Positions 1 through 64,000 of a stretch of 64,000 bases of DNA are shown in pieces. Position 1 is the stretch's first letter; every line of letters begins with the position of its first letter. Below the pieces are notes generated by a model. The model did no database searches, was not told the DNA's origin, and was given only the letters and a program-made list of their open reading frames with translations. The stretch covers positions 32,001 through 96,000 of the forward strand of contig CAVUZH010000004.1 in NCBI GenBank assembly GCA_963745835.1, read 5' to 3'. This stretch comes from an uncultured delta proteobacterium. GTDB taxonomy: Bacteria > Desulfobacterota > Binatia > UBA9968. A program made the translations under genes and the position numbers.

Positions 1-33
1 CCGGCTAAACGGTTTATTCAATGTAAAGTTTGT

Positions 34-1417
34 ATGCAACTTGGATTCCCATACGTGGACCCTGGACAGCAAACCCGTCAGGTGCTGCAGTTCAAAGGTT
101 TTCAATCTGTTTATAGCCTGCTGATCTGGTTGTCCGTACTTGTCGCGACTGGAGCCGCGAAACCGGCAGAGGCCGACCCCACCAGACAAGCGGGGGTGCG
201 CAAAGGAGTCGCCAAAGGCAAGATACCAGCCCCTACTCCACCGGTTGGCCGGCTTACCAATAACACCTTGCTCCCTGCTCGGCAGGCAACCGCCTTGGAT
301 TTTTGGCATAGGCGGGAATACTTGTTCATCGGTCCGTTCCGGAGATACCTTACCCAGAATCCTTGACCGATTTAACCTGACCGCCAGCGACAAGGAGCTC
401 TGGGACCGTTCGATTCGCCAACACTTCCGGTCGGGGAAGCTGGCTCCCGGAAGACAAGTCCATTTCTACTTCGCTAAGCCGGATATCGATGCTAATCGGC
501 CTACCGAGTCGTTGGTGGCAGTAGAGGTCGACTTCGACGACTCGATGGATCTGACGTGGGAAAAAACCGGCCGGAGTGTCTTTTTCGCGCGACGGGAAAA
601 GCCGGTCAATGTTGAGTTGAGAACCGCCACCGCAACTATCGAAGACTCTCTATTCACGTCCGGTATGAAGGCCGGTATTCACACCAGCCTACTTTCACAA
701 TTGGCCGATATTTTTACCTGGGATGTTGATCTTGAGAACATCTATCAAGGCGACAGCTTCAAGATCTTATACGAGCAGCGCAGCACAAGGGGCCAACCGG
801 ACAAGCCCCAACTGCGAATCCTGGCCGCAGAGTTGATCAATGCCGGCCAGAAAAAGACTGCGATTTACTTCGAGAAGCAGAAAGGCATGGGCGGGTATTA
901 CAACATCGAGGGCAGAAGCTTAGCCCGTTCATTTCTTCGCTTCCCGTTGGAATTTGCCAACATTACCTCAACGTTCAGCGAGTCTCGGTTTCATCCGGTT
1001 TTGAAGACCAGCCTGCCGCACACCGGGGTGGATTTTGCCGCGGAACGGGGTACGCCTGTTCGAGCTGTCGGCGATGGCATCATTAACCAGGCTGCTTGGA
1101 GCGGCAGTTACGGCAAATTAGTTGAAATCCAACATGATGCCGGCTTTGCCACCCGCTACGCACATCTTTCGGGCTACGGGAATGGTATCCGGAAGGGTGG
1201 TGTGGTGAAAAAAGGCCAGGTAATTGGGTTTGTCGGTTCAACCGGCAGAACCACCGGTCCCCACCTCCATTTCGAGCTCTATAAAGACCAACAATACATC
1301 AACCCGCTCAGCCTCGACTTTCCTGCCGAAGACACCATCGAACCCGCACTGCTAACCGTATTTGAAGACCAAAAAAATACCTTCCTAGTCGAATTGACTT
1401 CCTTGCCTCAGTCCTAG
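34..1417 (+). CDS. M23 family peptidoglycan DD-endopeptidase (MepM-like); frameshift near 330
   Basis: The C-terminal part has M23 motifs HTGVDF and TGPHLHFE. The hydrophobic N-terminus (VYSLLIWLSVLVATG) is in ORF 34..366 and joins the 140..1417 frame if one G is removed near 331 (EYLFI-VRSGDTL). Start uncertain. Confidence 0.85.
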
Positions 1418-1686
1418 TTCGGCTCTTTTAACCGATCAGCAGTATCACACCGCGCCATCATCAGTGGTTTTCTGAATGCGCATCCAGCTTTTTATCGGCT
1501 CCAGCAAACAACCAACAATACGTTTTCGGTGACTGATCCTACGGGCCTCCTTCCGGTTGTCGAAACACGCTGCCGCCTGATCTCTGTTCAACTCTTGAGA
1601 ACACTCTCCGCAAATAAAGCTGCTTCTGGACGATAGCATGGCCGGGTTGTACACTCTGATCATCCTACAGCTATTAATCCCAACGG

Positions 1687-2940
1687 TTGGGCACTGATAT
1701 GATCCAGAAGGCCGTGATCTTGAGCACCGGCGACGAACTCACCACCGGACGAGTCATCGATACGAACTCGGCAGCGATCGCGGAGCGCCTTTTCGCCATC
1801 GGAGTGGAGGTAGCGGCGATTCTGAAGGTTGGCGACAATAAAGATCAGCTCCTGTGGGCGCTGCGGCAGGCGCAGGCGCTGGCAGATATTGTGATCGGCA
1901 CCGGCGGCCTCGGACCAACCAGTGATGATCTCACAACCGAAGTCGTGGCGGAATTTCTCGGGCATAAACTTCGGCAAAATGAGGAAGTCGCGAGAGGACT
2001 TGAGCAGCGCTTTAAAGAGCGCGATATCAGTTGGTCGTCCAATACCTTGAAGCAGGCGATGTTTCCGGACGGATCAACGATCATTTCTAATCCGGTGGGG
2101 ACGGCTCCCGGCTTTCACGTGCCAATTAGGCCGGACAAGACGCTCCTGTGGCTTTCCGGAGTGCCGCAAGAAATGGTTGCTATGCTGGATCAAACGGTTT
2201 TACCGTGGATCGAGCGACAGCAGAGCGAAACGGGACGTGTTTTTGCCTGCACGTTTAAGATTCACGGAATCACTGAAGGCAAGCTTGATGAGATGTTAAG
2301 TCCGCTACATCTGAAAAATCATGCGAGATTGTCGTTTCGCGTGCATTATCCCGATCTTTCTTTGCGACTGACGGTTAGAACTAAGAGCCCGGATGCATTC
2401 GTTCTTTTTGAATTGATCAAAAAGGAAATTAGAGCAATTCTCGGGAAGCACATCTATGCCGAGGGGGATACAACTCTGGAAGAGGTGATCGGCAGTATAC
2501 TTATGGAAAAGCAGCAAACTCTCGCTCTCGCTGAGTCTTGTACTGGCGGTTACATCAGCCACCGGGTGACCCGGGTCGCCGGCAGCTCAGGTTACTACTA
2601 TGGCGGTGCGGTAACGTATTCCAACGAAGCGAAGATACGCTTTCTGGACGTCCGCCCAGAAACTTTGGAAGAACACGGCGCCGTCAGTCGCGAAACGGCC
2701 TTAGAAATGTCGGCAGGCATCAAACAACGCACCGGTGCGGATGTTGGGCTGAGCGTCACGGGTGTGGCGGGTCCTGCGGGTGGCAGCGCGGCGAAGCCGG
2801 TTGGCACGGTTTGGGTCAGCATCGCTCAAACGGGAAGCCATGAAGCAAAACATTTTAGGTTCGCTGGCGATCGCGAGCGCATTATTCTCGGTACGTCGCA
2901 GGTCGCTCTGAATTGGCTGCGTACCAGCCTTCTGCGATGA
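1687..2940 (+). CDS. cinA: Competence/damage-inducible protein CinA (MoCF-binding domain plus NMN deamidase)
   Basis: Motifs GDELTTGRVIDTN, GGLGPTSDDLT, LAESCTGG, TGVAGPAGG, KPVGTV; lies upstream of recA. Confidence 0.95.
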   Translation: MGTDMIQKAVILSTGDELTTGRVIDTNSAAIAERLFAIGVEVAAILKVGDNKDQLLWALRQAQALADIVIGTGGLGPTSDDLTTEVVAEFLGHKLRQNEEVARGLEQRFKERDISWSSNTLKQAMFPDGSTIISNPVGTAPGFHVPIRPDKTLLWLSGVPQEMVAMLDQTVLPWIERQQSETGRVFACTFKIHGITEGKLDEMLSPLHLKNHARLSFRVHYPDLSLRLTVRTKSPDAFVLFELIKKEIRAILGKHIYAEGDTTLEEVIGSILMEKQQTLALAESCTGGYISHRVTRVAGSSGYYYGGAVTYSNEAKIRFLDVRPETLEEHGAVSRETALEMSAGIKQRTGADVGLSVTGVAGPAGGSAAKPVGTVWVSIAQTGSHEAKHFRFAGDRERIILGTSQVALNWLRTSLLR

Positions 2941-2954
2941 GGTAATCGTTAGCA

Positions 2955-3518
2955 GTGATTCGCGCGTTCATCGGGGTGGAGATCGCTACTGAGGTCCGCG
3001 GTCGAATTTCCGAAGCGATAGCGCAGCTGGCGCCGGAAATTTCCGGGATTCGCTGGGTCCGGGAAGAAAACTTTCATTTCACGCTGAAGTTTCTAGGTCT
3101 TATAGAAGAGCCGCAAATCGAGCTTATCAGCAACGCGCTTGCTCAAGCCATCCACCCCTTTCGGCGGTTTACTATTAATGCTAAATGTTTCGGAGTATTC
3201 CCCGATATCAAAAGGGCTCGCGTTTTATGGGTCGGTCTAGAAGGAAGTGACATGCCGGCCCTGGCAAAGAGTGTCGAATCTGTGTTAGAACCCTTCGGCT
3301 TTCCCAGCGAAAACAGAATCTTTCGGCCCCACTTAACAGTCGGCCGATGGCGCCATCCGATGGGATCGCAGCAACAGCTCGAGGGCAAGCTCAAGCTCTG
3401 GAATAATTTCGAATTCGGCGAGTCAGCTGTCGATGAGGTGGTTTTATTTCAAAGCGTGCTCAAACGGGAGGGCGCGGTGTATCGATCCCTTAAAGCGGTC
3501 CCGCTCGCCGGCGATTGA
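2955..3518 (+). CDS. thpR: RNA 2',3'-cyclic phosphodiesterase (2H family)
   Basis: Two HxT motifs (FHFTLKFLG, PHLTVGR); cinA-thpR-recA gene order. Confidence 0.93.
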   Translation: MIRAFIGVEIATEVRGRISEAIAQLAPEISGIRWVREENFHFTLKFLGLIEEPQIELISNALAQAIHPFRRFTINAKCFGVFPDIKRARVLWVGLEGSDMPALAKSVESVLEPFGFPSENRIFRPHLTVGRWRHPMGSQQQLEGKLKLWNNFEFGESAVDEVVLFQSVLKREGAVYRSLKAVPLAGD

Positions 3519-3557
3519 ATGATTTCATGACCGATCAATACTAAGGAGACAAAGTTC

Positions 3558-4610
3558 ATGGATGTAAACCGGGAGAAAGCCCTTGATTTAGCGGTAAGCC
3601 AAATCGAAAAGCAATTCGGCAAAGGCGCGATCATGAAGCTCGGCGAGGGAGGTGTGGTAAAAGACGTTCCGGTGGTCTCGACCGGCTCTCTTGGGCTCGA
3701 TATTGCTCTCGGTATCGGCGGCGTACCGCGCGGCCGCGTAATCGAGATATACGGTCCTGAATCTTCGGGTAAGACGACCCTGGCGTTGCAAATTGTTGCC
3801 GAAGCGCAGAAGCAAGGCGGCATGGGAGCGTACGTCGATGCCGAGCATGCCTTGGATTTGGGTTATGCAAATAAGCTCGGGGTGAAGACGGATGATTTGT
3901 TAGTCTCACAACCGGACCACGGCGAACAAGCCTTGGAAATCGCCGAGACTCTAGTCCGTAGCGGCGCCATCGATGTCCTAGTGATTGACTCAGTTGCCGC
4001 ACTCGTACCCAAAGCGGAAATTGAAGGTGAGATGGGTGATTCGCACATGGGATTGCAAGCGCGGCTTATGTCCCAGGCTTTACGCAAACTCACCGGAACT
4101 ATCGCGCGCTCCCACACTGTCGTCATCTTTATCAATCAGATTCGTATGAAGATTGGTGTGATGTTCGGCAATCCTGAAACCACTACCGGTGGCAACGCTT
4201 TGAAATTTTATGCGTCTGTGCGGATGGATATCCGCCGGATCGGCGCATTGAAGGATGGTGACAATATTGTTGGTGGGCGGACCCGGGTAAAAGTAGTCAA
4301 AAACAAGATGGCTCCGCCATTCAAAGAAGCCGAGTTCGATGTGCTTTACGGCACTGGCATTTCTCGCGATGGGGAGATCGTCGATCTCGGCAGCGAAATG
4401 GGTATCGTCGAGAAAAGCGGCGCCTGGTACTCGTTTGGCGGCGATAGAATCGGCCAGGGACGCGAAGCGGCGAAAAATTTTCTAAAAGAACATCCCGAGA
4501 TCGCGCAGCAAATCATGTCAAGAGTGATGGAGCGTGTCGGCTTGAAGCGAGAGGAAGCCCCTGTTATGGCCGGGAACGCCGATAGGAAAGAAAAAGCAAA
4601 AGTAAAGTAA
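3558..4610 (+). CDS. recA: Recombinase RecA
   Basis: [32 protein letters not shown]; AAGGAG ribosome-binding site. Confidence 0.99.
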
Positions 4611-4629
4611 CAAAAGGTTAGTCTCGGAT

Positions 4630-5133
4630 CTGAACCGAACGAGTCACAGACCTAAATCGCCTGATTCGGAGGAGGAGGCGCTTCAATCCGCCCTTCGATA
4701 TCTCAGCTATCGTGCCCGCAGTGAACGGGAGCTACTCACCCATCTATCCCGTAAAGGCTATTCAGCCGCCGCCCGAGAGAAGGCTCTGGGAAAACTCCGC
4801 TCTCTCAATTACATTAATGATGAGTCCTTCGCGCGGAGTTGGGCTTGGTCCAGAGCCGCCGGCCGAAACTACGGACCAAAGAGAATTGAACGGGAACTAA
4901 GGGCCAAGGGCGTTGGGCAGCCATTGATCCGAGACGTAATCGGCACGACCTTCGCTCAGGGCGACGAGGAAAAGAACGCTAAAAACTTGTTGGACAAAAA
5001 ATTTAAAGGAGTCAATCTTCGAGATCCCAAAGTCCTTCGCCGAGCGAGCGCGTTTCTCGCGCGCCGTGGTTACAGCAGTCAGGTGATTTATAGTCTGATG
5101 GGACGCCGCGGGGAGGACGATGTAGAACCATGA
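4630..5133 (+). CDS. recX: Regulatory protein RecX (probable CTG start)
   Basis: The frame of ORF 4924..5133 is open upstream and reads ALRYLSYRARSERELLTHLSRKGY...LNYINDESFARSW...YGPKRIERELRAKGV, ending FLARRGYS. It lies between recA and alaS. Confidence 0.88.
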   Translation: MNRTSHRPKSPDSEEEALQSALRYLSYRARSERELLTHLSRKGYSAAAREKALGKLRSLNYINDESFARSWAWSRAAGRNYGPKRIERELRAKGVGQPLIRDVIGTTFAQGDEEKNAKNLLDKKFKGVNLRDPKVLRRASAFLARRGYSSQVIYSLMGRRGEDDVEP

Positions 5134-7781
5134 TGACTGGAAACGACATTCGCAGATCCTTCTTGGATTATTTCACGAGGCAATCTCATACGATTGTGAA
5201 GAGTTCTTCGCTGGTGCCGGACAAAGACCCGACCTTGCTCTTCACCAACGCCGGCATGGTGCAATTTAAGAACGTTTTTCTTGGCCAGGAACGGCTGCCC
5301 TACTCGCGCGCCGCAAGCTCTCAGAAGTGTTTGCGCATCAGCGGCAAACACAACGATCTGGAGGCGGTCGGCAGGGATACCTACCATCACACGTTCTTTG
5401 AGATGTTGGGCAACTGGTCCTTCGGCGACTATTACAAAGCCGAAGCGATTGAGTGGGCCTGGGAGCTGCTCACCCGAGAGTGGAGTTTGCCCAAAGAGAA
5501 GCTCTGGGCGACGGTATATCTCGACGACGATGAAGCTGAGCGGCTGTGGGCCAGAATCAGCGGGCTGCCGGCGGAGCGCATTCGGCGCTTCGGGGCGAAG
5601 GAAAACTTTTGGGAGATGGGCGAGACCGGGCCCTGCGGGCCCTGTAGCGAGATCCACCTCGACCGCGGACCTGAAGCGTGCGACAGGAAGGGCCTGGTAG
5701 GCCACGTCTGCCAAGTCAATGGCGATTGCGCCCGGTACATCGAGCTCTGGAATCTTGTTTTTATTCAGTACAACCGCAAAGACAACCGCGAGCTGGAAGA
5801 GCTGCCGTCAAAACACGTTGATACCGGCATGGGCTTGGAACGCATTACGGCGGTGCTGCAAAACGTGCTGTCGAATTACGATATCGACTACATGCGCGAG
5901 CTAACGGCGGCGGTCGAAAGCCTGACCGGGAAACGATATGGCGACGATGCCGCGGCCGATATTTCCTTCCGTGTAATCGACGATCACGCCAGAGCTGTCA
6001 GCTTTCTCATTGCCGATGGTGTGATGCCCAGCAACGAGGGGCGTGGCTACGTCTTACGACGATTGCTTAGAAGGGCGGCGCGTCACGGCCGTCTGATCGG
6101 ATTGAAGGAACCGTTTCTTTACCAGGTCGCGGGCACCGTCGGAAAAGTGATGGGCGAGGCCTATGCTGAGCTTCGAACTGAAGCACAGCGTATCCGTGAG
6201 ATTATCCGCAATGAGGAAGAGCGGTTCAGTGAAACCTTGGAGAAGGGACTGGTGATTCTCGAAGACGCCGCCGCAAAACTGAAACAGCAAAACCAGAAGA
6301 CGCTGCCAGGCGACGTTGCATTTCGGCTGTACGACACTTACGGTTTTCCGCTGGACCTGACCGAAGACATTCTTCGCACCGAGAATATTTCCGTCGATCA
6401 GCAAGGTTTCGAGAATCTCATGGAGACACAGCGTTCCCGCGGTCGCGAAGCGCGGGCGATTGCGATGGACGTTTTTGACCAGGTTGCGGTCGCGGATGCG
6501 GTGACAGCGACTAAGTTCATCGGCTACGATCATCTCGAGGCAGAGTCGACCGTCGTCGCCCTCTATGCTAACGGAGCAAGTAGAACGGAAGCTGTGGAAG
6601 GCGATGTGATCGATCTACTCACGGCTGTGACGCCTTTCTATGGAGAATCGGGCGGTCAGGTTGGTGACCGGGGTACCATTACCAGCGCGCGAGGCGATGT
6701 CATACAGGTGATGGATACCCAGCATCCAACGCCGCAACTCACAGTACATCGGGGTCAAGTAAAGAGAGGCCGCATTCAACTCGGTGATAAAGTGCATTTG
6801 GAAGTCGATCAAAAAAATCGCCAGAAGACCAGATTGAACCACTCGGCGACTCATATCCTTCATGCGGTGATGCGAGAGCAACTAGGCAGCCATGTGCGAC
6901 AAGCCGGTTCTCTAGTGACGCCGGATCGGCTGCGTTTCGATTTTAACCACACCGGTACAATATCCGATGAGAAACTTGCCGATATCGAAACCACTGTCAA
7001 CGACCGAATCCGGCAAGATGCGGCCGTCTCGATCGAGGAAACAAGTTTTGATGACGCGTTGCGAAAAGGCGCGTTAGCATTCTTTGGCGATAAGTACGGT
7101 GATCGGGTGCGGCTGGTAAAGATCGGCGATTTTTCCACCGAGTTATGCGGCGGCACGCACGTTCATCATTCCGGCCAAATAGGCATTTTCAAGCTTCACG
7201 CCGAGGCAGGTGTGGCTGCGGGGGTACGACGAGTCGAAGCAGTCACCGGCGAAGGGGCGCTCGGGTTGATCCGACGCTACGAGGACGACTTAAAGCAAAT
7301 CGGCCACATGCTGCGCGCCGGCGAAGACAGCGCCGTCGAGCGCGTCAGGAAACTATTGCAGCAGCAAAAGGAGCTGGAAAAGGAGATCGATCGCCTACGC
7401 GCTCAACTTGGCAAGAACCAGATTCCGGACATTTTGGCTAGAAAAGAAAAAATTAATGGCATCGACGTCTTAATCAGCTGCGTTGACGGAGTCGATCCCA
7501 AGCAATTGCGGGAGCTTGCCGATCAACTCAAAGAACAGATGCCCGCCGGTTTTATATTTCTCGCCAGCCAAGGAGACAATGGAGTAAATCTTGTGGCGAG
7601 CGCGAGCACCGATCTTGCCAAGCGGATCCATGCGGGAAACATAATCAAAGAAGTCGCGCCCATCGTCGGTGGTGGCGGCGGCGGCCGGCCTGATTTCGCT
7701 CAAGCTGGCGGCAAGAATCCAGCGCGAACAGACGAAGCCTTGGCTGAGGTTAAGAAAATCGTCAGCGCAAAGCTGTCTTGA
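5130..7781 (+). CDS. alaS: Alanine--tRNA ligase
   Basis: DPTLLFTNAGMVQFK, HHTFFEMLGNWSFGDY, NHSATHILH, ELCGGTHV, GGGGGRPDFAQAGG. Confidence 0.99.
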   Translation: MMTGNDIRRSFLDYFTRQSHTIVKSSSLVPDKDPTLLFTNAGMVQFKNVFLGQERLPYSRAASSQKCLRISGKHNDLEAVGRDTYHHTFFEMLGNWSFGDYYKAEAIEWAWELLTREWSLPKEKLWATVYLDDDEAERLWARISGLPAERIRRFGAKENFWEMGETGPCGPCSEIHLDRGPEACDRKGLVGHVCQVNGDCARYIELWNLVFIQYNRKDNRELEELPSKHVDTGMGLERITAVLQNVLSNYDIDYMRELTAAVESLTGKRYGDDAAADISFRVIDDHARAVSFLIADGVMPSNEGRGYVLRRLLRRAARHGRLIGLKEPFLYQVAGTVGKVMGEAYAELRTEAQRIREIIRNEEERFSETLEKGLVILEDAAAKLKQQNQKTLPGDVAFRLYDTYGFPLDLTEDILRTENISVDQQGFENLMETQRSRGREARAIAMDVFDQVAVADAVTATKFIGYDHLEAESTVVALYANGASRTEAVEGDVIDLLTAVTPFYGESGGQVGDRGTITSARGDVIQVMDTQHPTPQLTVHRGQVKRGRIQLGDKVHLEVDQKNRQKTRLNHSATHILHAVMREQLGSHVRQAGSLVTPDRLRFDFNHTGTISDEKLADIETTVNDRIRQDAAVSIEETSFDDALRKGALAFFGDKYGDRVRLVKIGDFSTELCGGTHVHHSGQIGIFKLHAEAGVAAGVRRVEAVTGEGALGLIRRYEDDLKQIGHMLRAGEDSAVERVRKLLQQQKELEKEIDRLRAQLGKNQIPDILARKEKINGIDVLISCVDGVDPKQLRELADQLKEQMPAGFIFLASQGDNGVNLVASASTDLAKRIHAGNIIKEVAPIVGGGGGGRPDFAQAGGKNPARTDEALAEVKKIVSAKLS

Positions 7782-8206
7782 TGAAAGTAAACACCTCAAA
7801 GCTAACCGAGACCACCCAGGGTTTTTGCGACATCATCGATATTACCGCCAAAGTGGCAGCGCAAGTCCGGGACGCCGAGATCAAGGACGGCTTAGTTGCT
7901 CTTTTCGTCACCGGCTCGACTGCTGCTCTCACTACCATCGAACATGAGCCAGGACTCGTTCAAGACCTCAAAGAGCTCATCGAAAAATTGATTCCTTCTG
8001 ACAGACGCTATCATCATGACGATCGATGGGGCGACGATAATGGATTTTCTCATCTGAGAGCGTCACTGTTTGGACCCTCACTGCAGATTCCCGTCGCACA
8101 TGGCCGCCTAGCTCTCGGCACGTGGCAACAAATCATTCTTCTCGATTTCGATAACCGGCCACGAACCAGGGAGATCGTCGTCCAGCTCATAGGAGGTAGG
8201 GAGTGA
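7778..8206 (+). CDS. yjbQ: YjbQ/UPF0047 family protein
   Basis: GSTAALTTIE, NGFSHLRASLFGPS, LGTWQQIILLDFD. Confidence 0.92.
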   Translation: MMKVNTSKLTETTQGFCDIIDITAKVAAQVRDAEIKDGLVALFVTGSTAALTTIEHEPGLVQDLKELIEKLIPSDRRYHHDDRWGDDNGFSHLRASLFGPSLQIPVAHGRLALGTWQQIILLDFDNRPRTREIVVQLIGGRE

Positions 8207-9228
8207 AAGACGAGAAGAACAGATCGCTGACGAGTGCGCTACCAAAAGAAAACGCACACTTGGAACTTAACGATCCACGCCTGTTCCGCGATCTCTTAGG
8301 CCAACACGATCAGCATATCAAAATTCTGCAGCAGGCTTTGGATGTGAGAATTCGGGTGCGCGGCTCGTCCCTCGAAATCGAAGGCGACCCTCTCCAAGTG
8401 GAGCTTGCCGGTCAGATTATCCGTCAGCTTTACGGGCTATTGGAAAAAGGCTATCCGGTCTATCCCAGCGATGTCGACTATGCCATTCGCATTCTGAGCG
8501 GCGACAGCAGGGCTAAACTACAGGATATCTTTCTCGACACCATCTATATCTCAGCGCACAAGCGGACGATCACTCCGAAAAGCATCGCGCAAAAGGCTTA
8601 CATCGATGCTATTCGCCGCTATGACATCGTATTCGGGATCGGACCGGCAGGTACTGGCAAAACTTATTTAGCCATGGCCATGGCGGTTGCCGAGCTGATG
8701 AAAAACAATTTTGTGCGCATCATTCTCACTCGCCCGGCAGTGGAGGCCGGCGAGAAGTTAGGTTTTCTGCCCGGCGATTTAGCTGAGAAGGTCAATCCGT
8801 ATCTGCGACCGCTGTATGATGCGCTGCATGACATGGTGGATTTCGATCGCGCGCGGAAATTGGTCGAGCGCGGCACCATCGAGGTTGCGCCGCTCGCCTT
8901 CATGCGAGGACGAACATTGAACGATTCCTTCGTAATCCTCGATGAAGCGCAGAACACAACCCCCGAACAGATGAAGATGTTCCTCACCCGCCTGGGCTAT
9001 GGCTCAAAGGCGGTCATCACCGGCGATGCGACGCAAATCGATCTACCTGCGGGAAAGGCTTCGGGACTGAAGGAGGCTTTTCGCATTCTCAGGGGGGTAC
9101 ACGGCATCCGCTTCGTCAACTTCACCGAAAAGGATGTTGCCCGTCATCATTTGGTGCAAGAGATCATCACCGCCTATGAGCGCGATGAGAACCAGATTGC
9201 CTCGGCAGAGCTTGCTGATAAGAGATAA
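8203..9228 (+). CDS. phoH: PhoH family ATPase
   Basis: GPAGTGKTYLA, RPAVEAGEKLGFLPGD, AFMRGRTL, DEAQN. Confidence 0.96.
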   Translation: MKDEKNRSLTSALPKENAHLELNDPRLFRDLLGQHDQHIKILQQALDVRIRVRGSSLEIEGDPLQVELAGQIIRQLYGLLEKGYPVYPSDVDYAIRILSGDSRAKLQDIFLDTIYISAHKRTITPKSIAQKAYIDAIRRYDIVFGIGPAGTGKTYLAMAMAVAELMKNNFVRIILTRPAVEAGEKLGFLPGDLAEKVNPYLRPLYDALHDMVDFDRARKLVERGTIEVAPLAFMRGRTLNDSFVILDEAQNTTPEQMKMFLTRLGYGSKAVITGDATQIDLPAGKASGLKEAFRILRGVHGIRFVNFTEKDVARHHLVQEIITAYERDENQIASAELADKR

Positions 9229-9269
9229 CGCCAAGCTGCTGCATGATTGCGGCAAACATAGGAGTTGCA

Positions 9270-10396
9270 CTACTGAACTGCTTCGAGTGTTACTTTCGTC
9301 TGGACGGTTTTACCATCGCGCAGCAGCGCCACAGTCACGGTATCGCCGACCTGGTGATTTTCCAGAATCAGAAAAAGGTCATTGGGTGACTCCACCTTTT
9401 TACCTTCGATAGCAGTAATCACATCGCCGAGAATCAGCCGTCCCGAGCTCTCACGCCGGGTCGGTCGAATTCCTGCTTTGGCCGGACCGCCGCGCATCAC
9501 ATCCATGATCAAAACTCCGTTGACTCCTATTTCTTGGCGATTTGTTCTTCGGCCAATTCGACTCCCAGGCCCGGCCTGATTATCTTTCCGCTGCGAATCA
9601 ACTCCGGCACAATTCGATTAACCGCGTCGAGTGGAATGGCAAAGCCGATACCCGCCGAAGCTCCCGTTGGGCTATAAATGTTGACCCCGATCAAACGTCC
9701 CGCGCTGTCGAGCAAGGGACCGCCGGAGTTTCCCGGATTGATCGCTGCGTCAGTTTGAATGACCCCCTTGTATGGGACGGCGGGTCACCGAATCGATTTC
9801 GCGGCCAAGCGCGCTGATCACGCCCGTGGTCAATGATTGGTCAAGACCGAAAGGGTTGCCGATGGCAAAGACGCTCTGGCCAACTTGTAATTCCTTGGAT
9901 GTTCCCAGTGGAATCGGGCGCAGCCGATTAGCCGGCGCATCGATTCGCAGGACTGCTAGATCCTTATCAGCAGCAACGCCGACGACCTGTGCCTTCCAAT
10001 TGGATTAATCACCTAAAGTCACTTGGGTGGTAGCGGCATTCTGAATAACGTGAAAATTGGTGATGATGTTGCCTTTGGTATCCCAAACAAATCCGGAACC
10101 GGTCCCTTGCGTATCTGGTAAAGATTCAACGTAAACAGATCCCGTTGAACTCCGATAGCGGGGATGTTGACCACCGCGCGTGATGCTTGTCTAATAGCCC
10201 AATGGTCGACCTTTCATCGGACCAAAGCTCCCCGCGTGGCGAGACTGCACGCGGGGGCGGCCTTGGGATCATTTAAGGTGGCGCTATCAAGCCACGGTTG
10301 TTGACCCAATACAAACGTCACTAACGCAATCGAAATCGTGGCCGCAATGGCCGCCCAATGGGACAGCCCGGCCTTAGGAGAATTATTATTGTCCAT
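9270..10396 (-). pseudogene. Degraded HtrA/Deg1-like trypsin serine protease with PDZ domain
   Basis: Fragments [59 protein letters not shown] and PDZ LGDVITAIEG. It has an in-frame TAA near 10006, about four frameshifts and an apparent two-codon loss (GVN--IYS). Confidence 0.85.
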
Positions 10397-10457
10397 CTGC
10401 AGTCCTTTTGAGCTGTGGAACTTCGATATTATCTGTGTAGTTTTCGACCAACCGCTA

Positions 10458-10519
10458 AACCTAGGGACGGGTGAAGTTATTGTCAAGCAATTGACTCGTC
10501 GATGCCCGATGCTTAGGTT
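10458..10519. promoter_or_regulatory. Back-to-back promoters for the protease pseudogene (-) and hsp20 (+)
   Basis: Minus strand: TTGACA-N17-TAGGTT (10486..10458). Plus strand: TTGACT-N17-TAGGTT (10491..10519). Confidence 0.65.
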
Positions 10520-10559
10520 TCCGTCAGAAAATCTAACGCCGCCTGGAAGGAGGGCAATC

Positions 10560-11006
10560 ATGGAATCGACGAGATGGGAACCTTATGATGGACTGAACCG
10601 ATTACAAGCTCGGATTCACGATCTATTTGATGAGAGTCTTAATCGGGCTCGGTCATACCCGAACGCAGCTGGAGGATCGTGGCTACCCCCGGTGGATATC
10701 CTGGAGAGCAAGGAGGCCTACCTCATTCGGGCCGAACTTCCGGGGATGAAAAAAGAGAACTTCAACCTGGAATTCAATGATGGGACTTTGACCCTTAGCG
10801 GGGAGAGGAAATTCGACGAACCCGCTAACGGCGTAGAGTACCATCGCGTCGAAAGAGTTTCCGGAAAGTTTTCGCGATCCTTCCACCTACCGCAAACCGT
10901 GAAGCCGGATGCGATTAGCGCCAATTATCGCGATGGCATACTTGAAATACAGGTGCCTAAAGCGGATGAGGCAAAACCCCGCCAGATCGCCATCAATGTA
11001 AGCTGA
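10560..11006 (+). CDS. Hsp20/alpha-crystallin small heat-shock protein
   Basis: WLPPVDILE, AELPGMKKE, ERVSGKFSRSFHLP, ANYRDGILEIQVPK; AAGGAGG precedes the ATG at 10560. Confidence 0.95.
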   Translation: MESTRWEPYDGLNRLQARIHDLFDESLNRARSYPNAAGGSWLPPVDILESKEAYLIRAELPGMKKENFNLEFNDGTLTLSGERKFDEPANGVEYHRVERVSGKFSRSFHLPQTVKPDAISANYRDGILEIQVPKADEAKPRQIAINVS

Positions 11007-11017
11007 AACCACCGCAG

Positions 11018-11051
11018 AGACCTGGGGGAAAAGACAAGCTCCCCCAGGTCT
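11018..11051 (+). terminator. Hairpin downstream of hsp20
   Basis: 12-bp inverted repeat AGACCTGGGGGA/TCCCCCAGGTCT; weak U-tract. Confidence 0.6.
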
Positions 11052-11187
11052 TCCCTATTGTACCTGTCGCGCGAGCTTGCGGCTCCGCGACGCAGCATCT
11101 CGACAACCTTGATCACCGTCCAAGAACTTTCTTTTTCCTGACACACTGCCGATTCCGCCCCCATGAATGTGTTCTCGATACAACATT

Positions 11188-11225
11188 AAAAAAGGGGCGT
11201 CCCGAATTCGGGGCGCCCCTTTTTT
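11188..11225. terminator. Bidirectional intrinsic terminator downstream of groEL
   Basis: A-run, GGGGCGTCCCG-AATT-CGGGGCGCCCC, T-run. Confidence 0.85.
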
Positions 11226-11252
11226 CACTTGACGCTATTCGTTTAGTCGCTG

Positions 11253-12891
<1,639 letters not shown>

Positions 12892-13182
12892 TTATTCAAT
12901 TACACCGAGGATGTCATCTTCGCGCATGATCAGATGCTCCTCGCCATCAAGCTTGATTTCCGTGCCAGAGTATTTGCCAAAAAGAATCTTATCGCCTGCC
13001 TTCACTCCCAGGGGTATAACCTTACCGTCATCCTGTCTACCGGGACCGGCGGCGACGACCTTACCTTCCTGTGGCTTTTCTTTAGCCGTGTCGGGAATGA
13101 TGATACCTCCCTTGGATTTCTCTTCCTCCTCAATGCGCTTCACTATCACCCTATCGTGTAGGGGACGAATCTTCGTTGCCAT
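12892..13182 (-). CDS. groES: Co-chaperonin GroES
   Basis: [28 protein letters not shown]. Confidence 0.98.
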
Positions 13183-13239
13183 TTTTCCTCCTGAAATACC
13201 TGAATTTACATGTCCCGAAGGACAGGTTGGGTTGGCCTC

Positions 13240-13267
13240 AATTTAATCTCGCTTAGCTAATCGTCAA
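13240..13267 (-). promoter_or_regulatory. Putative groESL promoter
   Basis: TTGACG-N16-TAAATT, followed by a C(UUCG)G hairpin (13211..13224) and AGGAGG. Confidence 0.5.
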
Positions 13268-13286
13268 GGGGGTGAGAAGAAAATTT

Positions 13287-13669
13287 CTACTTACCGGATG
13301 CCTTTGGCGGACTCGCGATGCTCCTCAAGTAGGCAAGTAAATCCTGCAGCTGATTCTCTTTCAAAACGCCACCCCAGCCAGGCATAAAAGAAGACTTACC
13401 GACCGCGGCACCACCTTTGGAAATGATATTTATAAGGAATTCGTCGGAAAATGAGCTCATTAGTTTGCCGTCGGTGTGGTCCGCAGGCTTTACAGGAAGC
13501 GCTTTTCCCGCTGCCCCATCGCCTCGTCCTTTATCTCCATGACAGCTCGAACAGTAGGTCGTATAAAGCTTTTGCCCCTCTGCCGCGCTCTGAGCCCGGC
13601 CCAAGCCGGGAGCGCCGCAAGAGTGAGAGCGACAAAAGTCAGACCTAAGATACTGATTCGCTGCAACAT
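13287..13669 (-). CDS. Periplasmic monoheme cytochrome c; frameshift near 13598
   Basis: Signal peptide MLQRISILGLTFVALTLAALPAW is in one frame; YCSSCHG (CxxCH) and the axial Met motif MPGWG are in another. Confidence 0.85.
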
Positions 13670-13884
13670 GACGTCAAGACTCTTCGACAAAATTAAACTT
13701 CTCTCATGTAGCAGATATGTAATTCGAAACGGTAGAGATTGGCAGACAAGTATGGACAAATCGCTATCGGTAGTGACAACATAATCCGTATCCGCATCAC
13801 GATATTTTCGGCTGATTTAGTTGTCGCTATGGCCGAAATAGTGATAAGAGACTGAACTGAATACAGCGAAAAGCGGAGGTATTT

Positions 13885-14505
13885 ATGCTCAAGATTTGGG
13901 GCCGCACAGACTCATCGAATGTGCAAAAAGTGCTCTGGTGCTGCGGCGAGATTGGTTTGGAATTTAATCGGGTAGACTGGGGCGGAAAATTTGGCGGTAA
14001 TAAAGACAAAGCTTATCGAGATATGAACCCGAACGGCTTAGTGCCGACCATTCAAGACGGCGACTTTGTTCTTTGGGAGTCCAACTCGATCATGCGCTAT
14101 CTAGTCGAAAAATACGGTCACGGAAGACTCCTGCCGTCGACACCGGAAGGCCGCGCCAATGCCAATCGATGGATGGACTGGCAGCTTTCCACATTCAATC
14201 CGATCATCGTACCGCTTTTTTTTGCGACCATTCGAACGCCGGCAGACAAACGCGACCCTAAAGCAATTGAATCTGCCTTAGACAAGAGCTCTCAAGCATG
14301 GCAGATCGTTGAGAACCATTTGGAGGGAAATAAATATTTAGCCGGCGACGAATTCTCGATCGGTGATATCCCCCTAGGGGTTTGGGCGCATCGTTGGTTC
14401 AACCTGCCGATTGAACGGCCCAAACAGAAAAATCTCAGCGCTTGGTATGAACGATTAACCCAGCGCAAACCATACCAAACTCATATCATGATTCCGGTCA
14501 CGTGA
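13885..14505 (+). CDS. Glutathione S-transferase (GstB-like)
   Basis: SSNVQKVLW, NPNGLVPTI, LWESNSIMRYL, YLAGDEFSIGDI. Confidence 0.93.
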   Translation: MLKIWGRTDSSNVQKVLWCCGEIGLEFNRVDWGGKFGGNKDKAYRDMNPNGLVPTIQDGDFVLWESNSIMRYLVEKYGHGRLLPSTPEGRANANRWMDWQLSTFNPIIVPLFFATIRTPADKRDPKAIESALDKSSQAWQIVENHLEGNKYLAGDEFSIGDIPLGVWAHRWFNLPIERPKQKNLSAWYERLTQRKPYQTHIMIPVT

Positions 14506-14557
14506 TGCGTCCCGCCACGTAGTTAGGTGGAGTAAAGGGCGCACAGGGCGTCTATGT

Positions 14558-16042
14558 TTATTTGATAAAAAAACGCAGTGATTGCGTGGTGTATTGGCTT
14601 AACGGCGAGAAATAGATTCCCAAAATAACGGTTAGAACCGCCAACGGCACCATTAAGGTGAAGTTGTGCCCGGCAATGGCGACCGCTTTATCGCCCGGAT
14701 CGGGAGTATCCAAAAACATCACCTTGACAACCTTGGCATAGTAATAGAGGGAGATGACGCTGTTCGCTACCGCGACCAACGCCAGAATGATAAAGGCTCC
14801 GCCTTCTTTCAAAACCGCGGCAAAGAGAAAAAATTTGCCGATGAATCCGGCGAAAGGAGGCAAGCCGGTCAGCGAAAACAGGAAAATGGAAAAGCAAACT
14901 GCCGGCACAACCGCGCCGCGCCAAGCTAGCCCGCGATAGCCATCGATGTCTTCGCTGCCGGTATGATTAGCCACCATGGCAACCACTAGGAACGCGCCGA
15001 CATTCATAATCAAATAGACGACGATGTAAAACAGGATGGCGCTGAGGCCGTCATTAGTCAGTATTGCCAATCCCATGAGCATGTAGCCGGCATGAGCGAT
15101 GCCTGAATAAGCCAGCATGCGCTTTAAGTTTCTTTGATTGAGAGCGCACAGATTGCCCACGGTCATGGTGATCATGCTGGCGAACAACAGGATTTGAGGC
15201 CACTCAACACCCGGTACAAACGACCAATCGCCAGCGGCTGTAACGCTCGAGATGCCGGGATAAAAAAAACGAATCAAGATCGCCAGGCCGGCAGCATTAG
15301 AGGCCACTGAAAGAAACGCCGTGAACGGTGTCGGCGCTCCCTGATAAACGTCCGGTGACCACATATGAAACGGGACGAAGACAATTTTGTATCCGAAGCC
15401 GGCAAATACGAACATAAAGGCCATAAACAAACCTGCTTTGTTTATCTCGGTCTTTGCCAGCGTCTGTTGAATCGCCGCATAGTCGAGGCTGCCGGTCATG
15501 CCGAAGATCCAGCTCATGCCGTAAATCATCGTTCCTGAAGCGACGCCGCCGTAAATCAGGTATTTCAGCGCGGCCTCGCTCGAGCGCCGGTTTCGCGGCA
15601 AAAAGCCGGTGAGAACATAAGAGGTTAAACTCACCAGCTCGAGCGATAGATAGGCGGTCAGAAGATTACTCGACGAGGCCATGAAAAAAATGCCCAGAGC
15701 GCATGTCAATAGAAGGGTATAATATTCACCCTGATAAACCTGCTTGATCTCAGCGCTTCCGAGCGACATCCAGATCGCGCAAATCGCCGCCAGCAGAGTG
15801 ATTATTTTGAAAAAAAGGCTGAAATTGTCGAGCACAACCATGCGATGGAAGAGCCAGCCCTGCTGCGCGCTATAAAGATCAAAGGCAGACAACAACGACG
15901 CTACACACCCGATAATCGCCACTACCGCTAGATTACGCTTGTTGCGAATAAACAAGTCCAGAACGATAAGCAGTATGATAGTTCCCGTTAGGATTAGCTC
16001 CGGGCCAGAAAAACTCAAACTCTCTAAGTTGTTCAGATCCAT
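14558..16042 (-). CDS. nuoN: NADH-quinone oxidoreductase subunit N
   Basis: SSEAALKYL, PFHMWSPDVYQGAPTP, KRMLAYSGIAH. Confidence 0.95.
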   Translation of the reverse strand: MDLNNLESLSFSGPELILTGTIILLIVLDLFIRNKRNLAVVAIIGCVASLLSAFDLYSAQQGWLFHRMVVLDNFSLFFKIITLLAAICAIWMSLGSAEIKQVYQGEYYTLLLTCALGIFFMASSSNLLTAYLSLELVSLTSYVLTGFLPRNRRSSEAALKYLIYGGVASGTMIYGMSWIFGMTGSLDYAAIQQTLAKTEINKAGLFMAFMFVFAGFGYKIVFVPFHMWSPDVYQGAPTPFTAFLSVASNAAGLAILIRFFYPGISSVTAAGDWSFVPGVEWPQILLFASMITMTVGNLCALNQRNLKRMLAYSGIAHAGYMLMGLAILTNDGLSAILFYIVVYLIMNVGAFLVVAMVANHTGSEDIDGYRGLAWRGAVVPAVCFSIFLFSLTGLPPFAGFIGKFFLFAAVLKEGGAFIILALVAVANSVISLYYYAKVVKVMFLDTPDPGDKAVAIAGHNFTLMVPLAVLTVILGIYFSPLSQYTTQSLRFFIK

Positions 16043-16048
16043 GGTCCG

Positions 16049-17572
16049 CTAAGAAGGCAGATGCGGAACGACAATCTGGTTGATGTTGTCGAGCGAGGCG
16101 CGCAATAGATCCAGAACCACGCTCGGGTAAACTCCAACCAGAATAACGATGGCTCCAAGAGGGATTAAGGTGAATAATTCCCGGCTATTGATCTCCGGGA
16201 GCGCTATGTATTTTTCATTGACCGGGCCGAGATAAACACGCTGTATGGTCCATAGTAAATATCCCGCCGTAAGAATCACACCGGTAGCGCCAAGGATCGC
16301 CAGGATGGGATATTTCTGCCATGTGCCGAGCAAAACCAATACCTCCGAGATAAATCCGGAAAGCCCGGGCAAACCCATCGAGGCAAAAACCGCCAGCGCG
16401 GTAACGCCTGTATACAGAGGCATCACCGCGGCCAGGCCACCAAAACCTTCGATGTCGCGATGGTGCGCCCGATCATAGATGACTCCAACCAGGAGAAAGA
16501 GCATGGCAGTGATCGTGCCGTGATTGAACATCTGCAACACCGCGCCATTGATTCCTTGAGTGGTAAAACTCGCCATGCCGAGCATCACGTATCCCATATG
16601 GCTGACGCTGGAATAGGCGACCAATTTCTTGAGATCGGTCTGCGCCATCGCGCACAGCGCGCCATATATGATATTCCACGCGCCGAGCGCGCCCAGGAGC
16701 CAATAAGCCATATCGGCGGTTGCTACCGGCATCATCGGATAGTTGATTCGGAGAATCCCATAGGTGCCCATTTTGAGAAGCACGCCTGCGAGAATGACCG
16801 ATATCGCCGTCGGTGCCTCGACGTGCGCGTCAGGAAGCCAGGTGTGAAATGGAAAAGCCGGAATCTTGATGGCAAAGCCGATAAACAAAGCAATCCAAAC
16901 TACGTGCTGGAAGCCCCAACGCAAATCAGTGAACGGCCAAAAGGGAAGAATTTGCGTGCTGTAGGTGTTGGCCTGCGCCATCATCACCGTCATATCGAAA
17001 GTGTTCGGATTGGTATTGAAATAGAGCGCCAACATCGCCAGCAGCATCAGCACGCTGCCAAAAAGGGTGTAAAGAAAAAACTTGATGGCGGCATACTCAC
17101 GCCGCGGCCCGCCCCATATGCCGATCAGGAAGTACATAGGTAGCAACATGACTTCCCAGAAAATATAGAAAAGAAAAAAGTCCAGAGCAGCGAAAACGCC
17201 CATCATTCCCGCTTCGAGCATGAGGAAAAGCGCGAAGTATCCCTTCACGCCTCGATCGATGCCGAACGAAGCAAAGATACACAGGAAGCTCAGCAGAGCC
17301 GTCAGCAGAATCATAGAAATGCTGAGACCATCGACACCGACGAAGTATTGGATGTTGTAAGCCGGAATCCATGGCAGCTTCTGAACAAACTGAAATCCGC
17401 TTTGGGTGGTGTCAAAGTTGGCGTAAAGCCAGCAGCCCATCAGTACGGGCGGCACAGTCGCTGCCGCCGAAACCCAGCGAATCAAATTGTATCCCTTGCT
17501 CGGCAGCAACAGCACGACGACCGCTCCGGCGAGAGGAATAAAAATCATGTACGTGAGAACGCTCTGTTCCAT
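16049..17572 (-). CDS. nuoM: NADH-quinone oxidoreductase subunit M
   Basis: FYIFWEVMLLPMY, PFHTWLPDAHVEAPT, LKKLVAYSSVSHMG. Confidence 0.96.
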   Translation of the reverse strand: MEQSVLTYMIFIPLAGAVVVLLLPSKGYNLIRWVSAAATVPPVLMGCWLYANFDTTQSGFQFVQKLPWIPAYNIQYFVGVDGLSISMILLTALLSFLCIFASFGIDRGVKGYFALFLMLEAGMMGVFAALDFFLFYIFWEVMLLPMYFLIGIWGGPRREYAAIKFFLYTLFGSVLMLLAMLALYFNTNPNTFDMTVMMAQANTYSTQILPFWPFTDLRWGFQHVVWIALFIGFAIKIPAFPFHTWLPDAHVEAPTAISVILAGVLLKMGTYGILRINYPMMPVATADMAYWLLGALGAWNIIYGALCAMAQTDLKKLVAYSSVSHMGYVMLGMASFTTQGINGAVLQMFNHGTITAMLFLLVGVIYDRAHHRDIEGFGGLAAVMPLYTGVTALAVFASMGLPGLSGFISEVLVLLGTWQKYPILAILGATGVILTAGYLLWTIQRVYLGPVNEKYIALPEINSRELFTLIPLGAIVILVGVYPSVVLDLLRASLDNINQIVVPHLPS

Positions 17573-17595
17573 CTTCTACATTCTCCAGTTAAAAC

Positions 17596-19629
17596 TCAGC
17601 TCCAGTAACGTAACTTGATGATGATGGCGAGCACCACTGCGATGAGAATTCCATAGAGATAACTGTTGATGTTACCGGTTTGAACTCTGCGGAATTTATT
17701 GCCCGCCCAGAAGGTGAAATTAGCAACGGCATTGACCAAAGCATCGACGACATAGTTATCGAATAGCCCGTTCAGCCATGAGACGAAACGAGTCAAGCTC
17801 GCCGTGCCGTTGACGATCCCATCCACCACATACTTATCGAACGCGGAAAAGAGCTGCGCGAGCAGTAAGGTGACGTTGACGAAAACGGCCTGGTAGATTT
17901 CATCCAAGTACCATTTGTTATGGAACAAACGATAAAAGGCTCCACCCGCAAGAGTCGCGAAGCGATCGGGTGAAAGCGCGCCGCGGTAATACATTAGATA
18001 ACCGAGCAATGCTCCGGTAGCAGCAACCGCAATAGAGATCCCCATCAAGCCTAGTTCGAGCGCATGCGAGCCATGATGCTCACCATGCGCAATCACCGGT
18101 TCGAGCCACTCGGCAAATTGGCTGCCGCCAAAAACCGCTGGCAAGCCAATCCAGCCGGCTAACAACGCGCCGCCGGCTAAAATGACCAGTGGCAGGGTCA
18201 TCACCTTGGGCGACTCATGCAGATGTTCCTGGGTGTGATGATCGGCCCGGCACTCGCCGAAGAAGACCATAAAAAGTTGGCGAAACATATAAAAAGCCGT
18301 CATGCCGGCGCCGATGACCGCTAGGGCCCATATCACCGGATGGTGGTTCGAGAAGGCCAGCCAAAGAATTTCGTCTTTAGAGAAAAATCCAGCGGTTCCC
18401 GGCGTCCCCGAGATTGCCAATACCGAAATCAAGAAAGTGAAAAACGTTAGCGGCATGTAATCTTTGAGGCCGCCCATCTTGCGCATGTCTTGTTCGTGAT
18501 GCATGGCGTGAATGACGCTGCCGGCGCCGAGAAACAAACAAGCTTTGAAGAACGCATGAGTCATCAAGTGGAATACCGCGGCGGCATAACCACCGACACC
18601 GATTCCGATGAACATGTAGCCCAGCTGGCTTACCGTCGAATAAGCCAGTACTTTCTTGATGTCGTTTTGGGTCAGTGCAATTGTCGCGGCTAAAAGAGCC
18701 GTCATCACGCCGATTACCGCAATGAGCTGCAAAGTAAACGGCGCCATGGAGAAAAAGACATTCAGCCGGGCAGTCATGTAAACGCCGGCAGTGACCATCG
18801 TGGCGGCATGGATCAAGGCGCTGACTGGAGTTGGCCCGGCCATGGCATCAGGAAGCCAAACGTAAAGAGGTATCTGCGCGGACTTACCTGTTGCTCCGAT
18901 GAATAAGAAGAGGGTTGCGACCGTTGCGACGCTGAAACCCCAGATCGTCTGTCCTTCCAGACTCGATGCCCATCTTGCCATTTCGCGGAAAGTCAGGGTC
19001 CCATGCCCCTGGGCATCGAGAGTCCAGAATAGCAAAAACATTCCGAGGACAAAGCCAAAATCGCCGACCCGGTTGACGATGAACGCCTTATTTCCAGCCC
19101 GGGCATTGGCGTGATCTTGGTACCAAAAACCGATCAATGCATAGGAGCACAAGCCCACGCCCTCCCAACCGACAAACATGAGCAACAAACTGTCGCCAAG
19201 CACCAAAGTCAGCATCGCGGCAGTAAACAGATTCAGATAGGCGAAGAAACGCCAAAACCCTTCATCGTCGTGCATGTAACCGGTGGCGTAGATGTGAATC
19301 AATCCGCCGATGCCGGTCACAATCAGAATCATCACCGCGGAAAGTGGATCCACCAAAAAAGCCATATCCACTTTGAGCGAGCCGAGATCGATCCACCTAT
19401 AAAGATTATCGATTAGAAACCGCTGCTCGGGAGGAAGCGCCTTGAGTTGAAGAAAAGCGATCACCGATAGCGCAAAGGCGATGATCACGGGCGCACAAGC
19501 GATGACCGCGATCGCGCCCTTGCCCATCCGCTTTTGGATCTTGAAGCCCAACAGACCATTGATGATCGCGCCAATCAAAGGCAGGAATATAATCCAACGC
19601 AGGAAATCAGTCTGTATGGGTTGATCCAT
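17596..19629 (-). CDS. nuoL: NADH-quinone oxidoreductase subunit L
   Basis: GKSAQIPLYVWLPDAMAGPTPVSALIHAATMVTAG, HAFFKACLFL. Confidence 0.97.
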   Translation of the reverse strand: MDQPIQTDFLRWIIFLPLIGAIINGLLGFKIQKRMGKGAIAVIACAPVIIAFALSVIAFLQLKALPPEQRFLIDNLYRWIDLGSLKVDMAFLVDPLSAVMILIVTGIGGLIHIYATGYMHDDEGFWRFFAYLNLFTAAMLTLVLGDSLLLMFVGWEGVGLCSYALIGFWYQDHANARAGNKAFIVNRVGDFGFVLGMFLLFWTLDAQGHGTLTFREMARWASSLEGQTIWGFSVATVATLFLFIGATGKSAQIPLYVWLPDAMAGPTPVSALIHAATMVTAGVYMTARLNVFFSMAPFTLQLIAVIGVMTALLAATIALTQNDIKKVLAYSTVSQLGYMFIGIGVGGYAAAVFHLMTHAFFKACLFLGAGSVIHAMHHEQDMRKMGGLKDYMPLTFFTFLISVLAISGTPGTAGFFSKDEILWLAFSNHHPVIWALAVIGAGMTAFYMFRQLFMVFFGECRADHHTQEHLHESPKVMTLPLVILAGGALLAGWIGLPAVFGGSQFAEWLEPVIAHGEHHGSHALELGLMGISIAVAATGALLGYLMYYRGALSPDRFATLAGGAFYRLFHNKWYLDEIYQAVFVNVTLLLAQLFSAFDKYVVDGIVNGTASLTRFVSWLNGLFDNYVVDALVNAVANFTFWAGNKFRRVQTGNINSYLYGILIAVVLAIIIKLRYWS

Positions 19630-19657
19630 GGAGCTCTTCTATCCTACAACATGCACG

Positions 19658-19975
19658 CTATTCTTTGAGAGTTTGCGCGGCTTCGACATCGATCGTGTGG
19701 AAAAGCTGGAAGATCGCCAAGACGATGGCTAAGCCAACCGCCGCTTCGGCCGCGGCAAGCATGATCACGAACATGGCATAGATCTGGCCGTCCAGATTTC
19801 CGCTGCCGAAATGAGAAAAAGCAACGTAGTTGATGTTGGCGCTATTGAGAATCAACTCGACACCCATCAAAACACTGATCGCATTGCGCCGCGTAAGAAC
19901 GCAGAGCAGGCCAAGCGAGAAGAGAACCGCGCCGATGATAAGGTAGGAGGTCAGCTCGTTGGGTGAAAAGACCAT
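19658..19975 (-). CDS. nuoK: NADH-quinone oxidoreductase subunit K
   Basis: RRNAISVLMGVELILNS, AAAEAAVGLAI. Confidence 0.96.
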   Translation of the reverse strand: MVFSPNELTSYLIIGAVLFSLGLLCVLTRRNAISVLMGVELILNSANINYVAFSHFGSGNLDGQIYAMFVIMLAAAEAAVGLAIVLAIFQLFHTIDVEAAQTLKE

Positions 19976-19977
19976 GG

Positions 19978-20478
19978 CTATTCTTTGATCTCCTTGCGGG
20001 AAAGAACCACCGCGCCGATCATCGCGGCGAGCAGCACCAAAGAAGCCAGTTCAAAAGGCAGCAAATAGTTCTCCAGGAACAAGTCACCAATTTTGGCAGT
20101 GGTCGGTTGATGGGCAACTTCCTTTACCCTCACCCAAGGAGTTTCGCGAATGGTTTGGATCAAAATGACCAAGAAGACGCCGACGATCAGCAAACCGGGA
20201 ACTCGACCGGCGGCGCGGTTGGTGATCTCAACGTCGGTAATGCGATGCGTCAGCATCACCGCAAACAGGATGAGGACTAAGATACCGCCGACATAGATAA
20301 GCACCTGCACGCCTGCGACGAAATCGGCGCCAAGAAAAACATACAGGCCGGCAACTCCGGCAAAAGTTCCAAGCAGCGAAAAGGCCGAATAAATAATATT
20401 TCGTGAAAACGCCACCACCGCGGCGGAACCCACGGTAATGATCGCGATCAGATAAAAAACCGCCGTTGAGATATCCAT
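19978..20478 (-). CDS. nuoJ: NADH-quinone oxidoreductase subunit J
   Basis: QVLIYVGGILVLILF, PFELASLVLLAAMIGA. Confidence 0.95.
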   Translation of the reverse strand: MDISTAVFYLIAIITVGSAAVVAFSRNIIYSAFSLLGTFAGVAGLYVFLGADFVAGVQVLIYVGGILVLILFAVMLTHRITDVEITNRAAGRVPGLLIVGVFLVILIQTIRETPWVRVKEVAHQPTTAKIGDLFLENYLLPFELASLVLLAAMIGAVVLSRKEIKE

Positions 20479-20591
20479 GCTTGGTTAAATTTTGGAACTG
20501 AAAGGCAGAAGACTTTTGGCTGAAATACAGGAAGATTGATTTGGTATCAAGGGGTATCGGGGAACGACCAGCTTCCGCCCCACGTCAACAA

Positions 20592-21149
20592 CTATTTGTC
20601 ATCTGCCGCAGCTCCGCCATCGGGCGTGGCAAATTCATCTAAATACTTTTGTCCGATGTCCACCTTGACAACCAGCGTAGGATCCGTTTCCCCGCCCTTC
20701 TTGGGTTTGTAAAGCGACGAGGGCTCGGGCGCGAAGTGACGCACCAGTCCGGCGGGATTATAACTGGCTCCTTCGAATTCCTGCGAGTGACGAATCGACC
20801 CGGTGGGACAAACTTCCGAGCACAAACCGCAATACATGCATTTGCAGATGTCGATGTCGAAGTGCGTGAACTGGCGCTGCTTGGTCTCCTTGTTCATGTC
20901 GATGCCGATGGTGATACAAGTGATCGGACAGACGCGCTCGCAAGCCAAGCAGCCGGTGCAAATATCAAGATCGACTTCCAGAATTCCACGGTAACGGAGC
21001 GGCAACGTCTCCTGAATTGGTACCGGGATCTTATCCGGGTACTGGATCGTCATCGGACGTCGCACCAGGTGTGAGAACGTAATTGACAGCCCCTCGAAAA
21101 CCGACTTTACCGTGTCCTTGACGTCCCTTATGTAACTGACAACTCCCAT
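20592..21149 (-). CDS. nuoI: NADH-quinone oxidoreductase subunit I
   Basis: TIQYP; two CxxCxxCxxxCP [4Fe-4S] motifs. Confidence 0.94.
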   Translation of the reverse strand: MGVVSYIRDVKDTVKSVFEGLSITFSHLVRRPMTIQYPDKIPVPIQETLPLRYRGILEVDLDICTGCLACERVCPITCITIGIDMNKETKQRQFTHFDIDICKCMYCGLCSEVCPTGSIRHSQEFEGASYNPAGLVRHFAPEPSSLYKPKKGGETDPTLVVKVDIGQKYLDEFATPDGGAAADDK

Positions 21150-21160
21150 AACCCCCCAAA

Positions 21161-22357
21161 TTAAATGTGCGGCTTGAAATAAAGCTCCGGCTTGGCCTGG
21201 CGGATTTGGAAGCTTACCCGGAGTAAGAAAATGATGATGATTGCAACGCCCAGTCCAAACATGGCAGCGCTGATGATCCGTTGCAGATTAGCAGGCACAA
21301 ACATGAAGGCGACTGTTCCCAACAAGCAGATGAAGGAGAGCGGAACCATGTACTTCCAGCACATCGACATCAATTGATCTACGCGGACCCGCGGTAGGGT
21401 CGCCCGGATCCACATCGCAACAAACACCCAAAGATAAGCCTTCAGAAAAAACGTGGTGAACTGGGCCAGAGCCAACAGGACCGGGCTATTCTCAAAGATT
21501 CCCAGTGGCGGGACCTGCCACCCGCCCAAAAACAAGGTCGTGGCCACTGCGCCGATTACATAAAGGTTGCCCCATTCCGCGAAAAAGAAAAAAAGAAAGC
21601 GCATGCCGCTATATTCGGTGACGTATCCCGCCACCAGTTCCGATTCGGCTTCCGGTATATCGAAGGGGGTGCGGTTTCCTTCAGCTAAAGCCGCAGTGAA
21701 GTAAAGAAAGAATCCAGCGAAAGTAAATGGATTATGAAACAGATACCAGTCCCATGGCGCCCAGCCTTGTCCTTGTATGATACCCTGCATACTCAGAGTG
21801 CCGGCCAAAAAAACGATCATCAGCACCGACAGTCCGGCAGGAATTTCGTAGCTGACAATTTGCGCTGCGGAGCGCATCCCGCCAAGCAGAGACCATTTGT
21901 TATTGGAGGCCCAACCCGCCATCAGAATGCCGACAACCACCAGCGAAGTCACAGCCAAAAGATAGAGAATACCGATGTTTAAATCCGCAACGATGAGTTG
22001 CCCACCGAATGGAATGACCACGAAACTGCAAAGAAATCCCATGAAGACGATGTAAGGCGCAAGCGAAAAAAGCTTCGAGTCGGCCGCTGTCGGAATGATA
22101 TCTTCTTTCAAAAGATTTTTGATGCCGTCGGCCAACCACTGCAATATCCCCTGCGGCCCTACACGGTTGGGCCCGACACGGGACTGCATCCTGGCCCAGA
22201 CTCGCCGTTCCAGCCAGCTGGTCACACCGGCTAGCGGCGCTACGAAAACCGACAAGACTACAAACGCTGCCAGCAGCATGCCGATGGTATAAACCACCTC
22301 TTTGGGGATTCCGGCAAAGGCGCCGTCGCGCATCAATTGGTCAAGGTAAGCTTGCAT
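21161..22357 (-). CDS. nuoH: NADH-quinone oxidoreductase subunit H
   Basis: RVGPNRVGP, RSAAQIVSYE, RTPFDIPEAESELVAG. Confidence 0.96.
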   Translation of the reverse strand: MQAYLDQLMRDGAFAGIPKEVVYTIGMLLAAFVVLSVFVAPLAGVTSWLERRVWARMQSRVGPNRVGPQGILQWLADGIKNLLKEDIIPTAADSKLFSLAPYIVFMGFLCSFVVIPFGGQLIVADLNIGILYLLAVTSLVVVGILMAGWASNNKWSLLGGMRSAAQIVSYEIPAGLSVLMIVFLAGTLSMQGIIQGQGWAPWDWYLFHNPFTFAGFFLYFTAALAEGNRTPFDIPEAESELVAGYVTEYSGMRFLFFFFAEWGNLYVIGAVATTLFLGGWQVPPLGIFENSPVLLALAQFTTFFLKAYLWVFVAMWIRATLPRVRVDQLMSMCWKYMVPLSFICLLGTVAFMFVPANLQRIISAAMFGLGVAIIIIFLLRVSFQIRQAKPELYFKPHI

Positions 22358-22374
22358 GATCTTCGAATTTAGAT

Positions 22375-23517
22375 TTACCGGTCAATTTCTGGCGCGTCCA
22401 CGTCAAGACTGCCAATCAAGACGATCAGATCGGCCAACATAATCCCCTTGCTCAATTTATCGATGATACTCATCGCGGTGTAAGAACCGGTCCGAATCCG
22501 CACCCTATAGGGATATTCGCTGCCATCACTGATGACATAAAAGCCCATATCGCCGCGGGGCGCTTCAACGCGCACATAGCACTCGCCCGCCGGTGGTCTA
22601 AATTTTCGCGGCACTTTCGAGATTGCCGGCCCGGGGGGAAGCATCTTCAGACATTGCCGGACGATTTTGCAGCTCTCCTGCAGTTCACGGATACGGACCC
22701 AGTAACGGTCAAAGCTATCCCCCAGGATGCCGATATGACCTGTGCCTACTGGAATATCGAACTCCAGTTCCGGGTAAACGGAATAGGGAATGTCACGCCG
22801 GATGTCCCACTTCAACCCGGAGCCGCGTAGATTCGGACCAACCAGATTGTATTGCAGCGCGTCTTCCTTCGAGACTACGGATACACCGGCCAATCGCTCG
22901 ATAAAGATTTTGTTTTCCGAAAGCAGGCGATTAAACTCTTCGACAATCGGCTCGAAGTGATCGAGAAACGCAGCAATACGCGCGCAGGTTTCCGGTAAAA
23001 TATCGTAACCGACACCGCCGATGCGGATGTAATTGTAGGTAAGCCGAGCGCCGCAGATCTCCTCCATCAAGTTATTGATGGTTTCGCGCTCGCGCAGGGC
23101 GTGAACAAACGGTGTCATCGCGCCGATGTCCTGCCCGAAAGTTCCGACTGAAATCAGATGGCTGGCCAGGCGATTGAGCTCGCAGGCAATCACCCGGCAG
23201 AACTCTCCCCGGCGAGTGACCGGCGTTCCTGAAAGTTTTTCCGCCGCCATGCAGAAAACCTGATTAGCAAACATGGCCGCCAAGTAGTCGGCGCGGTCGG
23301 TATAAGGCACGTAGCCGTGCCAGGTTACCTTCTCGCCTATTTTTTCAATAGAACGATGCAAATAACCCACATCCGGAATCGCTTCACCGATAACTTCGCC
23401 ATCGGTTTTCACGACGAAACGCAAGACCCCATGTGTGCTCGGATGTTGCGGGCCGACGCTGATGGTCATGTCCTCGGTGTAAAATCCGGTATCTTGGTTC
23501 TGAGCAATCTCGTTCAT
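22375..23517 (-). CDS. nuoD: NADH-quinone oxidoreductase subunit D
   Basis: GPQHPSTHGVLR, GYLHRSIEK, C-terminal EIDR; lacks the NiFe-binding CxxC motifs of hydrogenases. Confidence 0.95.
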   Translation of the reverse strand: MNEIAQNQDTGFYTEDMTISVGPQHPSTHGVLRFVVKTDGEVIGEAIPDVGYLHRSIEKIGEKVTWHGYVPYTDRADYLAAMFANQVFCMAAEKLSGTPVTRRGEFCRVIACELNRLASHLISVGTFGQDIGAMTPFVHALRERETINNLMEEICGARLTYNYIRIGGVGYDILPETCARIAAFLDHFEPIVEEFNRLLSENKIFIERLAGVSVVSKEDALQYNLVGPNLRGSGLKWDIRRDIPYSVYPELEFDIPVGTGHIGILGDSFDRYWVRIRELQESCKIVRQCLKMLPPGPAISKVPRKFRPPAGECYVRVEAPRGDMGFYVISDGSEYPYRVRIRTGSYTAMSIIDKLSKGIMLADLIVLIGSLDVDAPEIDR

Positions 23518-23524
23518 CGAAATC

Positions 23525-24031
23525 CTATCGCAGCAGCTTTTCTACCAAAGGAGCGCGTTGCGTGCTGATGCCGTCGTATTCTTCCTGCTCGATATAGTCC
23601 TTGCGCAGGGGATATCCCTCCCAATCTTCAGGCAAGAGAATCCGGCGCAGATCGCTATGGCCTTCGAAGATAACCCCAAACAGATCGAAAATCTCGCGCT
23701 CGAACCAATTGGCAACCTTCCAAATATTCTCAACAGTCGCGATTTTCGGATTATCTCGAGGCAGGTCGACTTTGAGGATAATTTGGTGCTTGCCGCTGTA
23801 AGAATAAAGATGATAAACGAGCTGGATTTTTTCTTCCTTAGGCCAGTCCACTGCCGTTTGATCCGACAGCACCTCGAACTTCAAGTCGGCATCATCACGT
23901 AGAAAGCGGCAAACCTCGACGATCTCTTCGGCCCCGACGAATAGATAAGGTTCCGGCACATCGCCCTTGAAACCGCTGACTTTTCCCGAAAATTGCTTTT
24001 CGAGTCGCGAAAAAATTTCAGCTGGTTGCAT
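23525..24031 (-). CDS. nuoC: NADH-quinone oxidoreductase subunit C
   Basis: ANWFEREIFDLFG, GHSDLRRIL, YPLRKDY. Confidence 0.95.
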   Translation of the reverse strand: MQPAEIFSRLEKQFSGKVSGFKGDVPEPYLFVGAEEIVEVCRFLRDDADLKFEVLSDQTAVDWPKEEKIQLVYHLYSYSGKHQIILKVDLPRDNPKIATVENIWKVANWFEREIFDLFGVIFEGHSDLRRILLPEDWEGYPLRKDYIEQEEYDGISTQRAPLVEKLLR

Positions 24032-24033
24032 AC

Positions 24034-24546
24034 TTAGGCCTGAGCCGCAGACTCCGGCTCACTATTTGACTTCACCAGCCAGCGCTCACGCATCATCTTA
24101 TCTTGAATCCGCAACAAACCTTCGGTCAGCGCCTCTGGCCGCGGCGGGCATCCAGGCACATAGACATCGACAGGAACGATCTTATCGACACCCTTGCACA
24201 CCGAGTAGGCCAGCTGGAAAAGGCCGCCACAGTTTGAGCAGCTACCCATCGAAATCACATACTTTGGATCCGGCATCTGATCGTAAAGAAGTTTGGTCCG
24301 CTTGGCCATTTTATAAGTCAGTGTTCCGGCAACGATCATCAGATCGGATTGCCTTGGAGTCGCCCGGGGAACGGCGCCGAACCGATCCAAATCGGCCCTC
24401 GGCCCGCCGGTTTGCATCAATTCGATGGCGCAACACGCTAAGCCGAATAGCATATACCACTGTGAAGATGCCCGCCCCCAGTTAAGTAGGTCATCCACTT
24501 TGGTGGTAAAAACCGTTTCCGGCAGCGAATTAATTAGTGGTTTCAT
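24034..24546 (-). CDS. nuoB: NADH-quinone oxidoreductase subunit B
   Basis: [31 protein letters not shown]. Confidence 0.97.
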
Positions 24547-24567
24547 CGAACCCTCCGAAGATCGGCG

Positions 24568-24954
24568 CTATGCCCTAACCTTCTTGATCCAGTCGAGATC
24601 ACCTTTAACCCACGAATAAATCAGACCCAGGAATAAGATCCCGACAAATATGAATATTTTGATAAACGCGAATAGTCCCTCGCCGCTTTCGATAAGATTC
24701 CGAAAGACCACGGCAACGGGGAAAATAAAGGCAATTTCCACCTCAAAGATAATAAAAATGAGTGCTACGAGATAAAAACGAATATTGAAATTGACCCAAG
24801 CACTTCCCGTGGAGGGCTCGCCACACTCATAGGTCGACAGTTTACGAGCCTGAGGATTTGCCGGCCGAAGCAGACGCCCGATCAACAGGTTCACGCCGAC
24901 GAATCCAAGCCCTAATGCCGTAAACACCAGGACATTAGCAAAATCAAAAAGCAT
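24568..24954 (-). CDS. nuoA: NADH-quinone oxidoreductase subunit A
   Basis: [29 protein letters not shown]; likely start MLFDFANV. Confidence 0.93.
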
Positions 24955-25162
24955 TGTAGGTTTCTGCGGTAAATACTTAAAGAAAGGTAACGTTTCCTTA
25001 TAACCATAAAAGCCATTGAGAATCAACCTTCGAGAACGCCGGTTCGGCCTCATGTATTTGCCATTGCTAGCTTTTTTGAATAGAGTCGTGCCGATCTCAA
25101 GCTTAACAGCTTGATACAAACAAACATTCCACCAGCGAAGGCAGACCGCGCCAAGACCTTCC

Positions 25163-26128
25163 ATGAAACCCACCATAAACTGGAACATCAGCGTAATCGT
25201 CCTGCTCGTTTTCCTGATGTTCGGGGCCGGAGAGTCGCGAAGTCAAACTAAACCCACCCCTGTGCGTGTTGCCTATAGCGCGCTATCAGCCGGGATTGGG
25301 GTCCTCTGGCTGACCCACGAGCAAGGGATTTTCCGCAAACATGGCTTGGAATCGAATCTGGTATATATGCGCAGCGGCACTACTGCGGCACAAGCGTTAC
25401 TAGCGGGTGAGATCCAGTTTGGCCATCTTTCACCGGCGCCCATGATGACGGCGTGGGCTCAGGGCGCCGATATCGCTTGGGTGGGAACGACCATCCATCA
25501 AATGGTCTTTACTCTCATCACGGATGCAACCATCACCAAAGCAGCTGATCTCAAGGGAAAGAAACTCGGCATTACTCGCATCGGTTCGGCAAGTGATCTC
25601 GCCTTGCGCACGGCTTTGGAACATCTTGGGCTGGGCATCAAAGATGTTGCCGTGATCTCGATGGGAGGTATCCCGGATATCCTTGCCGGGATGCGAGCCG
25701 GAGCCATAAATGGAGGAATTCTATCCCCGCCCACTTCAACGGCTGCCCGCGAGCTGAGCTATCGCCCGCTTGTTCACATCCCCGATCTGGGCAAGGAATT
25801 TACTTTTTCAGGCATTGCGGCAAAAAGGACGTTTGTTCAAGGCCAGCCCAATATCGTCAGAGGCTTTATGGCAGCGCTTACCGACGGCGCGAAAATCTAC
25901 AAAGAAGACAACCGTGCGGCGGTCAGGGTTTTACGAAAATACCTGCGCGCCGAAGACCGGACACTCGAAGCGGGCTACAAAGAATACGACGCAGCCATTT
26001 CCAGTCCGCCCTATCCGGGTCTTAAAGCGTTGGAAGCTGTGCGCGACAGCTTGGTCGATTCAACGCCGCAACTCAATAAAATTGATTTGAAAATGTTCAT
26101 CGACGATCGTTTCGTAATGCCGCGTTGA
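25163..26128 (+). CDS. ABC-type substrate-binding protein, NMT1/THI5/SsuA-like
   Basis: Signal peptide; [25 protein letters not shown]. Confidence 0.85.
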
Positions 26129-26219
26129 ACAACTGCGCAAGCAAGTCCGGCCAACGGAGAGAATCGGGACCCTTGTATATTTCATTTTGAACCTTTTCTT
26201 GCCGCCTCGGGAGGGCCGC

Positions 26220-27431
26220 ATGAGAATCGAAACAGAACGAAAAATGAAACGCTGGCGCGATCAGCGCTGGATATTGGATCAGGTCATCCAAGCGCGGGGG
26301 ATCGACTGGGACCAGGGACGGACGGGTAAAATTCTACGTAACTGCGGCCCGGGGGTTCAAAGCGATCTTCAAGAAGTTTGCCGAAGAATCCAGAAGTTCG
26401 TTGACATCTCGCGCGAATTCGCGCGCGCCGCAACCCGCCGGGAACAGCAAGCACGTGAAGCCGAAGCCGCAGGACACCTGCCGGAAGCGCGCGAACATTT
26501 CTATATTGCGGCGTGCTTCTACACCAATGCGATGTGGGCGGTGTATGAAGACAGAAATCCCCAGAGGATTAGCTGGCAAGAGAAAAAACGCGCCTGTTAT
26601 GACAAATTCATTCGCTACGCCGGCCGTCCCATCGAGCGGGTAGAACTTCCCTGCCAAGGCAAACTCATCCATGCACTCCTGCACTTGCCTTCCGGCATCA
26701 AAGCTGGCGAGGAAGTGCCGTGCGTCATGTACATCCCAGGAATGGATGGTGTCAAAGAGGACAATCCCGCAACCGGTGATCCATTTCTTGAACGCGGCAT
26801 CGCCGTCTTCGCCATTGATGGCCCGGGTCAGGGCGAGACGCGTGAAGGCGGGCTCACCTGCACTGCATCGAATTACGCCGATGCCGGCAAGCTTGCATGT
26901 GATTACCTGGTCAAAAGACCGGAAATTGACTCCAGCCGGCTTGCGATCCTGGCTTCAAGCATGGGCTCCTACTGGGCGCCGCGAGTGGTGGCCGAAGAAA
27001 AACGTTTCAAGGCCTGCGCGGTGAGCGGCGTTTGCATGGAGCCGGGGCAGTACGCCATTTTCAACATGTCATCACCGACATTTAAGCTTAACTACATGTA
27101 CATGTCCGGATATGACGACGAAGCTGCGTTCGATGAGTTTGCCAAGTCCCTGACTTTGAAAGGCGTTACAGCCAAGATAACTTGCCCATATATGGTCGTT
27201 GCTGGCGAAGACGACGAGCATTGCGATATGAAGTTTGTCTATGAACTCATCGGTGAAATTCCCGCTCCAAAACTTTTATACGTATTCCAAGGAGAGCGGC
27301 ACTCGATCCGCAATCCCCGTGCGCGATCCCTGTTGATCAATTGGCTGGTCGATCGGTTGCTAGATAAACCGTTTAAGTCGGAGAAGATCTTTGTCGATAC
27401 CAGTGGCAAAGAGATCCATTCAGATTGGTAG
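26220..27431 (+). CDS. Alpha/beta hydrolase (FrsA/2,6-dihydroxypseudooxynicotine hydrolase-like)
   Basis: PGMDGVKE, DGPGQGE, nucleophile elbow SSMGSY, late GERH. Confidence 0.8.
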   Translation: MRIETERKMKRWRDQRWILDQVIQARGIDWDQGRTGKILRNCGPGVQSDLQEVCRRIQKFVDISREFARAATRREQQAREAEAAGHLPEAREHFYIAACFYTNAMWAVYEDRNPQRISWQEKKRACYDKFIRYAGRPIERVELPCQGKLIHALLHLPSGIKAGEEVPCVMYIPGMDGVKEDNPATGDPFLERGIAVFAIDGPGQGETREGGLTCTASNYADAGKLACDYLVKRPEIDSSRLAILASSMGSYWAPRVVAEEKRFKACAVSGVCMEPGQYAIFNMSSPTFKLNYMYMSGYDDEAAFDEFAKSLTLKGVTAKITCPYMVVAGEDDEHCDMKFVYELIGEIPAPKLLYVFQGERHSIRNPRARSLLINWLVDRLLDKPFKSEKIFVDTSGKEIHSDW

Positions 27432-27504
27432 CCCGAATCAGTCCTCATGGCCATAAGGAAATCTTCCATACCATTAACACAATGACCGGCTTATCTCAGG
27501 TAAA

Positions 27505-28668
27505 TTGATGCGCATTGCATATGGGGATCTGATCGGCGGGATCAGTGGCGACATGTTCGTCGCCGCGCCCCTGGACCTGGGGCTGTCTTTTGATGTTCTC
27601 AATCGGGAATTGCGAAAAATCCCCACACTGAAATTCGAACTCGATGTTGTAAAGAAAACCGTCCACTCAATCGCTGCGACCGGTTTTCAGGTAAAGCCGC
27701 CGAGCAATGAAGCGCCGCGCTCCTGGAAACAGATTCGCCAGCTCCTGGAGACAAGCGAATTGGCCCAAGAGGTCAAAGAAACCAGCGTCAAGATCTTCCA
27801 CCGTTTGGCCGAGGCCGAGGGAAAAATCCACGGCGTAACTACGGAAGAAGTTCATTTTCATGAAGTCGGCGCAACCGATTCGATCGTCGACATCGTCGCA
27901 GCTGCAGTGGGCTTTCACGAGCTGAAGATCGACGCTGTACATTTTTCCAAAGTACCGCTGGGACGCGGTCTGACGCACAGCGGCCATGGTCCGTTGCCGG
28001 TCCCGGGTCCTGCGACTCTAGAGCTGCTCAAAGGCATTCCGGTTCAGTGGACTGCGCTCGAAGGCGAAACCGTCACTCCCACGGGAGCCGCGATCATGTC
28101 CGTGTTAGGGACCAGCTTTGGCGAACAACCCAGCATGACGGTGGAAAAGATCGGTTACGGCGCCGGACAAAAAGAATGGCCCGATCGTCCGAATCTGTTT
28201 CGGCTTGTCCTCGGCGCCAGCATCGGCTGGCGGCAAGAAGAAATGCTCGTCATCGAAACCAACATCGACGACATGAACCCGCAGTTTTTCGAACATGTCA
28301 TGGATCGGCTATTCGAGGCCGGCGCTCGAGATGTCTTTTTCTCGCCGATTCAAATGAAGAAAAACCGTCCCGCCGTGCTGGTGCGAGTTATCGGTGAGCC
28401 GCGCGATCGGGACAGGCTGGCAAGGATACTATTCGAGGAAACAACCACCATTGGCCTGCGCTATCATTCCGTGGGCCGCATAATCCTCAACAGAACCGAG
28501 GCAACGATCAAAACACGCTTTGGCGATGTGAAGGTAAAAATCTTTCAGGAACCCGGCGGCGAAAGGCGCATCAGCCCTGAATACGACGATTTAAAACGGA
28601 TCGCCATCGAGAAAAAAATCCCGCTCAACGTTCTGCGGGACGAGATCGTCAAAGGCTTCAAGGATTAA
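27505..28668 (+). CDS. larC: Nickel pincer cofactor biosynthesis protein LarC
   Basis: GISGDM, VHFHEVGATDSIVDI, PVPGPATLELL, ETNIDDMNP, MKKNRP, PEYDD. Confidence 0.95.
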   Translation: MMRIAYGDLIGGISGDMFVAAPLDLGLSFDVLNRELRKIPTLKFELDVVKKTVHSIAATGFQVKPPSNEAPRSWKQIRQLLETSELAQEVKETSVKIFHRLAEAEGKIHGVTTEEVHFHEVGATDSIVDIVAAAVGFHELKIDAVHFSKVPLGRGLTHSGHGPLPVPGPATLELLKGIPVQWTALEGETVTPTGAAIMSVLGTSFGEQPSMTVEKIGYGAGQKEWPDRPNLFRLVLGASIGWRQEEMLVIETNIDDMNPQFFEHVMDRLFEAGARDVFFSPIQMKKNRPAVLVRVIGEPRDRDRLARILFEETTTIGLRYHSVGRIILNRTEATIKTRFGDVKVKIFQEPGGERRISPEYDDLKRIAIEKKIPLNVLRDEIVKGFKD

Positions 28669-28845
28669 CGATGCCGTGCGTATGGCCAAATGCGACGGCG
28701 TGCTCGACTCGTCCTCGGGAAGGTCCTCGCTTGGGCATCGGATAGTACCATCAAGAGGCTGTTCTCTATCGTGGAATCAAGAGAGGGAATGAGAAGAAGG
28801 CCACTTCATCCATCCGAGCTTCCCGCCCGTTTGGAAAATAGGCGA

Positions 28846-29571
28846 TCACCTAAGTGGTCGCTCACATAACACCGAATCTATGATCCGAAGATCAAATTGC
28901 TCCGCAAAAGAGTACGCGGCTTTATTGTAAGGATCTTCAGATGCGGCTACGAACGGCAATTCTCCAGCACATCTTACTGCAGTGAGTGTCGAAAGAGCTT
29001 CACGGTTGGTCTCCGCCGCCAGCGGGACGCCGCTTTCGAGCCGGTTCAAAACATAACCAAGAACGCGCAGACCTTTGCAGCGGGCGTGTTCGAGCGTCAG
29101 CAACAGATGATTGATCATACCGAGACGATTGGCGGCAATTACGATAACCGGAAGTTTGAGAACTCTGGCCAAGTCGGCGTAGGTATAGCTGGGTAATAGT
29201 GGCACCATCAGTCCGCCAGCGCCTTCAACAAGAGTGACGTCGTGACCTGAACTGATCTCGTCATAAACATCCATCAATCTATTGACTTCCAGTGTGATGC
29301 CTTGGCGTTGTGCCGCCACACTGGGCGCCAGCGGTTCACGCAATTGATAAGGACATATTTTGTCCAGCGGATCTTGAGAGGCGGAGGCCTCTTTCAAAAG
29401 AATGGCGTCTTCGGGATATAGTCGACCCTGTCGTTCGGCGCAGCCGCTTTCCGCCGGCTTCATCACGCCGACCCGATATCCGGACTCACGCAGAAGAGCC
29501 GCCAGCTTGCACGCGAAGAAGGTTTTGCCGACGCCGGTGTCTGTGCCGGTGATGAAAACTCCCTGTCCCAT
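28846..29571 (-). CDS. bioD: Dethiobiotin synthase
   Basis: ITGTDTGVGKT, VEGAGGLMVP, LGMINH. Confidence 0.97.
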   Translation of the reverse strand: MGQGVFITGTDTGVGKTFFACKLAALLRESGYRVGVMKPAESGCAERQGRLYPEDAILLKEASASQDPLDKICPYQLREPLAPSVAAQRQGITLEVNRLMDVYDEISSGHDVTLVEGAGGLMVPLLPSYTYADLARVLKLPVIVIAANRLGMINHLLLTLEHARCKGLRVLGYVLNRLESGVPLAAETNREALSTLTAVRCAGELPFVAASEDPYNKAAYSFAEQFDLRIIDSVLCERPLR

Positions 29572-30929
29572 CAGTTTTCCGTCACGGCGTGGATAGACTC
29601 GTAAACCGTATCCAAAAGTAAAGCGAGCTCGGCATCCGTAACCGATAGCGGTGGCATCAATATGATGATGTCTGCCAGGGGTCGGATCATGACATTGCGT
29701 TTGCGCGCTTCGATAATCACTTTGTGACCAATGCGCTTTTCAGCGGGATAACTTTTGCGGCTGGCCTTATCCTCGACCAGCTCGATGCCGACCATGAAAC
29801 CCCATTGGCGCACATCGCTGATGTGCGCCAATGGCAGAAACTCTTCTCCGAGCCGCTGGTTTAGATACGAGATTCTCGGCTGCATGTTGTCGACGATGTT
29901 TTCTCTCTGGAATAACTCGAGATTCGCAAGCGCCGTCGCACAACCGAGCGGATTGCCCGTGTAAGTATGGCCGTGAAAAAAGGTTTTATAGTCTTTGTAG
30001 TCACCTAAGAAGGCGGCAAAGACTTGTTCGCTGGTTAATGTCGCTGCCAGTGGCAGGTAGCCGCCGGTGATTCCTTTGGCCAGACAGACAATATCGGGCC
30101 TTACTCCAGCGTGATCGCATGCAAACATCTTTCCGGTGCGACCAAAACCCGTCGCTACTTCATCAAGAACCAACAGAATTCCATAGCGCCGGCAGATTTC
30201 ATCGAGCGCTTTCAGATATTCCACGGGTTGGGCCCACATCCCCGCGGCTCCCTGCATAAGCGGCTCCACGACCAGAGCGGCCAGTGTATTTCTATTCTCG
30301 CTAATTTTTTTCTCCGCTTCATCGACAGCCGCATTAAGCGCCTCATCTCCGCTCAATTTCTGGTAGTAGCGAAAGACATGCGGCGGCGTGATTCGCACCA
30401 CCGGAAACAGCAGGCTCTTGTGATAACGATGAAAGGTTTCAGAATAGCCCATGCTCATGGAGCCGATGGTATCGCCGTGGTACGACTCCGCCAGCGTCGC
30501 AATCAGGGTGCGCTTGGCTTGTCCTTTTAATTGCCAGTACTGGACCGCCATTTTGAGAGCCACTTCGACTGCCGTGGCGCCACTGTCGGAATAGAAAACC
30601 CGCTGCAGTCCTGGAGGAGCCACTTCGATGAGCTTTTGCGCCAACTCAATGCCGGGCACATGGCTCAGGCCGAGAAATGTCGAATGGGAAATGCGGTCGA
30701 GCTGGCCGCGTATGGCATCGTCGAGCTCTTTTTTGCGATGCCCGTGAACGTTGCACCAAAGTGATGAAACTCCATCGAAATACCTGCGGCCGTTAATGTC
30801 GATCAGGTAATGCCCTTCGCCTTGGCTGATAATGCAGGGCTCCTCACGGATCCATTCCTGCATTTGCGTGAACGGATGCCAGAGGTGGCTATGATCCAGC
30901 TGCTTGAGGTTGTCGTAGTATTGAGTCAT
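29571..30929 (-). CDS. bioA: Adenosylmethionine--8-amino-7-oxononanoate transaminase
   Basis: LWHPFTQM, SSLWCNVHGH, DEVATGFGRTG, AKGITGGYLPL. Confidence 0.97.
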   Translation of the reverse strand: MTQYYDNLKQLDHSHLWHPFTQMQEWIREEPCIISQGEGHYLIDINGRRYFDGVSSLWCNVHGHRKKELDDAIRGQLDRISHSTFLGLSHVPGIELAQKLIEVAPPGLQRVFYSDSGATAVEVALKMAVQYWQLKGQAKRTLIATLAESYHGDTIGSMSMGYSETFHRYHKSLLFPVVRITPPHVFRYYQKLSGDEALNAAVDEAEKKISENRNTLAALVVEPLMQGAAGMWAQPVEYLKALDEICRRYGILLVLDEVATGFGRTGKMFACDHAGVRPDIVCLAKGITGGYLPLAATLTSEQVFAAFLGDYKDYKTFFHGHTYTGNPLGCATALANLELFQRENIVDNMQPRISYLNQRLGEEFLPLAHISDVRQWGFMVGIELVEDKASRKSYPAEKRIGHKVIIEARKRNVMIRPLADIIILMPPLSVTDAELALLLDTVYESIHAVTEN

Positions 30930-30942
30930 TGCGACGTGATCG

Positions 30943-32098
30943 CTAATGAACCGCTGCGAATGCCTCGAGCGCTCGATCTATTTGATCCGATGTGTGTGTC
31001 GCCATAAGCGTGATCCGCAACCGCGACGTTCCTGGCGGCACTGTCGGTGGACGAATGCCCTGAGCAAAAATACCGCGATCGAGCAATCGATCCGAAAGGC
31101 GCATACACTCATCGGCATCGCCGATCATCAACGGCAAGATCTGACTTCGGCTGTCACCCAGCGAATATCCTAATCTCGCCAATCCATCTCGCACTCGCGC
31201 GCAATTATCGCGCAACACACGCCGTCTCTCGGGCTCGTGCTTGATCAATTCAAGAGCGGCAATGCCCATTGCCATGACAACAGGCGGCAGCGATGTTGTA
31301 AATATAAAACTGCGGCAACGATTAATCAGCAGCTCACGCAGCGCCACGCTACCCGCGACGTATGCGCCAAACCCTCCCAGCGCTTTGCCGAGGGTTCCCA
31401 TCTGCACGAGTACGCGCTCGCCTAGACGCAATTGCGAAACGAGGCCGGCGCCGTCCGGTTCGTACACCCCCGTGGCATGCGCCTCATCGACCATGGTCAT
31501 GGCATCGTATCTTTCCGACAGCTCGACAATCTCGTTTCAGCGGCGCTTCGTCTCCGTCCATGCTGAAAAGGGATTCGGTAACGATCAACTTACGCGAGCT
31601 GCGCGGCGCGTGTTTCAGGCCATCTTCCAGTTGATCGACATCGCAATGCCTGTATACGACGATTTTCGCTCGCGATAGGCGGCAACCGTCGATGATGCTG
31701 GCATGATTGAGCGCATCGCTGAAAACCACATCGCCATCGCCGACCAGAGTCGGGATGATCCCTGTGTTGGCCTGGAAGCCGGAATTGAAGACTAATGCCG
31801 ACTCGGTTCCCTTCAATTGAGCAAGCTTGATTTCAAGCTCTTCATGCAGAGTCATGTTCCCGGAAATCAGACGCGACGCGCCCGACCCGCAGCCGTAACG
31901 GCCGATCGCATCCGTTGCGGCTTTTCTCAGGGCCGGGTGATTGGCCAATCCCAGATAGTTGTTTGACGAGAAGTTTAACACTTCGCGCCCATCGACCATC
32001 AAAGTCGGGCCTTGGTCGCCCTCTACAGACCGAAGACGGCGAAATAGCGACGCCGATTTGAGAGCTTGCAGTTCGTCCTGAATGAATCCCGGCATCAT
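30943..32098 (-). CDS. bioF: 8-amino-7-oxononanoate synthase; frameshift near 31536
   Basis: FSSNNYLGLA, NHASIIDG and FSMDGD, then VDEAHATG, GTLGKALG and IRPPTVP in a shifted frame. An extra A in a homopolymer explains the shift. Confidence 0.93.
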
Positions 32099-32190
32099 TT
32101 GGTGTGAACTAATAATACAGAGGTACTGTCACCGCAAGACGAGATCGCGATCGATCGATCGGCAGTTGATTGAAACCACGGTAGAGACGT

Positions 32191-32851
32191 TCACGCAGCC
32201 GACAGGCTCTGTAGCTTCCGCTTAACCAGTTTCAGCTCGGAAGCAAAACGACGGTACTCTTGCTCGCGCTCGTCGTTGTCGCGCTGCCGAAGAATGGCAG
32301 ATGGATGAATCGTGACAAAGGTAAGTTTACCGAGAACGGAGTCCATGAACTTGCCGCGCTCTTTCATGATCGCGTACAGACTTACCGGTAACCGACTGTG
32401 CGGCCGTAGCGCCGAGGCAGACAAGAATCTCGGGCTGCACTACTTCTATTTCGACCTCGAGCCACGGCCTGCATGCAACAACCTGGCGAACAGAAGGCTT
32501 CTGATGCAGGCGCCGCTTGCCACGCCAGATCCACTTAAAGTGCTTCACCGCATTGGTCACGTACACTTCATTGCGGGAAATGCGCGCGACTTCCAGCGCC
32601 CGGTCAAGCATGCGGCCGGCTGGCCCTACGAAGGGTTCACCTTTTTGATCTTCTATGTCGCCAGGCTGCTCACCCACCAGCATCACACTTGCATGGCGGG
32701 GCCCATCGCCAAAAACGGTCTGAGTAGCATTGAGGTAGAGATCACATCCTTTGCACGATTTTGCCGCCTGCCGGAGAGATTCAAGCGAACGGTTCCGGGG
32801 CAAGAAATCGCTGGCCGAAATGTTTCCAGCTTTTTCGGTCACCACATGCAA
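32191..32851 (-). CDS. udgX: UdgX-family uracil-DNA binding protein (family 4 UDG fold); frameshift near 32375
   Basis: CKGCDL, GEQPG, TNAVKHFKW, R-loop GKRRLHQKP, ACRPWL; TIHPSAILR is in the shifted frame. Confidence 0.85.
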
Positions 32852-33018
32852 AGCCTATCACTTGCATAGTTTGAGTCTAGATAGCTGGCTCGTATAATTT
32901 CATCATGCAGGATCGACCCGGTGATTGCGCCAATTTGTCCTGACAACACCCGCTTGGTTTGCTACTTTCGCTCGCACTGGATTAAACTCTTCTGACAAAC
33001 TTATTGGATAGAAGATAA

Positions 33019-34381
33019 ATGGCCAAACCCAAAACATTTTACGCCTGTCAGAGCTGCGGCTATCGAGCGCCCAAGTGGCTGGGCAAATGTCCCGACTGCA
33101 ATCAATGGAACACCTTTGCTGAGGAGAGGCTTGAAAGAGCAACCAGCGTACGCGGTGAACTCAGCCTCGGAACCAAAGAAGATCCGGCGCCGATTCATGA
33201 AATCAACACGGCAGAAGAAGGCCGGCTGCAATGTGGAATCGGCGAGTTCGATCGAGTATTGGGGGGCGGTCTGGTGCCGGGATCGGTTATTCTCATCGGC
33301 GGCGATCCCGGCATTGGCAAATCGACCCTGTTACTGCAGGCATTTGCTGCTATAAGCCAGCAAGGACTTACTTGCCTTTATGTCTCGGGCGAAGAATCAC
33401 CGCGGCAAATCAAAATGCGCGCCGAACGATTGGGCATCGTCGCACCCAATTTGCTCGTTCTCAGTGAAACCTCTTTGGAGAGAATCATAGAGCATGTCAA
33501 GCACATCCAACCCGGGCTGCTTGTCATCGATTCGATCCAAACTATTTTCAGTCCCTCGATTCCATCCGCGCCCGGCAGCATAGCCCAGGTGAGAGAGAGC
33601 TCTGGCTCAATCATCGTGCTGGCAAAAAAGACCGGGCTAACGACTTTCTTAATCGGTCACGTCACTAAGGACGGCGCCATCGCCGGCCCGCGGCTGCTCG
33701 AGCACATGGTCGACACCGTGCTCTATTTCGAGGGCGAGCGCGGCCATTCGTTCCGCGTGCTGCGCGCCGTTAAGAATCGCTTCGGCTCGACTAATGAAAT
33801 CGGCGTATTTGAAATGAAGGAAGCGGGACTCAAAGAGGTTAGCAATCCCTCCGAAATCTTCTTGATGGAGCGCCCGCTTCAGGTCCCGGGTTCGGCGGTG
33901 GTCTGCAGCATCGAAGGCACACGACCTATTTTGATAGAGCTCCAGGCGCTGGTGAGTCGATCGTTCCTAGCCGTGCCTCGGCGGACGACGATCGGCGTAG
34001 ATCACAACCGGGTCGCTTTGCTCGTCGCGGTTCTTGAAAAAAAGATGGGCGCCAAGCTTTTCGATCAGGATATTTTCGTCAACGTTGCCGGCGGCGTTCA
34101 TGTCGACGAGCCGGCGGTCGACCTCGGGATCGTCGCTGCAATCGCTTCGAGCAGCCGCGAGAACGTTCTCGATCCGAAAACAGTTTTTTTCGGAGAAGTC
34201 GGACTGGCCGGAGAGATCCGGGGCATCTCTCAAGCCGAAACCCGAATCAAGGAAGCAGGAAAATTAGGCTTTGAACGATGCATTCTTCCCGCCAGCAACA
34301 GCGCGCAACTCAAACATATCAAACATCCCAAATTGTCGCGGCGTGAGCTCCCTGAACGAGTGCTGGAAGGTGATGTTCTAG
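33019..34381 (+). CDS. radA: DNA repair protein RadA/Sms; C-terminal frameshift near 34336
   Basis: C4 zinc finger, GDPGIGKST, KNRFG. An alternative frame gives the typical tail GVSSLNECWKVMF* ending at 34381; the ORF as sequenced runs to 34557. Confidence 0.95.
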
Positions 34382-34569
34382 ACATTGATTTATTGTGGGG
34401 AGCGTCGATGGTGGTGATCCACCGTCAATCCAAATGCGCTATGCGCGTGCGAGTGAAAATCGCATTGAGAAACCGGGCGATCGTTTTAGATTTTGGCTGC
34501 TCATCATCAATCCTTTCACCACATCCTCTTGTATCCGAAACCATGCTTGGTTATTAATAATACCGCCGT

Positions 34570-34655
34570 GCCGGAGTGGTGGAATGGCAGACGCGCCGGA
34601 CTCAAAATCCGGTAGGGGAAACCCTGTGTGGGTTCAAGTCCCACCTCCGGCACCA
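34570..34655 (+). tRNA. tRNA-Leu(CAA)
   Basis: Acceptor stem GCCGGAG/CTCCGGC plus ACCA, anticodon loop CTCAAAA, long variable arm, T-loop GGTTCAAGTCC. Confidence 0.96.
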
Positions 34656-34937
34656 ACAAACTTCAGCAAACAGTTCTAGTCTGTTATTCCCCTATCGCCG
34701 ACCAACGCTCTAGCAGTAATCCCGTCGCGAGCCTCATAGATCGCTGCAGAACACCAGGAGTTGCTACTTAATAGCTCGACACACCACAAGATCATCCCCG
34801 AGCGCCTCCTTTACAATGCTGACTGTATTCCCTGCCGACCTGTAAGAGCTTGCCATGATAAAGATTACCAAAAAAAGAAAGCAGTTGACAATAAATGCCA
34901 AGCTACGCCAATATGCCCGTTTAGAACGGAGGCGCTT

Positions 34938-35966
34938 ATGAAAAGACCTGCGCTATTTGGAACGCTCTTTAGCAGCCTTGTATCGGTTTTAGCTTTAGTC
35001 GGTGTCAGCTACGGCGCCACCGTTGCCTACAAGTTCACTACTCGAGACATACCGCTGCAATTTGAATTTTTAGGCGAGGCTGAAGAAGATATTGTTCGGT
35101 TCACAGACATCAATAAAAATGGAGAACTAATCGGAAACAATTTTGCCGGCGATGGATTCTTGCTAAATCGGAAGCACACAGTGATTGAGATCCGTTGTCC
35201 CGGTGATCAAAACGACAATCACAGCACCGTTGTTTCTGGCATAAACAACGTCGGACAAGTAGTTGGTTCGTGTACCGACGGGGCTTTCGTGCGCGATAGG
35301 AGCGGCAATATCACCGTGCTTAATTTTCCGGGCGCGGAGGGCACGGTCGCTTCCGGAATAAACGACCTGGGCCATGTCGTAGGTCAATACTGGGGAACTC
35401 TTTTCGGGCAGGCCTTACAAAGATTTCATGGCTTTATCTGGAAGAACGGAGAGTACATTACAATCGATGCCGCCTTTCCTAACGCGATGTTCACATCTTT
35501 ATCAGGCATCAACAATGCCGGGCAGATCATCGGCACGTACTTACATCAGCGGCCCGGAAGCAGCGACCCCAACGATTATGACAGCGAATTGGCGTTCGTT
35601 TATGATAACGGCAGCTTCACTTCGTTGGATTTCCCGGGTGCCACCGCACCGTTCGTATGTTGTGGAGCAACGACGCTGCCGATGGACATCAACAATGCCG
35701 GGCAAATACTTGGGTCCACCTACGATAGTGACGGGAACTTACGGTTCTTTCTTTATGATGACGGAAAGTACTTTGTTATTACTGGCCTGCCTGAGGAAGT
35801 TGCGGACTTCGGCAGCGCATGGGGATTAAACGATCGGAGCGAAATAGCCGGAACCTACATCCTTAGAGTGCCTTGCGAAACCTGCGGTTTTGCGGGTGAA
35901 CGGGGTCATAGGTTTGACTTGCACGGTTTCGTCGCCGAGCCCAAGCGATACTCAGAAGAAAAATAA
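34938..35966 (+). CDS. Secreted repeat protein (HAF-like extracellular repeats, probable beta-propeller)
   Basis: Signal peptide; six repeats of (S/D)GIN(N/D)xGxxxG, several preceded by DFPGA-like motifs; GGAGG ribosome-binding site. Confidence 0.75.
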   Translation: MKRPALFGTLFSSLVSVLALVGVSYGATVAYKFTTRDIPLQFEFLGEAEEDIVRFTDINKNGELIGNNFAGDGFLLNRKHTVIEIRCPGDQNDNHSTVVSGINNVGQVVGSCTDGAFVRDRSGNITVLNFPGAEGTVASGINDLGHVVGQYWGTLFGQALQRFHGFIWKNGEYITIDAAFPNAMFTSLSGINNAGQIIGTYLHQRPGSSDPNDYDSELAFVYDNGSFTSLDFPGATAPFVCCGATTLPMDINNAGQILGSTYDSDGNLRFFLYDDGKYFVITGLPEEVADFGSAWGLNDRSEIAGTYILRVPCETCGFAGERGHRFDLHGFVAEPKRYSEEK

Positions 35967-36342
35967 ATAGGGAATTCGCAAGAAGATGGAAAGAAAGCAT
36001 TCGTTAAATTTTTAGAGCGATTACAAATGTCGCTCATCATCGCGGCATCTTTAATTCTACGCCATACACGAGAACTCTTTAGAAACTTTCGTCGGCCTCA
36101 CCAACTACCTCGATTATTGTATATCAGCACTGTGGCGAATTTTATTCCATTATGCCGGCGAGGATTTCTGGCGGTTATTGCTACGGTCGTCGCGTGCTAT
36201 ATGAACGAGCCTACTTTTCCTGTGGGCGGTTAGCAGTGTCAACGATTAGACACAGGAATTTGTCTCCACGTTGATCGGGCTGCCGGTCATCCGAAAGCGC
36301 GCGCCTATCTAGGCTATCAGCAAAACAGGTATTCACAACCAA

Positions 36343-36374
36343 GTGCAGGGCGGACTCGGTCGTCCACCCTGCAC
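36343..36374 (-). terminator. Hairpin after 36397..36846
   Basis: Inverted repeat GTGCAGGGCGGAC/GTCCACCCTGCAC. Confidence 0.65.
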
Positions 36375-36396
36375 ACATTAATTCAGTTTGAACTAT

Positions 36397-36846
36397 TTAA
36401 CGCCGTGACGACGCTTCTCTGCCTGAAGGCTCGCGCGTCCACGTAGTTCCATTCTCCCACTCGATTCTGTCGCGTCGAACGTTGCCTCGTAGACCACGTT
36501 CCCAATCGCTGGCGTATACATCGCCATCCCGACTAATTTCCAACCGGCTGGAGTCACCCCTCTCATTCCTAGCCTCGAGCCCATCTCGAGAAGAAATGAT
36601 TTGGGCACGCTTGTCGCGGTCCCCATTTAAGTACCAGGTGCCCTCCAACTCGCGCCGATCATCTCTCGAGATTGCTGTAGTACCATTGATTATTCCATCC
36701 CACCAGTTGCCGCGACGGTCATCTCGCCGATCGTCTCTGCGATCGTAACGGCGATCATCTCTTCTATCGTCCTGCGCGCTGGCAATTGGGATGTTCATCA
36801 ATGCTGCAATCAAACTTGCCGACCATAGTACGTTTATCTTTTTCAT
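36397..36846 (-). CDS. Secreted hypothetical protein, paralog A (RDDRR repeats plus conserved ~75-aa domain)
   Basis: AGGAGG ribosome-binding site; signal peptide ending ASA; domain LEGTWYLNG...WENGTTWTREPS shared with 37082..37459. Confidence 0.8.
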   Translation of the reverse strand: MKKINVLWSASLIAALMNIPIASAQDDRRDDRRYDRRDDRRDDRRGNWWDGIINGTTAISRDDRRELEGTWYLNGDRDKRAQIISSRDGLEARNERGDSSRLEISRDGDVYASDWERGLRGNVRRDRIEWENGTTWTREPSGREASSRR

Positions 36847-36873
36847 AATTTTTTCCTCCTGCCCCGTTAATTT

Positions 36874-36889
36874 CGCAACCACCATGCCA
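36874..36889 (-). promoter_or_regulatory. Sigma54-type (-24/-12) promoter
   Basis: TGGCATGGTGGTTGCG (GG-N10-GC), about 28 nt upstream of the ATG at 36846. Confidence 0.7.
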
Positions 36890-37026
36890 CGCTCAAAAAA
36901 CTCGCCTCCTCACGCCAAATATTCGTTTTTTATGTGCCGTCCGCGGGACGAATCGAGGACGCGTGAACCGGCACAGGCACACTTACCTATAGTGCGCGGG
37001 GTTGAACGAAATTTAGAGCTCAAAAC

Positions 37027-37067
37027 GAAAAGAGCCGTCTCGCATTAAATCGAGACGGCCCTTTTTC
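37027..37067 (-). terminator. Intrinsic terminator between the two paralogs
   Basis: Stem GCCGTCTCG/CGAGACGGC flanked by A and T runs. Confidence 0.75.
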
Positions 37068-37081
37068 ACAGAACAATCAAG

Positions 37082-37459
37082 TTAACGCCGCTTAGCAGTC
37101 CGGTAGCTGGGTTCGCGGGTCCACGTGGTGCCGTTTTCCCATTCAATGCGATCGCGTCGAACGTCCCCGCGCAGGCCACCCTGCCAATCCCGAGCGTAAA
37201 CGTCGCCACTCCGGCTAATTTCTAAACGCGTAGTTTGACCCCTTTCGTTCCTGGCTATGAGCCCGCGGCGCGATGCGTTTATTTCGGTTTTCCTAGATTG
37301 CTCGCCGTTTAGATACCATGTGCCTTCCAATTGCTGCGGAGCATTCCTGTTATGTCCCCACGAAGACCAACCGTAACCCTGTGCTAGAACGGTGCTCGGA
37401 CTGTTCATGACTCCGATCGCTAGAGCTAAGAGCAATCCAATTAAAGTAGCCTTATTCAT
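37082..37459 (-). CDS. Secreted hypothetical protein, paralog B
   Basis: Signal peptide; LEGTWYLNG, ARNERG, RLEISRSGDVYARDW, GLRGDVRRDRIEWENGTTWTREPS. Confidence 0.8.
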   Translation of the reverse strand: MNKATLIGLLLALAIGVMNSPSTVLAQGYGWSSWGHNRNAPQQLEGTWYLNGEQSRKTEINASRRGLIARNERGQTTRLEISRSGDVYARDWQGGLRGDVRRDRIEWENGTTWTREPSYRTAKRR

Positions 37460-37535
37460 GCTTGAACCCTCCTACTGTTAGCTGCCAAATACTTCTCCCT
37501 AAGTAATCTCAACCATTTCACAACCGATCTGCTCA

Positions 37536-37564
37536 TTAGACGGTTTACCTTTCCGTTAGTTTAC
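37536..37564 (-). promoter_or_regulatory. ECF sigma-type promoter upstream of paralog B
   Basis: GTAAAC-N16-CGTCTAA; same AAC-N16-CGTCTAA layout as at 39302..39330. Confidence 0.7.
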
Positions 37565-37794
37565 AGCCGTCTTGAGCGCGGTTTGGCATCGGTCGGGTAA
37601 ATAGCTCGCAACAAAAAAATGAAAGTCCGCAAAGCAGTAGGGTCGATCTTCTCAGACTACAAAGTCAACAGGCATCGAATGGTATGATGGCGGTTTACAC
37701 CGGCGCAATTATCGCGCGCCAGCAAATTGATTCGCTACGGGGTTTTTAAGAACGTTCAGCTCCTATTGTTGTGGTGAGGTGCGGCGATGAAGCT

Positions 37795-38067
37795 TTACCT
37801 GTTGTCGCGACGCTGCCGTTGCTCTTCATAGCGCTGCTTGAGCCTATCCCGGCGATCCTGCGGTAGACGCTGCCAGCGATCCCACTCCTCACGCAAGTGC
37901 TCCTTGTCTTGAGGCGGGAGATTCTGCCATCGCTGGTAGTTCCGTAAGACTTTATCTTTTTCTTTGGGGCTTAAGTTGCGCCAGTTATCGCCGCTATTAG
38001 CTGCCCAGCCTGTCAGTGGCGACAGCAACAATGCGGAAAAAAATATTGAAACAAGCACGCGTTTCAT
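37795..38067 (-). CDS. DUF3106-like periplasmic helical repeat protein
   Basis: Signal peptide; repeats WRNLSP, WQNLPP, WQRLPQ; follows the anti-sigma gene. Confidence 0.8.
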   Translation of the reverse strand: MKRVLVSIFFSALLLSPLTGWAANSGDNWRNLSPKEKDKVLRNYQRWQNLPPQDKEHLREEWDRWQRLPQDRRDRLKQRYEEQRQRRDNR

Positions 38068-38126
38068 CGATGATAAGCTCTCTAATAATTCTTATTAATC
38101 TAATAATTCATGGGCCGAACCTCGCC

Positions 38127-38648
38127 TCAAGCGGCATGGGCCTCGGCTTTGCTGGTTTCCAGCCCTTCAAGACCGCTCAAGGCTTCCAGCATGTCGAGCG
38201 ATCTAAAGAACTCCAACTGTTCGGTGTCGGTCACTATTTCCTTGGGAATTCTTTCTTGCGGTTGGTTGTACAGCGAACTTAGACTTCCCTTGCTTAGAAC
38301 CACGCCGAAAGCCAGAGCGGCAATAACCGCCGTGCCAAACGCCGGAATCATCCACGTACGCATGGGTACAAAAAGGTTGCGCCAGTAGAATTTTTGCTCG
38401 CGCTGATGCCTTAACTTGGCGATGGTCTCCCGATAATAATCATCCCAGAACGACTGCGGAGGCTCTTCGGGCGGGGCCATCTGCGGCAGCAATAGATGTA
38501 AGTCTTCAATAAAGCGGCTGCAGCCGCCGCAATCGCCGAGATGCTGTTCGAGCCGGCGCTTTTCCTCATCAGCGATTTCGCCGTAGTAGTAGAGCACCAA
38601 ATCCTCTTCCAGCTCTTTGCACATGGTTTCCAACTTTTTCGCAGCCAT
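38127..38648 (-). CDS. Zinc-finger (zf-HC2/ZAS) membrane anti-sigma factor
   Basis: HLGDCGGC (HxxxCxxC), one transmembrane helix, short acidic C-terminus. Confidence 0.87.
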   Translation of the reverse strand: MAAKKLETMCKELEEDLVLYYYGEIADEEKRRLEQHLGDCGGCSRFIEDLHLLLPQMAPPEEPPQSFWDDYYRETIAKLRHQREQKFYWRNLFVPMRTWMIPAFGTAVIAALAFGVVLSKGSLSSLYNQPQERIPKEIVTDTEQLEFFRSLDMLEALSGLEGLETSKAEAHAA

Positions 38649-38662
38649 TATCGTTATTCTCC

Positions 38663-39211
38663 CTAAACAAACTCAACCAGGCACTGGCGCAGCGCCGTTA
38701 CCGCGCGATGCAAGTAAACTCGAACGGTCCCTTCGGTAGTCTTCATGACTTTGGCAATATCTGCGATGGGCAGGCCTTCATGGTTTCGCAAGATAAAAGC
38801 CGTGCGCTGTTTGTTAGGCATGGCATCCAAAGTCTTGTCCACACGCCGCTTGGTCTCGCCGGCAATTGCTTCCTGATCCGGACCGGACGTATTATCCGTT
38901 AGCTCCTTCCTCTCCCGTTCGTCATCCCGTTCGTTTTCGAGCCGTTCCCAAACGACCTTCCCCTTTCGGCGCATGTGATCCAAACAGAGATTGACGACCA
39001 AACGATAGAACCAAGTGTAAAAACTCGAGCGGCCGTCGAATTGCTTTATCCGTGAGAAGGCTCGCAAAAAAGCCTCCTGGGAGAGATCTTTGGCCTCCTC
39101 CGTATCTCGTGTAAAATCCAGGGCGATCCGGAAGGCTTTCTCCATATAACGACGGACAAGTATCTCAAAGAACTTTCCCTCGCCCTGCTGACACAATGCC
39201 ACAAGCTCCAT
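38663..39211 (-). CDS. ECF RNA polymerase sigma factor
   Basis: Region 2 DLSQEAFLRAF...FYTWFYRLVVNLCLD; region 4 IAKVMKTTEGTVRVYLHRA. Start uncertain because the frame is open upstream. Confidence 0.93.
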   Translation of the reverse strand: MELVALCQQGEGKFFEILVRRYMEKAFRIALDFTRDTEEAKDLSQEAFLRAFSRIKQFDGRSSFYTWFYRLVVNLCLDHMRRKGKVVWERLENERDDERERKELTDNTSGPDQEAIAGETKRRVDKTLDAMPNKQRTAFILRNHEGLPIADIAKVMKTTEGTVRVYLHRAVTALRQCLVEFV

Positions 39212-39301
39212 ATCGGGAAGATCTTCCGGCGACCGATTTCCAGGCGTTGCGTGAATTGATTTGCCCTGCCTCTGCTCGTGTTCTAAGGGTCCCTAGAGGC
39301 T

Positions 39302-39330
39302 TTAGACGTTCAGCCGTAAAAAAGGTTAAC
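39302..39330 (-). promoter_or_regulatory. Putative autoregulatory ECF promoter
   Basis: GTTAAC-N16-CGTCTAA upstream of the ECF gene. Confidence 0.7.
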
Positions 39331-39555
39331 CGCGCTACCAGCGGCTAAAACCAGCGAGGCAAAAGGACTGGAGGATTGGTCAGTACAGTCGCAATCGGGT
39401 GCTCGTGGGGAACTGCGCGCTAACCCAGAAAAACCAGAAATTGTCGATCAATAGCGGGCGCCTACGGCCGGTTGTTTAGCGCCAAGGCGCATGACCCAGG
39501 GACTCGGAGTTGTACAATCAGTATCAAAAGCGCGCCGGCGCTAACTTCGAGTACG

Positions 39556-40218
39556 CTAGTGCTCCGGCTCCTCACCGATGCCGACAATCCTGATACTGCC
39601 ATGCTTCGATTTGTATTTCCGATTGAGAGAGATGATGACGCCGGTTAGCCCCTCGATGACATAGGCGTTGGTCCCGGGACCGCCGTCGAACGCGCGCGCG
39701 CCGATACGTCGGATAATTTCCATCACTTTCTCCTTGGCATCAGCTTTGTCGCCGCAGACCAACACATCGCCGAGCGGTGAATCCACATCGGCCAAATCGA
39801 CGGCCGATATGTTATGAAGCGCGCCGATCACCGGCGCCTCGTCACCGAGAATCTGCTGCGCCTCCTGCAATGCCGAACCGGCTGCCGGCACAAACGGTTT
39901 ACCCTTGTTTAATGGCACGACCGTATCGATGATGATCTTTCCGGCTACCTGTCCTTTGATGTCCTGGACCATTTGAGCATGGCCTTCATAAGGCACGGCG
40001 ATGACGACATAGTCGGCGCCGCGAATCGAATCCTGATTAGTCATGCCTACCATTTCGCCGGCGCGAAGAGTCGGCCTTAAAGTTTCCACCGCTTTCTTGG
40101 CTTTTTCCGCATCGCGCGAACCGATAATGATTCTCACTCCGGGCGCCCCCAAACGAAGCGCCAGCGCGCCGCCTAAATTTCCCGTCCCACCAACAATTGC
40201 CACGCTAAGGTTTTCCAT
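39556..40218 (-). CDS. npdG: NADPH-dependent F420 reductase (Fno)
   Basis: GGTGNLGGALALRL, IGSRDAEKA, DTVVPL, ALHNISA, IEGLT; lies in the cof cluster. Confidence 0.9.
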   Translation of the reverse strand: MENLSVAIVGGTGNLGGALALRLGAPGVRIIIGSRDAEKAKKAVETLRPTLRAGEMVGMTNQDSIRGADYVVIAVPYEGHAQMVQDIKGQVAGKIIIDTVVPLNKGKPFVPAAGSALQEAQQILGDEAPVIGALHNISAVDLADVDSPLGDVLVCGDKADAKEKVMEIIRRIGARAFDGGPGTNAYVIEGLTGVIISLNRKYKSKHGSIRIVGIGEEPEH

Positions 40219-40228
40219 GTTCTTGATT

Positions 40229-40978
40229 CTACCGGAAAAGATCCTCCGTTTTAGGACGCAGGAGATCCTTCACCGATCCTTCCTCCTTCTCAATGTCACA
40301 GCCGCGCACGACCACGACCGGCAATGCCTCTTTTTTTCTCATCACCAGCTCAGCCGCGGACGCAATTTCGTCGGCAATCGCCGTTACCGCCGCCCTGAGT
40401 TCGTAGCCGTAACGATCCTTTGTTCCACGTTCGTCCTTGATCGGCTTGAGCCCAGCAATCCCCACTGCCACATCAACCGTGCCCAACCGCCATGGACGGC
40501 CAAAACTGTCGCTAATGATAATCGCTGGAGATACGCCAACTAGCTGTTTGATTTCAGCGCGGATCTTCCGAGCCGAGCCGTCGGGATCTTTCGGCAACAG
40601 CGCGGCTTTTCCCAAACCTACGTTGGAGCAGTCCACGCCTGCGTTAGCACAGACAAAACCGTGATGGGTTTCGACGATCATCGCCCGACCCCCTTGGCGC
40701 ACAATCCGCTGGCTTTCAGACAGAATCAATTCAACCAAGGCAGGATCTTTGTCGAGCTCCCGACCCAATTCCCGCGCATTATCCGACACCAGAACTCCGT
40801 CGAGTGGGAGCAACCTGCCTTCCGACTTGGAGACAATTTTTTGCGCGATGACGAGAACATCATCGGGTTCGAGCACAACACGATTGCGTGAGCAGGCATC
40901 AACAATCAGCTTTCCAATCGGATCACCGGCGCCGACCTCGTCAATTCCAGCCAACCCAAAGATCTCTACTCGCTTCAT
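40229..40978 (-). CDS. cofE: Coenzyme F420-0:L-glutamate ligase
   Basis: AQKIVSKSEGR, CANAGVDCSN, SDSFGRPWRLG, ADEIASAAELV. Confidence 0.95.
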   Translation of the reverse strand: MKRVEIFGLAGIDEVGAGDPIGKLIVDACSRNRVVLEPDDVLVIAQKIVSKSEGRLLPLDGVLVSDNARELGRELDKDPALVELILSESQRIVRQGGRAMIVETHHGFVCANAGVDCSNVGLGKAALLPKDPDGSARKIRAEIKQLVGVSPAIIISDSFGRPWRLGTVDVAVGIAGLKPIKDERGTKDRYGYELRAAVTAIADEIASAAELVMRKKEALPVVVVRGCDIEKEEGSVKDLLRPKTEDLFR

Positions 40979-41664
40979 GCTTCTCCAACGCGCCGGCTCG
41001 GTTGTGACCGTTGGTCTGCGGCAAATCGCCGCAGCGTTTTGAACGTTGCGCTGCCATCGCGCGAAATGGCCAGATACTTTTCCAAATCCTCGGGCTCGTC
41101 GATATCCAAGGCTATGCGCTCATTCTCGAAGCAACGAACCGGCAAGTCTTGCGCTGAGACTTGGCCTATATGGTACCTAAAACTGTCGTAGCCGAAGCGC
41201 AATTTGATGATATCAGGCGGGGCTAGAAGCAACGCATTGGTCCCAAGTCGATCGTGAGAAGGAACCAACAACGCAAACGGCGCGATCTGGCCGTCTGGAA
41301 CTTGCGCGAGAACTGATTCGATATCGCCGCTGCGAACCAGCGGCAGGTCGCCGGGAATGATCATTACCGCTTCGCCCCCGGCGTCCTTCAAGCTAGTACG
41401 GGCAAAATCGACGGCGGCAGTTTCGCCGGTTTCCGCGTTCTCAAGGATAACCCTTGCGCCCAAGGATTCGGCAATCGCCGCGACTTTGTCATCACCCGTC
41501 ACCACCACGGTCTCTTCTAGCCCCCGCGCCCGTAGCACTTGGCTCAGCACATCGCGAAACATCGCTTCGGCAAGAGCTTCACGCTCCGCGCTGTCAAGAA
41601 ACGCGCTCAGACGCTGCTTGGCATTACGAAACCCTTTGACCGGGATAAGTGCGGTTACTTTCAT
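40975..41664 (-). CDS. cofC: 2-phospho-L-lactate/PEP guanylyltransferase
   Basis: IPVKGFRNAKQRLS, GDLPL, GTNALL, FGYDSF, DIDEPEDL. Confidence 0.94.
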   Translation of the reverse strand: MKVTALIPVKGFRNAKQRLSAFLDSAEREALAEAMFRDVLSQVLRARGLEETVVVTGDDKVAAIAESLGARVILENAETGETAAVDFARTSLKDAGGEAVMIIPGDLPLVRSGDIESVLAQVPDGQIAPFALLVPSHDRLGTNALLLAPPDIIKLRFGYDSFRYHIGQVSAQDLPVRCFENERIALDIDEPEDLEKYLAISRDGSATFKTLRRFAADQRSQPSRRVGEA

Positions 41665-41695
41665 TCATCACCGGAAAATTTTCTTAGCACTATTT

Positions 41696-42616
41696 TTATA
41701 GCAAGGCCAAGACTTGGCGTGCCAACCGCTGCTTGTCGGCCAGGCTGTTCATCCGGATATTTGCCGAAAACGGGTCGACCCCCAGTTTCTTAATATCGTT
41801 CTGAAGGTAATGGTCTTCCCTATCGATCATTAAAACATCCAGAAGATCGGCATAGCCTTTGGCCACACCGCTTACTGAAGGCTCCAGATCGTTAACTGTC
41901 ATCAGCGTATGGGCCGGACCGCTGACTGCCGATCGCGCGATAATTGGACTGACACCGACGATTTTGCCGCGAGCTTCTCTCAAGGCCTGGCGAATCCCCG
42001 GCACGGCAAGAATCGGCCCAATGCTTGTGACCGGATTGCTCGGACAAATAACGATCCCGGCAGCGTTGCCAATGGCTTGAAGCACGCGCGGCGCCGGTTT
42101 GCTTTCATCAATGCCGGCGAAGAACACCCGTTTGACTTCCGGCGCCCAGTGCTCGCGCACAAAATATTCTTGGAACGATAGTTCTCCACCCGTCGTGACG
42201 ATTCGGGTTTCCACCCGATCGTCCGACATCGGCAGAATCTCCGACTTGACGTCGAGTGCAATGCGAATCCGCCGTGTCACGTCAGATAAGGGAACCCCTT
42301 GTCGCAAAAGATCGGTGCGCAGGATATGCGTTGCCAAATCTTTATCGCCGAGGTTAAACCACACTTCCTCGCCCAATCGCCGCAGCTGTTCTAAAGCCAC
42401 AAAGCTTTCGCCAGCCAGACCCCAACCTTTTTCTTCGTCGTTGAAACCGCCAAGCGTATAGACAATCGTATCGATATCCGGGGAAACATGCAGTCCATGA
42501 AAGATCGCATCGTCCGCGGTATTGCAGATGACCGTCAGATCAGCCGGGTCGATCTCCGCCGCGAGGCCTTGAACGAGTTTGGCGCCGCCGGTACCGCCGG
42601 TTAAAGCTAAGATCAT
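41696..42616 (-). CDS. cofD: 2-phospho-L-lactate transferase
   Basis: LTGGTGGAKL, PDIDT, WFNLGDKDLATH, FQEYFV, PSNPVTSIGPIL. Confidence 0.95.
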   Translation of the reverse strand: MILALTGGTGGAKLVQGLAAEIDPADLTVICNTADDAIFHGLHVSPDIDTIVYTLGGFNDEEKGWGLAGESFVALEQLRRLGEEVWFNLGDKDLATHILRTDLLRQGVPLSDVTRRIRIALDVKSEILPMSDDRVETRIVTTGGELSFQEYFVREHWAPEVKRVFFAGIDESKPAPRVLQAIGNAAGIVICPSNPVTSIGPILAVPGIRQALREARGKIVGVSPIIARSAVSGPAHTLMTVNDLEPSVSGVAKGYADLLDVLMIDREDHYLQNDIKKLGVDPFSANIRMNSLADKQRLARQVLALL

Positions 42617-42636
42617 GGCTAAACGGGTCACGACGG

Positions 42637-43839
42637 CTAGACGTCGAGCGGCTGAGTCTCCGGTTTTTTGCCCAGTGGACCATTGTTCTTTACCAGCCCG
42701 TCCTCGCCGCATAGTTGGTCGACATAGGGCAGAATACTTGGGGATAGGAATCTATCGGCTTGATGAATGTATTCAGGGTAAATAGGTAATCGCGCCCGCA
42801 GCTCGAATCCCGCCGAGGCGCTCTTTTCGCATAGTCGATGTAGAGCCGGCCATGGCGCTTCAGGATTGATAAAGTCCGGCGTCAACGGCGATACGCCGCC
42901 CCAGTCATTGATGCCAGCTTCCAGGTAATGCTCATAACCGTCGGGTGTTAAATTGGGCGGCGCTTGGATATTCATGCGGCCGCCGAATATCAAACGCGCC
43001 AAGGCGATGGTTTTAACCATGTCTCCCGGCGCGGGCTCCGGATGAAGGCGCATCGGGATGGTCGGTTTGGCGCGAAAATTTTGAATAATCACCTCTTGGA
43101 TATGGCCGTAACGCTCATGCAGCGCGCGGATCGCAAAAAGCGCATCGATTCGTTCCGGCCAACTCTCGCCGATGCCGATCAGAATACCCGTGGTAAAAGG
43201 AATGCGAAGCTTGCCGGCCTGCTCGAGAGTGCGTAAACGAACCTTGGGCTTTTTGTCCGGCGCATTATCGTGGGCGCCGCCGCTCAACAACAAGCGCTCG
43301 CTGGTGCTCTCAAGCATCAACCCCATACTGGCATTCACCAGTTTCAAGCGGTGCAAATCGCCCCTGCCCATTACCCCAGGATTGGCGTGTGGCAACAACT
43401 CGGTTTCTTCAAGCACCGTTCGGCAGGCTTCAAAGAGATAATCCAAAGTGCGTTGGAACCCTCGTTCGGCTAAGAAGACCTTCATCTGCGGATAAATCGC
43501 TTCAGGTTTGTCGCCCAAACTGAAAAGCACTTCAGTGCAGCCAAGCAATCTTCCATGGCGCGCCACGCGAACCACTTCCTCGAGGGTCATTGTTTTGGCG
43601 CCGGCTTCCTCCGGCGCTTTGCGAAAGGTGCAGTAACCGCAGAAGTCACGGCACAGATTCGTCAGGGGGACAAATACTTTCGGCGAAAAAGTGACGACTC
43701 TACCTTTGTGCACGTCGCGAAGCTGCGCAGCGGTGGCAAGCAATTCGTGCAATTCGTCTGCTTCGACGTTGTAAAGGGCAAGCGCCTCGGATCGCTCGAG
43801 CAATTTTCCCTGAAGACACTCTTTCAGCGCTTGCTGCAT
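42637..43839 (-). CDS. cofG: FO synthase subunit CofG (radical SAM)
   Basis: PLTNLCRDFCGYCTF, LLPHANPG, SMGLMLE, IQAPPNL, GINDWGGVSPLTPD. Confidence 0.95.
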   Translation of the reverse strand: MQQALKECLQGKLLERSEALALYNVEADELHELLATAAQLRDVHKGRVVTFSPKVFVPLTNLCRDFCGYCTFRKAPEEAGAKTMTLEEVVRVARHGRLLGCTEVLFSLGDKPEAIYPQMKVFLAERGFQRTLDYLFEACRTVLEETELLPHANPGVMGRGDLHRLKLVNASMGLMLESTSERLLLSGGAHDNAPDKKPKVRLRTLEQAGKLRIPFTTGILIGIGESWPERIDALFAIRALHERYGHIQEVIIQNFRAKPTIPMRLHPEPAPGDMVKTIALARLIFGGRMNIQAPPNLTPDGYEHYLEAGINDWGGVSPLTPDFINPEAPWPALHRLCEKSASAGFELRARLPIYPEYIHQADRFLSPSILPYVDQLCGEDGLVKNNGPLGKKPETQPLDV

Positions 43840-44150
43840 CAGCCTGTTGCATATCGGATCGGCATAGTTGGGTCAACTGCAACATCAATCGTGAAATCAT
43901 CTGTCCCGCCAAAATGATCAGCGGGTAACGGCCACACATTTTCGAGGTCGTATGGAAATCAAGGACGGCGCTAAACGCAATCAATGGGAGCTCTAATTGT
44001 TCGCTTGAGCAAAGCTATTCTGAATGATACGAGTCTGGCTGGATTAAGCATCGGAATTCGCCAATAAACGCCGGCACAGTTCGCCAGTCCTGTTGCCGAA
44101 CCGCAGTCGTGAAGATAAACCATCAGAAAAATGGACAGGGGGAACGGGTC

Positions 44151-45350
44151 ATGGATAAATTTGACGATGTGCTTGTGATTGATGCTGACGGCCATGTGTA
44201 CGAAGGCAACGTCGATCTCGCCAGCCGCATGCCTGAAAAGTGGCGCTCGCAGGCTCCCGTGCGACTAAAAGACAACCAGGGTAACTCGCGCATCATGTTG
44301 GAAGGACGCCTCTGGTCCGCCTCTCAAGGTCCCGGTCCCGGTGTCAGCGGGCCGATGACCGAAAAAGCGCGGGGCTATCGACCAGGCATGGTCGACCCGT
44401 TAGCACGATTGAAGGACATGGATGAGGAAGGCATCGATGTTGCCGTGCTGTTCGGCACGCAAATAGCGCTCACGGTAAATGGATTGATGAACGGTGAGCT
44501 GGCCGCTGTGCTTTGCCGCGCGGTGAACGAATGGCTGTTACAGTATTGTTCCGCCGATCCCAAGCGCTTGCTTGCAGTCGGCCTGATCCCGTGCCAGGCG
44601 CCGCAAGCAGCGGTCAGAGAATTGGAATTTCTCGCCAAAGCCGGTGCGGTCACCGCAATGCTGCCAACAAACGTCTACGGCCGCAACATGGGTGATATGA
44701 TGTTCGATCCGATTTATGACTGCGCACAGTCCCTCGGCATGACTTTGAGCGTTCATCCGCAGACCGGCCACGACGGCGTTCCGGGTGTCTCCGGCGTGAT
44801 GGGCGCGGGCAGCGAGCGTTTTTTCAAATACGTCTACGTGCACATGACCGCCTTTCCTTTCGAGCTAATGATCGCCATGATGCACATGATCGGCGAGGGA
44901 GTATTTGACCGCTATCCGAAGCTGCGCGTAGGTTTCATGGAAGGCGGCGCCGGTTGGCTGCCATTTTGGGCAGAGCGCTTTGATGAGCACATCGAGAAGC
45001 TTGCACCGCAAATGCCGGAGTTGAAACGCCGCCCTAGCGAGATTATCCGCGGCGAACAAGTGGTGCTCACCTGCGAATCCGAAGAGACCGGCCTCGATCG
45101 GGTGTTCGCGGCCAACGGCGAAAACACGGTCCTCTATGCTTCGGACTACTGCCATTGGGATTGTCACTTTCCCTATTCGGTGAAGGACGTGGTCGATGGG
45201 GAGGATTTAACTTTTCCTCAAAAGGAAAGATTGTTAAACCGCAACGCCATCGAATTCTTCAAACTGAAGAACCTGCCGCAACCCGCTGCGCTTAAGAAGG
45301 CCCGACAAAGCTGGGCAAGCATAGGCCAGCAAAAGATCGCCACCGCCTGA
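44151..45350 (+). CDS. Amidohydrolase family 2 protein (decarboxylase/hydratase-like)
   Basis: IDADGH, RLKDMDEEGID, FMEGGAGWLP, YASDYCHWD. Confidence 0.88.
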   Translation: MDKFDDVLVIDADGHVYEGNVDLASRMPEKWRSQAPVRLKDNQGNSRIMLEGRLWSASQGPGPGVSGPMTEKARGYRPGMVDPLARLKDMDEEGIDVAVLFGTQIALTVNGLMNGELAAVLCRAVNEWLLQYCSADPKRLLAVGLIPCQAPQAAVRELEFLAKAGAVTAMLPTNVYGRNMGDMMFDPIYDCAQSLGMTLSVHPQTGHDGVPGVSGVMGAGSERFFKYVYVHMTAFPFELMIAMMHMIGEGVFDRYPKLRVGFMEGGAGWLPFWAERFDEHIEKLAPQMPELKRRPSEIIRGEQVVLTCESEETGLDRVFAANGENTVLYASDYCHWDCHFPYSVKDVVDGEDLTFPQKERLLNRNAIEFFKLKNLPQPAALKKARQSWASIGQQKIATA

Positions 45351-45367
45351 TTACAAAGGGAGCTTTG

Positions 45368-46342
45368 ATGAACTCGAAACCGTCGGACGAGGCAAGCAAC
45401 CGCGGCATGCTCGTCGCCAGTCTCTCGTTAGCCTTCATTCTGCTCCTGGGCAGCAGCGTTCGCGGCGCCGAAGGCCTGCAGAAAATCAGAGTCGGTTTTC
45501 CTTCCCTGGCGTTCTCATACATGCCGTACTACGTCGCCCAGGAAAAAGGGATTTTGAAACAATATGGCTTGGAAGCCGAGTACATCCAGATGCGCACGGG
45601 CATTCAGCCTCAGGCCGTCATCAATGGCAATATCAACTTTTTTCCATCGGTCTCCACCGGGATTTCCGCGGCGGTTTCCGGCTTGCCACTGGTGGTGGTA
45701 TTGAATTTCTGTGACGGCACGCCGTGGATCCTGGTCACGCAGAAGGAGATCAACAAGCCGCAGGATCTAATCGGCAAGCAGGTCGCGGTCTCAGGCCTGC
45801 GAACATCGCCGCATTACTTTTTGCAGGCGGCTCTTAAAAAATGGGAAGTCGCCGAGAAAGACGTCGGCATTATCAGCACCGGCGGCACTGCCGACAGCTT
45901 TATCGCCCTTGCCAGCAACCGGGTCGCGGGCACAGTGTTGACGCCGCCGTTCGATGACAAGGCAGTCTCTTTGGGCTACAAGAAATTCATGTTCCTGGGC
46001 GACTTGGCGGATATTCCCTACGTCGGCGTGGTTACTTCGCAGGCGCAAATCAAAAACAATCGCGAGATGGTGCGCAGAACGCTTGCTGCGCTCACCGACT
46101 CCGTCGCTTGGATTCGCGCCAACCGCGCCGAAAGCAGCAAGATGATCGCCAATAAGTTTAAAATCACTGCCGCCGAGGCCGAGCAGACCTACAATACGTT
46201 GATCAAAATTCTTAACAAGGACGGACGACTCGATCCCAAAGTCGCGCGCGGCTATTTGGAGCTGTTACGACAGGAGCGGCCAATTGCGGCGGATTTCGAC
46301 CCGCAAAAGGTGCTTGATTTCTCTCTGTTGCCAAATCGCTAG
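45368..46342 (+). CDS. ABC-type substrate-binding protein, NMT1/SsuA-like
   Basis: Signal peptide; PYYVAQEKG, DLIGKQVAVS. Confidence 0.83.
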   Translation: MNSKPSDEASNRGMLVASLSLAFILLLGSSVRGAEGLQKIRVGFPSLAFSYMPYYVAQEKGILKQYGLEAEYIQMRTGIQPQAVINGNINFFPSVSTGISAAVSGLPLVVVLNFCDGTPWILVTQKEINKPQDLIGKQVAVSGLRTSPHYFLQAALKKWEVAEKDVGIISTGGTADSFIALASNRVAGTVLTPPFDDKAVSLGYKKFMFLGDLADIPYVGVVTSQAQIKNNREMVRRTLAALTDSVAWIRANRAESSKMIANKFKITAAEAEQTYNTLIKILNKDGRLDPKVARGYLELLRQERPIAADFDPQKVLDFSLLPNR

Positions 46343-46558
46343 TCACCACATGATGCTGCGGCAGATCCTAGGATACAGCGAGCGCACCAGCAGCAGCGAA
46401 ACCCAGTTGGTTTTAACTGCGACGTTACAGTAATTGGTTTCAAGAGGCACATTCGCAGGCGATGTATTTTGTTTCACGTTGATGGCGCCAGAAAACGGCG
46501 GAAGTTATTGACAACCTAGCCCTGCTAGGTGCTCAAATAAACTATAGGAGGACTCGTT

Positions 46559-47653
46559 ATGGGATTTAAAGGTTATACGATCATTGATGGTGACGGTCAT
46601 GTGATTGAGGACACCAAGGCTATGGTTGGGTTCATGCCTCAACCCTACCGCGAGAAGTTCGATACCCATCCATTCTTCAATCCGTTTCCGCCGCTGGATC
46701 ACCTCCATTCAGCCAACATGCACGATTTCCAGCCGGGAGCGTTCAACAAAGTCGGTCCGGACGGTTGGTTGGATTTCCTTGAGGATGTGGGAATCGAGAC
46801 AACCGTTCTTTACACCACGCTTGGCCTGGCGTTCGGGAAAATTGTCAGCCGCGATTGGGCGATTGACGTCGCGCGCGGCTACAACGACTGGTTGTATCAT
46901 GAGTACCTGAAGAAAAGTCCGCGCTTCAAGGGAATTGCTTTGATTCCGCTCCAAGAAACGCAGGCCGCTGTTGAAGAGCTGAGAAGGGCGGTGAAGGAAC
47001 TGGGCATGTGCGGCGCGATGCTGCCGTCCACCGGTATTCAATCCAATCTCGGTGATCAGCGTTATTGGCCGATCTATGAAGAAGCCGATCGTTTGGGTTG
47101 CGCGCTCGGCGTTCATGGCGGTGCGCACGAGAACATGGGGCTGGATGACTTGAGCCCGTATGCCCCGGTTCACGCTCTCGGTCATCCCTTCGGTCAGATG
47201 ATTTCGTTTGCCGGCATGGTCTTCAACGGTATCTTCGATAAATTTCCTAATGTGAAATTTGGTTTTATGGAAGGAGGCGTCGCTTGGCTGCTGATGTGCT
47301 TGGAACGCTTCGATCGCTCGTGGGAAACACACATCCAGCATGATCCCCGCAAACGTTTTCTTGATCTACGCCCCAAAGAAAAAGTCCGTGAATATATCTC
47401 GCGACACATCGACGAAGGCCGGATTTTTATCGGCTGCGAAGGCGAAGAGCCAGATATCGCCTATGCGATCGAGCGGGTAGGCAATAAGCCGTTCGTTTTT
47501 TCCAGTGACTATCCGCACGAAGTGAACAATGAATTCTGCAAACATGAGATTACCGAAATGCTGGAAAATAAGGAGATGACCGAGGCGGACAAGAAGGCGG
47601 TCTTGCATGAAAACGCCCGCCGGTTCTACAGCCTAGGCACGCCGGCGCTATGA
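46559..47653 (+). CDS. Amidohydrolase family 2 protein
   Basis: IDGDGH, AVEELRRAV, FMEGGVAW, FSSDYPHE; AGGAGG ribosome-binding site. Confidence 0.88.
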   Translation: MGFKGYTIIDGDGHVIEDTKAMVGFMPQPYREKFDTHPFFNPFPPLDHLHSANMHDFQPGAFNKVGPDGWLDFLEDVGIETTVLYTTLGLAFGKIVSRDWAIDVARGYNDWLYHEYLKKSPRFKGIALIPLQETQAAVEELRRAVKELGMCGAMLPSTGIQSNLGDQRYWPIYEEADRLGCALGVHGGAHENMGLDDLSPYAPVHALGHPFGQMISFAGMVFNGIFDKFPNVKFGFMEGGVAWLLMCLERFDRSWETHIQHDPRKRFLDLRPKEKVREYISRHIDEGRIFIGCEGEEPDIAYAIERVGNKPFVFSSDYPHEVNNEFCKHEITEMLENKEMTEADKKAVLHENARRFYSLGTPAL

Positions 47654-48351
47654 AGGCTCAGGCGCGCATTGGTTTGATCATTCCTTCGAGCAATCGATTA
47701 ACCGAGCCGCAGTTTAACCGTTATGCGCCGTCAGGCGTCGACATCCATGTCACCCGGCTGCGCATGACGGGCAAGTATCGCAAACCTCTAAACGAGCTGA
47801 AACCCGCGTTGGTCGAAGCCTCCGAAGCTCTTTCCGACGTCAATCCGGGGCTTATCGTTTTTCACTGCACGGCAAACTCGATGGAGAATGGATTAGCGCA
47901 CGAAGCCGCGATCGTTGAAATCATCGAACAATCCAGCGGCTGTCCCACCCTCACTACGGCGCAAGCAATCACCCAGGCCTTCGACCACTTTGCCATCAAA
48001 AAACTGGTGCTTATCAGTCCCTACGTTCAGGCGACCAACGAACACGAAGTTCACTATCTCGAGGAAGCCGGCTACACAGTCGTCCATGAGCTAGGTCTCG
48101 GACTTGAAAGTCACGGTTACTCGGCCGTGACTCCGGAGGAATGGAAGAGGATCGTCAGAGAGAATGCTCGAGCGGATGCCGATGGCTACTTTCTCAGTTG
48201 CACGAACACCCGCATGATCGAAGCCGTCCCGGAGATTGAGCGGGAAATGGACAAACCGGTCATCAGCAGCAACCAAGCAACCCTGTGGGCGTGCCTGAAA
48301 CGGCTAGCCATCTCTCATTCGAACAACAGTCTGGGGCGACTTTTCAATTAG
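47650..48351 (+). CDS. Maleate cis-trans isomerase / Asp-Glu racemase superfamily protein
   Basis: IGLIIPSSN, FHCTANS, LSCTN, PVISSNQA; both catalytic cysteines present. Confidence 0.85.
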   Translation: MKAQARIGLIIPSSNRLTEPQFNRYAPSGVDIHVTRLRMTGKYRKPLNELKPALVEASEALSDVNPGLIVFHCTANSMENGLAHEAAIVEIIEQSSGCPTLTTAQAITQAFDHFAIKKLVLISPYVQATNEHEVHYLEEAGYTVVHELGLGLESHGYSAVTPEEWKRIVRENARADADGYFLSCTNTRMIEAVPEIEREMDKPVISSNQATLWACLKRLAISHSNNSLGRLFN

Positions 48352-48424
48352 CTCTGCAGTTTCAGCTCGGATACCCGTGCACGCTCAGCAATTGCCTTCC
48401 ACCGCAAGCGCCCGAACTGCATGT

Positions 48425-50647
48425 TTATAGTTTCGCCAGCTTTTCTTTCAATCCCGTATAGCGCCGTTCCAAGCGAACGTTTTGAATCGCCATCGCCAGA
48501 GCGCGGCGGCTGCCGACGAGTACCACTCTTTTTTTACCTCGAGTAACGGCAGTGTAAAGAATACTTCGATGGAGCATCATATAGTGAGACATGTGCAGCG
48601 GGATGACCACCACGGGGTATTCACTGCCCTGGCTTTTGTGAATCGATGTGGCATAGGCCAGGCTTATTTCATCCAGCTCATCGTCGTTGTACTCGACTGT
48701 CTTGTCGTAGAAATCGACCTGAACCTTCCCTTCCTTGCGATCTATGTCGGTAATGCGGCCAAGGTCGCCGTTGTAAATACCTTTGTCATAGTTGTTGCGC
48801 AGCTGCATGACCTTGTCGTTGGCGCGAAGTAAGATTTCGCCGCGCTGAAGCGAATCGCCGATCGGATTGAGTAAACTCTGCATCTCGCGATTCAGTTGGA
48901 TAGTTCCGAGCATGCCCCTGTGCATCGGCGTCAAGAGCTGGATGGCGTGCGGAACCTCGTCGGCTGCGAGGTTCAACGTTCGCGGTAACTCCTCTTTAAC
49001 CAGGTCCTTGACCGATTGGAGAATTTCCTCTTCGGACTCGCGCGCCAGAAGAATGAAGTCTCGTTCCGAGTTATCGCTCGGCGTCACTAACGACTGCCCC
49101 TGGAGAATACGATGAGCATTGGCGACGATTAGGCTATGCCGATCTTGCCGGAAGATGCGGCGTAACATGACCACCGGTATCATCCCAGAATCAATCAGAT
49201 CGCGCAGCACGCTTCCCGGTCCCACGGACGGAAGCTGATCGACATCGCCGATGAGAACGAGATGACTATGGCGATCGATGGCGCTGAGCAGATTATCCAT
49301 GAGCGCCAGATCCACCATCGAGGCCTCATCGATGATCACCACGTCGGCCTCCAGCGGTCGATCTTCGCTCCGTTGAAAGCCGCCTTCATGTGGGTTGTAT
49401 TCGAGCAGCCGGTGAATCGTCATCGCTTCTTCGCCGGCGCTTTCAGCCATGCGCTTGGCAGCTCGGCCGGTCGGCGCGGCGAGAACGAATGAAAATTTCG
49501 CGCGCCGCAAGACAGCCAGTAAGGAGTTGAGCAAAGTGGTTTTGCCGGTTCCGGGCCCGCCGGTGATGACCAAAACCTTTTGCTGCAACGCTTGGCGCAC
49601 CGCTTCTTGTTGTTCCTCTTCGAGAATCGCAAAGGATTGATCAATGAGTTCCAGATCGGTCAACCCTATCAACTCGCGTGGTTCGGCGGTGGAACCGGGG
49701 AAGGACTTTCTTCCGCCGCCGAGCGTGACAGAAGGACTCGACAGTAGCCGGTGCAGCGCTTCAGCGACTCGCTGCTCGGCGCGATAAAGGTCGGCCAGAT
49801 AGACATGCGCCCGCTCCTCGCTGGTAGTCTGTTCCAGGATCACGTCGCCGCTCGCAGCCAGCTTTTCCACCGCATCCTCGATCACACCTTCGCCCACACG
49901 CAGCAGCGGCGCGGCATTCCTGATGAGAGCCGAGAAAAGCACGAAACAATGCCCCTGATCGATAAACTCTTTGAGAACATGAAGCACCCCCGCCTGCACA
50001 CGGAGGGGGAAATCACCGCTGATCCCGAGTCTTGCGGCAATGCGGTCGGCGAGGACAAAACCGACACCATAAATATCGCGCGCGAGCGCATAAGGATTGT
50101 CCTTGACCCGTCGAATGGTGTCCAAGCCGTAGAACCGGTAGATTTTAAGCGCCAGTGCGGCGCCGATGCCGTGTCCTTGCAAAAACACCATGATGTCTTG
50201 CATTCCGCGCTGCGCCTCCCAGGCCTGCATAATCCCGCGCGCCCGCGCCGCGCCGATGCCTTCGACTTCAAGCACACGATGCGGCTCCTGGGAGAGAATC
50301 CTCAAAGTTTCCAATCCGAAGGCGTCGACCAAACGGCGCGCATAGGTCGGCCCGATGCCTTTGATCATGCCCGAGCCAAGGTATTTTTCGATGCCTTCCA
50401 AAGTTGCGGGATCAACCTTTTCCCAATGATCGGCTTGAAATTGCTGGCCGTAGCGTGGGTGCGTTTTCCAGAAACCGAAGACTTTGATCTCCTCGCCTTC
50501 CGAAACGGGGTAGACTCCGCCGACCACGGTGACGCCGGGGGCATTTTCGACGTCCAGCCGCAAAACCGTATAGTTAGTATCGGGATGATGGTAGGTTATC
50601 TTATGCACGGTGCCCTGCACCGCGACTTTCTCGGGCTGTTTTACCAC
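48425..50647 (-). CDS. recD2: RecD2 (YrrC-like) SF1B DNA helicase
   Basis: IKGIGP, TGGPGTGKTT, APTGRAAKR, DEASM, SIHKSQGSEY, YTAVTRGK. Confidence 0.95.
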   Translation of the reverse strand: MVKQPEKVAVQGTVHKITYHHPDTNYTVLRLDVENAPGVTVVGGVYPVSEGEEIKVFGFWKTHPRYGQQFQADHWEKVDPATLEGIEKYLGSGMIKGIGPTYARRLVDAFGLETLRILSQEPHRVLEVEGIGAARARGIMQAWEAQRGMQDIMVFLQGHGIGAALALKIYRFYGLDTIRRVKDNPYALARDIYGVGFVLADRIAARLGISGDFPLRVQAGVLHVLKEFIDQGHCFVLFSALIRNAAPLLRVGEGVIEDAVEKLAASGDVILEQTTSEERAHVYLADLYRAEQRVAEALHRLLSSPSVTLGGGRKSFPGSTAEPRELIGLTDLELIDQSFAILEEEQQEAVRQALQQKVLVITGGPGTGKTTLLNSLLAVLRRAKFSFVLAAPTGRAAKRMAESAGEEAMTIHRLLEYNPHEGGFQRSEDRPLEADVVIIDEASMVDLALMDNLLSAIDRHSHLVLIGDVDQLPSVGPGSVLRDLIDSGMIPVVMLRRIFRQDRHSLIVANAHRILQGQSLVTPSDNSERDFILLARESEEEILQSVKDLVKEELPRTLNLAADEVPHAIQLLTPMHRGMLGTIQLNREMQSLLNPIGDSLQRGEILLRANDKVMQLRNNYDKGIYNGDLGRITDIDRKEGKVQVDFYDKTVEYNDDELDEISLAYATSIHKSQGSEYPVVVIPLHMSHYMMLHRSILYTAVTRGKKRVVLVGSRRALAMAIQNVRLERRYTGLKEKLAKL

Positions 50648-50935
50648 AACGTCTTATTCCGAGCCTGCATGAATTGAATCATTCCCTGAAAAGCCTTAGC
50701 TCCGGCCGCGCGTTGACCGCATTCGCCGAGTTTGCACCAACGTGTCCTTGCTCGAGTTTAGCTATACATAACAAGTGCTTGCGTTTTCCCGAGCGGATGC
50801 TTACATTCGACTGTAGCAGATATGCGCCGCCTCCCGCACCTGACCCATCCATTCCAGAACGTTGCCTCCCGGTGATACTCACGGCGAACGTGTTTTCCGT
50901 TGTCTTCGAGCTGAAGACACGGAGGAGAGATATTG

Positions 50936-52255
50936 ATGATCGTCGAAAATCTTTTTTTTGAAGCAGCCATCATTTTTCTTTTAATTCTGGCCAACGGATT
51001 CTTCGCTGCTTCGGAAATCGCCATGATCGCAATCCGCAAAAGCCGGATCGACACAATGATCGAAAAGGGAGTTAAATGCGCTTTAATTATCGGTCGCCTC
51101 AAAAAAGATCCAGACCGATTTTTGGCCACGGTACAGATCGGGGTTACGATTGTCAGCTCGCTGGCCTCGGCCCTCGGCGGGGCTGCGGCGATCTCGTTTG
51201 TTAAACCGGCTATTGAAGCAGCGGCGATTCCGGCCCTCGCCCCTTGGGCCGACGTAATCGCCATCGCGGTGGTGGTTATCCCGATCTCCTATCTTTCGCT
51301 GGTGTTCGGCGAGTTGGTGCCGAAATCGCTCGCGCTTCGCTTCTCTGAGCAGATCGCATGCATGGCTGCCCGCCCGATCGATCTTTTGTCGCGCCTTAGC
51401 TCATTTCTTGTGAGAATTCTGACCGGGTCCAGCAATGCGGTGCTTCGGTTGTTCGGCGGTTCCGAAGTCGAAGGCGCGAGTTTCATCAGCGTTGAGGAGG
51501 TGAAATCTCTCATTCGTGAAGGAGCGGCCAAAGGTATCTTCAACGAGACTGAGAAAGAGCTGATCCATGGTGTGTTTGAGCTGGCCGACACGCCAGTGAA
51601 AGCCGTCATGGTGCCGCGCACTGAAATTCACGCGCTCGAGATTCACTCCACTCCCAGCGAAGCCGCGGCGAGTTTCATCGAAAGCGGCTTCTCGCGCATC
51701 CCTATCTATGACGGCGAGCTGGATCATGTGGTCGGGGTTCTTTATAACAAAGATTTCTTTAAGACTCTGCAACAAAAAACCGAGTTTCGGATAAAAGATC
51801 ACCTGCACCCGGCGTTTTTCGTCCCTAGCACGCTGCCCATAAGCGAGCTGCTCAAGCAGTTGCAACGGCGCCGACTTGCGATGGCGATGGTGGTCAACGA
51901 ATTCGGCGAGGTCGAGGGATTGGCGACTCTTGAAGACTTGCTGGAGGAGATCGTCGGCGAAATCCGCGACGAGTATGATCGCGAAGAGCGCGGCCCGGTG
52001 GACCGGTTGCCTGACGGCTCGATGGTGATCCAGGGCTCGGCCCTATTAAAGGATCTGAAAGCGGACTTCGACCTGCCGTTCGAGGAGTCACCCGATTACC
52101 ATACGCTTGCCGGGTTCCTGTTAGCTAGGCTAAAGCGCATTCCCCGGGGCGGTGAATGGGTCGAAGAAAATGGCTACAAGCTCACCATCGTCGATATGGA
52201 AGGAAGGCGCATCGTCAAGATAAAACTGGAGCAAAATCCGCACAAACAACTTTGA
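50936..52255 (+). CDS. Hemolysin family/CNNM protein (DUF21-CBS-CorC)
   Basis: NGFFAASEIA, GELVPKSLA, GFSRIPIY, TLEDLLEEIVGEIRDEYD. Confidence 0.93.
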   Translation: MIVENLFFEAAIIFLLILANGFFAASEIAMIAIRKSRIDTMIEKGVKCALIIGRLKKDPDRFLATVQIGVTIVSSLASALGGAAAISFVKPAIEAAAIPALAPWADVIAIAVVVIPISYLSLVFGELVPKSLALRFSEQIACMAARPIDLLSRLSSFLVRILTGSSNAVLRLFGGSEVEGASFISVEEVKSLIREGAAKGIFNETEKELIHGVFELADTPVKAVMVPRTEIHALEIHSTPSEAAASFIESGFSRIPIYDGELDHVVGVLYNKDFFKTLQQKTEFRIKDHLHPAFFVPSTLPISELLKQLQRRRLAMAMVVNEFGEVEGLATLEDLLEEIVGEIRDEYDREERGPVDRLPDGSMVIQGSALLKDLKADFDLPFEESPDYHTLAGFLLARLKRIPRGGEWVEENGYKLTIVDMEGRRIVKIKLEQNPHKQL

Positions 52256-52260
52256 ATTGG

Positions 52261-52677
52261 TTAGTAGCAACGGATTTCTATTTCATTGCCGTCCGGATCG
52301 AGGAAGTAGACGGATGTCGCTTTGCCGCGGGCGCCCCAGCGCGAGACCGGCCCTTGTCTGATGATGATTCTATTCTCTTTCAAGTAGTCGATGATTCCAG
52401 CGAAATCCTCTTTGCTGGTGACCATGCAAAAATGATTCAGATTGCCCGCTGGTTTTTCTCCGTCACTCGGTCTACTCTGCTGTCCCTTCACTGGAAACAA
52501 ATCGATGATGGTGTCGGCATTGATGCGCACGGACGGAAAGCCGGCCTTGCCGGTTCGGAATTCGTCGAGACGTTCCGCTTTCAAGCCCATCACACCGGTA
52601 TAGAATTGCAGAGAGCGTTCGATATCACCGACGTTCAGCACGATATGGTCGAGCTCGCTAATTTTAAACCCGCTCAT
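52261..52677 (-). CDS. VOC/glyoxalase family protein
   Basis: LDHIVLNV, HFC, YFLDPDGNEIEI. Confidence 0.9.
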   Translation of the reverse strand: MSGFKISELDHIVLNVGDIERSLQFYTGVMGLKAERLDEFRTGKAGFPSVRINADTIIDLFPVKGQQSRPSDGEKPAGNLNHFCMVTSKEDFAGIIDYLKENRIIIRQGPVSRWGARGKATSVYFLDPDGNEIEIRCY

Positions 52678-53768
52678 AATTTGCCTCCTCCGCTTTGCAA
52701 CGGATTAACCGGATCCTTCTGAATTGCTGCGATCTGTTGCAACAACCTTTCGACATCTTCGGGAGTACCGACAGTGATGCGCAAGCTGTCTCGCAGTTCT
52801 GGTGTAGCAAAATAGCGCACGTAAATCTTTCTTTCCCGTAGCGCCTGGTAAAGCGCTTTTTGCTCCTGCCCTTTCCTTTGCGCCATTACAAAATTGGCGT
52901 GCGAGGGGTAGACATAAAAACCCAGCTTGACCAATCCATCGACCAGTTGCCACCGAGTTTGCTGGATGCGGCGAACATTCTGCTGCATCCAGGGAAGATC
53001 CTGCAACGCAGCCGTGGCGGCAACCAGGCTCAGACGATTTAGATTGTAACTGTCTTTGACCTTCATCATACCAGAAATTAATTCGGCAGGGGCAAAAGCC
53101 AGACCGATACGCAGACCCGCGAGAGAAAATGATTTGGAGAAAGTCCGCAGAACGATCAGATTGGGAATACTTTGAATCAAACAAATAGCAGATGAACCAG
53201 GGTCTTCAGCGAAATCGATATAAGCCTCGTCGACGACGAGAACTCCGGACACGGCCCGAGCTAGCCTCTCGATTTCGGTCAAACTCACCAGTGTTCCCGA
53301 CGGCGAGTTGGGATTGCACAAAAACGTGATGGCGGCATTTGCCGAGTGTAACTCCGGCGGAATTGCAAAATCGGCAGGATAATCGACGCACACCAGCTCG
53401 CCGTCTTGAACCTTCACCAAAGTCTCATAAAGCGAATACGTGGGTACTGGGAATGCGACTCGATCGCCTCGACCGGCAAAACAACGCAAGATGATTGACA
53501 GGATTTCATCCGAGCCATTCCCGGCCATAATATTCTCAAGGCGGACACCATAAACCTCTGCTGCAATGTTGCGGAGAGAATCGCTGAGCGGTTCCGGATA
53601 GAGCCTTAGCGACTGGTTTGTCGCATCACGTAATGCCGCGAGCACGCCCGGCGACGGCGGGTACGGGTTCTCGTTTGTGTTGAGCTTGGCAAGCTTTTCA
53701 TCACCAGGTTGCTCCCCGGGAACATAGCCGGCCATCGATGCAATGTTAGGGCGAAAATAACGTGACAT
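52674..53768 (-). CDS. hisC: Histidinol-phosphate aminotransferase
   Basis: KLNTNENPYPPS, GNGSDE, NPNSPSG, DEAY, RTFSKSFSLAGLRIG. Confidence 0.95.
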   Translation of the reverse strand: MSRYFRPNIASMAGYVPGEQPGDEKLAKLNTNENPYPPSPGVLAALRDATNQSLRLYPEPLSDSLRNIAAEVYGVRLENIMAGNGSDEILSIILRCFAGRGDRVAFPVPTYSLYETLVKVQDGELVCVDYPADFAIPPELHSANAAITFLCNPNSPSGTLVSLTEIERLARAVSGVLVVDEAYIDFAEDPGSSAICLIQSIPNLIVLRTFSKSFSLAGLRIGLAFAPAELISGMMKVKDSYNLNRLSLVAATAALQDLPWMQQNVRRIQQTRWQLVDGLVKLGFYVYPSHANFVMAQRKGQEQKALYQALRERKIYVRYFATPELRDSLRITVGTPEDVERLLQQIAAIQKDPVNPLQSGGGKL

Positions 53769-53985
53769 GGTGCGGATTCTAGCTGTCGCGAAAACCCATT
53801 TCAAACCACAATTAATTAGCTATTCCGAGTTAAGCGCCATCGAACAGCCCTGAGCTTGGTCTAAGGGTTTTGTCCAAATTTAATCGATTTTGTCCAGGAA
53901 TAGCTCCGTTGTGCACGATTTCACACGATTCTGCCTAACCGCTGTTTATAAGCTGCTGAAAATTAAGCGATTTCGTTTTTTACAC

Positions 53986-54001
53986 TGGCATGTTTTTGGC
54001 A
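53986..54001 (+). promoter_or_regulatory. Sigma54-type promoter for the coiled-coil/KaiC-like operon
   Basis: TGGCATGTTTTTGGCA (GG-N10-GC). Upstream are TGT-N10-ACA (53910..53925) and TTTTGTCCA direct repeats (53868, 53888). Confidence 0.62.
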
Positions 54002-54107
54002 CTGTGCCGGCAGGTTCGTGCTTCCAAGAGACTGCTAAGTCCGCCGCAGACGTTAATGGCGGTCGGAGTACGACGGCGAAGCGAATTTGGCAGCGTTAGA
54101 GGAAACT

Positions 54108-55272
54108 ATGCACAATCGTAATCAGTGTGAGATTGATGAAGTGGCAGCCTTGCAACAAGCAATTGGAGCTAAGGAATTGCTGTTGCGCGAGCGCGAGGCT
54201 GCGTTCGAAGCTCTGGAACAACGGTTGAACTCGACGATCGAACAACTGAGCGCGGACTTGAATGAAAAACAAACTTTGATCGGTCAAAACGAAATCAAAT
54301 CTCAGCAAGCGAAAGCAGACCTTAGTGAGATTGTGGAACAGAAGACCCGACTGGAGATGCTTCAAAAACAAACAGAACGATTGTTATCTGCTCAAGCCGA
54401 GCAAATCCGCGCCGGAGTTCGAGCTGAAATCCAATCTATGGAGAGGCAGCTCATCGACAAAGGACTCGGAGCTTCAAAAGTGCCAGGCCTGCGCCATGAA
54501 CCTGCGACATCGATTAGCGGAGATGCAGTTGCTCAGTGAAACACGAGCCGTTCAGATCGAGGATCTTAGGGCAGAAACCGTTCGCCTTTCGCTGGAAATT
54601 AATCGGCGCGAGCTGGTGAAGCTCGGAACCGAATCTGGCGGTGATCATGACTTCGGCCACGGCCGAGAGGCCGAAGCTGCGTCTGGTGAGATTTCGGCCG
54701 CACTGGACACAAACAGCCAAAAGTCAGAGAAAGCAGAAACACCGGCGTGGGATGAGATCATGATCCTGCGCCACGATGCGGAAGAAAAGAATCTTCTTCT
54801 CGCCAGCCGCAATGAAGAACTGATGCGGGTGAAAGCAGAGATGGACCTTCTTCAAGGCGAGCTAAGCGAACTCAAGTCGAGCATTAAGCGCATTCAGGAA
54901 TCGGCCAAGACTGAATGCGCCGAGATGCGCAGCGAGTTTCAAGCCCAAGTGGCTTTTTTACAGGCGGAGCTGAGCCAAAGGGACTGGACGCTCCAAGAAC
55001 GTGAAGCAGCGCAGAAGGTTCTCGAGCAAGGACTTCGCGCGAAGATCGGCCAATTGGAAGCTCAGCGAGAGCAGGTAAAAACTTCTACTGAGGGTCCAGC
55101 TCAGGAATTCGTTCTCGGTGTTAACTGGGAGTCAGAAGCGCGGTTAGATGATACGTGGAAGCTGCAAGAACGGCTTGACGGCAACGGCGCGGAAATCGCG
55201 CAAACGGCCTCCAACCAATCTGGCAAGTGGCGCAACAGCGGCGCGTGGAAAAGACGCTGGAGATCGCGATAA
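54108..55272 (+). CDS. Long coiled-coil protein with Trp/Arg-rich C-terminus (~387 aa after correcting a frameshift near 54460)
   Basis: AGAGGA precedes the ATG at 54108. ORFs 54087..54539 and 54325..55272 join as QLIDK-DSELQKC when one A is removed. Sequence is heptad-like and rich in E/Q/L/K/R. Confidence 0.72.
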
Positions 55273-55323
55273 GCAGCGCGCAACTTGCCTTTACCCGATA
55301 GATTATCCGCCAGAAGGACAACC

Positions 55324-56046
55324 ATGATAAAGACCGAACGAGTGACAACCGGCATTCCAGGATTGGATCAACTTCTTGAAGGTGGTTTCCCCAAGGATCG
55401 TTCTGTTCTCGTTACCGGCGAGCCTGGAACCGGAAAGACAATCTTTGCGCTACAATTCCTGGTGGAAGGCCTGAGGCGTGGAGAAAAGGGCATCTACGTC
55501 GCGGCCGATGAAGGTCCGACGGACATCATAGAACAGGCCGCCTCACTGGGATGGGATCTAGAGAAATACATTGAGGCGAAGGAGCTGGCGATCCTCAACG
55601 CTGGAACTTATCTGAGCTCCTCATCGGCCGCGGGAAAAGAGCGGCAGATCGATATTCATAAAGCGATCGGTGATCTTGCTGGGTTCGTTAACCGCTTAGG
55701 AGCAAAACGGCTGGTGCTGGATCCGGCTGGACCATTTGTTCTGCTGCGCGACACAACAATGCGCATCCAGGATCAGACCCGCCTGTTGATCAAGCTACTG
55801 CGAACTTCGATGCAGACAACCAATATTCTCACCTCGTATGGCGTGCCACGAACCGGCGAACGGACTCTGCATGGAATCGAGGAATACCTCGTTGCCGGCG
55901 CTATTATCCTGGAGATCGTCTGGCGGGACGGTAAGTTGGGTCGCAGCATGGTGATCGAAAAAATGCGCTGCACCGATGTCAAGCCGGCGCAGCACACATT
56001 TGACATTAGCAAAGTTCAGGGTTTCGTCCTCGATCCTCTGCCCTAA
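55324..56046 (+). CDS. Single-domain KaiC/RAD55-like RecA-superfamily ATPase 1
   Basis: TGIPGLDQLLEGGFP, GEPGTGKT, RLVLDP, GIEEYLV, IEKMR. Confidence 0.88.
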   Translation: MIKTERVTTGIPGLDQLLEGGFPKDRSVLVTGEPGTGKTIFALQFLVEGLRRGEKGIYVAADEGPTDIIEQAASLGWDLEKYIEAKELAILNAGTYLSSSSAAGKERQIDIHKAIGDLAGFVNRLGAKRLVLDPAGPFVLLRDTTMRIQDQTRLLIKLLRTSMQTTNILTSYGVPRTGERTLHGIEEYLVAGAIILEIVWRDGKLGRSMVIEKMRCTDVKPAQHTFDISKVQGFVLDPLP

Positions 56047-56070
56047 CACATCGCGCAGGTGACAATCACA

Positions 56071-56859
56071 ATGAATCCTCAGCGTGTTTCCACCGGTGTA
56101 TCCGGCTTAGATTCGCAACTGATTGGCGGGTTCATCAAAGGCCGTTCCTACGTTGTCCTCGGCGACGCTGGAGCGGGTAAAACCACCGCCTGCCTGCAGT
56201 TCCTTCTTAGCGGTCTCAAACAGGGAGAGAAGGGACTCTACATCACCGTCGATGAACGACCTGCGGAAATCATCGAGTCCGCGGCATCTCTGGGATGGGA
56301 TTTCGAGTCCTACACTCAAGATAAAAGCCTCGTGATGCTCGATGCCTCGCCTTACTTCAGCGGGCGAGCCGGCGCCGCACAGGACAAGGGCGTGGATCTG
56401 CAGAAGATCGTTTCGGATCTCGCCGGGTATGCCAAAAGAATCGATGCCAGCCGTCTTGTTATCGACCCGGTCACACCGATGATTTTTTCCGACTCACCGA
56501 ATCGAGTTCAGGATCAGGCCCGTTCCTTCATTCACCTCGTGCACTCGCAATTGAATACCACGAACTTATTCAGCGCCCAGTACTCTAGCCGAGCCCCCGA
56601 CCCTAGCTTTGGGATCGAGGAATTCCTCGTTTCCGGCGTCCTGCATCTGAAAACAATTCCGGTTGATAGCGGATTCGCTCGCAAGCTCACGATAAAAAAA
56701 ATGCGCGGCACGCCGATCCAGCCCAGCGAGTACTGGTTTTCAATCATCGCCGGCGAAGGCATTGTTTTGACTCAAGAAGGCGAGCGGCCCGTGGCGGCGC
56801 AGGAATCGGGCGATACAACATTGCTGGAATACTTCGAGCCCTTCGCCAGATCAAAGTAA
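56071..56859 (+). CDS. Single-domain KaiC/RAD55-like RecA-superfamily ATPase 2
   Basis: STGVSGLD, GDAGAGKT, RLVIDP, GIEEFLV, IKKMRGT; alternative GTG start at 56059. Confidence 0.88.
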   Translation: MNPQRVSTGVSGLDSQLIGGFIKGRSYVVLGDAGAGKTTACLQFLLSGLKQGEKGLYITVDERPAEIIESAASLGWDFESYTQDKSLVMLDASPYFSGRAGAAQDKGVDLQKIVSDLAGYAKRIDASRLVIDPVTPMIFSDSPNRVQDQARSFIHLVHSQLNTTNLFSAQYSSRAPDPSFGIEEFLVSGVLHLKTIPVDSGFARKLTIKKMRGTPIQPSEYWFSIIAGEGIVLTQEGERPVAAQESGDTTLLEYFEPFARSK

Positions 56860-56980
56860 TCGACTTGTTCAGATCCGCCTAGAGCGCTGGTCTTCATTTC
56901 TCTTCTCCTGCACCGGGCCTAAGCATCGCCGATAGCAGCTCCACCCGTCCAGAGCAAGATCGCGGCGCTGGCCGTTTTTC

Positions 56981-57009
56981 TTGACACCCCCCCAAGTGAT
57001 GATTAGCTT
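56981..57009 (+). promoter_or_regulatory. clpB promoter
   Basis: TTGACA-N17-TAGCTT. Confidence 0.65.
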
Positions 57010-57032
57010 TTGAGGGTCTAAGGGAGAAATAA

Positions 57033-59662
<2,630 letters not shown>

Positions 59663-59666
<4 letters not shown>

Positions 59667-59842
59667 AGAGCGCCACAAAAAAAGCTCCGCCAACAAAGAT
59701 CCCGCCGGGGCTAGCACGGGTTCGGAAAGAAGTTCCTCCTCCAAGCAAAATCTTCAGGAGCAAAAAGATCGTTCAGCGGCAGCGTCGCAAAGCGGAACTT
59801 CGGCAGGAACTAAAAGCAAACCTACCGAGCAGATCTTCTTAA
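59663..59842 (+). CDS. Small basic hypothetical protein (59 aa)
   Basis: TTG start overlaps the clpB stop (TTGA). Reads [59 protein letters not shown] and ends just before the terminator. Confidence 0.5.
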
Positions 59843-59864
59843 CGCATCCGTCGCATTTTTCCTG

Positions 59865-59896
59865 AGAGGCAGTCCAACCGGACTGCCTCTTTTTTT
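59865..59896 (+). terminator. Intrinsic terminator of the clpB transcript
   Basis: AGAGGCAGTCC-AACC-GGACTGCCTCT followed by a T-run. Confidence 0.88.
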
Positions 59897-60048
59897 GTTT
59901 TCCATCACTGCTGAAAAGCTGCGTGCTTCGTTGCGTCGGTGGAATTGTGTCCGGATACTACGGGTGTGCGTCTCAGACCGAAGAGGTTTCCTGCCTTCTT
60001 GAGTTTTGAGCAGCCGGCAATCAGACTTTCAGCAAGGGTAATTAATGC

Positions 60049-61485
60049 ATGGCCGATTCAAACAGCCCCAACCAAACCCGGCGAGATCCACGTCTGGTGC
60101 TGCTTCTGGTCTGCACCGGACTGTTCATGGTGGCAATCAACGCCCGCGCCATGATCGTCTCGCTGCCAACCTTGACTGAGGTTTTTGAAACCAATCTGTC
60201 CCTCATCCAGTGGGCTCTTTTAGTATACGACCTGGCCGTCATCGGCCTCGTGCTCACGCTGAGCCGGCTCGGAGATCTATTCGGTCGCAAATGGATGTAC
60301 ATCATCGGTTTGCTGCTCTTTACTTTCGGTTCGGCTTTGTGCGGCTTGGTACAAAATCCGGCCCAATTGATCGCCTGCCGAATCGTCCAGGGAATCGGCG
60401 GCGCTATGATCATGGCTCATGGACGCGCCATCGCCTCTATCGTTGTGCCGGTTTCCCAAAGAGGCAAAGCATTGGGATTAACCTCAATGGCCTATCACGT
60501 CGGCTACATGACAGGCCCCACGTTGGGCGGCTTTATCATCGACACAATTGGCTGGCGTTGGATTTTCTACGTCAATATTCCAACCGGCCTGGCAGCGGCC
60601 TACTTTGGGTGGAAGATCCTCAGCGATCGAGCGGCGAGCGAAGAACGGGTGAAAGTCGATTATGCCGGCGCGGTGCTCCTGTTGATCACCAATACTTGTT
60701 TTGTTTATGCGATGAACCAGTTTCCGCACCTCGGCTCTACCCATCCGTTGGTGATATCCTTCGCTCTCCTTTCGGTCGCAGCGCTCTTATTCTTCATTCG
60801 AACTGAGCTGCGCGCGGACACTCCGATTCTGGACTTGAACCTTTTCCGCAATCGTCTATTCAGCGCGGCTAATTTAAGCCTACTTTTTATCACCGGAACC
60901 CAATCCGCCATCGCTGTTTTGATGCCTTTCTATTTACAAAATCTAATGGGTTTCACGCCTAGTCAAATGGGCTGGATCATCATCGCTAACTCGGTGGTCA
61001 TCATCATGGTCGCGCCGATCGCCGGCGGTCTTTCGGATCGCTTCGGTTCTCGGCTGCTTTGCAGCATCGGCGCAACCATCATCGTTATCGGCCAATTCCT
61101 GATCGCTTCTTTGGATCAGCAGTCGTCGGTATTCCAGATGATTTTTCCGCAAGCCTTAACCGGCCTGGGTTGGGCAGTTTTCAATTCGCCGAATCAAAGC
61201 GCCATCTTGGGCACCGTGCCCAGGAATAAGGTCGGCGCAGCATCGGGCATGACCGTGACCACCGCGCGCATCGGCGCCGTGATCGGCATAGCCTTGTCCG
61301 GGCTTTTGTTCACCAACGGACTGTACCGCGGCGGCATGCCTGCCGAACAGATCGAATCGCCGCAAACCTGGGGAGCATCGCCTGAGATATTTCTCGACGC
61401 CTTTAGTCACGCCATTCACGTCATCAATAGCTTTGCCATTCTGGCAATCGTCTTTTCCGCTATTCGCGGCGGCAGCAAAGACTGA
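60049..61485 (+). CDS. MFS transporter, DHA2 (EmrB/QacA-like)
   Basis: RLGDLFGRK, RIVQGIGGA, GPTLGG, GWRWIFYVNIP. Confidence 0.92.
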   Translation: MADSNSPNQTRRDPRLVLLLVCTGLFMVAINARAMIVSLPTLTEVFETNLSLIQWALLVYDLAVIGLVLTLSRLGDLFGRKWMYIIGLLLFTFGSALCGLVQNPAQLIACRIVQGIGGAMIMAHGRAIASIVVPVSQRGKALGLTSMAYHVGYMTGPTLGGFIIDTIGWRWIFYVNIPTGLAAAYFGWKILSDRAASEERVKVDYAGAVLLLITNTCFVYAMNQFPHLGSTHPLVISFALLSVAALLFFIRTELRADTPILDLNLFRNRLFSAANLSLLFITGTQSAIAVLMPFYLQNLMGFTPSQMGWIIIANSVVIIMVAPIAGGLSDRFGSRLLCSIGATIIVIGQFLIASLDQQSSVFQMIFPQALTGLGWAVFNSPNQSAILGTVPRNKVGAASGMTVTTARIGAVIGIALSGLLFTNGLYRGGMPAEQIESPQTWGASPEIFLDAFSHAIHVINSFAILAIVFSAIRGGSKD

Positions 61486-61539
61486 TACATTCGTCATTCT
61501 GCCAAACGCGATGTGGTTTGAGGCAACTAGTAATCTGTA

Positions 61540-61716
61540 GTGATTAAGGAGGGAGCCTGGAGGAGCGAAGGCACAGAAACGAAAGTTTCAATGCGGTCTC
61601 CGGTACATGGCCCACAGCTAATCTCTCGATAGATCGGCCTCCAACCACGCAGCTTGTAAGCACCTGTAAGGCACGGACCCATTGCCTTTGCTCCGGAGGG
61701 TTCGCTCCTTAATCGC
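61540..61716 (+). ncRNA. Candidate structured RNA (177-nt rod, 6S-like architecture)
   Basis: The two ends pair over about 30 bp with G-U pairs (GTGATTAAGGAG..GGAGCGAAGGCA with TGCCTTTGCTCC..CTCCTTAATCGC). Contains an internal GAAAC-GAAA-GTTTC hairpin. Confidence 0.45.
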
Positions 61717-61750
61717 GGTGTCGCTTGGAACTGCAGAATCCGGGCTGAAG

Positions 61751-63181
61751 ATGCAACCCGACGATGCAAAAAAAACCCGATGGACTCTGCGTCTCATCCT
61801 TTTGAATGTTTGCATCGGGCAAACCGTTGTCGGTCTCGATCAGCGCGCCATCACAGTTGCGCTGCCAACATTGACCGAGACTTTTCACACCGCATTCACC
61901 ACCGTTCAATGGGTAGTGCTGGTCTATGATCTGATTCTCATCGGGCTGATCATCACCATGGGCCGCTTGGGAGATTTGTTCGGCCGGCGCCGCTTCTACA
62001 GCATCGGTTTTCTGGTATTTGTTGCCGCTTCCGCGCTTTGCGGCATCTCTCAAACTGTAGGCCAGATGATCTTCTTCAGAGCGATTCAGGCGATTGGCGG
62101 ATCGATGATCGCCGCCAATGGCAGAGCCATCGTTTCAGTGGCGCTACCGCGCGAAGAACGGGGCCGCGCCTTGGGGCTTACATCGACGGCCTTTCATATC
62201 GGTTTTCTCACCGGGCCGTCGCTTGGCGGATTTCTCATCGATACGGTCGGCTGGCGCTGGATCTTTTATATCAATCTGCCCATCGCGCTATGGGGCGCCT
62301 ATCTCGCCTGGAAAATCATCCCGGAAACCAAAGCCGAAGGGAAAGTGTCGGTGGATATTCCCGGCGCAATACTGCTCCTTTTAACCAACGGGCTATTCAT
62401 TTATGCCATCGATCTGCTGCCGCGGCTCGGCTGGCGCCATCCGATGTTCCTGCTGACATTGCTGCTCTCGCTGATTGCAATGGCATTTCTCTTGGTCGCC
62501 GAAAGCAAGGCCAGAACGCCTATCTTAATTCTGTCCATGTTCCGCAGCCGTCTGTTTAGCGCAGGCATCTTGAGTCTTTTCCTGATTACCGCCAGTTTGT
62601 CGGCGATCAATTTTCTTTTGCCCTTCTATTTGCAAAACCTTTTAGGCTATTCGCCCTCTCAAATGGGCTGGATTATCATCGCCGATTCACTGATCATCAT
62701 GTTTATGGCGCCGATTGCCGGCACCTTATCGGATCGTCTCGGCTCCCGCCTGCTGTGCACCATCGGCTGCGCCGTCATCGTCATCGCGCAATTTTTCGTC
62801 GGCTCGCTCGGTTTGCAAGCCTCGTTACTAAGAATCATGCTGCCGTTGGCGCTCTGGGGAATCGGCTGGGCGTTGTTCAATGCGCCCAATCAGAGCGCCA
62901 CCTTAGGAGCGGTGAGCCACGACAAGCTCGGCGCCGCCGCCGGTATGATCGCGACTACGGCACGGACGGGCAGCGCCATCGGCGTGGCTATGGCGGCCAC
63001 TCTTTTCAGCACGATGTTATCGGCGGCAGGTTTAAGCCCGGAACAAACCCAGTCGCCGCAAAGCTGGAGCATGATGCCCGAGGCAGTGATTGGTCCGTTC
63101 AACTACACGATTCATTTTATCAACGCCCTGACTTTGCTGGCGGTGTTCTTTTCCGCGGTTAGAGGCAGCCGGCGAGACTGA
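61751..63181 (+). CDS. MFS transporter, DHA2 family (paralog of 60049..61485)
   Basis: GRLGDLFGRRR, GWRWIFYINLP, PFYLQNLLG; similar to the upstream MFS along its length. Confidence 0.92.
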   Translation: MQPDDAKKTRWTLRLILLNVCIGQTVVGLDQRAITVALPTLTETFHTAFTTVQWVVLVYDLILIGLIITMGRLGDLFGRRRFYSIGFLVFVAASALCGISQTVGQMIFFRAIQAIGGSMIAANGRAIVSVALPREERGRALGLTSTAFHIGFLTGPSLGGFLIDTVGWRWIFYINLPIALWGAYLAWKIIPETKAEGKVSVDIPGAILLLLTNGLFIYAIDLLPRLGWRHPMFLLTLLLSLIAMAFLLVAESKARTPILILSMFRSRLFSAGILSLFLITASLSAINFLLPFYLQNLLGYSPSQMGWIIIADSLIIMFMAPIAGTLSDRLGSRLLCTIGCAVIVIAQFFVGSLGLQASLLRIMLPLALWGIGWALFNAPNQSATLGAVSHDKLGAAAGMIATTARTGSAIGVAMAATLFSTMLSAAGLSPEQTQSPQSWSMMPEAVIGPFNYTIHFINALTLLAVFFSAVRGSRRD

Positions 63182-63226
63182 TTTTCGATTTCCGTTGCAG
63201 CCGGATAGTTTCTATACTCGGACCGC

Positions 63227-64000
63227 ATGAGTTGGTTTCTCCACATTGACATGGACGCATTCTATGCGTCCGTGGAGCAGGCGCTGGATCCGAGTTTGAA
63301 AAACAAGCCGGTCATCGTCGGCGGCCGCGATGGTAAGGGCGTGGTTACGTCGGCGTCTTACGCGGCGCGAAAATTCGGCGTTCGTTCGGCAATGCCGGGG
63401 TTTCAAGCCAATAAGCTTTGCCCGCACGGGATATTTCTTCCCAACCGCCACCGGCTCTATTCGGAATATTCCCACAAAGTTTTTGCAATCCTGCGGCAAT
63501 ACTCTCCAGAGGTGCATGCGATCTCGATCGACGAAGGAGTGGTCGATCTTACCGGCACGGAGAAACTCCTGGGTCCGCCGTTGCAGACCGCGGATCGAAT
63601 CATCCGGCGCATCGAGCAGGAGCTCGGCTTGCCGTCTTCAGGGGGAGTCTCCAGCCATCGGGCCGTCAGCAAAATCGCCGCGACTTTAGCGAAACCTCAG
63701 GGGCTCATTTTTGTTGACGGCGGAGAGGAGAGAAATTTTCTCGCGCCGTTGCCGGTTGAACTCGTCCCCGGGGTCGGTCCCAAGACCCAGAAGGACTTGT
63801 TACGGCGAGGCATCCGGACCATCGGCGACCTGATGGACTCCGGGTCGGGGTCACAGCTATCTCGATCTCCGCCAAGCCGATCATCGGCAGCGCTCACACG
63901 AGCATTCCATCGGTAATGAGACAACGTTCGATAAGGCGCTCAAAGACATCGAGCAGCTGGAACGAATTCTTTGGCAACTCGTCGAGGAGGTTGGCGGCAG
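63227..64000 (+). CDS. dinB: DNA polymerase IV (DinB); frameshift near 63850 and cut by the window end
   Basis: HIDMDAFYASVE, SYAARKFGVRSAMP, SIDEG, AKPQG, PGVGPKT; SIGNETTF follows in a shifted frame. Confidence 0.92.

Follow-up and report, generated by a model that had tools for sequence, protein, structure and literature searches.

A rod-protein and KaiC-type ATPase unit of Candidatus Binatia, possibly a sigma-54-controlled switch outside the circadian clock

Introduction

Binatia are an abundant and, to our knowledge, uncultured lineage of soil bacteria. Single-domain KaiC-like ATPases of bacteria have been annotated in passing and are essentially unstudied. For archaea, Makarova et al. 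2017 (mBio) are said to have proposed such proteins as major signalling hubs. What, then, is the role of a bacterial locus with two of these ATPases, a coiled-coil protein and an enhancer-dependent type of promoter?

We analysed such a locus of Candidatus Binatia, an uncultured soil bacterium, in a stretch of 64,000 nucleotides (the window). A preliminary description of the window had read it as a sigma-54-type operon with a coiled-coil gene, two paralogous KaiC-like ATPases and neither KaiA nor KaiB. Its guess that the DNA came from Binatia proved right. Our results suggest, tentatively, that the unit is an enhancer-dependent (sigma-54) operon whose products form an ATPase switch under signal control, with a rod protein as partner, and that the control of pili or surface behaviour is where it would most plausibly act. 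The unit has no counterpart among described bacterial systems, and it is not a circadian clock.

Results

Layout of the unit and its flanks

The unit occupies positions 53868-56859 of the forward strand. A sigma-54 promoter is followed by the gene of a helical-rod protein and by two paralogous single-domain KaiC-family ATPases, K1 and K2, with hisC on the left and clpB on the right (Table 1). The position of hisC is unchanged in related loci. On the other side, the unit ends ahead of a separate, conserved clpB promoter (TTGACA-N17-TAnnTT), as had been described. The terminator-like site at 56962-56975 is weak, as 2 such sites were found versus 3.8 expected. An Rfam scan of 53600-57200 returned a single sub-threshold chance match and nothing else. 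RecD2 is encoded 3 kb upstream within the window.

Table 1. Features of the locus in window coordinates
Feature	Position	Strand	Evidence or remark
hisC (histidinol-phosphate transaminase)	52674..53804	-	TIGR01141 326.4 bits, cut-off 276.55; divergent conserved left flank
Putative upstream activator sites, two TTTTGTCCA repeats	53868..53896 (53868-53876 and 53888-53896)	+	20 bp start to start
IHF-like A/T-rich block	53945..53976	+	Conserved position and sequence in the alignment; between enhancer and promoter
Predicted sigma-54 -24/-12 element TGGCATGTTTTTGGCA (GG-N10-GC)	53986..54001	+	Pattern match and conservation
Rod (coiled-coil) protein gene	54108..55272	+	Frame-broken in the window; intact form 387 aa
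K1, CI-type KaiC-like ATPase	55324..56046	+	PF06745, E 1.4e-61
K2, paralogous CI-type KaiC-like ATPase	56071..56859, start ATG 56071 or GTG 56059	+	PF06745, E 2.5e-55
clpB promoter TTGACA-N17-TAGCTT, GATG ahead of -10	56981..57009	+	Conserved in 20 printed Binatia clpB upstream regions
clpB	57033..59666	+	TIGR03346 1418.4 bits, cut-off 1232.1; conserved right flank

Promoter and enhancer

The -24/-12 motif and the possible activator sites of the preliminary description were both borne out by comparison of genomes. TGGCATGTTTTTGGCA, which lies 106 nt ahead of the ATG of the rod gene, has been conserved across 9 Binatia genera (14 genomes), in each case upstream of the first gene, be it the rod gene or K1. 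It is also the sole match of TGGCAYN5TKGCW in the 64-kb window, yet 21 of 100 shuffles gave at least one match, so the real support for the element comes from its conservation. Tandem TTGTCCA repeats were present about 100 bp upstream of it in all 11 aligned genomes. Two intact TTTTGTCCA repeats were found in 9 of these 11 genomes, which belong to different genera, and in the remaining two one copy is intact and one degenerate. The tandem TTGTCCA-N10-16-TTGTCCA at the operon is the only one in the window's genome. The A/T-rich block reads CTAAG...TGATTTCA in most genera, and that of the window fits poorly to WATCAANNNNTTR, which we take to be the IHF consensus.

Besides the GG-N10-GC element at a suitable distance and the upstream sites, the genome contains rpoN (DNA-binding domain at E 5e-62) and about 25 enhancer-binding proteins with full sigma-54 activator domains. 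Canonical sigma-54 sites numbered 48 genome-wide, versus 16 for the reversed-pattern control. One feature counts against the promoter: its -12 element is TGGCA, whereas the usual form in this genome is TTGCT. By phylogenetic footprinting, the predicted sigma-54 dependence of the operon is well supported.

K1 and K2 resemble the CI domain of KaiC

The two genes had been taken for paralogous ATPases, and profile searches confirmed it. Against PF06745 (gathering score 26.6 bits), K1 scored 208.3 bits over profile positions 1-224 of 231 and K2 187.8 bits over 1-229, and the two proteins are 42% identical to each other. Each consists of one domain (240 aa in K1, 262-266 aa in K2). Walker A, Walker B, GIEE(Y/F) and K-M-R are present in both as described, and a D-E aligns with the E-E of KaiC CI. 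K1 aligned with KaiC CI at 119.8 bits versus 47.2 bits for CII, and K2 at 102.6 versus 39.8; the matched region of the KaiC chain is residues about 12-244. In the tree, the K1 clade has a support of 100%, and K2 forms a separate clade (98-99%). Between genera, the identity of orthologs is 74-85% for K1 and 49-57% for K2. An RBS (AGAAGGA) precedes the ATG of K1, and the tail LLE(Y/F)F(E/Q)PxK at the C-terminus of K2 is conserved among its orthologs. K1 is a highly conserved KaiC-CI-type ATPase that is predicted to be active. Its paralog K2 evolves faster, and the tail at its C-terminus is acidic and hydrophobic.

KaiC CI is the best sequence match of both proteins, with Walker A/B, the second catalytic Glu, GxEEF and K-M-R all aligned. 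Clock KaiC, however, is a fused CI-CII protein of about 500 aa with E-E, whereas K1 and K2 are single domains with D-E. Both missed the clock KaiC profiles (K1/K2: 144.5/124.4 bits vs 408 for NF006799, and 98.1/92.2 vs 546 for TIGR02655). They also lack the Ser/Thr autophosphorylation site of the CII type: GIEEY/GIEEF occupies the position of GVEEF in CI, on what we take to be the residue numbering of the CII phosphosite. In a genome of 97.1% completeness, neither PF07689 nor PF07688 had a match, which agrees with the earlier statement that KaiA and KaiB are absent. The view of the locus as a non-clock module of the KaiC family therefore stands.

Archaeal single-domain KaiC-like proteins (PH0186, PH0284, SSO2452; TIGR03881/03877/03880 'KaiC_arch') share the size and the one-domain architecture, and K1 matched the three named proteins at 126.7, 119.2 and 99 bits. 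The next relatives outside bacteria are homologs of Thermoproteota with 37-39% identity. Nevertheless, K1 and K2 fall below every curated cut-off (138.6 vs 247.8 bits, for example), and unlike the archaeal proteins they are bacterial, apparently driven by sigma-54, and partnered by a rod protein and a paralog.

The rod protein

A coiled-coil protein of about 387 aa had been described. This holds for the relatives, where the intact protein has 385-391 aa; in the window the gene is not one open frame. The frame runs from 54108 to 54539 and continues in the +1 frame to 55272, and the cause is one extra A in the A run at 54459-54461. The frame is uninterrupted in all three same-genus genomes that cover the gene (G001, G005, G006), and the extra A is absent from all three public contigs that cover the site (runs X1 and X6, DNA; X15, RNA library), one of which is 99.2% identical over 1131 nt. 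Contigs of run X4 leave the frameshift site outside their coverage, and K1 is partly uncovered in X1, X4 and X15. Since the base is missing from relatives and public contigs, the break most probably reflects an error in the assembly or a mutation private to this strain.

For the intact ortholog of G006, the AF2 model shows helices at residues 2-166 and 191-359, with a disordered linker and tail. The heptad signal exceeds that of all 200 shuffles. The core QTERLL..Q..Q.R..VR.E is invariant and the C-terminal tail reads KWR...WKRRWR. The protein is a helical rod with two arms; its invariant core comprises 35 residues, and its tail is basic and rich in Trp. PspA_IM30 of Pfam was matched neither by the window frames (E <=0.1) nor by intact orthologs (E <=1e-4), and an ESM Atlas search with the intact protein returned generic eukaryotic coiled-coil fragments alone. 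In contigs of a soil metatranscriptome run, the rod gene, its junction with K1, and K2 are covered; as the library may hold DNA and the source is relatives of about 95% identity, this coverage is a hint of expression.

Distribution of the unit

The linkage of the three genes in relatives was confirmed in part. All three occur together in 7 of the 12 fetched loci of the K1 clade, which come from related genomes and are not independent samples, and neither K2 nor the rod gene is obligatory. Only K1 is constant: 10 of the 12 loci have K2 behind it (G002 and G007 do not), and 9 have the rod gene ahead of it (G014, G008 and G020 do not). Lack of linkage in relatives had been named as the result that would speak against the operon, and with these losses it is half realized.

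Other combinations were also found. In family f2 of the Binatia and parts of f1, a K-type gene is followed by a gene with a receiver (REC) and a KaiC-like domain. This receiver-fused domain is degenerate: it keeps Walker A, while DD replaces EE and MKW replaces KMR. In the Binatia loci of this kind, a REC-PAS-HATPase kinase comes next. The K-type gene together with REC-KaiC also occurs in Abditibacteriaceae, Methylomirabilis, Marinamargulisbacteria and Dehalococcoidales. In the paralogous K3 clade, whose unit is divergent from priA, a rod protein with the same EI.xVRAEL-type helix and GRWK tail precedes K3 too. Because the pairing of a rod with a KaiC-like protein recurs in a paralogous Binatia unit, a functional partnership of the two is favoured by the gene order.

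A shared enhancer motif and the type IV pilus genes

Of the 279 sites in the window's genome that fit a loose sigma-54 definition, only 3 have tandem TGTCCA repeats 80-120 bp upstream; the chance expectation for a single such heptamer is 0.016 per 160 nt. The three sites belong to the rod-K1-K2 operon, to pilMNOPQ (C18:140853) and to an HTH/GAF-PAS kinase/REC operon (C15:113837). In G002, G003 and G007 this promoter stands ahead of rod-K3-pilMNOPQ, and the K3 unit of G023 carries it too. With the same type of enhancer at pilMNOPQ and at a rod-KaiC pair before pilMNOPQ, control of pili or surface behaviour is the likeliest field of action, and a link of the unit to the pilus is suggested by the shared motif and by this adjacency.

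The link has a limited reach. We scanned up to 1.5 kb upstream of pilM in 23 loci and located the pilM landmark in 21; among these 21, only G000, G001 and G005 have the TGTCCA/sigma-54 promoter there. It is absent within up to 1.5 kb upstream of pilM in 16 other genomes. G033 has a sigma-54-like site without TGTCCA, and in G002 and G007 the promoter lies farther upstream, ahead of rod-K3. The adjacency of rod-K3 and pil genes is limited to one genus (that of G002, G003 and G007), the shared motif is short, and the window's own unit adjoins clpB and hisC, with no pilus genes beside it.

A TGTCCA sigma-54 promoter ahead of pilMNOPQ is reminiscent of PilR-type sigma-54 regulation of pili, and the repeats resemble what we take to be the Pseudomonas PilR site (TGTC core). 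In the literature searched we found no report of KaiC-like ATPases in known PilR regulons. A PilS-6TM/PAS/sigma-54-AAA/HTH_8 protein is encoded here next to pilB-pilC and might be the one that binds the TGTCCA repeats. Its co-occurrence with the KaiC-like genes was considered as support and set aside: full-length orthologs are present in f1 and part of f2 and not in f3, which is the same split as that of the KaiC-like proteins and gives no independent information.

Discussion

We tentatively propose the following mechanism, with confidence a little short of even. A dedicated activator would bind the two TTTTGTCCA repeats, the DNA would be bent at the A/T-rich block, and the sigma-54 polymerase at TGGCATGTTTTTGGCA would be opened. 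K1 would then cycle ATP like the CI ring of KaiC, either by itself or in rings shared with K2, and the rod protein would serve as a tether of K1 or as its link to a target in the cell. Sister lineages may receive the input at the protein level, through the receiver-fused degenerate KaiC partner and a hybrid kinase, and in the window's family of Binatia it may have been shifted to transcription. The genes present, their motifs, the build and conservation of the promoter, the tree of paralogs and the common enhancer motif are observed; ring formation, the contacts of K1 with K2 and of the rod with the ATPases, the identity of the activator and the connection with the pilus are what we infer in this scheme.

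The arrangement in the sister lineages has a partial parallel. A non-clock Pseudomonas KaiC homolog works with kinase and regulator partners and is linked to stress resistance, according to a preprint (bioRxiv 10.1101/2022.01.26.477890). Family f2 and the four other phyla likewise combine a K-type ATPase, REC-KaiC and a kinase; unlike that system, K1 and K2 each consist of one CI-like domain, and the window's family has K2, the rod and sigma-54 control instead of the kinase and receiver.

The unit could instead serve proteostasis or stress, with the KaiC-like ATPases, perhaps via the K2 tail, regulating or assisting ClpB under stress. We consider this unlikely, although in almost every Binatia locus read clpB is directly preceded by a K-type block. 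Its content varies (rod-K1-K2, K1 alone, K2-type alone, or K with REC-KaiC and kinase), and the K2-type proteins, which are always encoded next to clpB, have the conserved tail. The stress resistance supported by KaiC homologs in Pseudomonas (bioRxiv 10.1101/2022.01.26.477890) would also fit. However, clpB has its own strongly conserved promoter of the sigma-70 type without a sigma-54 element, the hisC flank is equally conserved, so that clpB may be a neighbour simply because the gene order was inherited within one class, and the homologs in four other phyla are not beside clpB.

The pilus reading that we tentatively favour has a precedent in archaea. In the archaellum, a small KaiC-fold protein, FlaH, works with the coiled-coil-containing scaffold FlaX and with the pilus-type ATPase FlaI in a type-IV-pilus-related machine (PMC5019145). 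The Binatia rod-plus-KaiC pair right before pilMNOPQ resembles this ArlX/FlaX-ArlH/FlaH-ArlI/FlaI set. On the other side, FlaH is described as having a non-canonical Walker B and no detectable ATPase activity (PMC5019145), whereas the catalytic residues of KaiC are retained in K1 and K2. They scored only 42/39.3 bits against the ArlH/FlaH profile NF052589 (cut-off 215), the match to 4yds was 29.8 bits, and the neighbours are hisC and clpB, not ArlI/ArlJ. No similarity was detected between the rod proteins and FlaX. A more specific form of the pilus reading is quite unlikely. In it, the rod/KaiC units of Binatia would be bacterial counterparts of ArlX/ArlH in type IV pilus machines, one PilS/PilR-like sigma-54 activator would act on all of them via the TGTCCA enhancers, and K1 and K2, as a double ring split over two CI-type proteins, would gate pili or surface behaviour in response to its signal.

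A role as recombination or repair mediators, that is, RecA-fold proteins like the RadA/RadB paralogs that act on DNA, is improbable. K1 and K2 do belong to the RecA superfamily, and the archaeal RadA paralog SSO2452 is among the solved relatives (99 bits); Abditibacteriaceae homologs adjoin a UvrD/PcrA helicase, the K3 unit is divergent from priA, and RecD2 lies upstream in the window. But KaiC CI is by far the best match (120-169 bits), and the RadA, RadB and RecA scores reached only 19-32 bits vs cut-offs of 172-403 (K1/K2: sms 30.3/32.1 vs 403; RecA 22.4/18.6 vs 325; RadB 21.0/19.9 vs 172.4 for TIGR02237 and 26.8/20.8 vs 278 for NF006861). RadA, RecA and DnaB are encoded by separate genes. 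Relatives have receiver domains and kinases as partners, and neither the ATPases nor the rod matched a DNA-binding family of Pfam.

There is very little room for a split timer, in which K1 and K2 rings stack like CI on CII of KaiC and give hourglass-type timing without KaiB. Tandem paralogs of a hexamer family with the arginine finger kept would suit it, as canonical KaiC is a fusion of two such domains, but both proteins are CI-like and lack the CII phosphosite, KaiB and KaiA were not found in the genome, and G002 and G007 dispense with K2. No fused K1-K2 protein, which could also have spoken for the hetero- or stacked hexamers of the preliminary description, was found among 182 longer K1 relatives, the best full-length matches being generic multi-domain KaiC proteins of 25-39% identity. 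It is just as hard to believe that the broken rod gene marks a decaying locus in the window's organism: the rod gene is split over two frames in G010 and G019 as well, but the break at 54459 is a one-base difference in an A run that is absent from the same-genus genomes and the covering contigs, K1 and K2 are intact, and most of 97 metagenomic rod relatives have 384-388 aa.

In conclusion, the switch with a rod partner, which we still hold tentatively, concerns a defined bacterial unit with a promoter, an enhancer, a rod partner and two active-looking paralogs. The loci provide a natural variant series (K1 alone, K1 with K2, rod with K1, and K with a receiver-fused degenerate KaiC and a kinase) and, with the assembly genes of the type IV pilus, a regulatory connection that can be put to the test. 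If the units were indeed ArlX/ArlH counterparts, they would bring to bacteria a level of KaiC-based control that has so far been known from archaea alone. If the pilus tie is true, the partnership of a KaiC fold with a pilus machine, as in the archaellum, would extend to bacteria, and the unit would open a way into the physiology of Binatia. If it is false, the unit would still be a clean model of a KaiC CI-type ATPase outside the clock.

Results

A three-gene unit between hisC and clpB

The window corresponds to G000:C4:32001-96000, and the genome that contains it comprises 7.28 Mb in 25 contigs and is 97.1% complete. It carries a coiled-coil (rod) gene followed by two genes for paralogous single-domain KaiC-like ATPases, K1 and K2. 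The preliminary description had ended this unit ahead of clpB, and our results agreed: clpB has a separate, strongly conserved promoter, and therefore the unit stops before it. A ClpB-coupled stress role of the KaiC-like ATPases is conceivable at this position; with the two promoters separate, we regard this role as unlikely. In the form tttCTTGACA-N12-13-GATGcTTAAnTT, the clpB promoter is near-invariant across Binatia families, exceeding the coding flanks (sequences compared: the window and, for loci L019-L055, the regions ahead of clpB), which suggests a conserved regulator or sigma specificity.

Features of the rod-K1-K2 locus and related features of the same genome (window positions unless a contig, C, or retrieved locus, L, is named)
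Feature	Position	Strand	Remark
CNNM/CorC-type transporter	50933-52255		
Glyoxalase-fold protein	52261-52677	minus	
hisC	52674-53804	minus	TIGR01141, 326 bits
rod-K1-K2 unit	between hisC and clpB	plus	
Two TTTTGTCCA repeats	53868-53876 and 53888-53896		~100 bp upstream of the -24/-12 element
-24/-12 element TGGCATGTTTTTGGCA	53986-54001		fits GG-N10-GC
rod gene, broken	54108-54539, then +1 frame to 55272		two overlapping frames
K1	55324-56046	plus	PF06745, whole domain, E 1.4e-61
K2	56071 or 56059 to 56859	plus	PF06745, whole domain, E 2.5e-55
clpB promoter TTGACA-N17-TAnnTT	56981-57009		separate from unit
clpB	57033-59666		TIGR03346, 1418 bits
Third TGTCCA-type promoter, TTGTCCAGATTTGTCCA + TGGCATTGCCATTGCG	C15:113837 (L132)	minus	
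PilS-type six-helix membrane domain + PAS + sigma-54 AAA+ + HTH_8 (Fis-type HTH), one protein	C18:20120-22165 (L131:1121-3166)	minus	

K1 and K2 resemble the CI half of KaiC

K1 and K2 are 42% identical. Among solved structures, the best match of both was the CI half of KaiC (119.8 bits for K1 and 102.6 for K2, versus 47.2 and 39.8 for CII), followed by the archaeal single-domain proteins PH0186, PH0284 and SSO2452. Every ATPase motif named in the preliminary description was found: Walker A (GEPGTGKT in K1, GDAGAGKT in K2), Walker B (LVLDP and LVIDP), a D-E pair aligned to the E-E pair of KaiC CI, GIEEY/GIEEF aligned to its GVEEF, and K-M-R, retained in both proteins.

Neither protein reached any curated family cut-off tested, whether of clock KaiC, the archaeal KaiC groups and ArlH or of RadA, RadB and RecA, and a recombination role of these KaiC-like ATPases is improbable. 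The genome holds no further true KaiC-family gene; its other weak matches are RadA, RecA and DnaB. KaiB and KaiA, already noted as absent in the preliminary description, gave 0 family matches in the 97.1%-complete genome, and that the paired K1 and K2 form a split timer is very hard to credit. A 512-aa frame at window 33229-33819 (G000:C4:65229-65819) matched the KaiC family twice but weakly (69 bits in total); a two-domain KaiC was disfavoured, and the frame is most likely RadA/Sms.

The rod gene and its frame break

The 387-aa coiled coil first described is intact in same-genus genomes, and is split into two overlapping frames in the window. Alignment with three same-genus genomes (G001, G005 and G006), all of which have a single open frame of 385-391 aa (3/3), traced the split to a single surplus A in the A run at 54459-54461. 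This A is absent from 3/3 public contigs covering the site, from the runs X1 (DNA), X6 (DNA) and X15 (RNA library); run X4 has no coverage there and was left out of the count. The X1 piece over the rod region (1131 nt) has 9 other differences from the window. Metagenomic sequences yielded 97 relatives of the rod core, mostly 384-388 aa long; their source labels are 'hypothetical protein' or, by automatic annotation, 'chromosome segregation ATPase'. The break thus reads as a probable assembly error or private mutation; decay of the locus in this organism, for which the break itself would speak, is scarcely credible beside the intact copies.

The intact ortholog was predicted to form two long helices (2-166 and 191-359) with a disordered linker (167-190) and tail (360-387); 250 residues had pLDDT >=90, the mean pLDDT was 81.3 and pTM was 0.30. 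Its heptad signal (0.363) was higher than in all 200 shuffles (mean 0.179, maximum 0.317), and the protein matched no Pfam family. Rod proteins vary in length across genera: the shortest have about 140 aa and the longest at least 675 aa, the latter being a copy cut by a contig start (genome G021). The sole features in common are an invariant core (consensus LQKQTERLLSAQAEQIRxGVRAEI) and, in several genera, a basic Trp-rich C-terminal (RW) tail, KWRxxxxWKRRWR. In two other genera, represented by G010 (L021:2590-3450) and G019 (L022:4340-5180, minus), the rod is a ~140-150-aa frame ending in a stop; the conserved RW-rich tail motif follows ~70 codons further on in the +1 frame, where it may have its own start (PEM..KEQ). 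A gene split common to both genera, a programmed shift or assembly errors could each account for this arrangement.

The trio in relatives

Twelve loci of the K1 clade were compared (own genome, G006, G014, G010, G019, G023, G016, G021, G008, G020, G002 and G007). K2 follows K1 in 10/12 (not in G002 and G007), and a rod gene precedes K1 in 9/12 (not in G014, G008 and G020). The linkage of the three genes therefore held in part: the trio is complete in 7/12 loci, counts that overstate independence because the genomes are kin, and K2 or the rod is absent in the rest. The unpublished genomes G012 and G018 entered only the search tallies, and no claim is based on them. Identity across genera is 74-85% for K1 and 49-57% for K2.

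A quick maximum-likelihood tree was built from 78 KaiC-like domains; in it, the Binatia single-domain proteins all fell in one clade (support 100). Within it were the K1 clade (12 members, support 100), the K2 clade (10 tandem K2 and 3 lone K2-type genes ahead of clpB, support 99) and a third clade, K3 (7 members, support 100). K2-type proteins share a conserved C-terminal tail, LLE(Y/F)F(E/Q)PxK.

A conserved sigma-54 promoter and enhancer

The -24/-12 match alone is weak, as 21/100 shuffles also give one. Unlike this single match, its conservation is not weak evidence for a predicted promoter: with small variants, the element stands 5' of whichever gene opens the unit, rod or K1, in 14 genomes of 9 genera. 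Both upstream TTTTGTCCA repeats are intact in 9/11 aligned genomes, and the other two keep one intact and one degenerate copy; in most genera the first copy sits within GACATTTTTGTC. A conserved A/T-rich block lies between the repeats and the element. In several genera it fits the IHF consensus, which is a lead only. Predicted sigma-54 use is supported in the own genome, because it encodes rpoN and about 25 sigma-54 activator proteins and contains 48 canonical TGGCAY-N5-TTGCW sites versus 16 for a reversed control.

The enhancer motif is shared with pilMNOPQ

The K3 genes are also preceded by a coiled-coil protein without a family (360-970 aa), with a conserved N-terminus LFGWLxxRAGxD and a C-terminus RMSAEIExVRAELKExxGRWK similar to the core and tail of the K1 rod. 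In three genomes of the window's genus (G002, G003 and G007), Pfam assignments gave the order priA (divergent), promoter, rod, K3, pilM, pilN, pilO, pilP, pilQ. The promoter is TGGCATAATTTTAGCG, with TGTCCA-N4-TGTCCA ~100 bp upstream, and the K3 unit of G023 has one of the same design. K3 was not found in the own genome, where an identical promoter with identical repeats (C18:140853) stands ahead of pilMNOPQ. There and in G001 and G005, ~410 nt separate the promoter from pilM (own genome C18:140869-141280), the position that holds the rod and K3 genes in sister genomes; a deletion scar or a long leader might explain the gap.

Only 3/279 loosely defined sigma-54 sites in the own genome have tandem TGTCCA repeats 80-120 bp upstream (chance expectation of one heptamer, 0.016 per 160 nt). 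They precede the rod-K1-K2 operon, pilMNOPQ and an operon for three proteins: an HTH protein of excisionase type (76 aa), a GAF/PAS histidine kinase (1253 aa) and a receiver. The fusion protein with the PilS-type domain, encoded immediately behind pilB and pilC, looks like a one-component 'PilS-PilR' and is the obvious candidate activator for the TGTCCA repeats. Its full-length orthologs occur in Binatia family f1 and part of f2, an uninformative phyletic pattern.

Receiver and kinase partners in relatives

Elsewhere in Binatia (G017, G015, G029, G033 and public loci), the place between hisC and clpB holds a K-type gene and, after it, first a gene for a receiver domain joined to a divergent KaiC-like domain and then one for a REC-PAS-HATPase protein. 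Abditibacteriaceae, Methylomirabilis, Marinamargulisbacteria and Dehalococcoidales likewise have the K-type and REC-KaiC pair. In the fused domain Walker A is retained; DD replaces EE and MKW replaces KMR, and the domain is therefore unlikely to act as a normal ATPase. With these receiver and kinase partners, the wider K-type family is thus found in phosphorelay settings. The sigma-54 element was absent from the REC-KaiC loci examined. The window's family appears to have swapped protein-level input for transcriptional input. Some Binatia also have a two-domain KaiC homolog of ~590-630 aa (G019, L129:2432-4533; G011, L128:1859-3721), followed in G019 by a 107-aa frame that is KaiB-like by eye; the own genome has neither.

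Expression and literature

Contigs of the soil metatranscriptome X15 cover parts of the rod gene, the rod-K1 junction (55146-55353) and K2 (56122-56382 and 56696-56900); they are ~90-97% identical to the window, may include DNA and reveal neither a single transcript nor its start. Full-text literature searches gave 0 matches for KaiC-family genes in Binatia and no bacterial unit of a rod and a single-domain KaiC.

Discussion

Judged from sequence, the unit is an enhancer-dependent operon of two ATPases that keep their catalytic residues and a rod partner. Rod-plus-KaiC pairs recur, relatives have signalling partners, and the predicted enhancer motif is common with pilMNOPQ. K1 would assemble into CI-like rings, either by itself or together with K2 in mixed or stacked form; the rod would tether or couple these rings through its invariant core or RW tail, and the output may be pilus or surface behaviour. 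A precedent for a KaiC-fold protein with a coiled-coil partner is the archaellum, in which, according to PMC5019145, FlaH binds the pilus-type ATPase FlaI and the coiled-coil-containing scaffold FlaX. For KaiC homologs of Pseudomonas, a role in stress resistance together with a kinase and a regulator is reported (bioRxiv 10.1101/2022.01.26.477890). In conclusion, the rod-K1-K2 unit belongs among KaiC-like signalling ATPases, and our best reading, tentative and a little short of an even chance as a whole, is an enhancer-driven ATPase switch with a rod partner and a pilus or surface output.
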